The translations under genes were made by a program, and so were the position numbers. Of a stretch of DNA of 64,000 nt, positions 1 through 64,000 are shown one piece after another. This stretch comes from Vicugna vicugna (lineage: Eukaryota), in assembly GCA_013265495.1 (NCBI GenBank), contig MU057936.1:136016-200015 (forward strand). Direction: 5' to 3'. Each line of letters begins with the position of its first letter. The stretch's first letter is position 1. The notes below the pieces were generated by a model. That model searched no databases, had not been told where the DNA came from, and was given only the letters and a program-made list of their open reading frames with translations.

Positions 1-60
1 GATGGCGGCCTGGCAGTCGGGGTGGTAGTTCTGGCGCCCCTGCGAGGGCCCCGCGGGCAT
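1..60 (-). CDS. FTHL17: Ferritin heavy chain-like (FTHL17-type) gene, copy 1; 5' 20 codons only, continues off the window edge
   Basis: Minus strand from ATG at 60 reads [20 protein letters not shown], matching the ferritin H N-terminus (FTH1 [21 protein letters not shown]) and near-identical to 42408-42467. Integrity beyond the edge is unknown; symbol is family-level. Confidence 0.85.
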   Translation of the reverse strand, partial: MPAGPSQGRQNYHPDCQAAI

Positions 61-550
61 CACGGCTGGCGGCGTGGGCGTGGCAGGCTTGAAGCCCAAG
101 GCGAAGGCGGTGCCGAAGCGGGGGCTGCCGGGCCGGCAGCGGCGGCAGCCAAGATGGCGGCAGCAACGACGGCCTCAAAGCGTTCCCAGGGTAGGCGATG
201 AGGGTGGCCGGAGGTGGGCGGCGCGCTCTGCATCTGGACCGGAGGCGGTGACCTACGGGGGCAGTGACGGTGAGGACGGGGGCCTCGAGGCGCACCCATT
301 GGGCTCTGAGATGGGACCAGAGGGCGGGTCCGTTACCTCAGGGGTTGGAACTGGGTGAAGATCCTTTGGCGGGGGAGGAGGGGTGCGGGGCTGGGGGGGT
401 GCGGCGCGGCGCGGTTGGGGGGGGCGACGGGGGGCGGGCAGGGTCAGAGGAGTAGGGTGGGGAAGGGCGCAAGTACCGTGTTCCAGGCTCCAGCCAAGCC
501 TGGGTGAGACAGGGAGACTGCGCTGAGCGTCTGACCTATATAATATTTTA
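61..550 (-). promoter_or_regulatory. CpG island / 5'UTR-promoter of ferritin-like copy 1, with YY1 motif and G-run tract
   Basis: Very GC- and CpG-rich; CAAGATGGCGGC at 150-161 (YY1 consensus); G-runs and GC boxes at about 370-470; homologous to 42471-42795. Confidence 0.65.
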
Positions 551-729
551 AAATGTTATTCATGAATATAAGTGCAACTGTTTTGAGTTAATCCCTTGCT
601 GGATTTATTTCTCTGAGCAACTTATTTAAATAGTGTCCTAATGTGATTGTTTCGTCAAACGTAGTGTTTTTGTGGTATCCTCGGTCATGTTTGCTATCCC
701 AGAGCCCTATTTGGAGGGCAGCTAGCTTG

Positions 730-1130
730 AGTGACTTCAGCCGATGGCACTGCTGATAGCCTCTTCACTCAGTTCCTGGACCTCAGTAACTCCAGTGATC
801 TCCACCTTTCTCTTTCTGTTCCTGGTCAGGTTCCTACTTCTCTGATAGCCGAGCACCACCTCCAGAGTCTCAGCGAATCTTTCCACCTCTCCAGGTTTAC
901 CCTTTTTGAAGTCGTTCTTCACTCCCTCTGTTCTCTCTCATCTCTTAATGTCTCAGCACAGTCCGAGAAACACAGTGCCCCCCCTGGCTTACCAGTGCCC
1001 TTCCTCCCGGGTGAGCGCACACTTCTCTTTTCTCCGTCAGAAAACGAAAGGCTTAGGTGCAGTCTGAGAGAAAGCACTTCCCCGTCTGCGTGTATCATCC
1101 CTCCAACCTCTTTTGTACTCTGACTGCCAC
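730..1130 (+). mobile_element. Old L2 LINE fragment
   Basis: Pyrimidine-rich; translates to an L2 ORF2-like 'TQFLDLSNSSDLHL' remnant. Confidence 0.4.
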
Positions 1131-1619
1131 TCAGCAAACCCTGAATTTAAGCCCTGAATTATGTTCTGTGGAATGAGCCACAGGGGTAGGAAATACCACT
1201 GAACTCAAATTGTCTTTGTATTACCCCTCCAGTCTTGCTCCAGAAGTATTTAAAATACTAATACTACTGAATGATTTTATGCATGCTAACAGATTGTAAT
1301 CATGTTTCTCACATCTTGTATTTTTCATCATTACCTCCTAGGAAAGTAAGCAATAGTAAAATATATATTATAATGAAGAGAAATCTAAACCTTAAAAACC
1401 CACTTTTCTCAGGGAAAACCAGCAAACAAGCATGGGCTGGGACCTTGCATTTCCATGAAGGAAATATGCACATGTGTAAACAAAAGCATTTCATCTGGGT
1501 TTTCTTTAATGAAGAATGTAAAACTAAGTATAAACACAGAATGAGAAAACTTCAGAGCAGATCATATGTTTAAAAATACGATTATAGGCCCATAAAGTGA
1601 AATGCTTGTGGTCAGTATT

Positions 1620-4352
1620 TGTACTAGCCAGGGTTCTCCAGAGAAACAGAATCAAGAGGATTAATTACTGAAAAGAATTGGCTCATACAGTTATGGAGGC
1701 AAACTAGACCCAAGATCTGCAGTCAGAAGTCTAGAGACGCAGGAGTGCCTGGATAGGAGGAGAACCGAGAGGAGCTGATGCTTTAGTTTAAGTCTGGAGG
1801 CAAGGAAAAAACTAGTGTCCTGGATTAAAGGCAGGAGGAATTCTCTTATTCAAAAGAGGGTTAGTCCTTTTGTTGTATTGAGACTTTCATCTGATTAGAT
1901 GAGGCTCATCCACATTAAGGAGGGCAGTCTGCTTTATTCAGTCTACCAAATTCAGATTCTTTCAAGTTTTATTGAGATATCATTTGCATGTAGCATTGTA
2001 TTAGCCCAAGGTATACAGCATGATGATTCTATATATGTATATGTTGCAGAATGATGACCACGATAAGTTTAGTCAGCGTTAATCACCTCACATAGTTACA
2101 CAGTTGTTTCTCTTGTGATGAGAACTTTGAAGATCTACTCTCTTAGCAACTTTCAAACGTACAATAAGTACTGTGAACTATAGTCACCATGCTGTACATT
2201 ACATTCCCAGAACTTATTTATCTTATAATTGGACATTTTTACCTTCCTACCACCTTTACTTATTTCCTTCACTTCCCACCCCCACCTCTGGCCACCACCA
2301 ATCTGTTCTCTGTATCTGTGAGTTCATTGTAGATACCATTTATAAGTGATAGCACACAGTGTTTGTCTCTGTCTGACTTATTTCACTTAGCATAATACCC
2401 TCAGGGTCCACCCACGTTGGTGCAGTTGGCAGGATTCCCTTCGTTTTTGGGGCCAAATAAGACTCTATGGTATATGTGTACATTTTCTTTATCCATTTCA
2501 TCGTTGGACACCCGGGTTGTTTCCATGTCTTGGCTATTGTAAGTAATCTGCAATGAACATAGGGGCACAGATACCTTTTTAAGATAGTGATTTCATTTCC
2601 TTCAGCTATATACCCAGGAATGGAATGCTGGATTCCTATTCTGATATTTCTGTTTATACGAATAGTAGTTCATATTGTATTTAGTAGTTCATAGTAGTAT
2701 TTATATGAGTATATGGTAGTTCTGCTTATAATTTTTGAGGCCCCTCCATGTTTTCCATAGTGACTCTACCAATTTACATTCCCATTAGCAGTGCATAAGA
2801 CTTCCCTTTCTCAACATCCTCACAATCCCTTGTTTTTTGTCTTTTTGATGATAGACGTTCTAACAGGTGTGAGGTGATGCTGCATTGTGGTTTTGATTTG
2901 CATTTCCCTGATGATGAGTGATGTTGATCATCTTTTCATGTGCCTGTTGCCCTTTTGGATGTCTTCTTTGTAAAAATGTCTATTTATTTCCTCTGCCCAT
3001 TTTTAAATCAGATTGTTTGGTCTTTTACTCTTGAGTTGTATGAGTTCTTTATGTATTTTGGATATTAACCCTTTATCTAGTACATGGTTTGAAAATGTCT
3101 TCTCCCGTTGCATAGGTTGCCTTTTCATTTTGTTGATGGTTTCCTTTGCTGTGCAGAACCTTTCTAGTTTGATGTAATCCCACTTGTTTGTTTTCTGTTT
3201 CGTTGACTTTGCTTTTGGTGTCACATCTGAAGTAATCATCACCATGACTGGTGTTAAGGAGCTTACCCTCCTGTGTTTTCTTCTAGGAATGTTATTTCTT
3301 CAGGTCTTAAGGTCAAATTTTGAATGCAGTTTGAGCTGATTTTTGTATGTGGTGTGAGATGAGGGTTCAGTTTCCTTCTTTTGCATATGGCTATGCAGTT
3401 TTCCTAACACCACTTATTGAAGTGACTGTCCCTTCCCTACTGTATATTTTTGCCTGTTTTGTTGTAAGTTAATTGACCATATATATGTGGGGTTATTTAT
3501 GGTCTTTTTTATTCTGTTCCATTGATCTATGTGTCTGTTTTTATGCCAGTGCCATATTATATTGATGACTGTAGTTTTGTGATATAGCTCAAAGTCAGGA
3601 ATTATGGTACCTCCAGCTTTGTTCTTCTTTCTCAAGATTTATTTGGCTATTTGGGTTCTTTGTGTTTCCATACAAATTTTAGGATTGATTTTTCTATTTC
3701 TGTGAGTCATTGGAATTTTGATAGAGATTGCATTGAATCTGTAGATTGCTTTGGGTATTATGGATATTTTAACAATATTAATTTTTGCATTCCATGGGCA
3801 TGGAGTATCTATCCATTTATTTGTGTCTTCCTCAATTTCTTTCATCGCTGTTTTATAGTTTTGAAAGTACAGATCTTTCATCTCCTTGATTAAATTTGTT
3901 TATGTGTATTTGTTATTTTTGTTGCAATCGTAAATGGGATTGTTTTCTTAATTTCTCTTTCTTATAATTTGTTGTTATCTTATAGAAATGCAACTGATTT
4001 TTGTATGTTGATTTTGTATCCTACAGACTTAGTAAATCTGTTTATTGGTTCTAACAGCTTTTGGGTGGAGTCTTTAGGGTTTTCTATATATAATATGTCA
4101 TCTGCCCATAGAAACATTTTTACTTCTTCCTTTCTAATTTAGATTCCCTTTGTTTCTTTTTATTGACTGGTTCCTCTGGCTAGGACTCCTAGTACCTTGT
4201 TGAATGAAAAAGGTGAACGTGGGCATCCTTGTCCAATTCAGTTGTTATTCTCGTCCAGAAACACCCTTAGAGACATACCCAGAATAACGTTTGAGCAAAT
4301 ACCTCAACACCCCATAGCCCGGTCAAACTGACACATGAAATTAACCATCATA
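1620..4352. mobile_element. MLT2-type ERVL solo LTR (1620-1955 plus 4234-4352), split by an L1 insertion
   Basis: Starts TGTACTAGCCAGGGTTCTCCAGAGAAACAGAA, ends ...ACTGACACATGAAATTAACCATCATA; 5-bp TSD GTATT at 1615-1619 and 4353-4357. Confidence 0.8.
1956..4233 (-). mobile_element. 5'-truncated L1 (L1MA-like 3' end plus ORF2 C-terminal half)
   Basis: ORF remnants [54 protein letters not shown]1 3'UTR; near-duplicated CAA(A)TTCAG flanks. Confidence 0.93.
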
Positions 4353-7300
4353 GTATTATTCACAGTAAACGCAGAGTCTGCAAATAAAATTTCTAGTGTT
4401 GTACTCTGTGAAAACTCTTTGTTTTGACTTTCAGTTCCCTTCATCATTCAAAAATGTAATGAAACTAACAGTTACTGAACTGATACTAGTAAGTTTATAC
4501 TCAGTGTCTTTGATTAGGTGTCATTCACTTATTCAGTATATTTCTATTGAATGCCTTTTTTATGCCAGGTATTTTAGATATTTTACCAAATCTTGTTCTA
4601 TAGACTCTTCATGTTTGCATTGTTTTGCAGCTAAGTGCTCTTCAGTGTTCCATGTAATCCGTTCTTTAAAAACTAATAGTGCAGCAGGCTCGATGATACA
4701 TTCACAAGGAAGTGGACCAAACATTGCAGCATTTGGCTTATCATCTCTCTCTCTATGAACACACACACACGTATATGATGTGCATGCATATGTATAAACG
4801 AACTGTTTAATTAGTGGTGGTGAAAAGTGCACCAGTTCAGAATCAATTTTATCTGTGTCTTGACTGTTCACTCTACATTATTACCCATATTTCATAGATA
4901 AAGAAATTATGAATTAAAGTGTATGTAACATGCTGAAGCACACATCTTGGAAATAGCAGAGCCTGACGTTCTGAACTGGATTCTTGTCTAGGTAGTTTGG
5001 AAAGTTTGGCTGGACTGTGAGCTCCTTTGGAAGAAGGACTGTGTTTAACTTGTTTGATGCTAAGTTTCACATAGTAGGGGCTCAAAAATATGAACTAAAG
5101 ATTGAGTGGCCTTTTAAAGTTTTAGTTTCATTATTTCTCCAAGAAAACAATGAGTGAGAGTGGATGTTGAATATGTATTTAAACTCTTTCCCTTAGGAGG
5201 AAAAAAAAATCAAAGATACCCGATGGTGACAGATTGTTCTTATAATTTTACTTTAATATGCACAAACATAAAACTTGGTATAAAAATCTGTAGCTTAGAA
5301 GTATGCGTTTATAGCTGTAAACCTAATCATTTATAAATATATGCAAGTAAAACTATAAACATAATAAGATTAAAATTAAGAAATTCCAACTATGCTTCAG
5401 ATTATGCTTTTTGTCTTACACACAATCAGTTGTCACTGAGAACAGATCTAGTTGACGAGATGCAAGTCTTCTTTGGAAAGTGCCATGCCTGTGCCCCGAT
5501 ATCTGTGAAGCAGCTCAGCTCCCTGTCACCCTTCCTTACTGAAACGGCTGGCACACTTCAGTTCATATGATGACTCATAATGTAATTTTGCTTTCAGGTA
5601 GTAGAAGCTATCATTCAAATACTGTCTGTCCAATGTTTTTTTAATTAGCTTGTGAAAAGTGAAGTAATGCTGATGCAGTTTGTTGATTTCATCAAGTACC
5701 ATTGAAAGTCTCAGTAACTGAAGGTGCTGCAGTTTCATTCTGTCAAACTATTTTTCGTTTCCCAGTCATCACTTTAAAAGGAAGATTTAGTCTTTGCAGC
5801 TGGTAAAATAAGTCAGTGTGACTGTAAGGGTGGACGTGGGTCAGTTGTCTTTTCTGCATTAGGACATGCCAACCTGGCAGCAATCGTGTGCCTCATGATT
5901 CAAAACGCACACGCAAGCGTGGACACGGAGTTTCTGTGGCTGCACTGAGCTATAGAGAGATCAAGATAATCCTGAAAGTGCTTCCAGTAATTTTCCATGT
6001 AGATGTAAACACAAGAACAGATCCATGGAATTCACAAATAAGGAGAGAAGATGCTGAGTTAGAATGGCATGGACACACCATATAGCTAGCCGGTAACTAT
6101 GTAGGACCTAGTACTTGTCCAGCTTTGTGTTAAAGGCTGAATGACTGCAGTGGGCAGTGACTGTTCTTCCGGACCCTAGAGTCTGTTTCAGTTCCCTTTG
6201 TTCACCGACAGTACGTGTGACCACTGGAAAATTAGTCACTAATGTGTTAATAACAGTGTATGTATAAATAGATTTCCCTTGAAATATCCACATTATTCAG
6301 TAATATTTGTTTGAAATCTTTACTTCTGTTGACGCAGATACAGACATTGCTGCAGAAGTTCTCATACCTTTTCCTACACAGCAGTTATGTTTAGGGAGAA
6401 TGTATTTGGTGGGATGATACTAGTTAACCTAAAAATCCCAGGTGGTTGAAGCTGTAGATATTTTCTTTCACTAAAATCAAGTGTAAGTTTTTCCAAACAA
6501 GTTAGAGAAAAAAGCGTAACCCTTAAAAAATGTTCCTTATGGTTCCATACCGTACTATACAATTAACCCAGTGTGTTAATAGAATAAACGTATTTAACGT
6601 GATGACTGTTCTTCATAATTTGACATGAGTAATGTGTGTCCACTTTTTAATTTTCTAAATATTTATTCCATACTCTCTGTGACTTATTTGCTGACTTTCT
6701 CTTTTATAAAAATATGATAGTGACCTCAACCAACCAATGTTAAAACTCATCAAGAAATAAATGTTTTGTAAAGTGTTTCCTGTGTATTATTCACATTCAT
6801 TACCTTTCCTCTGTGCTCTTCGTATTTCAATATTTGTTCATATATGAAAAATAAACAATGTCCTTTGACTTATTTTCTTGAAGCCTTTTGCCATTTTCCA
6901 AATACATCTCTGAATAATTAAGGTCACTTAAACATATTTAGAGAGTTTCAAGTTTCTAGGCAGTATTTCATATGTAGTAGCTTTCTGCCAAAATGGTTTT
7001 AAACTTCATTTATTGTAAAGTGAATTAATAGACTGGCATATTTTCTTTAAGTAGAAAGGTTATCAACATGCTGTTGCTAATGCAGATGGTGTTCTTAAGT
7101 TATGATTTCTTACGTGACAAACAACCCGTGAGGAGAAGCTCATTAATAACCTGCTAAGTGGTGTGAGCTCTATGACTCGATTCTCCATTAGTAACTTACC
7201 CCAAATTTTCTCCTGCCAGAAAAGTGCTAATTCCTCAAGACCATTGGCAGTAATATGAATTTATACATTATATATAAATCCATATATACATCAGAGGAGA

Positions 7301-7466
7301 AATGGAGCTCAAACACAAACCTAGCATTCCTGTACAAGACGTGAAATGAAGATACGTTGTGGAGTAATTGGTGGATTTGGGAAGGAAGCTGAGGTCAAAG
7401 GCCGCCTATTAGAAAGGGAAGAGGCTATTGAAACTGGGAATTGAGGGGAAGAGAACTACTGAAAGA

Positions 7467-7935
7467 ATTTTTTTTTAAATTGTTCATTGAAGTGTAGTTG
7501 ATTTACAGTGTTACTTTTGGTGATACAGCAAAGTGATTCAGTTATACATATACATACATTGTATATATTCTTTTCAGATTCTTTTCCATTGTATGATATT
7601 ATAAGAAATTGAATATAGTTCCCTGTGCTATACAGTAAGTCCTTGTTTATGTATTTTATATATAGTAATGGGTGTCTTTTAATCCCCAACCCCTAATTTA
7701 TCCCTCCCTGCCCTTTTCCCTTTGGTAACCATGGTTTATTTTCTGTGTCTGTGAGTCTGTTTATGGTTTGTAAGTAGAATATGTGTCATCTTTTTAGATT
7801 CCGCATATAAGTGCTAGCATATGGTATTTGTCTTTCTCTGTCTGACTTACTTCCCTCAGTATGATAATCTGTAGGTCCATCCACGTTGCTGCAAATGACA
7901 TTATTTCATTCTTTTTTATGGGTGAGTAACATTCC

Positions 7936-7970
<35 letters not shown>

Positions 7971-9016
7971 ATATACATACATACATACCACGGCTTCTTT
8001 ATCCAGTCCTCTGTCGATGGACGTTTAGGTTGTTTCCATGTCTTGGCGATTGTAAGTAGTGCTTCTGTGAACATTGGGGTGCATGTATCTTTTCGAATGA
8101 TGGTTTTCTCCAGATATATGCTCAGGAGTGGGATTGCTGGATCATAGGGTAGGTCAATTTTTAGGTTTTTAAGGAACCTCCATACTGTCCTCCATAGTGG
8201 TTGTAACAATTTACATTCCCACTAACGGTGTAGGGGGGTTCCTTTTTCTCCACAGCCTCTCCAACATTTATTGTTTGTAGACTTTCTAATGATGACCATT
8301 CTGACTGGTGTGGGGTGATAACCTCATTGTGGTTGGATTTACATTTCTCTAATAATTATTGATACTGAGCATCTTTTCCTGTGCCTGTTGGCCATCTGGA
8401 TGTCTTCTTGGGAGGAATGTCTGTTTAGGTCTTCTGCCCAGTTTTTGATTGGGGTAGTGTTTTTTTCTTATATGAAGCTGTATGAGTTGTTTGTATATTT
8501 TAAAATTAGTCCCTTGTCAGTTGTGTTGTTTGCAGATAATCTTCTCCCATTCTGTTGGTTGTCTTCTCATTTTGTTTATGTTTCCTTTGCCGTGCAAAAG
8601 CTTTTAAGTTTAATTAGGTCCCATTTGTTAATTTTTACTTGTGTTTCCATTATTCTAGGAGCTGTTCGGAAAAAAAAAATATTGCTGAAATTCATGTCAA
8701 AGAGTGTTCTGCCTGTGTTTGCCTCTAGAAGTTTTATAGTATCCACTCTTACATTTAGTTCTTTAATCTTTTGAGTTTATTTTTGTATATGGTGTTAGAG
8801 AATGTTGTAATTTCATTCTTTTACAGGTAGCTGTCCAGTTTTCCCAGCACCACTTATTAAAGAGACTATCTTTTCTCCATTGTATATTCTTGCTTCCTTG
8901 GTCATAGACTAACTCACCATAAGTGCGTGGGTTTATTTCTGGACTTTCTATCCTGTTCCATTGCTGGATGTGTCTGTTTCTGTGCCAGTAGCATACTGTT
9001 TGATGACTGTAGCCTT
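7467..9016 (-). mobile_element. 5'-truncated L1 (3'UTR plus ORF2 C-terminus)
   Basis: Poly(T) start; ORF remnants QPLWRTVWRFLKNLKIDLPYDPAIPLL and KWKQPK-like/ATWMDL motifs. Confidence 0.93.
7938..7968. repeat. (TG)n microsatellite
   Basis: Perfect TG run inside the L1. Confidence 0.95.
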
Positions 9017-10589
9017 AAGGGATAACCCTGTTCGCTTTGGCTGTCTGTGTGGTGAAGTCCCTGGCCTGGAGTAGACAGGAAAGCTGTGCTGAGAGCAGCT
9101 TCTGGTGGCAGGAATATTATTTCCTTGTCCTTGCAGCTATTATGCAGAAACATTACTTAGCATTCCTCAGATGTCAACGCTCAAGGACAGAAAAAAAAAA
9201 CAGTAATGACAACTGGAAATGTCAGTTGCAAGTCCAAAATAACCTATTTACAGCTGCTTCCCTATTTCACGAGTTCTCCGTCAATTATCCATGCTTTACT
9301 TCCCCCCTAAATCATCAATTTTGTCCTTAGTCACATGTATTCCTCAGTTATGCTTTACGGAAACGCAGTGCTCCCGGTACAGCCCTTCCCCTGAATTCTT
9401 TTTTCTTTTCCACATTAGTGATTTCTAATTTTGAGAAAAAAAGACAATAGCATATAAACGACTCAAGGCACAGAATTCCTCACATTATGAAAAGCAATTC
9501 CTGGATCATTAGTGGTTGATAAATACATTGGTCACATCAATGTAAGTATTGTAATCAGTTTGTCTCCAGAGACTGCAGCTACTGGAAGGAAGAACCTAAT
9601 CAGTTTATTCACTTGTTACAAATGCAGAAGGGGCAGATGGAAGTAGGAAGAGCAAGATTTTATGCAGAACCAAGAGTCTGCTTCCTTTTCTTTCCCGATA
9701 CAATGTTGTAGAAGCCATGGTGTTGATTTTCCTAGCCAGGCTATTTGGCATGTTTGGTTAGATTTCATTCTAAATTAAACCAGTGCATTGGAGTAAATGT
9801 CTGTATGGGGCACTGGTTTTATAAAACTCTATTTCATAGCTGAATGATGTGGAGCATCCCTCATAGTAGCTTCTTGTGAAAGAGGGCTATTGGGTCAAAT
9901 GAACAAGAGAAAACAGGCAATAGTATGATATTACAACTCTTTTTGGAAAATAACATTTCAATTCACATTTCATGACAGATTCAGTAACACCTTGGAAAAC
10001 CATGATGTGTGTATGTGTGTATGAAATGCATACATTTGTATGTACATATTAGGTTTTAATGACTCTTGTTTCATGTTTGCTAAAATTTGTACCTTAATAT
10101 GGGTTGTGGTATGAAATATATATATGTATATATACACATCTACATACGCCAGGTAAAGTAGACATTAGTGGGAGCATGTATCTTAGCTGATGGCATGTGT
10201 GTGCGTTCTGTGCATCTTTAATTCTTTAAAAAATACAAATGTTGTATTAGGTGCCATGGATTACGATTCACTCAGCCCTAGGAGAAAACTGAGGTTATTG
10301 ATTATTCTGCATTTTTCATACTCATAATATGAAATGATTCAGGAAAAATTTTGCTAGCTACTAAAAATAAGCTAAGATTTTTAATTTTAATCTCTCAACA
10401 AGTTCTATGTAATGTACACATCACTCTTGGGAATTTAGATTACTCATGATCTGTGCTTTCAGTATGCTGCCACCTCGTTTAATGGACGTAGGTGCAGAAT
10501 GAGCGCAATAAGCATTCTTTACTCCCTTCTTAGGCGTCAGTGAGTGACGTGGGGTTCTGTGTCAAATGGTCGTCAGTTGAAAGAAAGCC

Positions 10590-10750
10590 TGACTCCATCC
10601 TTGCAAGTTGTGTGAACTTGCCTGTAGTGATTTACTCATCAGAAAAATGGTACTGATGTAAGATGTTGTGAGGATTACATGAGGTGATGCATTTAAGATG
10701 ATACTAATATTGCGGTTCATTGATTGCAGTCAATCCATGGTAGCTATTGT
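10590..10750 (+). mobile_element. MIR SINE remnant
   Basis: Core-like 'ttgtgtgaacttg...ctcatc...gttgtgaggattacatgag' and tail 'tggtagctattgtt'. Confidence 0.55.
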
Positions 10751-11553
10751 TTTAGGAACTAGACTGACCCTGAGAAAGTAGTCTACTCGTTATATAAAAG
10801 CTCATCTTAAGTTTTAAATTTTAGACTCTTCTATTTCAACTCTAGATAGTTAATATAATACTTTTTGTCTTTCCTCTTCTTTTGTTCTTTTTCTTTTCTA
10901 GCTGGTCACTGAAATCTCTTATGTTATTTCTAGGGGAAAGGTTAGCAAGAAATGCAGTTCCAAAATATGTATAGCTCTCAGAATCAATACATTCCAAAGA
11001 TTAGTATATGAAAGAAGAATTAAGCTTCAAAAAGGAGCTTGTAAACATATAAATTTATATAGCCCATAGGCATTTCTAATATTATTGTCCTGAATTGCTA
11101 TTTTAATTTCAAGCATATCTATCTTTTCACTCTAACAAAATTGTAAACTTCCTGAGGTCAAGGACATTAAATTATGTCTATTTCTATTGCAGAGCTTTCT
11201 CAACTTGGGGAATCATCATAATCATAATAATAATAAAATAATAATAATAATAATAGTGCAAAGGGTAGTAGATCTTACTTTTAATCATTTTATTTTCAAT
11301 TTTCCCAGTATACTAGTAAAGTAATAGATATTATTTTAAATTATGTTAAGAGTATAGACCTTTAGTCTGTTGAACACAAATCCATTAAATACTGGTATTC
11401 TGTACTGTATTTTGAAAAATATGATAGGTCACAAAGTTGAATATGTTTTTATGTAAGGAAATGAAGGAAAGAATGCAGATATGCAATGTCTAGTAAATCT
11501 GAGTGATTCTGAAGTTAGTTACTTCACCCACCCAGATGCTAGAAAGTCTGGTT

Positions 11554-12330
11554 GAGGGAGTGAAGTCCGCAAGATGGCGGAATAGGAGGTTCGGGGCTTT
11601 AGTCTCCCTCACTGAAAGAGCAGCTAGCAACTATCCACAGACAAGAATGCCTCTGAAAAAACTCCCAGAACCTGGAAGGGAGGCTGAAGCACCCTCCTGT
11701 GGAGCACGAAGCAGCTTCCCAGTTGACCCTACACAGCTCCTCCCGCAGATCAGCACAGAGCCGCACCAAGAGGTTTCTCCAGTGGGGAAGAGACCCCAGT
11801 GTGAACATCCCGGTTCCACAGCATTCTGGAAACCTCCCTACGAGGTCCACTTCTGTCCATCTCACGGGGAGCATTAGGAGAAAAGGGAGGACTAGACCAC
11901 CTGAGATCAGTTTGAAATAAAGAGGAGGGGGCGGGGCTCCCCGCATCCAGCACGTAGGTCTTGATGGACTGGGGGCCTGATGGCGCTGGTGTCCCGACGG
12001 AGAGCACAGCCGGCAGTTCTGTCCCCCTGTGGAGTGGAGCCATGAATCTTGTCTGGCCGAGGAGCGTGTGAGCAGCTCTACCCAGATGGGGTCCCCAGCC
12101 GGCTGACTGGCTCAGCCATGGAACCCGTCCTATGGCCCCACTGAGGCAGGGTGAGAAGCCAGCGGCCCCGTCCAGCTGCAGAGCACAGCCCCTGGGCTTG
12201 CCCAGCCAGGAAGCCCAAACAGTGACCCTGTGAAATCTTGGAGCCCAGCGCCCAGGCCTGCCTGGCTTTGGAGCCCAGCATACAGCCCGCTTGATGGCTG
12301 AGCAGATTTTCCATTATGCAGGCAATGGAG
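11554..12330 (+). mobile_element. Isolated L1 5'UTR fragment
   Basis: Begins with the L1 5'-end motif CAAGATGGCGGAATAGGAGG, similar to the 5' end of the L1 at 49885 (AAGATGGCAGAGTAGAAGG); GC-rich island in AT-rich flanks. Confidence 0.7.
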
Positions 12331-13479
12331 CCGAGAGAGCAGCTATTTCATTATCGTTCCATTCCTCCAGATGCTCTCAATTCCTTCCTCCCGATGCAAA
12401 GATTTGTCGCATATACTATAAATATTCTAAACAGTGCCATAAATATTTTCCTTACTTAAAGGCATAGTTTTTATTATACACACTAAAGATTCCTTAGTTG
12501 CTCTAATGATAGACTGAAAAGAAGGCACTATCCTTAACCTCTGATTAAATGGTAAGAGATCAGGAGAGCATGACATGGGCATCGCTGGCCGTGGTAACCA
12601 GTCCTACCTGGTGTGCGGGTTTTCACATCCTTCCAGAGCTGAGTTGAATTTATGCCTGCTCTTGCCACACAACTGACAAAGTTGTGGTTGCTTTAACAGG
12701 CAAGATGGAAGAGCAGTGTATGACTGGTTCCAGAGAATGAAAGTATGTCTTTATGTTTCCTTTACGAGAGGCCCCGGACGTGTGTTCTTCCCCTAGTTTC
12801 AGCGGGTGGGGTCTAGGATTTCAAGGGGACTATTTCGTTGTCCGTGATACTGCTGAGTGTCAGTGTGGAAATAATGCACACGATAGGAGGACTTTGACTC
12901 GGACTTCACATTTGACCTTAGATAACTCAGTTACCTGGAGTTTTGTCAGTGATAAAATGGAGCTACTAATACTTTGGGGTTTCCCCATGTTCCTCAAAAC
13001 AAAACAAAGAAAGAAAGGTTGTGAAAGGGCTTTTTGAAAGCTTCAGCTACACTAACACAATGATACATCAGGCTTCCGAATTGCCCCTCCCCCAGACTAT
13101 GGATTTAAAGTCTCATTGGTGTTAAGAAGTCCAAATTCTGTTTGCTTTTGTTTATGTCTGTGTGACAACTAATACCAATGTAGGTAGTTGCTGCAGTGGA
13201 GAAACCCAGGTAATGTCTCTAAGGAAAGTTTATTTTCACTGGGAGGAGCCATCACTGATAAGCAGTCGGAGGCCTTGCTACTGACTCTTATTTTGCAAAT
13301 GCACGTTTTCATCTTAAGCGAAAGGTAAGATTGAGTGAGGTGTAGTTGAAGGCTGTCACGCTAGGTAAAAACCATCAAAAAGGGATTTTTTTTTTCTTGG
13401 CTCCTTTGCCTTCTACCTTTTTAGCATCCTCCTTCCGTATTCCCTCCTCTTTCACAAGTACACGCCGAGTATCTATTCT

Positions 13480-13670
13480 GTGATGTTGGTGGCATTAGGC
13501 ACTTATATAAAGTAATCCTTTAATTTCCACCAAAATTTGAGTTTGGTGATGTGGTCTCCGTTTTACACATGAGGAGGCATGCTTCTTGAAGTACAAGGTC
13601 ACATAACCAAAATAAGGAAAGGAAGGTATTTGCAGTACGTGTCTTCTGAGTGTAAATGTGTTGCTATTTC
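13480..13670 (-). mobile_element. MIR SINE remnant
   Basis: 'ctccgttttacacatgaggagg...caaggtcacata' MIR core in antisense. Confidence 0.55.
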
Positions 13671-14284
13671 TATGACACGGGCGTATGTTTAATGCACTTT
13701 TAAAATTGAGGAAAATTTAGATAATGGATTCTACTTGTGGTTAGATGGGAGATTTAAATCTCCTTTCTTACCTGTCTTGGACATCATAGCTCTTCTAGTG
13801 AACTGCTGCCCATGGAGGCATTTCAAACTACAGTTTGATTTACCTGCTTTATTTCTTTCAAAGATAAATTTATTCATTCATGCAGTTAAATATTTAAGTG
13901 TCTGTAAACGTTTAGGAAGGGGCGATTTGTGTTAAGATACAATGGGATAAAGTAGATTATTAGTCCACTGACCAGCACATATGATATTAACCTTGTTTAC
14001 AAAGTAAATGAGACATAGCCCTTGTTTTGCCGGTGTTTGCATTAGAAACCCTGGAAAAGGCATGTATTTGATGCAAGGAATTGATAAATTCTATTTGATC
14101 AGTGAAAAAAAAGGAAGAGAAATAAGTGAGACCTTTTGGAGAGGAGGGGGACCCACTTCTGGCAGGGATCATTTTGCATGGATGGTAAAAGGAGATGAGG
14201 GTGGAATGGGTTTTGATTGTTAAAATGGGAGGGAAATATTGTAGAAGCTGATTAAATGCTGCTATTTAAAAAAGCTCCTCCTCT

Positions 14285-16880
14285 ATTCATTCATTCAGCT
14301 AATACTTACTGAGTATCTACTTTTGCTCTGTACCTTCTCTATACTGAGAACTTGGAGGCTAGTTAAAAAGTCCCTGTTTTCCACAGAGCATTAAGCCTAG
14401 AGAAGAAAGGAAATAAACAAGTAGACACACATACCACATCTTGTAGAGATAAATGTTACAATATGAATGATAAGGCAGGGACCTTAGAGAGTGATAGATG
14501 GCAATAATTTGTATCTGGTAGTCTGAGAAGTACTCGCCAAAGAAGTGACATTTGAGCAATACCTGAATAAAGTTCAGCATAGAAACATCTAGGAAAAGAA
14601 CATTGCAGACAGAAGGAAGAGCGAATTCAAAAGCTTTGAAATGGGATATTTCTCATTCTCCGTAGAGAGTTTAGATTTTATTCCAAATGTAATGGGGAGC
14701 CTTCTGAGCATCGTAATTCGGGAGGAATGTGACCTGATTTTGATTTTTAAAAGCTCAGTCTTGTTTACCGTGGGGAAAATAATCCATAGTGTGAAAAGAA
14801 GGCAAGGTAAGAGGCTCTTGCTCTCGTGTGGCAAGCTATTACGGTGGCTCGGAGAAGAGCAGTAAGGGTAGAGATGGTGAGAAGTGCTCACTTTGGGAAT
14901 ACATTATGAAGTTATGGCAAACTTCAGCATAGAAGTCGAGGATGAGTGCTGGTAGGGGGTGGTATCGCTCAAGTGGTAGAGTGCATGCTTCGTCTGCATG
15001 AGGTCCTGGGTTCAATCCCCGGTACCTCCCCTGAAAATAAAGAAAGAAAGAAACCTAATTATTTCCCCTGCCCAAAATAAAGTAAAATAAAATAAAAGGA
15101 CGAGTGGTGATGCCCTTTACCAAAATGGCGACTATGGCAGGAAGAGCAAAGTTAGAAGCAGGAAATTACGAGCGTTCTTGGGATCACGCTTTGTTTGAAG
15201 TTCCTCTTACACATACTGGTAAAGGTGTCCCATGGGCCGCTGACTGTAGCGGTCTGGCGTTCACCCCTGAAGATAAAGATTTGGGGATCAAAGATACGTA
15301 TGGTAGATAAGCTCATGCTGTTCAGTTACCTGGAGAGTGAATCCCAAGACCGAGCTCCGGGTGAATCCAGCCCTGAGATGAGAAACAGAATCTCAAATTC
15401 AAGTTTCAAATCGGGAAGGAGTAGAACAGCAGCAAGTGTGGTGTCAGAAGAACGAGAAAGGGAGGGCAGCGGTCATAAAGGAGCGAGGCACTTACTACGC
15501 CCAGTGCTCTTGAAGAAAATGACAATATTCATTGGGTTTTGCCACGTACACCTTGTTGGTGAGCTTTGACAAGAAAGTCTCACTAGGAAAGCAGAACAAA
15601 CTCCTGATTGGAGTGCATTCAAGAGAACCTGAGAGAGGAAGACATGGAAACAGTGATTTATAAACAATGCTTTCTGCTTCTTTTTCTACACAGTGGAGCA
15701 GAAAATGTAGAGTGGTAGCTGGAGAGAAGAATTCCATCAAGAGAATTTTTATTTTGTTTTGTTTGGTTATTTCAGATGATGTGAGTTATGAGAGCCTTAT
15801 TTGATTTTGCTTTTGGTTTGTTGTTTTTTTTTTTAATGATAGGAATTTATCCCCCAAAACAAAAATAGTATCGGAAAATAACAGAGCCAATACAGGACAA
15901 ATATTTAATTAGGCAAAATGTTGAGATTCAATGCACAAATGAAAGGCTTTGCCTTAGCAGAATAAAAAGTTCATCCTTTGTTTCAGCGGGGGTAGAGAAT
16001 ATGGTTACAGATGTAGCTGGCCTGGTCGATTTGGTGATGGGAGGAACAGAAGGTTCTCTTCAAAATAGTTTTATTTTATCCTTGAAGTACAAAGCAGTGC
16101 TTTCTTTGAGAGGGAGGAATGGAGACAGCATGTTGGACAATTGATAGCAGAAATGAAACGATCATCTTGGAAAGTAGGAGAATCTATTGATGAGGGAAAT
16201 GGAGCCGAACTTTCAGCTAGTGTTGAAGGCTCGTTTAAGATTCATGCCGGATGTAACCAGTCAGCATTGGTATGTGTTTTTCTTTAGCCATATTGAACCG
16301 TTTGGCTGCAGGTACAAGAATGGCAAAGAATAAGATTAACCAGGACTGGGGTTTTGTCAGAAGACTATAAAAGCAGGGGAGAGAGGCAAGGGAGTTAAAA
16401 GTATACTCAAAGAAGGGATAACAGTGGACGGTGGAATGTAAGCTGGGAAAGTAAGGAACTGAAAACAAGGCACAATTAATGCTGAAAGGATGGTAAGGAT
16501 CATTGGATTGGAAACATGTTGGAATTGAAGAATTGGAGGTTTGGGAATAGTAAAAGGGGTGATTGACAAGGTATAAAGCAGGACTCTGAAGGTGGAAAAA
16601 GTGAAACTGAGATTTGAAGTTGGTGTATTTATTGCCAAAAACGAAGTCTGGAGTCTGACTACAGGGATTGGTGTCTGTAGTGAAATGAGGGTAAGACTGA
16701 TCGAGGTAATGAGATCAAAGAGCTAATGGTAGGATTTGAATGGATAATCTTTGTGAATATTTAAGTCAAGAATGTTGATGAGAATAGTCACAGGGAGCAA
16801 GGCAGTAATTCAGACACGGAGTAACCTCAGCGAAAAGGGGCAAGTGAGTGAAAAGGGAGTAGTTGATTGCAATAAGGATA
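14285..16880 (-). mobile_element. Degraded L2 LINE (interrupted by a SINE)
   Basis: 'ttcattcattcagctaatacttactgagtatctac' L2 3' tail; purine-rich body; minus-strand remnant TFNSLASL...KPQSWL resembles L2 ORF2. Confidence 0.7.
14955..15097 (+). mobile_element. tRNA-derived SINE (camelid Vic-1 type)
   Basis: A box 'gctcaagtggtaga', B box 'gggttcaatccc', A-rich tail; TSD about AGGATGAGTGCTG / AGGACGAGTGGTG. Confidence 0.88.
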
Positions 16881-17945
16881 TCAGTGAATACCGCAGCCTG
16901 ACGGCTGTGTTCCCTTCTCACCAGGGTGAAATATACACACATACTTCCATTTACAGATGAATTCCTTCATTGCTGGAAGCAGAAGTGCACTTCAGATCTG
17001 TGCTACAAATCGTTCTAGCTACAAATTTCCTTGTCCCAGATAACTTTACCAGTTATTTTGGAAATGTAAAGATGTTGTTTGATTTCTGATTTTACATTTA
17101 TGAGTGAGTTTTGCATAGTTGTTCCCGAAATGAAAAGATAAATGTTACTTGAATAGATATGTGAGGATATTAGATGGTGCAGGGTAGTTTTCCTCACCCA
17201 GATCTATTCTGCATGCCAGATTTGCCAGGGACTCGAACCACCCTGCCTATTCTGCACCTGTGTTACATGATACGGAAACACTCTTTGACGGTGAATTTTT
17301 ATGAATATGGTGAAAAACTTTAAGTATGTTCAGTTGGGAAGCATGATAAAACAGCATAACTAAAGTTTCACTTATAATTTTGATAAATAGTTTTCAATCT
17401 AGTTTTGGAGCTTGATGCAATCCTAATAGGGATTTACCAATTTCATTATTAGATGAAGCTAACATTTTGGCTACAGACTTCAAGTTTTGCTTAACCAAAT
17501 AATTGTCATAATTCATTCATTATAGTTTTAATACAAGTGGAGTTCTGTGTCTTCTTTTTCTCGGCACAATTATTTTGAGATTTATCCCATTTAGCAGCTG
17601 GCATAACTAGATCATACTTTTCGAAAGCAGTTCTTCTTTATCTTATGATCTTCTTTTGAGAAATAATTGAGAAAACCATGGAATATTTACAGTGCTCTAA
17701 AATGTGAGGCATGTATATGTGAATATTGATTTCATAATTGATAAAATTTATACAATACTGATGACTCCAAGCAGAAGATCATTGAGAAATACTTATAAGC
17801 ATTAGGTGTTAAATTCATTTTTTAATTGAGTTATAGTCAGTTTACAATGTTGGAAGGTGTTCAGTTTACAGATATTATGGAATCAAAGATTCTGATTGTT
17901 GTTAAAATGAGAGAGAACTAGCCAAGTTAAGTAGTAGAGACCTGT

Positions 17946-20417
17946 CTAACCATCTTCGCATGTATCCTCTTCTTTGTTTGAAGTCATTTTTATTACTCTT
18001 TCTATAGGAGTCTTAACAGAATCATAGGTCCATCCCTTCCTGATAAACAACCTCTCAAGGATGTCTGGCATCTCGTACCCCTTGCTTAGAATGAAATCTT
18101 TAAAGGCAATTGTTCCATAAAGATCTTCAAGAATGTCCTTTTCAGGAAGCCTCCTTCCAAAACACCCACTTTGAGCTCCAAGTAAGCCCTTGGGGTCCAT
18201 CAAAGGTTCATCATTGATTAGCTTTTTCCACAACTTGGGCTTCAGATACCATGCGCCATACCTCATCTTCACCCAGTTGGGTTTATAAGGATTCTCTGGT
18301 TTCTGGAGTTTCCTCTCCCAGTTTCGCTCCTCGATTGAGAATTTTCTCTCCTCCATTTCAGTTAGCCCTATGCAGTATTTGACCTCTGAAGGAACCTTGG
18401 TTACTTTCTTGATGCAGCCTGTATCATAGGTTGGTGGGCACTCACATTCAACCTCACACTTTTTCATGATGAACTCTTCATCAATGCCCGAGTCTCCAAA
18501 AGTAGCAACCCATTTGCAGAATTCACGAATTCCTTTTGGTATTTTTCTAGAAGTACGAGGATCAGTGAGTGAATCCTTTCTCCTTGACTTCCTGTCCTTA
18601 CGATGCAAACTGGATCTATGTGACTCAGGAGCTTTCTCAAGAGGTTCCTGGTAGATGCTTGAGTTACTGTCCTCATGATGCAGACTGGCTGGATGTGACT
18701 CAGGAGGCTTTTCCAGAGGTTCCGGGTAGATGCTTGACTTCTTTTCTTCATCATGGAAACTGGATCGATGTGACTCTGGAGGCTTCTCGAGAGGTTCTGA
18801 GTGGATGCTTGACTTCTTGTCTTCATGATGGAGGCTGGATCGACGTGACTCTGGAGGCTTCTCGAGAGGTTCTAAGTGGATGCTTGACTTCTTGTCTTCA
18901 TGATGGAGACTGGATCGACGTGACTCTGGAGGCTTCTCAAGAGGTTCGAAGTGGATGCTTGACTTCCTGCCCTCATGATGGAAGCTGGATCGACGTGACT
19001 CCGGAGGCTTCTCAAGAGGTTCTAAGTGGATGCTTGACTTCCTGCCCTCATGATGGAAGCTGGATCGACGTGACTCAGGAGCCTTCTCGAGAGGTTCTGG
19101 GTAGCTGCTTGACTTCCTGCGCTCGTGATGCAAACTGGCTGGATGTGACTCAGGAGCCTTTTCGAGAGGTTCTAAGTGGATGCTTGACTTCCTGCCCTCA
19201 TGATGGAAGCTGGATCGACGTGACTCCGGAGGCTTCTCAAGAGGTTCTAAGTGGATGCTTGACTTCCTGCCCTCATGATGGAAGCTGGATCGACGTGACT
19301 CGGGAGGCTTCTCAAGAGGTTCTGGGTGGATGTTTGACTTGTCCTCATGATGCAAACTGGCTGGCTGTGACTCAGGAGCCTTCTCAGGAAGTTCCGGGTG
19401 GACATTTGACTTGTCTTCATGATGCAAACTGACTGGATGTGACTCAGGAGCCTTCTTGAAAAATTCCAGGTAGATGCGTGCTTTCTTGCGCTTGTGATGC
19501 AAACTGGCTGGCTGTGACTCAGGAGCCTTCTCGAGAAGTTCCGGGTGGATGTTTGACTTGTCCTCATGATGCATACTGGCTGGCTGTGACTCAGGAGCCT
19601 GCTCGAGAAGTTCCGGGTGGATGTTTGACTTGTCCTCATGATGCAAACTGGCTGGCTGTGACTCAGGAGCCTGCTCGAGAGGTTCTGGATAGATGCTTGA
19701 CTTCTCGCCCTCATGATGCAGACTGTCTGGATGTGAGTCATCAATCTTCTCGAGAAATTCCAGGAAGCTGCTTGACTTCCTTGCCTTATAATGCAAATTG
19801 GATGGATATGACTTGGGAGCCCTCTCGATAGGTTCCACGTAGACCTTGGCAGGACGTTTTTTACGAAGCTTTGTGGAGGACTTTGTTCTCTTCCTGGAGC
19901 CTTCACAATAAGCCCATGTATCCTTCAGCTTCCTGTCAGGATCGAGCACTTCCAGTACCTTTAATAAGAGGTCTGCAGGTAGATCTTCCTCCAGATTTGG
20001 GTAGAGAGCCAAGGGATGTTTGGTCAGGTGGGCTTCGATGTCCTCCACAAATGCCTTCCGTGCTGGCTGGGCTGGCGAGAGCGTGGAAGACAGGTTTGCT
20101 TTCTTGGGCAGCTTTCTCTGACCCTTTTTGGGGCCCAGCTGGGGAACTCTGTGAGCAATCACAGGGACAGAGCCCTCCTCAGGGCCACTAGTGAGCACAT
20201 CTTCACAAGGTGGGCAGCCCTTCCGGAAGTCGGCCAGCCCCTCTTTCACAAATACCCACCGCCGGCCGTCCAGGGAGGTGGGGAACTTCAGGAGCGCCTT
20301 CTTGTGCTTTGCAAAACACTTGGAAGGTAACTTGTCTTTGTACCAGGGCTTGCAGTTCATGCCCAGGGGCATTGGTTCCAGCGGCCCTGGTCCTAGCAGC
20401 CACTTCTTGTCCGCCAT
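17946..20417 (-). CDS. FAM47: FAM47-family protein, intronless, 823 aa, with a central His/Pro/Glu/Ser-rich tandem repeat
   Basis: Uninterrupted ORF; first ATG at 20417 in strong Kozak context (ggaaccATGG). FAM47 motifs: KPWYKDKLPSKCFAKHK, VFVKEGLADFRKGCP, LSPAQPARKAFVEDIEAHLTKHPLALYPNL, VKMRYGAWYLKPKLWKKL, LYGTIAFKDFILSKGYEMP, GWTYDSVKTPI. Paralogue (A/B/C/D/E-like) not resolved. Confidence 0.95.
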   Translation of the reverse strand: MADKKWLLGPGPLEPMPLGMNCKPWYKDKLPSKCFAKHKKALLKFPTSLDGRRWVFVKEGLADFRKGCPPCEDVLTSGPEEGSVPVIAHRVPQLGPKKGQRKLPKKANLSSTLSPAQPARKAFVEDIEAHLTKHPLALYPNLEEDLPADLLLKVLEVLDPDRKLKDTWAYCEGSRKRTKSSTKLRKKRPAKVYVEPIERAPKSYPSNLHYKARKSSSFLEFLEKIDDSHPDSLHHEGEKSSIYPEPLEQAPESQPASLHHEDKSNIHPELLEQAPESQPASMHHEDKSNIHPELLEKAPESQPASLHHKRKKARIYLEFFKKAPESHPVSLHHEDKSNVHPELPEKAPESQPASLHHEDKSNIHPEPLEKPPESRRSSFHHEGRKSSIHLEPLEKPPESRRSSFHHEGRKSSIHLEPLEKAPESHPASLHHERRKSSSYPEPLEKAPESRRSSFHHEGRKSSIHLEPLEKPPESRRSSFHHEGRKSSIHFEPLEKPPESRRSSLHHEDKKSSIHLEPLEKPPESRRSSLHHEDKKSSIHSEPLEKPPESHRSSFHDEEKKSSIYPEPLEKPPESHPASLHHEDSNSSIYQEPLEKAPESHRSSLHRKDRKSRRKDSLTDPRTSRKIPKGIREFCKWVATFGDSGIDEEFIMKKCEVECECPPTYDTGCIKKVTKVPSEVKYCIGLTEMEERKFSIEERNWERKLQKPENPYKPNWVKMRYGAWYLKPKLWKKLINDEPLMDPKGLLGAQSGCFGRRLPEKDILEDLYGTIAFKDFILSKGYEMPDILERLFIRKGWTYDSVKTPIERVIKMTSNKEEDTCEDG
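18567..19829 (-). repeat. Coding minisatellite: 17 units of 75 bp (13 units) or 72 bp (4 units)
   Basis: GGCTTCTCGAGAGGTT recurs at 18781 and 18856 (75-bp period); units such as LEKPPESRRSSFHHEGRKSSIHLEP (25 aa) and LEQAPESQPASLHHEDKSNIHPEL (24 aa). Confidence 0.95.
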
Positions 20418-20620
20418 GGTTCCGCTGGCCTCTCGGGGAACCACTAGCTTCTCAAGTTTGTTGTCCCCGCCTCTCCGGTTGCTAGGAGACGGGAAATCCA
20501 GGCGCAGGCAGGTTCTTCCCGGAAGCGGGTCACCGCAGGCGCCCCGCGAAGTCTGCGTTCTCCCGGGATGGGTGCTGAAGGCACATTCCTTTTTGTAGAT
20601 ACGTTCCGTCGCACGGACAG
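20418..20620 (-). promoter_or_regulatory. FAM47 proximal promoter/5'UTR with RFX X-box and ETS motif
   Basis: GTTGCTAGGAGAC at 20478-20490 (X-box); CCGGAAG at 20519-20525; CpG-rich; bounded upstream by L1. Confidence 0.6.
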
Positions 20621-22535
20621 ACTACCATTTATTTATCCATTCGCCTTTTGATGGGAATTTGAGTTGTTTACAGGTTGAAACTATTACCAGTAAAGCTGCC
20701 ACAAACGTTTGTGTTCACGTCTTTGTTTGTGCATTTATATACTTTGATTTCTCTTGAGTAAACTTCATCTGTGAGTGGAATGGCGGGTGCAGCTCATAGG
20801 TGTTTGTTTAACGCTTTAGGAAACCAGCAAACTTTTCCAAAGTGGTTGTACGAATTATTCCTTCTAGAAGTCTATGAGAATTGCACTTCTTCTGCATACT
20901 CCCCAACACTTGGTAGGGTTAGTCTAGGGTTAGTCATTTTCATTTTGGCTACTCTAATATGTGTGTAGGGGTATCTCTTTGTGGTTTTAAGTTGCATTTC
21001 CCTAAGGGCTACTGAACAGATGTGGAACATTTGTTCATGTGCTTATTTGCCATTCACAACCCTCCTTTGGTGAAGAGTCTGTTCAAACTTTCTGCACATT
21101 TTTAGACGAGAGTTCTTTGTGCTTTCCGAATGGAAGTCCTTTATCAGATATATGATTTGTACATTTTTTTCTCCACCTGTGGCTTGTCTTTTCATTGTCT
21201 TAACACTGCCTTCCAAAGGACAGTTTTTCCATTTGATGAAGTCCAATATATCACATTGTTCCTTTGTGAATTCTCTTTTTGTGTTGTAACTAAGAAAACT
21301 TTGCCTATCCAAAGGTCATGAAGACTTCTTTCATTCGACTAAAAGTTTAATAATCTTTTAAGTTTTACATTTAGATCTGTCATCTATTTCAACTTAAGTT
21401 TTAGGTGATAAAAGATATGAATCAAAGTTTTTAGTTTCTATTTTTCCTTTTCTGCCTGTGGATATCCAGTAGTTCCAGAATTTTTTTTTTTAAGAGGAGG
21501 TTTTCTCCACTGAATTACCTTCGTAACTTCGTAGGTATAAGTTGTCCCTATTTCCATGGGTGCAATTCTAGACACGCTTTTCTGTTCTGTTGACTCCTCT
21601 GTCTTTACAGCAATTCCACGTTGTGTTGATTACTTTGTATTTTACAATAAATCTTGAAATTAGGCTGTATTAGTCCTCCAGTTTCTTTATTCTTTTACAG
21701 AGTTGTTTTGACTCTTGTAGGTCCTTTGAATCCTTACAGGAGTTTAGAATCGGCTTGTCAGTGTGTACCAAGAAACCTGTGGGATTTTGATTTTGGTTCT
21801 GTGGAATCTATAAGTCGATTTTGAGCTAATCGACATCTTAACAATATTGAGTTTCCTGACCCGTGACAAAGGTTCATCTCACCGTTTATGTGTTATTTCA
21901 TTTATCTGAGCATTATTTTGTAGCTGTCACTGTATAGATCTTTCACATCTCTTTTTCTTTATATTTTCCCTAAATATTTCATGTTTTTGATACTATTGTG
22001 AATGGTATTGTGTTTTTTAATTGCCATGTTCATTGTTAGTATAGAGAAATAGAGTAGAGTTTTGTACGTCGACCTTGTGTAATGCAACTTTTGGATACTC
22101 ATTCATTCTAGTGCCCTTTTTATAGAGTCTGTCAAGTTTTCTATGTTGATAGTCATGTCATGTGTTACAAAGACAGTTTCACTTCTTCCCTTCCGGTCGG
22201 AGTAACTTTTTGCCCTGGCCTCATTGCACTGATTGGAACCTGCTTATGTTGACTCTAAATGATGAAAGTGGAAATTTGTGTCTTGTTTCTGATATTAGGA
22301 GAAAGTCATTAAGTATGATGCTAGCTTTAGATTTTTTTGACATACCCTTTTTCAGTCGTAAGTTCCTTTTTATTCCTGGTGTTCTGCGGCTTTCTGACAA
22401 TGCTGTGAGTCAGATCCTTGGATTGTGCCCAGTGCTTGGTCTGCATTCACTGAGATATTCATATAGTTTTCACTCTTTAGTTTGTTGAAGTAACAAATTA
22501 CATAAGTTGATTTCCAAGCAGTAAAGGTACTTTGC

Positions 22536-22713
22536 GGGGAAGGTATAGCTCAGTGGTCGAGTACATGCCTAGTATGCATGCGGTCCTGGATTCAATGCCC
22601 AGTACCTCCGTTCAAACAAACAAACAAACCAACCCAATTACCTCCCCCCGCCGAAAAAAACTCCCTAAGGCAAAAAAACCCACAAACTAAATAAAGAAAA
22701 ATTTAAAAAAAAA
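22536..22713 (+). mobile_element. tRNA-derived SINE (Vic-1 type)
   Basis: GGGGAAGGTATAGCTCAGTGGTCGAG...GGATTCAATGCCCAGTACCTCC, A-rich tail; TSD core GTACTTTG on both sides. Confidence 0.9.
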
Positions 22714-23429
22714 GAAGTACTTTGAATTCTTGGCATAAACCTCGTTTGGTCATGATTGATATATATGTATGGTGAGGTTAAGTTTGCTAAAATATTACCA
22801 ACATTTATCTTTGCCCCTGTGTTCAAGGAGGGTATCTGGTGTCTCTTTTCTTTTAATGCCCTTGCTTAGCTTTATCATCACGGTAATGCTGGCTTCACAG
22901 ATTGATTTGGGAAGTATCCCGTCCTCTTCATTATCTGGAAAGGTTAGTGTAGAATTGGTCATTTTTCTTCCTTAAATATTTTGTAGAAGTCACCAGTGAA
23001 GCGATCCAGGCCTGAAATTTATTGTGTGGAAATTTTCTTTAACTGCACATTTACATTCTTCAAAGATATAGCAACATTCTGGTCATCTATTTTTTTCTTC
23101 AATGAGTTTGTTTGGATTGTGTGCTTTAAGTAATATGTCTGTTTTCTCTATGCTGTCAAAATTATTGCCATAAAGTGTTTATACTATTTCCTTGTTATCC
23201 TTTAAATATTTGTGAAATCTGTAGTAGTGTCACCTTTTACATTTTTGGCTTTTGTAATTTATATCTTAGTCCTTTTTTTCTCTTTTTTCCCCTAGTCACA
23301 CTGGCTAAACAATAATACATTTTATTGATCTCCTTAAAGAAACAGTTCTTAGTTTCGTTAACTTTCCCCCTATGTTTTTCCGTTTTCTACTTGATTGACT
23401 TCTCCTCCCAACTTTGGTCTACTGTTGTG

Positions 23430-23918
23430 TTAATGTAGCGTAGGCTTTTCCCAGAATGCACCTCAAAACTCTTCCAGCCTCTACTCATTACCCAATTCCA
23501 AAGCCACTTCCACATTTGTAGGCATTTGTTACAGCAGCACCCCGCTCCTCAGTACCAGTTCCTGGCTTTGTCTTTTAGGCTACTATAACAGAACACCATA
23601 GATTAGGTGGCTTATACACAATAGAAATTTATTTCTCACAGTTCTGGAGTCTGGAAAGCCCAAGTTCAAGGTGCAAGTAGAAGGTGAGGGTAAGCTTCTT
23701 GGTTCATAGACAGTCATCTTTTTGCTGTGTCCCCACATGGCAGAAGAGGGGAAGGATCTCTCTAGGGCCTCTCTTAAAAGGGTGCTGATCCTTTACATGA
23801 GCGTTCTACCCTCATGACCTAATCACCTCCCATAGCCCACACCTCCAGATAACATCATGTTGGGGATTAGGTTTCAACCTAAGAATTTTGGGAAAACAGA
23901 ACCATTCAGTCTACAGCA
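23430..23918 (-). mobile_element. MaLR (MLT1A-like) LTR plus the start of the internal region
   Basis: LTR 23561-23918 ('tttatttctcacagttctggag...ccctcatgacctaatcacctccca...cattcagtctacagca'); 23440-23560 matches the MLT-int 5' end ('ttccaaagccacttccacatt...cagcacccc...gtaccag'). Confidence 0.82.
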
Positions 23919-26459
23919 TGTTCTCACGTGTTCTCATTAGCTTTTGTATATTTACAACATCCACACTACTTTTTGAATTACTTTTACTTCAGTACTACAT
24001 CACTCAAATGATTTTAACATATAAAAATATATTTTTCAACAAATATGTTTTATATATGTATAGATGTATACATTTATATATGTGTGTATGTTTACCTATG
24101 GAATTATCAATTTTATTATGCTGTATTCCTTTGTGTAGATCAGTATTTCCATCTGAGATTATTTTCTTCAGAGAGAAGAAAAATGTACTGTAGCATGTGT
24201 CTTCTGGTGATGAAGTTTTTCCTCTCCGATATGCCTAAAACTTTTCTTATTTTGCCTTGGTTTTTTAGACATGTTTTCTCTGTATATAGAATTCTGGGGT
24301 GATAGGTTTATTTTTTTTCTTTCAGTACTTAAAACAGATGGCTCCATTGTTTTCTCACGTTTGTTGTTTTGCATGAGAAGTTTAATGTCACCCTGATTTT
24401 TGTTTGTACAAACTGTGTCTTTTTTTTTCCTCTGGCTGCTTTTAAGATGTTCTCTTCATCACTGTTTATGGGCAAAATGATTATAATGTGCCATCGTGTC
24501 ATTTTCTTATGTTTCCTGTGCTTGGGGTTTGTTGAACATCTTGAATATGGGTGTTTATAGTTTCCATCAAATTTGAGGTAAAAATTGCCATAATTTCGTC
24601 AGATATTCTGCTTTCTCTCTCCTCTTTTTCTGTAGATTCCAATTATTTATATCTGTGTGTATAGATACATGTAAATATATCCTGCTTGTCATTTTGTACC
24701 GCTCAGTGACACTATGCTCATTTAATGTTTTCCCCTCCATATTATATTTCAGATACTTTCTCTTGCTGAATCTTCAAGTAGAGTGATCTTTTCTTCTACA
24801 GTGTCTAATCTATTGTGACTGCCTTACAATATGTTTTTTTCACTTCTCACTTTGAAGTTTTCATCTTTAAAAGTTTGGTTTAGTTTGACCTTCTGTCTCT
24901 ACTTAATTTTTTGAACATTTGGAATATAGATATAAGAACTGTTGTAATGTTCTTTCCTGCTAAATCTAACATCTGTGTGAATTCTGAGTTGGTTATGATT
25001 GATTCATGTCTTAATTATGGAAAGCATGTTACTGCCTCTTGTACCGCAGTAATTTATCATTAGGTGTCAGAAGTTGTGAATTTTACTTAGGTGGGTGCTG
25101 GATAGTTTTATATTTTTATAAATGTTTTTAAGCTTTGTTCCTGGATGCTCTTAAGTGGCTTGGAAATGATCTGATCTTTTCCCATGCTTTTTAAGGTTTG
25201 ATAGGCAGAAACAGAGCAGTGTTCAGTCTATAGCGAATGATTCCCCACCACTGAGGTAAGACTCTCCCATGTATACTATCCAATGCCTGTGAATTTTGAG
25301 GCTTTCCAGTCTGATTGGCTAGAACAGCCACTCTTCAGGCCTGGTATGAGTGCCAGGCACTGTTATTTACAGTCTTTTCAGGTGGTTCCTTTCCTGGCCT
25401 CGGGTGACTTCCTCACAAGAGTAAGCTGCCCAATAATCAGCTGAACTTTCGGGGTGGAGAGGGTCTATGAAATTTCTGCATAAAACTCTCCCCTCCCACC
25501 TTGAGAACTCTACCTACCTTGTTCCCCAGTCTCTTAGCTTCATCTCTGAAATTTGGAGTGACCATTGGTTTCTGCCTGACGTTCCCTTCCCTGAACCACG
25601 GCCTAGAAGTTCAATAAGTAATCTGGGGCAATCACAGGGCTTACCGCATTTGCTTCGCATCTCTCAGGGATCATTCTCTCCTGCCTGACGTCCAGTGTCT
25701 TACAAAGTATTGGCTTGTATTTTCCCCACTCCCTTTTTTTTAAATTGTTTCAGAGGGTCAATCTGGTTCCTTTTTCTGTATCTTGGCCAGAAAAGGAATA
25801 TAACTTAATTTTTCTTGCTTTATCTGCATGAATTTGTGAAGCTGCCCTCTCAGAAGTCACCAGAGAATTCTTCACCATCAAATACCATATCATGTTCTAT
25901 CCCTGATCTCCATCATTCAGAATTGTGGATCATACCTACCTTATTGAAACTTAGATTCTTCCTTAAATGTCGTACCATTCTATTGTTAAAATTTTTGTCC
26001 TAATGTTCATAATATACATCCATTTTTAAATCCACAAAATGAAGACCTCACCTTACTACATTAGGTGTTTTCACGAATCTTATCCAGCATAGCTTTTCTT
26101 TTGTTATCACCCAAAGTTCTCCAATACACAAATTACCGATTAGAGGTCATTCCTCAAATCATGGCCTGACCATAGGTCTTTGTTTAAATCCACTTGGGCA
26201 TTTATTCTTGTATTCACGATCCAACTGTGAAGTTCCCGTTTTGTGCCACACAGTGTGCTGGATCCTCAAACTATTGCAATTAAAGATCCAATTCCTGTAT
26301 TTTCCCAGTAATGATGTTCCCCTTATGTCTTTCCCAGATGAAGTGAGCTTTTGCATATTAATTATTTCAAAAGTTTTATTCGCATTTCGTCTTCGAGGTA
26401 AACGTTTTCTGAGCAAGTATTGAGTGATGCAGCTTAAGACTGCAAATCAATGAAATGGA

Positions 26460-29130
26460 GGAATCTCCATACTGTTTTACAGAGTGGCTATCCAAATTTA
26501 CATTCCCACCAACAATGTACAAAGGTTCTGTTCTCTCCACATCTTAGACCATAGTTGTTATCTTTTGTCCTTTTGATACTAGCTATTCTTTTTTTTTATA
26601 TTGTTTATACAATTTTATTTTATTTTTTTAACATTTTTTATTGATTTATAATCATTTTACAATGTTATGTCAAATTCCAGTGTTCAGCGCAATTTTTCAG
26701 TCATTCAGTCATACACACTCATTGTCACATTTTTTTCTCTGTGAGTTATCATAACATTTTGTGTATATTTCCCTGTGCTATACAGTGTAATCTTGTTTAT
26801 CTATTCTACAATTTTGAAATCCCCGTCTATCCCTTCCCACCCTCCACCCCCCTGGCAACCACAAGTCTGTATTCTCTGTCTGTGAGTCTATTTCTGTCCT
26901 GTATTTATGCCTTGTTTTTGTTTGTNNNNNNNNNNNNNNNNNNNNNNNNNNNNNNNNNNNNNNNNNNNNNNNNNNNNNNNNNNNNNNNNNNNNNNNNNNN
27001 NNNNNNNNNNNNNNNNNNNNNNNNNNNNNNNNNNNNNNNNNNNNNNNNNNNNNNNNNNNNNNNNNNNNNNNNNNNNNNNNNNNNNNNNNNNNNNNNNNNN
27101 NNNNNNNNNNNNNNNNNNNNNNNNNNNNNNNNNNNNNNNNNNNNNNNNNNNNNNNNNNNNNNNNNNNNNNNNNNNNNNNNNNNNNNNNNNNNNNNNNNNN
27201 NNNNNNNNNNNNNNNNNNNNNNNNNNNNNNNNNNNNNNNNNNNNNNNNNNNNNNNNNNNNNNNNNNNNNNNNNNNNNNNNNNNNNNNNNNNNNNNNNNNN
27301 NNNNNNNNNNNNNNNNNNNNNNNNNNNNNNNNNNNNNNNNNNNNNNNNNNNNNNNNNNNNNNNNNNNNNNNNNNNNNNNTATGAGCTGCTTATATATTTT
27401 GGAGATCAAGCCTTTGTCGGTTTCACTTGCAAAAATTTTCTCCCATTCCGTAGGTTTTCTTCTTGTTTTATTTCTGGTTTCCTTTGCTGTGCAGAAGCTT
27501 GTAAGTTTCATTAGGTCCCATTTGTTTATTCTTGCTTTTATTTCTTCTAGGAGAAAATTTTTGAAATGTATGTCAGATAATGTTTTGCCTATGTTTTCCT
27601 CTAGGAGGTTTATTGTATCTTGTCTTATGTTTAAGTCTTTAATCCATTTTGAGTTGATTTTTGTATATGGTGTAAGGGAGTTTTCTAGCTTCATTGTTTT
27701 ACATGCTGCTGTCCAGTTTTCCCAACACCATTCGCTGAAGAGACTGTCTTTATTCCACTGTATCTTCTTGCCTCCTTTGTCGAAGACGAGTTGACCAAAA
27801 GTTTGTGGGTTCATTTCTGGGCTCTCTATTCTGTTCCATTGGTCTATATGTCTGTTTTGGTACCGATACTAGCTATTCTATATCATCGTGGTTTTGATTT
27901 GCATTTCCCTGATGATTAGTGAAGTTGATCACCTTTCATTCATTTTGGCTATTTCTATGTATTCTTTGTGGAAATTTTGGTCTTTTGCCTATTTTTTGAG
28001 GGTTTTTTGGAGGTGTTGAGTTGTATGAGTTATATATTTTGGGTTTTAAGCCTTATGAGATTAATAGTTTGAAAATATTTTCTCCAATTCCATGGGTTGC
28101 CTTCTCACTCTGTTGATTGTTCCCTTTGCTTTGCAGAAGCTTTTTCATTTAATGCGGTTTCACTTCTCTACCTTTGCTTTTTGTAGCCTGTGCTTTTGCT
28201 GACATATCCAAAAAATAATTGAAAATAATTGTCCAGGCCAACATTAAGAAGCTTTTTCCCTATGATTTTTTCTAGTAGTTTGACAGTTTCAAGTATAATG
28301 CTGAAGTCTTAATACATTTTGGTCTTTTATATGGTATGAGATAATTTGATTCTTCAGCATGTAGACATCCAGTTTTCCCAGCACCGTTTATTGAAGAGAG
28401 TATCTTTTCCCTGTTGAATGTTCTTGGCACCCTTGTCAAAGATCAATTGCCCATAAATGTATGGATTTATTTCTGGATTTCCTATTTTGTTCCTCTGGTC
28501 TATATGTCTGTTTTTATACCAATATCATACTATTTTGAGTACTGTACCCTTGCAGTGTATTTTGAAATCAGGAATTGTGATTCTTATTTCTCAGGATTCT
28601 TTTGGCTATTTGGGGTCTTAAATTTGTTAAGACTTGTTGTATGACCTCGTAGGTGAGCTATCCTGGAGAAGGCTGTATGTGCACTTGAGAAGAACATGTG
28701 TTCTACTCTTGGATAATAATTACTGTGTGTGTCTGTTCTATCAGTTTGGTCTATAGTGTTCTCGACTCAGCTGTTCCCTTCTTGATTTTCTGTCTGGATG
28801 TTCTATCCAGTATCATGAGTGGGATTTTGATGTCTCCTACTATTATTGTACTGCTGTCAATATCTGTCTTTAGATCTGTCGATATTTTTCCATCTTTATG
28901 TATGATTGACAAATAAAAATTTTATATATTGAAGGCATACACCATGAAGATCTGTCAATATATGCTTCATGTGCATAGGTGCTCTGAAGTTGGTTGTGTA
29001 TATATTTATAAATGTTATATCATCGTGGTGAATTGACCCTTTTATAATTATGCAATGTCCTTCTTTGTCTCCAGAGACACTTTTAGGCTTAAAGTCTGTT
29101 TTATCTGATACAAGTATAGTTACCCTTGCC
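26460..29130 (-). mobile_element. Older L1 fragment (host of a young nested L1; internal jump near 28620)
   Basis: ORF2 3' sequence resumes after the TSD at 27880; endonuclease-region sequence at 28620-29130. Confidence 0.82.
26590..27864 (-). mobile_element. Young 5'-truncated L1 with perfect 15-bp TSD (contains assembly gap 26926-27379)
   Basis: TSD GATACTAGCTATTCT at 26575-26589 and 27865-27879; poly(T); open ORF2 frame [33 protein letters not shown]...[17 protein letters not shown]. Confidence 0.95.
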
Positions 29131-30440
29131 AGGCTGGAGAGGATGAGTCAAGCTGGACCAAGCTAACTTGATAGCATCCCTATAGGGGCCCACCCTGTGG
29201 CCCCACCTTTTAAAACTGTGATGCTGCTCTTCCAGGACGAAGGACAGGAACTAGGTGCTCTGCTTGCTCCTGCTACACTCCACCTAGCACCAGCACGACA
29301 TGAAAAAAAAGCGGGTGCATAGAATTGACTACCTTTTTTTCTCAATAGCAACATGAACGTATATCCAATAAATACATATCCGTATCAGCCAACTCCCGTG
29401 GCAGCAACAAGTTGACATGAACAAAAGTTAATACATGAGTTTCATGTTAAGGAAGCTTTGGAAGCTGACACGCTTTTCTGGTTTTTTTCTGTTTCTGTTT
29501 TTAATGTTTTACTGATTTGTTGACCTGCACCTATCAATCCTTGCAACTTGTGTATGCCACAGAATCTAACAGCAGGAAGGACATGCAATGGCAAAAACAA
29601 ATTTAGAAGAAGGAAAAAGGACGTGATCAGAGGAGATATGAGTATGGATTTATCACAGTATTTTTAGTTAGCTATCAGTAGATCAGTACAAAATTGAGTT
29701 CCGGATCTGGTACTTGGGCATTGTCCTATGTAGGCCTTGCTTACTTAAATATCAGAGTTTCCAGCACTCCAAACAAGCTTGGGAGCCAAAAGATTCCTGG
29801 GAACAGCTTGAGTATAATGATAAGGGGTGCTTTTTGTCCTCCCTTTTTAAGCATATACATTTTAAAACTAATAGACAATCTAGAGCTGTTTCCTTAAACT
29901 TTGGGGGCCTTTTCTCGTGTATAAAATGAAGTGGTTGAAGCAGATTATCTGTCTTTGTGGACCAAGAGAATTAAAATCAGGAGGATTTTTTTCATAAGTA
30001 TCTGAAAAATCTGTGTATGAGAAGAATATTAAAGTATCATCTTAATGATCTCTAACCAGAAGCAATGAGCTTTATCCTTTCATTGAGAACAAGATGAATT
30101 TCCTCTACCTTGGAGATAAGCAGACTTTTTAGGAGCTTGGATCAATGCATTTAGAAAATAATTTACTCCTCTGTGTAAAAGAGTTGTTAGTTTCCAGCAA
30201 AGAGTGCAGCTGCCTCCCCAGATAGAAGCTTTTGGCCCCATTATCCCCCAGGATTAGTGCTCTGAGAAAAGAGTTGTTTGCTCTCCTTTTAAACAATCAC
30301 CTTAATGTTTCTTTCCAATTTTTTTGTTTTTCAATCCACTCAGTAATTGAATGAGGCACTCATTTATATGCAGTTCAGTTGTTGTTACCATCTTGCCTGC
30401 ATGAGTTTTAAATGTTCAAATAAATTAATGAAGCAGCACT

Positions 30441-31096
30441 TTTTTATTGACCTATAGTTGATTTACAGTGTTGTGTTAGTTTCAGGTGTACAGCAAAGTG
30501 ATTCATACACACACACACACACATATATATATACGTATATATATTATATATATATATATATGTATATATGTATATATATACTCTTCCAGTATAGGTGATT
30601 ACAAGCTATTGAATATGGCTCCCTGTGCTATACAATAGATCCTCGCTGTTCATTTATTTTATATATAGTAGTTTGTATATGTCAATCCCAAACCCCTAAT
30701 TTATCCCTCCCCCCTCTTTCCCCTTTGGTAACCATAAGTTTGTTTTCTATGTCTATGAGTCTATTTCTGGTTTGTAAATAAGTTCATTTGTATCGTTTTT
30801 TAGATTCCACATATAATTGATATCATATGATATTTGTCTTTGTCTAACTTACTTTGCTTAGTATAATAATCTCCAGGTCCATCCATGTTGCTGCAAATGG
30901 CATTATTTTATTGTTTTTTATGGCTGAGTAGTATTCCATTGTATAAATAAACCACAACTACTTTATCCAGTCATCTGTCAACGGGCATTTAGCTTGCTTC
31001 CCTGTCTTAGCTGTTGTAAATGGTGATGCTGTGAACAGTGGGGTACGCGTGTCTTTTGGAATTAGAGTCCTCTCCAAATATATGCCCAGGAGTGGG
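30441..31096 (-). mobile_element. L1 3' end with internal (CA)n(TA)n microsatellite (30506-30580)
   Basis: L1 3'UTR like the one at 7467; ATGAAGCAG on both sides; remnant IPLLGIYLERTLIPKDT. Confidence 0.9.
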
Positions 31097-32829
31097 ATGA
31101 AGCAGTTAGGGAAAAGTTTACATTGAGTGGTCCCTCCCTCTGAGAACATATATAGTATATTATGGACTGGCTGTAGTTGTTTTTCCCCTAGTCAATACCA
31201 AGAATGGCATGGGTTGGTGAACACCCTGATAGGCTGACAGCAAAAGTATTATACAGGCCTTAATATATGTTTTAATATTTATCACCTGTTGCTTACCTGT
31301 CACTGTTCCGTCCCAGCGTCTCTGTGATTCTTTCACTTACCCATGTAAATAGACTAATCACATTCAATGGAAAATTTGAGCAAGAAGCACTTTGAATTGT
31401 CACCAGTAGGATGGTAGCCTACGTATTAATGTTATGAAACTATCTTTAAAAGCCAAAAAAAAATCTAATTATTGTGAAAAAGCTAATAAATGTTTCTATT
31501 TCTAAATCTACTCCCAGGTTCCTGACCCCCTTCACCCCTCAACCTGGCAGCCCTGCCCAGATCTTGATTTCTTTAGAGGGTGAGGAAAGGTGGGGGCTAG
31601 AAGGAATCCTAACAGGTCCTGAGGAAGAAAAGCAATGAGTGCTCTTTCTAGTTTTGCCATTGGTATGCAGAGTGTGTGCATGTACACACACGGAAAAGTG
31701 CCAGGAGTCTTCACGTAGAGTCAGTCTTTGTCTAATTGTTTTCTAAAGGAACCCGTGTAGCTACATCCACAGGTTCACTTTTTTGTTTTCTGAAAGAAGA
31801 AAATGAATGGAATAGTATAATTGAGAGCTTACACTTTAGGTGTGAAAAGAATCAGTACTGATGGTGGTATTTGATTTGTTGGATGTGTTTGAAAACCTTT
31901 GGTGTTATTTCTGAGAACAGAGTTTAAATAAGAAGGCAGGTCATTTCATTTCATGATTATGGGATTTTTACATGAGTTTGGACATCTACATTAAGAGTCT
32001 CAGAACATTTTAAAAAGTAGGTTCATTGGCTCAGTCACATTGGGGAACGAATTAGTGACAATTCTAGTTGTCAACCATCGCCTGCAAAAGATGTTGATGT
32101 AAAGAGAGCAGAAATTGTAGAAGAGGAAAAAGGCTTAAGAAAGTACGCAATGACTGCAGAGGAGACAAAGATGTAGAAAGCTGGGGTATCGTGTGATGTC
32201 GGGATAATGCACATCATTGGACTTTCACTTTTGTGTTATGTTTGTTATATCACGTGTTCCTTGGTTAAGAAAGTCTTTGCACGTGATAACTTCTGACTCG
32301 GTGTGCCTTCTTTAGCCAGTTGCCAGCAGGCAAGTCTTTAAAGGAGCACTTGCACAAGTTAGTTACACTGGAGGACTTTCATCTCTTCGGTTTAGCCCAA
32401 GGCTCTTAATCTTGGAACCTCAGTGTAGCTGAGACCAGTGCATCGAAGGAGTATGTTACCTCAAGGTGAAAAGCAAAGTGCCGTTCATCCGTTGCTGTCG
32501 GCTGCCACTGCCCACCTTCTAGCTCTTAATGCCTCTGACCTATGCCAGAGCTCCTTATCTGGTCAACTTCCCTTTAATCCCTTTCTCACTCCTCCAGTAA
32601 ATCCTCCATACTGACTCTAGTTGTACGTCTTTGCAGAACCAAGATCCGTCATGGCATTCTTCCTTCGTTGGATTTCTGCACCGGGTGGTGGTTGGGGAAC
32701 CAACTTGTCAGCTGGGCATTTAAAACCTACCACAATCTTCTCTTGACCTGCCTTTTCAACTTTGTCTTCCTTACCCCCTGTGTTCTGTACAACACCATGC
32801 TGTTGTAGCTGCTGGTTCTGAATGCATCC

Positions 32830-33210
32830 CGCTCTCACCCACTTTCCGGGCCAAGCTCAAGCTTGCTTCTCAGCCTCGCCGCTAACCCCCATCCCTCGTC
32901 TGGCATATCTGACAGTGGACAGTCCTACCCGTCCTCCATGACCTTGTTCAAATAATTCTGTACAGAAACCTCCTAGATCTCTGCAGTTGGAAGTAATCTA
33001 CCTTTTTTGCTTGTATTCCCAGAACACTTTGCACCTTTTTCAGAAAACTCCTTAACAGCTGGCCTTTTCATCAGTTACTGCCACTGCCTCCCTCTCCTTA
33101 GATGGTGAGCGCCGTCAGGGCAAGGTCTGTGCCCCAGTCGCCATCATGTCCCCTACAGTACCTAGCACAGTGGGAATATGTGATGGGGATTCAGGAAACA
33201 TTTGGTGACA
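32830..33210 (+). mobile_element. L2 3' fragment
   Basis: 'tagatggtgagcgccgtcagggcaaggtctgtg...cagtacctagcacagtg' L2 3'-end pattern. Confidence 0.6.
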
Positions 33211-34249
33211 ACCTAAGATAAGATTACAGCAATACTATCATGCAAGTAAAATCCAGGAGGTAATATTGAACGTTTTGTTATTTTTAATAGTAACTTTATG
33301 TCTGGCATTCTTTGTAAGACTGTTTGGCAGTAGAGACCATGGTAGATAAACCATTTCTATCCCCTTTAAGATAATCATTATATGTATTTATGCTAAATCT
33401 TTATTAGAGGGGACAAAGTCAATTAAGAGTGGCACTTTAAACAGAATTTGGTGTCATCCAGGTGTAATAAAAATTCGCAGTTTGTGATTATTAAAAGTCA
33501 GTTCACCTACCATTGTTTGATGAATTTTTTTTAGCTCATTGGTCAAGAGTTCCTCCTTGTTTATTTTTAGCAACAAGGAAGGACTTTATTGGGTGGAGAC
33601 CCCTTGGATGTTGGGAACGTCCCCACTATGTGCCTCTATCGCTGCAGACTGATATGAAGACTTGAAGTGCTTTTGTTTTACAACTTAAATCTGTGATGTC
33701 CAAACCCTGACATTGTTTTTCTGCACTAAGTGAAGTAAGACTTGCCCTGAAACTCAAGATGTGACCCTAGCAATGAAGCGGGAGCCTTTAGAAGAGGCAA
33801 AAACCCATTCTCATTCTGCTGCCTGTGCGTCATGTTCATCAGATGTTCCCAAGTCTAAAAGGAGGGTGAGTGTAAGCTGATCCGCTGTGAAGCATAAAGT
33901 TAATACGAGTTGTTAGGAGATGTAACATGACAACGGGGGACTCTGGGCTCTTAGTACCTACTCAGTACCTTTCATGTGTCTTTTTGGGCGACCAGTCACG
34001 ATGCAGCCTCAGTCTGAGTTTCCTCTTGCTCCTTTTCATTCCTCCACTGGTTATACAGACCGTTAATGTTAGGTTCAGAGAAGTTCTAGATCAGTCACTT
34101 GTACTACTGAGTTAAACTAGCTGGAGATCGTGATCCTGTTGCTTTGCCTTGTAAATGATGGGTGACTGCGCCTGGGGCTGGTGGTTTTCAGTCTTCACAG
34201 TCTCAGGACGTCTTTATTCCGTGTTCCTTCCTTCGGTCTTCGTATGAGT

Positions 34250-35050
34250 CTCAAATGATGGTAAGGAGATGGCCAAGAGGAAGGGAAGCTGAAAGGGTTC
34301 AGGAGTGGGCGTTCCAAGCAGTAAGGAGCATAAACACAGGTGTCAGGGAGGAGCAGCAGCGCATGATTGGGAAACCGCAAGCCATGTGTGACTTCTGTAA
34401 GAGGGCAAGAAGCGGGAGGAGATGAGACCAGGCAGGTGGGGAAGGACACGGTGTCATACTGCGGCTCCTCACCTGGTACAGGGAGCCACTCCTGGGTGCC
34501 AGCCAGCAGTCATGCTGTTGGATTGACACTTCGATGCATCACTCCGGCAGCTGTGTTGGGAGTGAGTGTGAAAAGCACGATCCAGGAAGAAGGTAGTCAA
34601 ACTGGGCATGAGTGTGGAAGCCCAGGAAAGAGATGATAAGGGCCTAAAGGCAGGTTGTAGAAATGGGGAGGATGGGCTGAATTTGAATGCTGTTTTAGGG
34701 GAGGGGCTGAGCTGTTTGGCTGCTTCCGTGGGTCTAGGGCGGGAAAGCACAAATCCCCAGTTCCGGCCCGTGCGTGGTGAGACGGTGGTTGTTGGCAGCG
34801 GGGACCGACGATGCGGGAGGACTAGGGGCAGGTTGGTTCTTTCACTCAGCCGTGTTGATAGAAGGCCCTCCTCAAGGGTCGAGTAGCTGGAAGGTGGTGA
34901 ATGGGCTACAGGAGACGGTGAGTTTGAGGCGCCGGTGACTCAGCCACGTACACGTGTCTGACAGTGAGAAAGGGAGCTGTGGAGCTTGCGGGACAGATGT
35001 GGGCCAGAGAGGACAGAGCTGTGAGGCACCAGCTCACCAATGAAGTTGAA
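34250..35050 (-). mobile_element. Degraded L2 fragment
   Basis: Purine-rich L2-antisense pattern ('gagatgataagggcctaaag...gatgggctgaatttg'). Confidence 0.5.
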
Positions 35051-37179
35051 ACTGAGAGTGAATTTATCTCCCCAGGGAGCGCGTGGCAGATGGAGGGCAC
35101 TGGGCCTGGTAGAACTCTGGAAGATGCAAACATTAAAATGTTTATTTAGTTACTTTGATCCTTTAATCCACACAGAGTATGAGATATCTGAAGGATTCAG
35201 AAGGCATATGGAGAACCGTGAGCCTCTCTCTAGCCCTGTCCCCTGGCTGTGGTGCTCCCAGCTCTGGAGCCCAGCCACCACCTTTTCTGGCTTCTCATGT
35301 ACCCTTTCAAGGATATTCTCTACATATGCAGATATTTACACATACGTTTGTGGGTTTGGGGATTATTTCACACAGTGCCGTCTGGTGTCCACTCTGGTTG
35401 GGTTGCGGTCCTGGTGACATACCCACATGCAAACGTCCAGCAGTGAGAAATAAGAAACAGATCTTGGAGGCTTACAAGAAAGGTGTGGGCCCAAGGTATT
35501 AGATTTGTAAGTCATCAGCTCACAGGTGGTAGTTGGAACAGTGAGAGTGAATTACCTGCCCAGGGAGTGTTTATTCCCCTCTGGAAATGCAGCAGAGAGG
35601 GGAAGTGAGGAGCAAGCAATAGAAAGAAAAACAGGGAGAGAAAGGGTGTATAACCTCGAGGGAAGCGGTGAGGGGGCAGGGCATTATTGCTTTCAGGAAA
35701 ATAAGTTGTTAGAGGGAAAAAGAGAACACAAGTTGTGTTTTGTTCCAAACAGGTAAGGGGCTAGGGGATAAAGCATTGTGATAAAAAAGAGAGCATAATG
35801 TTTTTGGCAAATACGGAGGGACACCTCAAAGACACATTCCCTGCGTGCTCAGTTTGCTTAAGACTGACATTCAGGGAAGCCTCAGGAAGCCATGAAAATC
35901 AGAGGCATCTCAGCAGTACCCATTAAGAATACATGCTTTTGGTTTCTTCTGAAAACGCTCTAGCATCATTTTCCTCATGTTGAACGAACCAGCCTCATCA
36001 TGCCAGAAGCAGCACACGCCAGAAGCAGCAGAAGCAGGTTGTCGGCTGTGGCTTGCTGGCCTCTAGTGGCCAGGAAGGAAGCTCCCAGCTCCTGGCTCTG
36101 CTGGCTTCACTGTGACTTCAGTGGGGGGGTGGGGGATGGGGACGGGGTTGATTGCTGAGTGTCTTAGTTTCCAAACACGTGAAGGGCTTCTTGGAAATAT
36201 TAGAGATGATCTGTTTCTTTACCCAGATCACCATTTACCTGGATAAGAAACTTTCTTTGGGTCGAAAACAAATTGTGGAGGCAGCATTTAGGCCCAAGCT
36301 GAAGTCCATTGTTTGTAACATGTGGATAATGTTCTCGAGACAGTGCTTTCTGGTTTCTGTGATGAAAGGTGCAAAAAGCGATGGCAGGGAAGATACATTT
36401 GGAGCAATCTCTCAGGAGCCTGTGAGGAGGAAAATCAAGTGGAAGCAACATAACCCAGAGAAGTTTGTAAACTCTAGGGAAGTGTATACAGATTTTTAGG
36501 GGGAGAAAAATCAGTGGTCGTGTGACCTCTGTAATAGGTTCTTGGACAACATTTGCCCTAGAGTGTGTGGAAATAACAGTATATCCTGCATGCGTGTGGC
36601 TGAAATTACCGGTCAATAGGTAAAGCGCTCACTTGATCTTTTACTGTGCAGGACTCACACTTACTAAAGGTTTAATAAATGTAGCTATTATGATTATTTT
36701 TACCCTTGGTCTTGGCCAACAGGCTGAGAAGGGGCAGGATTATTTTTAGCTAGTGTCATTGTCTAGGAGATACAGTCCCATGCTCAGGTGTGTGACAAGA
36801 TGGACTTCAAAGCCCTTGCAAGCCTGAAATTCTGCATCCCATGGCTCCCTGAGCTGCTTTATTGCCTGCAAATTCATGAGCAGAGGTGGACAGCAGAAGA
36901 GACCAGAGACACATCCCTGCACCACACACTGGAGGGAAACTCCATTCTTTCCTTCTCAGAGACAGGCGCTGCGGTCCCTCCCAGTCCCACAGGGATGCTC
37001 TTGGAGAATGGCACAGAGGCTGCCTGTGACAGCAGCCTCCCTCCCAGGGCCGTGGGCCAAGAGTGCTTGCCAAGTGGAGGAAAGATTAGCACCAAACTGA
37101 AGTCAATCAGATATTAAGACTGCAGGATGACTGGGAAAACTAAAAGGGACTTAAGTAAATAAGTGATAGTAAAACCCGA

Positions 37180-38998
37180 CAAGGATGGTGTAGATGTCAA
37201 TCAGTATCTCAAATGTCCACTTTTCAGGAAAAACTATGAGATTTGCAAAGAGCTAAAACATTTTGACAAACACAAAGGAAATAAAGCAGTAAACAGAAAC
37301 TCCCTGAAAGGGCTTAGAAGACCTAGAAGACAACTGTGTCAAAGCAGCCTTTACAAGAACATGTTAGACAATTAAGGAAATCATATTTAAAGGTTAAAAT
37401 GAAAGTATGAATACAATAATCCATCACATAGAGGTTAAAAATGAAGGTGCAGACAATGTAAAAAGGAACAAACTTGACATTTTCAGGATACAGGAGTATA
37501 ATAGTTGAAATGAAAAAATTCACAAGTGTTCTCAGCAGATTTGAGCAATGAAAGAATCCAGGAAGCTGAAGGTGAATCAGCAGAGATTATGTCACCTTAG
37601 GCAAGGAGAAAGAAAAAATAGACCGAAAAATGAACATGAACTCAGAGACCAGTAGAACACCAAGCACACACACATATACATGATTGGAGTCCCAGAAGAC
37701 AAAGAGAGACACAAGGGCCGAAAAAGTATTTGAAGAAATAATGGATGAGATTTCCCCAAATCGGATGATAAGCATTACTCATCCAAGTTGATCAACCAAA
37801 TCCAATTAGGAAACATGCAGAGATCCACCCCTGGATACATGAGAGTTTAATTTCTGAAACACAGACAGTAAGAAAACATTGAAAACAGCAAGAAAAATGA
37901 CTCGAGACATAGAAGGGAACCACAACAAACTCGAAGCTGTCTTCTCCACAGAGACAAGGGAGGCCACACTGCAGTGGGATACTCATATTGCAGAATGGAA
38001 AACAAAAATGAAAAATGTGTCAGCAAGAATACTTGAGGGAACAAAATTGAGTGGAAGTAGCTACACTAACTTCAGGAAAATGATATATTTTAACACAAAA
38101 AGTACTACTAGATGCAAGAAGAAATATTTTACAATGATGAAAGATCTAAATCATCAGGAAGAGATAATGTTATAAATGAATATACACATAACAAAAGTGT
38201 CAAATGCACGAAACAAAAACTGTCATAGTTGAAAAATGAAATAGATAAGTCACAAATAATGGTTAGAGTCTTGTAGTCCCACTTTCCCTGGTGGATAGAA
38301 TAAGTAGGAAGAAAAGCAACAAAGAAGGGGAAGACTTCACGAAAACTGTGAACCAACCAGATCTATCAAAACTCTTATCGAGAAGAGTGCACCCATCAAC
38401 AGCTGAATGCTCCTTCTTCCCAAGCGCTCATGAAATATTCTNNNNNNNNNNNNNNNNNNNNNNNNNNNNNNNNNNNNNNNNNNNNNNNNNNNNNNNNNNN
38501 NNNNNNNNNNNNNNNNNNNNNNNNNNNNNNNNNNNNNNNNNNNNNNNNNNNNNNNNNNNNNNNNNNNNNNNNNNNNNNNNNNNNNNNNNNNNNNNNNNNN
38601 NNNNNNNNNNNNNNNNNNNNNNNNNNNNNNNNNAGAAGAGATCGGAAATTGCAACATAGTAAAAATTACGGAATACAGCAGATACGGTGGATAGAAAAAA
38701 ATACATAGCTGTAAATGCTTACGTTAAAGAAAGATGATGACAAATAATGTCACATTCCAATTTATAAACAATAAAAAGTTGAGAGCCAACTAAACCCTAA
38801 GGAAGCAGAAGTAAGGAAATAAAGATTAAAGCAGAAATAAAAGCAATAAAGGACAGAAAAACAGTAGAAAAAATGAACAAAATTCAAGGAGGTTCTTTAA
38901 AAACTCAAACAAAAACCTCTTCCCAGATTGATCAAGAAGGAATAAAAGGAGACAAAACAATAAAATTAGGAGTTCATAGAAGTAAAACGAATTATGAG
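37180..38998 (+). mobile_element. Old L1 fragment spanning ORF1 to the ORF2 endonuclease region (gap 38442-38633)
   Basis: A-rich sense L1: 'attggagtcccagaag...aaagtatttgaagaaataatggatgag'; remnant VHPSTAECSFFPSAHEIF. Confidence 0.8.
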
Positions 38999-39950
38999 NN
39001 NNNNNNNNNNNNNNNNNNNNNNNNNNNNNNNNNNNNNNNNNNNNNNNNNNNNNNNNNNNNNNNNNNNNNNNNNNNNNNNNNNNNNNNNNNNNNNNNNNNN
39101 NNNNNNNNNNNNNNNNNNNNNNNNNNNNNNNNNNNNNNNNNNNNNNNNNNNNNNNNNNNNNNNNNNNNNNNNNNNNNNNNNNNNNNNNNNNNNNNNNNNN
39201 NNNNNNNNNNNNNNNNNNNNNNNNNNNNNNNNNNNNNNNNNNNNNNNNNNNNNNNNNNNNNNNNNNNNNNNNNNNNNNNNNNNNNNNNNNNTTACGAATA
39301 TCAAAGATCTGGATTTGGGCTGTCGGCGCTAGTTTGACAACTCATGCTCTAGAACAAACCATCTGGTGGTAAAATAGAATCAATAAAAGCCTGTGTGTGC
39401 GTGTGTGTGTAGTGTATGNNNNNNNNNNNNNNNNNNNNNNNNNNNNNNNNNNNNNNNNNNNNNNNNNNNNNNNNNNNNNNNNNNNNNNNNNNNNNNNNNN
39501 NNNNNNNNNNNNNNNNNNNNNNNNNNNNNNNNNNNNNNNNNNNNNNNNNNNNNNNNNNNNNNNNNNNNNNNNNNNNNNNNNNNNNNNNNNNNNNNNNNNN
39601 NNNNNNNNNNNNNNNNNNNNNNNNNNNNNNNNNNNNNNNNNNNNNNNNNNNNNNNNNNNNNNNNNNNNNNNNNNNNNNNNNNNNNNNNNNNNNNNNNNNN
39701 NNNNNNNNNNNNNNNNNNNNNNNNNNNNNNNNNNNNNNNNNNNNNNNNNNNNNNNNNNNNNNNNNNNNNNNNNNNNNNNNNNNNNNNNNNNNNNNNNNNN
39801 NNNNNNNNNNNNNNNNNNNNNNNNNNNNNNNNNNNNNNNNNNNNNNNNNNNNNNNNNNNNNNNNNNNNNNNNNNNNNNNNNNNNNNNNNNNNNNNNNNNN
39901 NNNNNNNNNNNNNNNNNNNNNNNNNNNNNNNNNNNNNNNNNNNNNNNNNN
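38999..39950. other. Assembly gaps (38999-39291, 39419-39950; also 26926-27379 and 38442-38633)
   Basis: N runs. Confidence 0.99.
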
Positions 39951-40254
39951 AGAAGTATTTCAAGATGGAAAGTTGTCCCAGTAAATCTCAGTTCCAGGCA
40001 ACAGAGAAATCTTCCTTCCTTGAGTCCTGGCTGCACATGACAACCAAAGAAGCTACAGAGGACTTTTTGTTTCCTTCTCAGTATGCAAGGTGCCTGGGTT
40101 GGCTAAAATGGAAGACAGACGTCCAATGGCAAAGGATAGATATGCAATCTTTTCCCCAAAGCATTAACTACAAGAAGGAGCTTAGAAGAAACTGGAGGAT
40201 GATTATGAAGATGGCGATGTTGATGGTGGTGATGAAAACCAGAAACATGGCGAA

Positions 40255-40460
40255 CACGCAAGGTGCTGCCACTGTGCCAGGCACTCTCCTTAGAGATTTA
40301 CGTACATTAACTCCTTTAATCGGCACAGTGACCCAGTGGAGTTGACGCTTTTATTCTTATTTTAAATGTGAGGAAACTGAGGCACAGAGAAATTAAATAC
40401 CTTACCCAGGTCTACCCAAGATGTGTGGCTAGACTGGTATGTGAACCCAGGCAAACTGAG
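40255..40460 (-). mobile_element. MIR SINE
   Basis: 'ctgtgccaggcact...gaggaaactgaggcacagagaaattaaataccttacccaggtc...tgaacccaggc'. Confidence 0.8.
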
Positions 40461-41753
40461 GTTAAGAGAGTCAAACAGAAAACTGGTTCTCCAAAGCAGG
40501 AAAGGAAGAAGGATCGTCAGTCAATGGACTGTTTGAAATGCTCACCAGTATAGGCTTGCCCTGTGCGTCTTGTATCTGTGAGAGAGATGTGTATACACAC
40601 ACACACACACACATACATACTAGCCACCAGATTGCTTAAAGTATGTAGTAAAATACAAATAAGTTTAGCTAAGCAGTAATTTCCTTCCATATTTCCCCAA
40701 GACTACACTTCAACATTTTCTTAAAAGTGAGAATCATGGCCTTAGAGTTTAGTCTCCAGAAACTTCAATTGTCCTTTTACTCTTCTTTGCCAAACTTGGT
40801 GTTTGTTCAATACGTCGTTCTCTGCCTGCTTTGAGGACCTTTCCTCTCTCTGAGTTTGTCTCAGATCTTTCATTTATATATATATACATACATACATCTA
40901 TAGCCACCACAGGTGAAGCCACCATTGTGTCTCCGGACCTGCTCCAGTATCTCCTAACTTGTCTCCCAGCCTCGACTCTCCCTCTCCCCTGACATTCTTC
41001 AAAGCAATGAGAATCCTGGGTTTTACATTCAGGGAGATTTATTCTACTTTATATTCAATAGCACAAATTTGATCTTTGCCATGACCTTTAATTTTTCAGC
41101 CCTTCTGATGAGGTAGTTTGAGGTTTTTGTGGTATTCTTTTCGTTTAGTGGAAGAAAGGGTACAATGGAAGGAAAAATACACATCTTTGGATGTTTTGTA
41201 AGGGCAATATGCATAACTGGCAGGGTGACCCGGGAAGTCACTCCTGCATCTATGGGAACGTCAGCTAAGGCTCAGTTACCATTATCCCTGTTGGCAGGGG
41301 TGAGACTGTCAAGGAGGGACTCTGCATACCTGCTTCTAGGACCCCCAGGCTGCTGCCCAGAAGCAACATGTGCTAACATTTCTTAATGAGCTAAACGTTT
41401 TCAGGTCAAGTTGAAGACACCCTTTATTTTGCTGCCTGTCCAATGTCACTCTTCACTTCTCCTTAAGAGTTCACCAGTATTATAAATTCCATACTGTGTT
41501 TAAGTATAATATTACCACACACAGGTGTCACGTAGACTAGGACCGCAGATGACCCCTCCCCCACCCACTCACTCCTTGTTCATTAGGGGAATACTGCTTT
41601 TGTATTTTCCATGGTCCCAGGCAGTACCTTCTCCGTCCATCTGTGGAGACCCTGAGCTGCATGTGGATGGGGCATGGGTGCTGGAGAGACTCCTGGATAC
41701 CTGTTTTAAACTTACAAAGTGAGAGGTGTGCACACGTGAATCAACCAGAGACC

Positions 41754-41918
41754 TTTATTTATTTAAGAACCAATAACTTTATTGGAAGAAATGGTAACAA
41801 TGAAAGAAGAAAAACTTGAGTGAACTTTTTTTTTTTGCAAGGGCAGTATTGCCGTATGCATGCCAGGCAGGGAGGCCTCGGAAGTCACCCCGTGACCACG
41901 GGGAAGTGCAGTCCAGGC
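41754..41918 (-). terminator. 3'UTR of ferritin-like copy 2 with two AATAAA signals (41778-41783, 41754-41759)
   Basis: Retains blocks resembling the FTH1 3'UTR as recalled (GGGGTGACTTCC, GCATGCAT, TACCATTTCTTCCAATAAAG). Confidence 0.75.
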
Positions 41919-42533
<615 letters not shown>

Positions 42534-42792
42534 TCAAGAGTGTCCTCAGGGTGTGCTATGAGGGTGGCCGGAGGCAGGTGACTCCGGTCAGGGCAGAAGT
42601 TTTGGGATGGACCGGAATGTGGTTCCCTTACCAGGGTTTGGGAGGAGGAGGGCAGGTTCCAGTTCAGTTACACTGGCTGGGGTTGGGGCGGTAATGGGGA
42701 AAGGAGGGCGTAGCACAGAGCACTGTGTCCCAGGTTCCATCAGAGTCTGGGTGAGTCGCGGAGACTGTGAGCTGAGCAGCTGTCATCTATTA

Positions 42793-44079
42793 CATTTTAT
42801 TTTATTATTATTTTCATTTTATTATTTTCATTGTTATTGTTTTGGGTGCATCTCCACTGCCTGGCAGCTGGACTGGGACACTGTGGGAGACAGGGGAGGT
42901 ACTTTTTAAATTGTTTGTAGAGGCGGTCCCTGTCCTCCAGGAGCTTACAGTCTAGGTGGGAGACACAACTAATGCAAACTTACACAAGCATTAAAATTAG
43001 CGTTTAACATAACACTGACCACAATTGCTTAAGACCTGGGTAAAGCAAGATCAGTGAAGGGCTGGGGACTCAGAGAAGGTGTTTTGGTAAAGATGGAATT
43101 CATTTTCTTGTTGAATAGTTCCAAGTTGAGCGACACATTTGTTTTGGACAGGCGTGAGGGGGAAAGAGGAATGGAGGGAGCAGAGGCAGAAAGGCTGGAA
43201 GCCTATGTGGTAGGCAAGGGTCAGTGAGAAGGCCCCGCTCTGTTTCTTAAAACTCTTCCTTTGCAGTCGCCCTCAAGTCCCGACCCACTGGCTCGCAGTT
43301 GTCGCCTTGTTCGCCGCACTGAGATTCTGGGCTTTGGCTGGTGATGTTGGAATGTCCATTCTTGCTGGCTGGTGTGGTTGTCTGGATCTCTATGGTGGGG
43401 CCTGCTGGCATGGCCTTCACTGCGGGGCTGGGGTGGCACTGTCCCGACTTGGTCCAGATCAGAATGCATTGCCTGTGCCCAGATCTCAGGGGTCTGCTCC
43501 TCCCATTTCCCCCTCCTCCTTGAATGTCACCCGCAGTGGGACGGGTGCAAAGGGTAGGGAAGGGATCTGTATTGTCGTCATTGTTGGTTCTGCTTCTCCA
43601 GGGGCACTGATCTTGGCAACTGCTCCTCTGGCGAGAGAGCAGAGGGGACCACCGTTCCTGTGTAGCATTGGCTCCCATGCTGGTGGAATTTTACAGGAGC
43701 ACCTGGTGACATGGCCGCCCAGGGGTAGGGGCTGGAGCCTCAACTGGGGGCCCGGTGGTGGTGCTTTCCCAGCACTTGGCCCCCCGTTTCTCGACACAGT
43801 GTATGTCAGCTTCTTCAGGGAGCACCTGAACACCTCACTTCTCGCAATGGGCTATGTCCTTGGAGGATTTCAAAAAGCGAATCCTACCCAGTAAATGCAG
43901 CATTCCAGGAACACCTGCAGCAGCACACGGAAAACGTACCAGCCGATGATGAGCAGTTCCCGCCAAGGCTGCCGCCACTGCCGCCGTGGTTCCGAGAGTG
44001 GTGGGTGGATGGTTGAGAGCGAGGGCTGACGGTTCCGAGGGCCGCTGGTCTCTCAGAGTCCACTGTTGGGCCCGTTTGG
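42793..44079 (-). pseudogene. NNAT: Full-length processed pseudogene of neuronatin (alpha isoform); CDS remnant 43740-43987
   Basis: Reads (ACG)AAVAAALA[+1][55 protein letters not shown]..[+1]QVLGKHHHRAPS*, versus [85 protein letters not shown]. No introns, NNAT-like UTRs, decayed poly(A) at 42795-42843, TSD CATCTATTA at 42784-42792 and 44080-44088. Confidence 0.96.
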
Positions 44080-44919
44080 CATCTATTAATTTTCAGTTTT
44101 GCATTACTGTTCCTATTTTCCAAGGACTTTCTCTTATTCTCTAATTGCTCCCTTTTTTAGCACCCTGTTCTCATTTCATAAGCCCATCGTCTTCCTTAAA
44201 ATTCTGAGAATATAAATTTGGATTTTTTGGTGAAGTTCTCTTCTGTTTCCGGTATTATATTTATTTTTTTCTCCAGAAATAGTTCTGTTTGTTCATCATG
44301 ATCTTCTCTTCCACTTTCCTCAAATATCTGGCAAACATTTGTCCATTCATATTTGGGAGTAAAGGACTCATTTGATCAGCCTAGTTAATTAGAATGGATC
44401 TCATCTACAGTTGTGATGTCCATTTCATTAATAGGGGCCTCTTCTGTATGGGAGGGTAGCGTATGTCAGTTGTGGAGTGGTCTTCTCCTTTGGTAGTAAT
44501 CGCAGGAAACTTTCTGGTAGTATAGGGGCCCTCCCAGTTGCCAAAAGCATGGCATTTCTCAGACATCGGAAGACTTTGGTGGATCTCTCTTCTAGGCAGA
44601 TACGTCCTTCTGTCCTGTTTTGTTTCCGTTCTGTTATGCAGGTCTCCACTTGTCCCAGATCTGCTCTAATTTGGGTTCCTTTCTTGGTCACTGTCTTTGG
44701 AATGTAGTTTGGGGAGATTAAAGCAGATCAAATGCCACTGTGCTTTGTCGAGTGTAAGAAAGATTGGGATAGGGTCAGAGCACGGTAGCGGCAAACAGAA
44801 CTGTTGTTCAGAGAGTAGCTCTTCAATCTCACAGCCCACCCAGAACCTTCTGCAGTGCTTTGATTTCACTGACTCTCCTTGAGCTTTGAGAGTGCTTGGC
44901 TTTCTACTGCAGGTGCATT

Positions 44920-47900
44920 GTTTTATTTTTATTCATTAAAAAAAATTGAGGTATAGTTGATTTACAATGCTATGTTAGTTTCAGGTGTACAACATAATGA
45001 TTCAGTATTTTTATGGATTATACTGCATTTAAAGTTACCATAAAATATTGGCTCTATTCCCTGTGCTGTACAATACATCCTTATAGCTTATTTATTTTAT
45101 ACATGGTAGTTTGTACTTCTTAGTCCCCTATCCCTGTCTTGCCCCTACTCCTTTCCCTTTCCCCTTCCCTCTCCTTTTCCCTCTCTTTCCCTACTAGTGG
45201 AATCTGTTAACCACTAGTTTGTTCTCTAAATCTGTAAATCTGTCTCTGCTTTGCTATATTCATTCCTTTGTTTTATTTTTTAGATTCTACATATACGTGA
45301 TAAAATGCAATGTTTGTCTTTCTCTGTCTGACTTATTTCATGAAGCATGATTCCCTCCAAGTCCATCTGTGTTGTTGCAAATGGCAAAATTTCATTTTTT
45401 ATGGCTGAATAATATTCCACTGTGTGTTTGTCGCCTTTCTGCCATTCATCTGTTTTCTTTGACTATATTCCCAGAAGTGGAATTGCTTGATCATATGGTA
45501 GTTCTATTTTTTCATTTTTTGAGGAACCTCCATACTGTTTCCCATAGGGGCTGCACCAATTCACATTCCCAGCAACAGTGTACAAGGGTTCCCATTTCTC
45601 CATATCCTTGCCAATACTTGCTGTTTATGGTCGTTTTGATGACTGCCATTCTGACAGGTGTGAGATGATATCTCAAGTGTTTTTTTTAATTGAGGTATAG
45701 TCAATTTACTATGTTGTGTCAATTTCTGGTGTACAGCAGAATTCTTCAGTCATACATGAATATACATAAATTCATTTTCATATTCTTTTTCACTGTGAGC
45801 TCCTACAAGATATTGAATATATTTCCCTGTGCTATGCAGTATAAACTTGTTTATTTATTTTATATATACTAGTCAGTGTCTGCAAATCTTGAACGCCCAG
45901 TTTATCCCTTCCCACCCCTCTCCCCACTGGCAACTACAAGTTTGTATTCTATGTCCTCAAGTGGCTTTGATTTGTGTTTCTCTGATAATTAGTGATATTG
46001 AGCATCTTTTCACGTGCCTGTTGGCCATCTGTATGTCTTCTTTGGAAAAATGTCTAGTCAGGTCTTTTACCCAATCAGGTTTTTTTGTTTTTTTGATATT
46101 GAGTTGTATAAGCTGTTTACACATTTTGCATATTAACCCCTTATCATTTATATCATTTGAAAATGTTTTCTCTCATTCACTTGGTTATCTTTTTGTTTTG
46201 CTAATGGATTCCTTTGCTGTGCAAAAGCTTTTAGGTCCTCTCTCTTTTTTCTTGATCAGCATGGGTAAAGGCTTATCATTTTTGTTTACCTTTTTGAAAA
46301 AATAGCTCTTGGTTTCATCGATCTTTTCTGTTGTTTTTTGGCTCTCTCTTTTATTTCCTCTCTGAGATTTATTATTTCCTTCCTTCTGCTGACTTTGGGC
46401 TTATTTCTCTTTTTCTAATTCCTTCAGATAGTAGGTTAGGTTGCTTGTTTGATGTTTTTCTGGTTTCTTGAGGTAGGCCCATATTGCTACAGTTTCCTCT
46501 TAAAACTGCTTTTGTTGTTTCCCAGAGATTTTGGAAAATTGTGTTTCCATTATCATTTGTCTCAAGATATTTTCTGATGTCCTCTTTGATTTCTTCCTTG
46601 ATCCACTGGGTTTTTCATAGCATGGTTGTTCAGCTTCTATGTGTTTGTGTTTTTCCCATTTTTCTTCCTGTGATTGATTCCTAGTTTTGTACCTTTGTGG
46701 TTGGAAAAAATGCTTAATATAATCTCTATCCTCTTAAATTTGTCAAGACTTGTGTTGTGGCCTAGCACATATTCTATCCTGGAGACTGCTCATGTATACT
46801 TGAAAAGAATGTCTATTCTGCTGTTTTTGGATAGAATGTCTTGTAGATATCTATTAAGTTCAACTGGTCTAAGGTGTCATTTAAGACTACTGTTTCCTTA
46901 TTGATTTTCTGTCTGGGTGATCTGTCCATTGATATAAGTGGGGTGTTAATATTCCCCACTATTATTGTATTATTGTCAATTTCTCCCTTTTATAACTCAT
47001 AATATTTGCTTTATATATTTAGGTGCTTCTATATTAGGTACATATATGTTAACAAATGTTCTATCCTCTTCTTGTATTGATCCCTTTATCATTATATAAT
47101 GCCTTTTTTTGTCTTTTGTTACAGATGTTGTCTTAAAGTCTATTTTGTCTGATAAGAGTATTGCTACGTTTGCTTTCTTGTCGTTTTCATTTACACATAC
47201 TCTCACTTTAAGCCTGTGTTTTTCTTTAGCTCTGAATTGAGTCTCTTGTGGCCAGCATATAGATGGTCTTGTTTTTCTTTTATCCAATCATTCAGCCTTT
47301 TTCTTTTGATTGGAGCATTAAGTCCATTGACATTTAAAGTGGTTATTGATAGGTATGTAGTTAATATCATTTTATTGTTTTCTGGTTGTTTTAGTAGTTA
47401 TCTTCAGTTATTTTCTTGTTTTTCCCTCTTATGGTTGGATGGTTTTCTTTAGTGGTATGTTTGTGTTCCTTTCTCTCTAATTTTTGTGCATCTATTGTAG
47501 CTTTTTCATTTGTGGTTTTCAGATTGAGATATGTTGACATAACTATATCCACTTGTCTTAAATTGGTAGTCATTTAAATTCAAACACATTCTAAAGATCT
47601 ACATTTTATACTCCCCTCCACCACATTTTGTGTTTTTGATGTCATATTTCACATCTTCATGTTTATACTTTAACTGTTATTATATTTATAGTTGATTTTA
47701 CAATTTTTTGTCCTTTAATCTTTGTACTAGCTTAATTAAGTGGCTAATCCACAGTCTGTATATATTTGCTTTTACCATGTATTTACCTTTACTAGTGGGA
47801 TTTTACTTCTTACAAATTCTTACTTCTTGTTGTAGCCTCTTCTTTTCCACTTAGAGAAGACTCTTTAACATTTCTTTCAGGGTTGATCTAGTATTGATGA

Positions 47901-49885
47901 ACTCTTTTAGTTTTCACTTGCATGAGAAGTTCTTTATATCTCCTTCAGTTCTGAATGATAATCTTGCTGGGTAGAGCATCTTAGGATCTAGGTTATTCCC
48001 TTCCATCACTTTAGATATATCATACCGCTCCCTTCTGGGCTGCAGAGTTTCTGCTAAAAAAAAAAAAAAATCTGCTGATAGCCTTATGAGAGTTCCCTTA
48101 TATGATATTTGTTGCTTTTTCCTTGTTGCTTTTAATATTCTCTCTTTATCTTTAATTTTTTCATTTTGACTACATTGTCTTGATATGTTCCTCTTTGTGT
48201 TAATCCTATATGGGACTCTTTGTTTCCTAGACTTGGGTAACTGTTTCTTTTCCCGCATTAGGGAAGTTTTCACCTATTATCTCTTCAAATATTTTCTCAA
48301 GCTCTTTTCTCTCTCTTCTCCTTCTGGGACCCTTATAATACAAGTGTTAGTGCACTTGGTATTGTCCAGAGGTCTCTTAAACTGTCTTCATTTCTTTTCA
48401 TTCTTTTCTCTTGTTTTTTTGTTCAGCAACAGTGATTTCCACAATTGTCTTCCAGCTCCCTCATTCGTTCTTCTGCATCATTTAGTCTACTATTGATTCC
48501 TTCTAGTGTGTGTTTCATTTCAGTTATTGTATTCCTCAACACTGTTCAGTTGGTTCTTTATATTTTCTAATTCTTTGTTAAAAACATCCAACTTCGGTCT
48601 TCATGCATCCATTCTCCTCCTGATTTTTTGATCATCTTTACGATCATTACATTGAACTCTTTCTCAGGTAGGTTGTCTATCTCCATATCATTCAAGTATC
48701 ATTCTTCTGGAGTTATATCTTGTTCTTTTGTCTGAAACATCCTCTGTCACCTCATATTATCTAAATTGCTATTTGTATTTTTATGTATATGGTAGGTTAG
48801 TTATGTTTCTTGACCTTGGAGAAGTGGCCCTCTGTAGGAGACATTCTATCCATCGCAGCAGTGCACTCCCCTCTCAACACCAAAGGGCTGGGGGCCAGCT
48901 GGTCCCATAATAGTGTCTGGCCTGTGTTTGTGGACTCGTTCTACAGGCTGTGAAATTGAAGTTTTCTTGCTTCTAATGTCTGCCTACTGGTGGGTGAGGC
49001 TGGTCTAGAGGCTTGTTCAGGTTTCCTGGTGGGTGGGGCCAGTGCCTGCCCGCTGGTGGATGGAGCTGGGTCTTGGTCCTCTGGTGGGCAGGGTCGTGTC
49101 ATAGAGCATGTCTAGAGGTGGTTGTGAGTTCAGGAAGTCTTTAGACAGCCTGTCTGCTGATGGTCAGGGCTATGCCCCCATCCAGTTAGTTGTTTGGCCT
49201 GAAGCATCCCAGCACTGGATCCTACAGGCTGTTGAGTGGGACCAGGTCTTGGTGCTAATGACCCAACATATTAACCTTCAGGAGAGCTCAGGCAGATGAA
49301 TGCTCCCCAGTATGTCCACCACCAGTGTCTGTGTCCCCTGGGTGAACCACAGTCACCCCCTGCCTCCCCAGGAGACCCTCCAAGACAAGTATTAAGTCTG
49401 ACCCAGGCTCCTATTAAATTACTACTTTTGGCCTTGATTCCTGTGTGTGTGAGATTTTGTGTGCACCCTTGAAGAGTGAAGTCACTATTTTCCCCAATCC
49501 TATGGAGCTCCTGCAATCAAGCCCTGCTGGCCTTCAAAGCCAAGTACTCTGGGGGCTCCTCTTCCCAATGCTGGACCCCTAGGCTGGAGAATCTGGCATG
49601 GGGCTCAGAACTCTCACTCCTGTGGGAGAATCTCTGTAATATAATTATTCTCCAGTTTGTGGGTCGCCCACCCAGGGGGTATGGGATTTGATTATATTGG
49701 GAATCTACCCCTTCTACCCATCTCATGTGGTTCCTTGTTTATGTTTCAGTTTTATAAAATCTTTTCTAGTAGGTTCCAATCTGTTTCATCAGTGGTTGTT
49801 CTGCAGTTAGTTGTGATTTTGGTGTGCTCATGAGAGGAGGTGAGCTTAGGGTCCTTCTACTCTGCCATCTTAGCTACTCTCCCAT
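44920..49885 (-). mobile_element. L1 with 5'UTR, ORF1, endonuclease region and 3' end, but lacking the central (RT) part of ORF2
   Basis: 5' end GGGAGAGTAGCTAAGATGGC at about 49885; ORF1 remnant KDKERILKATRKK...PKMLYPARLSF; EN remnant VAILLSDKIDFK...YIMIKGSIQEED; junction at about 46235. Confidence 0.92.
45680..45955 (-). mobile_element. Short L1 3'-end insertion nested in the L1
   Basis: Poly(T) start; TSD CTCAAGTG at 45672-45679 and 45956-45963; host sequence resumes afterwards. Confidence 0.88.
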
Positions 49886-51410
49886 ACAATGGAATATTAT
49901 TCAGCAATAAAATGTAATGAAATACTGATATGTACTACAATAAGGATGAACTTTGTGAATATTATGCTGAAATGTAAGAAGCCTGATATAAAAGGCTGTG
50001 TATAGTATGCTTTCACTTATATGAAGTATCTAGAGTAGGCAAATCTATAGAAAAAAAAATAGATTAGTTTTTGCCAGGAGCTGGAGGGAAGGAGAAAGGG
50101 GAATGACTGCTAATGGGTATGAATGGGTACATGGCTTCTTTGGGGGATAATGAAAATGTTTTGAAGCCTCAGTAAATTTAAGAAAATTGAAATCGTACCA
50201 AGCATCTTTTCCGACCACAACATTATGAGGTTAGAAATCTACTACAAGAAAAAAACTGCAAAAAAGCTGCAAACACGTGGAGGGTAAACAATACGCTACT
50301 AAACAACCAATGGATCATGGAAGAAATCAATGAGAAAATCAAAAACTACTTTGAGACAAATGAAAATGAAACACAATGATCAGAAACCTCTGGGTCACAG
50401 CAAAAGCAGCTAAATGGGAAGTTTGTAATGATACAAGCCTACCTCAGGAAATAACAGAAATCTCAAAGAAACAACCTAACCTTACGCCTAAAGCAGCTAG
50501 AGAAAGAAGAACAAACAAAACCCAAAGTTAGTAGAAGAAAAGAAATCATAAAGATTAGAGCAGAAATAAATGAAATAGAGACTAAAAAACCAATAGAAAA
50601 GATCGGTGAAACTAAAAGCTGGTTCTTTGAAAAGGTAAACAAAATTGATAAACCTTTAGCCAGACTCATCAAGAAAAAAAAGGAGAGGGCCCAAATTAAT
50701 AAAATCAGAAATGAAAAACTAAGTTACGACCGACACCACAGAAATACAAGGGATCATAAGAGGCTACTATGAGTAGCTATTTGCCAACAAAAAGAACAAC
50801 GTAGAAGAAATGGACAACTTCTTAGAAAGGTACAATTTGCCAAGACTGAATCAGGAAGAAGTAGACAATATGAATAGACCAATTACCAGTACTGACATTG
50901 AATCAGTAACTTAAAAACTCCCAACAAACAAAAGTCCAAGACCAGATGACTTCACATGTGAATTCTACCAAACATTTAGAGAAGAGTTAACAGCTATCCT
51001 CCTGAAACTGTTTCAAAATATTGCAGAGGAAGGAATCCTTTTGAATTCATTTTATGAGGCCACCATCACCCTGATATCAAAACCAGACAAAGATATCACA
51101 AAAGAAGAAAATTATAGGCCAATGTCACTTATGAATATAAGTGCAAAAATTCTCAGTAAATACTAGCAAATTGACTACAACAATGCATTAAAAGAATCAT
51201 ACACCATGATCAGGTGGGATTTATGCAGGGATTTTTCAATATCTACATATCAATCATTGCGATACACATTAACAAATTGAAGAATAAAAACCATTTAATC
51301 ATCTCAGTAGATGAAATTACATAATAGGTTGCACTACTCTGTGAATGTACTAAAAACATTGAATGGTATACTTTTTTGGAATCATATGCTATGTCATTAT
51401 ATCTCAATAA
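49886..51410 (+). mobile_element. Old L1 (L1MB/ME-like) 3' end interrupted by an internal L1 ORF2 fragment (50165-51313)
   Basis: Host '...gataatgaaaatgttttga|aattacataataggttgcactactctgtgaatgtactaaaa...tatctcaataa'; the insert carries ORF2 end-of-EN to start-of-RT sequence. Confidence 0.85.
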
Positions 51411-52201
51411 GGTTTTTTTTTTTTAAAGGGACAGTGTGTCAGCCAAATATCAGACTGTGCAATGGAGGTGAAATTCAGAGTAGTGACTATGCAGCTCATT
51501 TGTCATGAAAAGTTATTACTTTCATGATTTGGCTTTATTGAATCAAGCAAATTTGCGTATTAATGATGACTTCTTTTCTACCCCCCGGCAATATAATAAG
51601 ATGAAGAAAGCATTCACAAAAAAAGTTTTATGCTCCTTAAGGGAAAAAGAACCTGATCAAATTGAACTCATTAATTTCTGTATATGAGGCTCTGTTCTAG
51701 GTATACTCCAGAAGAAGGAAATCCTTGAAAAACAAATTCCTGGCATATAAATACTCTGTCCTTAACATAGGTTGAATTTGACTTTCTGGCCATAAACCAA
51801 ACTATATGTACCTTTTGTTTGTTTTTGCTCTTGTTTTGCTTTTAACATGCTTTATTCATCATCCATCTTGAACAGTGGCTCTTGGTGGCCACTAGATGGA
51901 AGCCTAACAACACCAAATTTTCAATTGCTTTTTTGAAATCATTTGATTTGTTCAAACTAGATTTGTGGCATGAACAAAAAGCTGTCATTGGCTTTTAGAG
52001 TCTGAATTATCTGTGTGTATTGCATAATTTCCAAGTGTGAGTAATTTATTGATGTTGCTGTCAGTCATTGCACTCATCCAAACCATAAGTCACTCTAGGC
52101 CTACCACCTGTTTGGAGATTCATTATTAATGGAGTCAGATTGGGCTCTTACCATTCACTTTCTCCCTGCCACTCCAGGAATTCTGTTGTAATCTCCTTCC
52201 T

Positions 52202-52620
52202 TGTTGTAGATTGTATTATTTGCTCACAATTCTTCCTTCCCTCCCTGTCCTAATCATGACTTCACTGGTGGTGTTAATACTTCCCTGCTCCCTGATTTTG
52301 GGTGTTCCATGTCACTTGTTTTAGCCAATGTTATGTGAGAAGACAAGGTTTGCCAAATTTGATGAAAAGATGTAAATGTGCTTGCATGGTTGGCTTTGGC
52401 CTCTTATGTTTCTTGCATCCACCATTTGAAGAACACATCCTGGGCATGTTGCAGATTAAGGGGATATGTTGAGCAGACATGAGCCCCGCCCAACCAAACT
52501 CAACGCACAGCTAAGCCTCGCAGGTCCCAGCTGACTCCTGCAAAAGTCATTCTGTAGACCTGTGAATGAGACTTTGAGGTTGCTTGTTAAAAAGCTTTAC
52601 TGTAGCTAAATTGCCTACAA
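52202..52620 (+). mobile_element. Old MaLR LTR (MLT1H/I/J-like)
   Basis: 'cacaattcttcc...ccatgtcacttgttttagccaatg...gcttgcatggttggctttg' pattern. Confidence 0.55.
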
Positions 52621-53000
52621 CAACCCCTCAACATGCAAGAGTTTCATACCTAGTTCTTTTACTAATGTCGTTCCCTTGCATGGAATGACAGCAGCCAGAA
52701 TTTGGTTACTCTCAGTTATAAATAGACACTGGCTATTAGTCGTTGCAAATTGGTGTCTGGTAAAGTCAATTTTTGTGTTCTAATTCACTTCAGCAAATGC
52801 TTTAATAAAAATTTGTCAAAGAGGAAAAGTTTACCTTTATGTAGTATCTAAGACTTAGTTACCATGAAAACCAGTAAGCTTCAAGGAGCAACATCACCCT
52901 CTATTATACATGCAAAGAAAAGAGTATCTCCTAGGTGCAAGTTATTTGGCTTTAGTTCTTTGTAGAGTATGTATAGTTTCTTTTATAAAGCATATGTGGT

Positions 53001-53781
53001 GCAGATGGCCAACAGGCACATGAAAAGATACTCACCATTGCCAATCTTCAGGAAAATGCAAATCAAGACCACAATGAGGTGTAACCTCCCACCTGTCAGA
53101 ATGGATTTCATCAAAAAGAACACAAATAACAAATGTTGGTAAGGATGTAGAGAAAAGGGAACCCTTGTACACTATTGGTGGGAATGTAAATTGGTACAGC
53201 CATTGTGGGAAACAGTATGGTTTCTCAAAAAAACTAAAAATAGAACTACCATATAATCCAGCAATTCAACTCCTGGGTATATATCTGAAAAAAAAAAAAG
53301 CACTAATTCAAAGATACATGCACCCTAGTGTTCATATAATAATGGAATACTACTCAGCCATAAAAAAGAATGATATTTTGCCATTTGTGACAACATGAAT
53401 GGACGTGGAGGATATTATGCTAAGTGAAATAAGTCAGACAGAGAAAGACAAATACTGTATGATATGACTTATATGTGAAATCTAAAAAAATACAGCAAAC
53501 TAGTGAATGTAACAAAAAAGGAGCAGTTTCACAGATATAGAGAACAAATTATGGTTACCATTGGGGAGAGGGAAGGAGAGAGGGGCAAGGTACAGGTAGG
53601 TGATTAAGAGGTACAAACTATTAGGTATGAAATAAACTACAAGGATATATTGTACAAGACAGGGAATATAGCCAATATTCTGTAATAACTATAAATGGAG
53701 TATAACCTTAAAAATTGTGTACTGTAACATATAATATTGTATATCAACTATACTTCAATAAAAAACAGTAAAAAAAATAAA
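53001..53781 (+). mobile_element. L1 3' end
   Basis: Remnant [38 protein letters not shown]; ends 'tatacttcaataaaaaa' plus poly(A). Confidence 0.92.
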
Positions 53782-53787
53782 GTAGCA

Positions 53788-54288
53788 TGTGGTAGGCAGA
53801 ATAATAGCTCTCCAGAGATATCAACACCCTAATTCCTGGACTTTGTGAATATGTTACTTTATGTGACAAAAGAGATTTTGTCCATATGATTAAATTAAAA
53901 GCTTTGAAATGGGGGAGATTACCATGGATTGTGTGGGTAGGCCAAATCTAATCACATAGGTCCTTAAGAGAGGGGAAATTTTCCCAGTTATGGTCAGAGG
54001 AAGATGAGCCTATGAAGAATAGTCATGGAGATAAGCATTGCTGACTTTGAAGACTGAGGAACAGGGCTACAAGCCAAGGAATGTAAGAAGCCTCTAGAAG
54101 CTGGAAAAAGGCAAAGAAACAGATTTTCCTGGAGCTTTCAGAAGGAATTAAACCCTGCATAAAATTTAATTTTAGCCCAGTGAGCCTGTCTCAGACTTCT
54201 GACCTACAGAACTATAAGATAAATGTGTGTTATTCTAAGCCACTAAATTTGTGGTGATTTGTTACACTAGCAGTAAAAAACTGTCACA
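53788..54288 (+). mobile_element. MaLR LTR (MLT1C/D-like)
   Basis: TGTGGTAGGCAGAATAAT...gcctctagaagctggaaaaaggcaaagaaacagatt...taagccactaaatttgtggtgatttgttac...CA. Confidence 0.85.
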
Positions 54289-54540
54289 TGACACACAAAG
54301 TCTTCCTCTCAAAAGGTTAGTTTTAAAGGAATTAAGAATTCCAGAAATCAGCAAGGTCCTTTATCGTCAAATCTCTATATTATAAAAAATGGGTAAATGA
54401 AATAAATATTTATTGTATTCATTATTTTTCTGTGGATTGTTTCTTTTAAATATTTTCTAAAGGTAAAAAAAATCACATTAGAAACATTTATGGGTATCTT
54501 TTATATCTGTCTCTGGGTTCGAAGCCCAACTTGGCAATTA

Positions 54541-55179
54541 CAGTTGATCCTTATCTTTTATAAATTCTGTATTTGTGAATTTACTTTGTCACTAGCATTT
54601 ATTTGTTACCCTAAAATCAATATTTGCAGCACTTTTGTTACCATTCAGAGAAGTGCACAGACTGGCAAAAATTTTGAGTTGCTTACAGGCACATTCCCAC
54701 TATGCCTTCTTCACTCAGCTCTCACAATGTAAACCAGTGTCCTTTTTGTAGTCTATTTAGCGCCATGTTTTTTGCATGTTTGTGCTTTTTGTTGGTGAAT
54801 ACCATTGTTTAAAGTGGTCCCCAAGTGTAGTGTTGAAGGGCTGGTTGGTGTTTGTAAGTATCGGAAGGCTGTGGGGTGCCTTATGGAGAAATTATGAATA
54901 CGTCTATTAGATAAGCTTTCTTTCACCATGAGTTATAGTACTGTTGGTTGTGAGTTCAATGTTAGGTGAATCAATGGTATATATTCAATAAGGTATCTTT
55001 AAACAGAAACACACAGAAAACAAGGTTTTGTGTTGATCAGTTGATGAAAATATTGTTACCAGAAGCTCACAGGAACCTAACTCTGTATTTCCCCCAGGAG
55101 CAATGGTTCAGTATTCACTCATTCTGTGTCTACAGTGACTTTATACAACACAACTACTACAAAGGACAAGAACAGACTG
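54541..55179. mobile_element. MER82-like TcMar-Tigger DNA transposon, complete non-autonomous copy
   Basis: CAG...CTG termini with imperfect TIRs (CAGTTGATCCTTATC / GACAAGAACAGACTG); TA TSDs at 54539-54540 and 55180-55181. Confidence 0.82.
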
Positions 55180-55274
55180 TACGTAGCTGAATGACCTTAA
55201 TCCTCTCTGTGTCTTTATTTCTCTAAAGTAAATTTGGGATTATAATCTTGTTTTAGGCTTCCTTCTTCCTCTTG

Positions 55275-56800
55275 GATCCACTGTTTCTTTCACTTTTTAT
55301 TGAGGTAAAACATACATACAGAAAGGCACACAAACATACATGGAGTTCAATCATTCTTTTTGACAAAATGGATGTGTACTCATATCACCAGTGAGTGACC
55401 AGATCTCTAAATGAAACATTTCCAACAGCCTTGTTCCTGCCTTGTTCCACTTCCCGTTCCCCATGTCCCCAAAGAGTACCCATGTTCCAGGCCAGTTTCC
55501 TGAGAAACAGACTCTGAGATGGTGAATTCTCGTGAGACGTTTATATGTGTTATTTAGATCAACACATATGGGGAAGTGGAAGAACCAGGATTAGACGGAG
55601 GAGGGGGGCTGCAACGCAGTCACAACTGAGGTCTGAGCTGAACCCACAGAGTACTTTGAAGCTGAGACAGCACTATGGAGTTGTTTCATATTGGGACAAG
55701 GGGACTGGGCCTTAAAACTCTTACATAAAACATCATTGGATATAGACTAACATAAGGCAGAGGGCATGACCTTAAGAAAAAGGGCTCTCTGTAATCAAGA
55801 GTGATTAACTGCTGGGGAGGGCTGACAGCTGAGGGCAGTCAGCCAACCGCCCTGCCAGCTCTGCGGAGTAAGCTTTTTAGTCCCAAAGGGAAATCTGAGT
55901 GATTTAGCAGAGTGCCCACTGTAAACTGTTGTCCTTCTAACGGCATAAATTACTTTAGCATGTTTTTGAGCTTCATGTGAATAGAGTTATACATTATTTC
56001 CTTTTTTATGTCTGACTTCCTTCACCCAGCATTACGATTGTGGAATTTATCCATTTTGGACTACACAGCAATACTTTATTCATTCTCATTGATTATGAAT
56101 ATGCTGCAGCTTATTTGGGTGAATGTGTGTGTGTGGATTTCACATCTTTATTACTTCAAAAACTATCTTCCTTTATAGAACTTTTAAAACCTCTTTTAAA
56201 AGTTTATATATGAAAATTACATATATTTAAGGTGTACAATGTGATGTTTTGATATACATAGTGAAATGATTACTGCAGTCAAGCTAATTAACATACTCAT
56301 TTCCTCACATAGTTACCTTGTGTGCATGTGTGTCTGTGTGGTGAGAGCACATCATCTCTACTCTCTTAGTGCATTTCTAGGATACATTACAGTATTACTA
56401 ACTATAGTCACCATGCTGAACATCAAATGGCAGGATCTCCTTCTTTTCAAAGATAATATGTATGTTAACAGTTATATATATAAACAAATTTTTATCTATT
56501 CATCCATCAACAGACATTTATTGATCTATTATACTATTACTGATATTTGGGTTGTTTCCAATTTGGAAATGTTAAGAATAACATTGTTGCATATATCTTT
56601 TGATAGACATATAGGTACATTTCTGTTGGTTATATACTTAGGGTTCTAATTGCTGGGTCGCAGTGTTCAGCCTCAGGAGATAGTGCCCATTCTTCAAGTG
56701 GCTGTGTCCCTTAGCACCCCACAAGCAGTGTATAAGTATTCCATTTGCTACAAATATTTTCTAACATTTGGTACTGTCAATCTCAGTTATTTTTAACATG
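55275..56800 (-). mobile_element. Old L1 3' fragments with a nested ERVL LTR (LTR16/33-like, about 55483-55920) and an L1MA-like piece (about 56200-56430)
   Basis: 'ttttattgaggtaaaacatacatacagaaagg' L1 tail; 'cagactctgagatgg...gatcaacac' ERVL LTR motif; 56220-56420 resembles 2010-2200. Confidence 0.65.
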
Positions 56801-58639
56801 CCGGTATTTCTTCTTAGTCAGGAACCTTGTGGTTGCAAGTGACCTAGATAAATCTAGCTTAAATGCCAAAGGGAAGTTGGTGGAAAGAAACTGAGGTATT
56901 TCATGTAAGCCTTGAGGATAACTGAATCCTGGAAGTATACAACCAGAATCTTCTCTCCCTGTTGTAATTTTTGTTTCTGCTTCTCCATGCCTGGAAGCTT
57001 AATTTTCTCTGTATACTAGCTTCCTCCATATGGCAGGGAAGATGGTTTCCGGTATTTTGTAGGCTCAAAGCTTCAAACCCAGAGAAAGGACTCGAAGATA
57101 TTCCAAACTCGAATTTGAGCAGTCCTGTCCATTTGTGTTTTAGGGTACTCCAAAAGAACCCCTGTTTCTTCCCATCTGAATCTGAAACCAGTTAATAGAC
57201 ATAGGACTCAGATGACCAAAGAACAGGCTTTAGATTTGCAGCCAAATAGATTTCTAATATTTTGAAATACCCCAAAGTTGACAAACTTACAGTGGCAGAG
57301 ACTATGTGTTCATCAAACCTCATTTTCTTTTTCTGTTGGTTGTAACTCTTGATCACACAACTGTACTTTATTGCCCAGTTTCCCATATGATTAGGTAGAG
57401 CCGTGTTCTGGGTTCTGGCTTAGAGGAACATGGGAAGACGTGATGTATGCCATCATCAGGTCTAGTTTATAACAAACTGCCTATGCAATCATTCAGCTGA
57501 ATGCAGAAGAGGAAAAGATCCAAGATGATGACATACCTATAGTATGGAAGGACCCTGGGTCTTTGAATGACATGTGAAGATTCTCTCTCCATCACCTCTA
57601 CCACCAAACTGCACTGGACCTTAATAAGGAAAAAAAAGTAAGATTCACTTAACAAGCCAAAGAGATTGGTATTGTTTATTATGGCAGTTAGCCTACCCTA
57701 ATTACCCAGTCAAAAGAAATTCTGGACAGCTAAAGAACTTTCACGGATGTAGGTTGTATCTACAGGGCCCCAGTGGACTTACAGTATTTCCTCTTGGTGG
57801 AAATGCAGATCCCAAAGTTAAAAAGTCTAGACAGAGCTGAATCATCATGCTCTATTTCTTGTGCTAAAGTCATCAGTAATATATTTCCGTCCTGCTCCCG
57901 TTTTCCCTCATGGAGAGTGGAATGAGAAATCGCTCAAGAACACATGAAGCACAAGAAATAAGGTTCTCTGTTTCCCTCAATGCCAGGGAACAAACTCCAC
58001 CTGGTCCTCAGGTGCCTGACTTTAAGCCAACAACAGGAGACGCCAGGGGCGGGTCAAGTCAGCTGTGGTGAGGGAGGTGTGGGTCCTGTAGGAACAGGGG
58101 CTCCCCCTGGGACCACATAATCCGAGGATGTGTTTGTGTGGGGCAGCTCCCCAGAAGAGGAGGATGCTGTTCCAGAAGTGGTGGCAGAGCTAAGGAGATG
58201 GTCCAGGGATTGTACCCTTCAGTCTGCCCTTGTGGACTGTGAGACCCATAGAAGTGAGTGAGTCCCAGATCTGTTTGTGTCCCCTACACCATCCAGCACT
58301 CCAGGCACCGAGCACTTCCTCCCCTGAGCAATTCTTCACCTTTGGAAACGGGCACAGAGAGAAAGGAGCAGCCAAAGTGGGCTCAGAAAGGCCTGGAACA
58401 ACCTGTTAGACACATCTGTGGGGATGGAAGATGGCTTCAGCCCCCAGATACAGGCCCGGGACGCCTTTGGGCAGAGTTCCTGCAGTGCTTTCCGAGAAGC
58501 CCGGGGTTCGGGAGCCTGGCCACAGTGAGCAGCGGTTAATAAAGGTGATCAGGGAGCCAGTCCCAGCTCTGTCACCAGACAGTAAGTGAAAGATGTGATG
58601 AGTCCTCCCCAGACTGGGTGATTTCCTGCATTCTCGCTA

Positions 58640-58790
58640 ATCCTCGCAATGCTGTGAGGTAGGATTGGTCTTATCATCTCCCACACGAGGAAACTGAAGT
58701 CCAGGATATAAACTACTTGCCCAAGATGCTGTGGAAACTGGATTCAAGTCAGATCTGACTCTCAGCACTACCCCTGGTGACCTCAGCCAC
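58640..58790 (-). mobile_element. MIR SINE
   Basis: 'gaggaaactgaag...acttgcccaag...ggattcaagtcagatctgactc'. Confidence 0.7.
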
Positions 58791-59919
58791 CTGTTCAATA
58801 ACATGGGGTGCAACCAGGACACTGGGTCATGTAATTCCTTGAGGCCTCTCCCAGCTTCACATAGTGGGAGAAGCAAGCGGTGCAGACGCAGCAGGAAATA
58901 GCTGTTATGATTCTGTAGCAGCACGGTAACACCCCACCCCCTTTCTCGGCACAGTTCTAACCTTCAGCAAGGCCAGGTTTCTCCTACCCAACTGCACAGA
59001 GCAGTCTCCTCTTGCTACTAGGAAGTGAGTTTAAGTAAACTTTAAAAAATCACAAAGGGCTATAGTTTGAGACTGAACAAACCTTTTCGCCAGAGGGCTG
59101 TCAGGCCCCTGACCCTGGCTGGGATGAGGGAGGGGTTAAGTTGTGCATCACTCCTCTCATGTGCTGGTTAAACACCACCCTTTCCTGTTACTCTTGATTT
59201 CAGTACTGTATTTCTAATTTATATGTGACATTTCCATATATGGAGGTGGTCTTCCATCCTTTTTCAATGGGAAAGATCAATACTGTATTGTCAAAGTAGA
59301 GAAGATATTTGGATTGCCTTTCCTTGTAGGACTAAAAGTAGTTTTCTGGAAAGTTATTTGCCCTTCTCCTGCCAACCTATTCTTCCTTGGTCAATTCAAC
59401 TAATAAGTTGCTTTTTATGCATGCTTATTCCAACAAGAGTGTAATTTTCTTCCCTCCTCCCCCTCTTGACTGTTTAGTGCACATAATAGGTCTCAAATAA
59501 TTGCTTAGTAGATATATGTACCACTTGGATTAACCAAACCAACACCTCAAATGTGGCTCATAGTTGCCCACTGCCATTTTTGAGTCTAGGAATGAGGAGT
59601 TGGGGTAATGTGGCAAACAATTTTCTGAGCCTGCCTTCAGCATTTACTAGCTACCAACTCAAGCTTAATTCTTGAAAAATGAGTGCAAGGAACAAGGGGA
59701 TTATCATAGGTCCTTAATAGTCTCCTGACAGTTATTTTATGATTAAGCACATGAGGTTCAAAAGTCCAACATCTTATTTGTACTTTTTATTCTAGAAGAA
59801 GTTCAAATGATTCCTCTCTCACATGTGGCCAGGGACTGTGATCTCTCTTGTGGCAGTTTCTAGTCAAGCAGTGGCCCCAGTGAGCATGTATTGCTTATTA
59901 AATGACCAGTTCACCCAAG

Positions 59920-60631
59920 TGTTACTGAGCAAGGACTCCTGTGCCTGCGGTGCAGAAAGCCAAACTCTGACAGTAGGACTTGCAGCAAAGTAAGGGTTTA
60001 TTTGCAGGACACCAAGCAAGAACAGGCAGCTATGCTCAAAAGACCTGAGCTCCCCGATGGATTTCAGGCAAGGATTTTCAAAGTGTTCGGGGAGAGGGTC
60101 ATAGGATGTGCGATCAGTTTATGGACCTTCTTCTGTTTGGTTGGTGGTGAGGTAACAGGGTGATGTTTTGGGAATCTCAGTCATCAACCTTCTAGTTCCA
60201 ACCAGTCTGGGGTCTAGTGCCTATAGTCAGCATGGAGTCACCATCCTCCACTGGGTGGGGATCTTAGTTTCTGCAGAACAACTCAGAGATACGCATCAGA
60301 TTGTTATCTGTATCCCTTCAGGAGGAACTAGGAGGCATGTGGCACTATTGTTTTAATCATTAACTGCTGGAGTCTGCTCTTTGGAACTTAGGGAGGGCCT
60401 GGGAGACCAAAGCCTGTTTTTCTACAAACAGGAAATGGGGGACATAGAGGCCCTTTTGTGGACCCAGGAGGGCCCCACAGGGTCCTGCTTGGTTTCAGTC
60501 CCCTTTTTTCTTTGATACTTCTCAATCCTGAGGGGAACAGGAGCAGGACAAAAAAAGGGAATAAAGTTTTAGGTAGAGAGATTAATCATAAATTCAGCAG
60601 GAGAGCTCAGTTTTAGGCGGACTTGGTTTCA
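59920..60631. mobile_element. ERV solo LTR (ERV1/MER41-like)
   Basis: TG...CA termini (TGTTACTGAG...TTGGTTTCA), about 710 bp; subfamily recalled, not verified; TSD imperfect. Confidence 0.6.
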
Positions 60632-61079
60632 CAGAGAGGATTGTGGAAGAACCAACATAGGAAAAAGGCAAAAAGCAGAAGCCTCGGTGGGGAGTGATGC
60701 TCTACATAAAGGTGCCATGTCCTGTTTTATATCCTCTAAGGCAAGGATTGATTGAAAAAATGGTTGAGGGAACAGAGGTATCCTCTAAACACATGTGTGC
60801 AGTATGATTTTTTTAAATAAGAAAATTATTTCTACTTTCTTAGAGCACTGGTTTCTCAAGTTACATAGGACAGTTGTCCTCATCTTTGGGACCTTGGTAG
60901 AGAATGTGTGGGCAGCAGGACAGAGGGCAGTTTCTGAGTTATTGCAGGTAGCCTGCAAATCCAGATGTTCATGGAGCTTTGTCTGAGAGTTGAATAATGG
61001 CTCACAATGGACTGCTGTTTTCAAAGTAGGTAGATGCTCTTGTGATTAAGACAGCACAAATTTACTTTAAAAAGTCTTG

Positions 61080-62120
61080 CAGGCTGCCATCCTGTGTACC
61101 ATTGGCCTATACTAGGGTCTTTGGGAGATAGATAGCTCCTGTGCCCTCTGCCTGAGGGTTTTCTCTGTCCCCTGGAATAAGCTCAGTCATGGGTGGCAGT
61201 TCAGAAATACTGGGGAGTTCATGCCTGGAGGACCAACCCTCAAACGAGGAGGAACAGTAGTTTGTTCATAAATACTCCAGATTCTTTGTCACAGAAGGGA
61301 CAATTCTGAGGTGTGTACTTCATAGTCTCTCTGAGACTCCCCAGTAGGACTGAGCCCTACTTGCGTACAGCAGCATCCTTCTCATCAACTTATTCTTTAT
61401 TAGATTCTTTCCCTTCATTGCCAGACTTCTTCATTCCCCTATTGTTTCTTGGAGTCACCACTTAAACCAACTACTTGAAATCAAATCCTTATCTTAAGAG
61501 TCTGCTTGAGGACCTCAATGTTCATAGCAGTGCTATTTACAATAGCCAAGACATGGAAATAACCTAAATGTCTATCAACAGATGACTGAATAAAGAAGTT
61601 GTGGTATATTTATACAATGGAATACTACTCAGCCATAAAAAAGAATAAAATAATGCCATTTGCAGCAACATGGATGGACCTGGAGACTGTCATTCTAAGT
61701 GAAGTAAGCCAGAAAGAGAAAAATACCATATGATATCACTTATATGTGGAATATAAAAAAATTACACAAATGAACTTATTTACAAAACGGAAAAAGACTC
61801 ACAGACATAGAAAACAAACTTATGGTTACCGGGGAAGGGGGGAAGTGGGTGGGAAGGGATAAACTGGGAGTTCACAATTTGCAGATACTAACTACTATAT
61901 ATAAAATAGATAAATAACTTATTTGTATTGTATAGCACAGGAAACTATATTCAATACTTGTAATAACCTATAATGTAAAAGAATATGAAAATGAATATAG
62001 GTATGTATATATATGACCAAAACATTATGCTGTACCCTAGAGACTGACACAACATTGTAAACTGACTATACTTCAAAAAAAATTTTTTTAAATGAATCTG
62101 CTGGAAGGAACCCTAAGACA
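61080..62120 (+). mobile_element. ERVL LTR (LTR16-like) interrupted by an L1 3' end (61514-62080)
   Basis: LTR end 'ctacttgaaatcaaatccttatcttaagagtctgct...ggaaccctaagaca'; L1 3'UTR flanked by GA(G/A)TCTGCT duplicates. Confidence 0.75.
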
Positions 62121-63115
62121 AAACCTTACATATTACTAGTAAATTTTCATTTCTATGGGTCTTCTTAGTTAGATATGAAAAATATTACTGTTTATTTGGC
62201 AAAACACATAAAAGGCTGTGTCCAGTGTGTAAAGAATGAGCTAATTAAGGGCACATTGAGAGTAGCTGTAGGTCTGTGGGCCCACGTGCCGGAAGTGAGT
62301 CACATTAATGGATCATATACCGAATCCTTGATGTTAACTGCCCCCACTGTCTTCAATCATCACCATCAAATTACGCCACAGAATCCACACTTTTGGTCTA
62401 GGGTTGTACAGGAAAATGTCATGTGACTGCATCTGTTGGGGGAGAGGAAAGGAAGGAGGAGATGGTGGTGGTGGTGGTTGAGGGCCCTGAGCAACATTAC
62501 CTCTGGGGAGAGAAGGGCTCTTTACATGGGCTAAACACTGTGTAGGGTCTGAAGTCATGGTTCACAGTTTATCAGTTGGAGCCCTTAATCATGTTTACAG
62601 TTGATAAACAACACACATTTTCTAGACTCTTCCAGGTTAGGAAACAAGCTTTAAGTCATATTTTAATGTTTCCAAATTCTGTACTAACCCTTTTAGTCCA
62701 TGGTGTTGAATAAAATTGTTGCTTTGTCAAACTGGGAAATGGTTTAAGTGGCCATGACCTACACATTAGATTAGTTGTTTGATGTAATAACTTGCAAAGC
62801 TGTGTTTTATAAGTGGGATGTCAAATCATTACTTCTCATCTGCTTTTGAAGTCTTAATTGCCAAAGGGAGTTGTTTTGAATAAAGTGAATTTGGGGAATT
62901 AAATTTAAATCATTTTTCACGTTGTCAATCAACAATTCCAAAAAAAGCATAACCATATGTTTCTTATATATAAAAACAAAACTACACATTCTCCTATTTT
63001 CTTCACCTCTCTATGGTAACAGTTTTTGTGTGCAATGAAAGATTTATGTACTGTTGTTTTTGTCAGGAATAGAAAATATTTTCTCAAGGTTAAGTTAGTC
63101 AACAATATTGGTATA

Positions 63116-63255
63116 GCAGGGAAGGTATAGCTCAATGGTAGAGAGACTGCTTAGCATACACGAGGTCCTGAGTTCAATCCCCAGTACCTCCATTAGTACA
63201 TAAATAAATAAACGTAATTGTCTTGCCCCCCCCAAAAGAACCAAAAACAAAACAA
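63116..63255 (+). mobile_element. tRNA-derived SINE (Vic-1 type)
   Basis: GGGAAGGTATAGCTCAATGGTAGAG...GAGTTCAATCCCCAGTACCTCC; TSD AACAATATT(G/A)GTATA. Confidence 0.9.
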
Positions 63256-64000
63256 AACAATATTAGTATATAAATATTGAAAGAAGTTACCAGGGAAAGT
63301 TCTGGAATATATTATAAAAATAGTATAAATACCAGGAACTCATTTCTTATGAGACGTAAGAATGTGAAGGAGAACTAACTAGATTTCATTGTCAAGTTAT
63401 GTTAGTTATTATTATAAACAAGACTTATTGACCTTAAAACAGTGTTGTATAATAAACTTCACAATAAATATAAACAAAGTTATTGTTTTTGCAACACTTT
63501 GTGACAAAACTATACTTATGTGAAATAATGTTTTGTTCTACCTATATGTGCTTTGGAAAGTATGAATTATCCCTTGATTATGGCCAATTTCAAATGTGTA
63601 CAAAAGTGGACAGAATAGTACAATAAATTCCCATGTGCCCATCTCCCACCTTCAGTAATTAACAACTCATGGCAATATTTCCCCCCTTATTATTTTGAAG
63701 AAGCTATAAGATATCATCTATTTTATCCATCAATATTTCAGTGTCTATCTCTAAAATTGAGAGCTCTTTGTTAAATAAGTACCACACTACCCTTAAATGT
63801 GCTTTTAAACGTTTTGTATTTATAACTGGAAAAGCAAAATGATGACTTTCAAAGATGAAGACTTAGTGCCAGAAAGAGTGTCTTGCACTCCATGAATGAG
63901 CATTGCCAAGAGACCATTTTGTGTAAATTGGCCAGTGCATGAGCTACAGCTCTAAAGAACAATGTACTGCAGTCTGCAAGAGGTCACGAGCTGTACTTTT

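Follow-up and report, generated by a model that had tools for sequence, protein, structure and literature searches.

A decayed NNAT-alpha processed pseudogene upstream of a ferritin heavy-chain-like gene in a camelid genome

How a sequence with the makeup of a neuronatin (NNAT) messenger RNA came to lie just upstream of a ferritin heavy-chain-like gene, and whether it does anything there, is the question raised by a locus on contig C1095 of the vicuña genome. The locus was analysed within a stretch of 64,000 nt (hereafter the window; positions refer to this stretch unless a contig is named). An earlier note, made from the letters of the same stretch, had read 42784..44088 as a complete copy of NNAT mRNA, and its coordinates and strand are reproduced here. 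It is almost certain that 44088..42784 on the minus strand is a dead processed pseudogene of a spliced, polyadenylated NNAT-alpha mRNA, which reached its place upstream of the ferritin-like gene by a LINE-1-type insertion (Table 1). The retrocopy is thereby one further case of a very common class, the L1-type processed pseudogene.

Table 1. Coordinates of the retrocopy, its parent, its second copy and the ferritin-like family (window positions unless a contig is given).
Feature	Position	Strand	Remarks
5' target-site duplication copy	44080..44088	-	TAATAGATG; possibly 12 nt (TAATAGATGCCA), compare empty paralogue
8-nt joint CCAAACGG	44072..44079	-	no match to parent upstream sequence; first 3 nt may be target site
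5'UTR of copied mRNA, 84 nt	43988..44071	-	76/84 identical to parent
Disabled coding region, 246 nt plus 2 inserted bases	43740..43987	-	227/246 identical to parent
3'UTR of copied mRNA	42840..43739	-	791/888 identical to parent, 11 gap events
Decayed poly(A) tail, 47 nt	42793..42839	-	32 A (68%); begins where parent homology stops
3' target-site duplication copy	42784..42792	-	TAATAGATG; exact 9-nt repeat
Intronless ferritin heavy-chain-like frame, 183 codons open	41919..42470	-	Pfam Ferritin, E 3.5e-22
Inverted second copy of filled locus	C1095:427981-430775		L003, L006, L017, L028, L033; very contig end, two N runs
Ferritin-like paralogues on C1095	114191-114921, 134565-134872, 234487-235231, 301168-302134
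Ferritin-like paralogues elsewhere	C11837:275-1051; C11982:501382-502140 and 3359939-3360715
Parent NNAT	C3841:4854734-4857077		exons 156, 81, 1000 nt; introns 914, 193 nt, both GT..AG

Compared with the three-exon NNAT gene of the same genome, the retrocopy is full length and free of introns. Its 1232 aligned bases are collinear over their whole length with three blocks that lie apart on contig C3841, and the exon joints at 43915|43914 and 43834|43833 are exact, both parent introns having been removed. The earlier note had named the lack of such a collinear, intron-free alignment to NNAT as what would speak against it; the alignment was obtained. Because the retrocopy contains the 81-nt middle exon (27 codons, specific to alpha; 82 of 85 positions identical in the exon-2 alignment), the template was the NNAT-alpha form, which has 81 residues as against 54 for NNAT-beta (PMC7566048). 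The spliced coding sequence with its alpha-specific segment, the 3'UTR of about 0.9 kb and the decayed poly(A) tract were likewise correctly described in the earlier note. At the other end, the 5'UTR of the retrocopy starts about 30 nt downstream of the parent's TATA-like ATACTTAAGA, and upstream of the first matched base there is no likeness to the parent's upstream sequence, so that a parental promoter was not found there.

At the protein level, a 59-aa read-through of the main frame, with X at both stops, matches all 12 candidate proteins, nine of which are named neuronatin or neuronatin-like while three are unnamed. The best match is an 81-aa protein (E 3.3e-27, 86% identity). A Pfam search with the read-through peptide and one neuronatin protein returned no family, using a set that did not include PF27808, which is a precomputed tag of the protein collection.

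The parent itself is identified by several features. The joined blocks on C3841 give an intact 81-codon frame, the product of which equals the neuronatin-named protein P0007 except for a 7-aa insert in the latter, and a six-frame genome-wide search with P0007 returned four places only, namely the window copy and the three parent exons. Furthermore, the sole match to BC10 (BLCAP) in this genome lies 2 kb upstream of the parent on the opposite strand, and proximity to BLCAP is the expected setting of an NNAT gene. The 3' end of the retrocopy was placed from homology to the parent genomic sequence. The end of the parent's only canonical AATAAA is 66 nt short of the last base that parent and retrocopy have in common (L002 2431-2502), a long distance for a poly(A) signal, and no other common signal hexamer is found between this AATAAA and the tail point. 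The poly(A) site of the template mRNA would therefore have been non-canonical or unusually far from its signal.

As a protein gene, the retrocopy does nothing. The open reading frame expected of a functional retrogene has not been kept: T>C at 43986 turns the start codon from ATG into ACG (43985-43987, minus strand), two one-base insertions (an extra G near 43961 and an extra base near 43779) each shift the frame by +1, and C>T changes at 43872 and 43854 create stops at 43870-43872 (CGA>TGA) and 43852-43854 (CAG>TAG). Three minus-strand frames are thus needed to read the copy, the first of 10 letters, the second of 57 letters and the third being GQVLGKHHHRAPS with its terminal stop, in keeping with the two shifts and two stops. 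All of these disabling changes had been listed in the earlier note and are recovered by translation and by alignment to the parent. In the coding region, 19 of 246 positions are substituted and the residue is changed in 16 of 81 codons, with only one changed codon being purely synonymous. Over the spliced exons as a whole, 1094 of 1218 positions are identical (89.8%; Kimura distance 0.110), and changed sites make up 24 of the 101 parent CpG positions as compared with 100 of the 1117 positions elsewhere. This pattern of substitution indicates a retrocopy in free decay, with a methylation-type bias and no constraint.

The flanks of the retrocopy bear on how it arrived. The motif TAATAGATG, which reads CATCTATTA on the plus strand, is present at 44088..44080 and again at 42792..42784. 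Shuffling the two A/T-rich junction windows 200000 times gave a common 9-mer on 4352 occasions, and the 9-nt repeat taken alone is weak evidence of insertion; it is the paralogous empty sites that make the target-site duplication solid. Four ferritin-like paralogue loci (L009, L010, L013 and L012), which are paralogous and not orthologous sites, carry no insert. In L009 (C1095, near 302,140), both flanks of the window copy are contiguous over a single intact TAATAGATG, so that the target-site duplication proposed in the earlier note is borne out. In the remaining three loci the insert is absent and the site motif has diverged. The empty site reads ...TAATAGATGCCAGCTG; in L009 the motif runs on as CCA, the same as in the 5' copy of the window. 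The target-site duplication may hence once have spanned 12 nt, one change having followed, and the number of unexplained bases at the 5' joint would then fall from 8 to 5.

Target-primed reverse transcription of the LINE-1 type typically leaves such traces, a full-length mRNA copy that ends in a tail and is flanked by a target-site duplication, and the LINE-1 endonuclease has a TTTT/AA-like nick consensus. Here, extending the repeat into the A-run with an indel, to AAAAT(G)TAATAGATG, gives a nick site of TTTT/CA; the strict 9-nt repeat does not fit. Nothing contradicts the reading as a retrocopy, and the loose details are the 66-nt distance to AATAAA, the 8-nt 5' joint, the nick motif and the word shares in RNA runs discussed below. 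By far the most probable course of events begins with the reverse transcription of a spliced, polyadenylated NNAT-alpha mRNA comprising all three exons, from about the start site to the poly(A). LINE-1-type target-primed reverse transcription put this copy upstream of one member of an FTHL17-type ferritin heavy-chain-like cluster, where, having landed without parent promoter or introns, it has decayed freely. LINE-1 as the source of the enzyme is likely from the form of the insertion, and a germline or early-embryo setting is likely from the way in which heritable L1-made copies come about.

The upstream flank was considered as an old L1 ORF1 fragment, a candidate that was rejected since three frames of 44089-44700 have no Pfam match. 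Within this flank, high-copy repeat is confined to the far end (45100-44943), where a repeat of about 158 nt, probably a SINE, has thousands of genomic copies (4616 first-look candidates, 82-90% identity).

The filled site exists twice. The last 864 bases of C1095 (429912-430775) hold a second copy in opposite orientation, about 250 kb away, which matches the 3' 700 nt of the retrocopy, its tail, TAATAGATG and 129 nt of the downstream flank, while pieces of the upstream flank precede it in the right order between two N runs. Homology between the two loci begins at window 45539, and the duplicated unit is thus at least 2.9 kb. In a three-way comparison over 645 ungapped columns, the two copies agree against the parent at 67 sites, as opposed to 12 sites private to the window copy and 13 private to the second. 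This pattern, together with the common repeat and both flanks, argues for one retrotransposition followed by segmental duplication, in which a filled-site segment of at least 2.9 kb was placed in inverted orientation at the distant site. Divergence between the copies is uneven, with 3 differences in the first 420 columns and 22 in the next 233 (about 9.6%), which suggests gene conversion between the inverted duplicates or an assembly effect beside the gap. The A-rich tract of the second copy is longer than the tail of the window copy. As a continuation of the second copy, C11837 was rejected, its first 250 nt differing from the promoter-proximal flank of the window and matching paralogue L012.

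The age of the insertion can be estimated from these distances. With mammalian neutral change taken as about 2.2e-9 per site per year, a distance of 0.11 would correspond to about 25 My where parent and copy have both drifted and to about 50 My where the copy has taken up nearly all of the change; a slower neutral rate would make the retrocopy older. On this divergence, the insertion would fall on the camelid stem. Since all but 2 of the 81 residues of the parent protein are the same in a lemur neuronatin, the coding changes lie mostly on the branch of the copy, and these changes alone would date the retrocopy to about 37 My. Judged from the unconverted segment, the age of the duplication would be about two thirds that of the insertion.

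The ferritin-like neighbour is oriented like the retrocopy and lies 314 nt downstream of the insertion. The earlier note had placed the insertion at the edge of a ferritin-like promoter; the adjacency holds, the insertion lying 314 nt upstream of the site where the paralogues have their ATG, and a promoter edge is plausible from this position. While its reading of the locus also stands, the earlier note had overlooked both the second copy at the contig end and the state of the ferritin-like start codon. In fact, the window frame has AAG at 42468-42470 (minus strand) where five paralogues have ATG, and there is no start codon before Met-38. Because of this loss, the neighbour is probably a young pseudogene, although it may alternatively use a downstream Met. 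The best database matches of the frame are camelid ferritin heavy chain or heavy chain-like proteins (92% and 87% identity), and identity to proteins bearing the FTHL17 name goes up to 67%. A tree built on 32 rows places the frame among camelid sequences only, in a clade of 7 rows (support 100/99) nested in a wider 'heavy chain-like' clade of 14 cetartiodactyl rows (100/99), and outside that of FTH1 and mitochondrial ferritin. The genome contains at least nine further matches to this family, six of them on the same contig as the window. The intronless paralogues show 85-95% DNA identity to the window copy; in several of them the frame is fully open, and the copy in L012 has an in-frame stop near its end.

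Elsewhere in the window, an 891-codon open frame of the FAM47 family (PF14642, E 7e-52) is found at 17949-20621 on the minus strand. FAM47 and FTHL17 genes are X-linked neighbours in human, and by this analogy the locus is probably an X-linked neighbourhood of testis-type genes. Assembly gaps are present as N runs at 26926-27379, 38442-38633, 38999-39291 and 39419-39950, and give spurious long frames in lists of open reading frames around 26.6-27.9 kb and 38.8-40.3 kb.

The likeness to NNAT might also be thought to reflect a duplication of the gene at the DNA level with later loss of the introns, a cDNA contaminant or an artefact of the assembly. A bare similarity to NNAT would be expected from any of these, and nothing further speaks for them; exact excision of both introns, a poly(A) remnant, a flanking repeat and the want of parent promoter sequence upstream of the copy do not fit a DNA-level duplicate, and a divergence of 10% from the parent does not fit fresh cDNA. 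The four empty paralogue loci add to this, as does the second copy, which has diverged but keeps the flanks. Furthermore, 14 DNA or probably-DNA sequencing runs from 5 studies under two organism labels, one run perhaps being the source sample of the assembly, contain 0.86-0.94 of the sampled words of the retrocopy, which is therefore real genomic sequence. On these combined grounds (intron loss, tail, repeat, empty sites, DNA runs and second copy), an origin as DNA-level duplicate, contaminant or assembly artefact is ruled out for practical purposes, its probability being negligible.

A dead processed pseudogene could still be transcribed, and it is conceivable, if rather unlikely, that the retrocopy or its duplicate is expressed in reproductive tissue, as an upstream exon or a non-coding RNA driven by or reading into the testis-type ferritin-like gene, with a regulatory effect. 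Two RNA-seq runs of one study with a reproductive system label (X15 and X16) contain 0.32 and 0.30 of the retrocopy words, and two doubtful RNA runs (X17 and X18) contain 0.25 and 0.20. Only 39 of the 1275 31-mers of the retrocopy (3.1%) also occur in the parent locus, as compared with 379 of 1275 in the second copy, and these RNA libraries therefore contain something other than NNAT mRNA. Transcription of this kind would also be in line with the shared orientation of the retrocopy and the ferritin-like frame 314 nt away, and with mouse Fthl17 genes being expressed in testis and early embryo according to PMC5312872 and PMC2887969. On the other hand, these shares are counts of words without place, strand or origin on the sequence and are by themselves no evidence of expression or tissue, and genomic DNA can occur in RNA libraries. 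The value of 0.30 also equals the fraction of words common with the duplicate, so that the signal may be that of the other copy; the shares may thus reflect a transcript of the window copy, a transcript of the second copy or carried-over DNA. Moreover, the retrocopy has no open frame, an Rfam scan of 40000-47000 found no family, and the adjacent ferritin-like copy lacks its ATG. Less probable again, and at best a speculative prospect, is that the NNAT-derived sequence forms part of a ferritin-like (FTHL17-type) transcript in reproductive tissue, the insertion having altered the promoter and contributed to the loss of the start codon. If this were true, a piece of an imprinted autosomal gene would have joined the upstream region of a family which is expressed in germline and early embryo and is probably X-linked.

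As a dead processed pseudogene, the retrocopy is of modest consequence. Heritable L1-made copies arise in the germline or early embryo, and on this general ground it would follow from the retrocopy that cells contributing to the germline at one time contained spliced NNAT-alpha mRNA. It adds one more dated marker of LINE-1 activity, which matters little. In camelid-type genomes it can be scored as a presence/absence character, and with four paralogues empty and two sites filled it can help to order the duplications within the ferritin-like cluster. For expression work, reads of the retrocopy are easily told from those of real NNAT given the small share of common 31-mers, and the earlier concern that it could confound allele-specific assays of NNAT is accordingly a small one. 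The paralogous empty sites, the later duplication and the likewise disabled neighbour are tidy extras of an ordinary pseudogene. Among the literature matches listed, none is about an NNAT retrocopy or pseudogene, judged by title and abstract opening, and an annotation record of it may exist.

In its makeup, the window copy resembles the LINE-1-mediated processed pseudogenes of mammals, which were reportedly described by Esnault, Maestre and Heidmann in 2000: it is full length and intron-free with a poly(A) tract, a short target-site duplication and no parental promoter, it decays freely, and its intron-bearing parent gene lies elsewhere. There is no difference in kind from this class, the particulars being an imprinted parent, a ferritin-like target and a later duplication. 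Compared with the parent NNAT at the BLCAP locus, the retrocopy is without introns, promoter, CpG-island context and start codon, carries two frameshifts and two stops, and has FAM47 and ferritin-like genes as its neighbours on a different contig. Imprinted genes that arose by retrotransposition, such as FAM50B, likewise link retrotransposition with imprinting; as described in PMC3141237, these are functional retrogenes imprinted at their new site, whereas the window copy is dead and its parent is imprinted at the old site.
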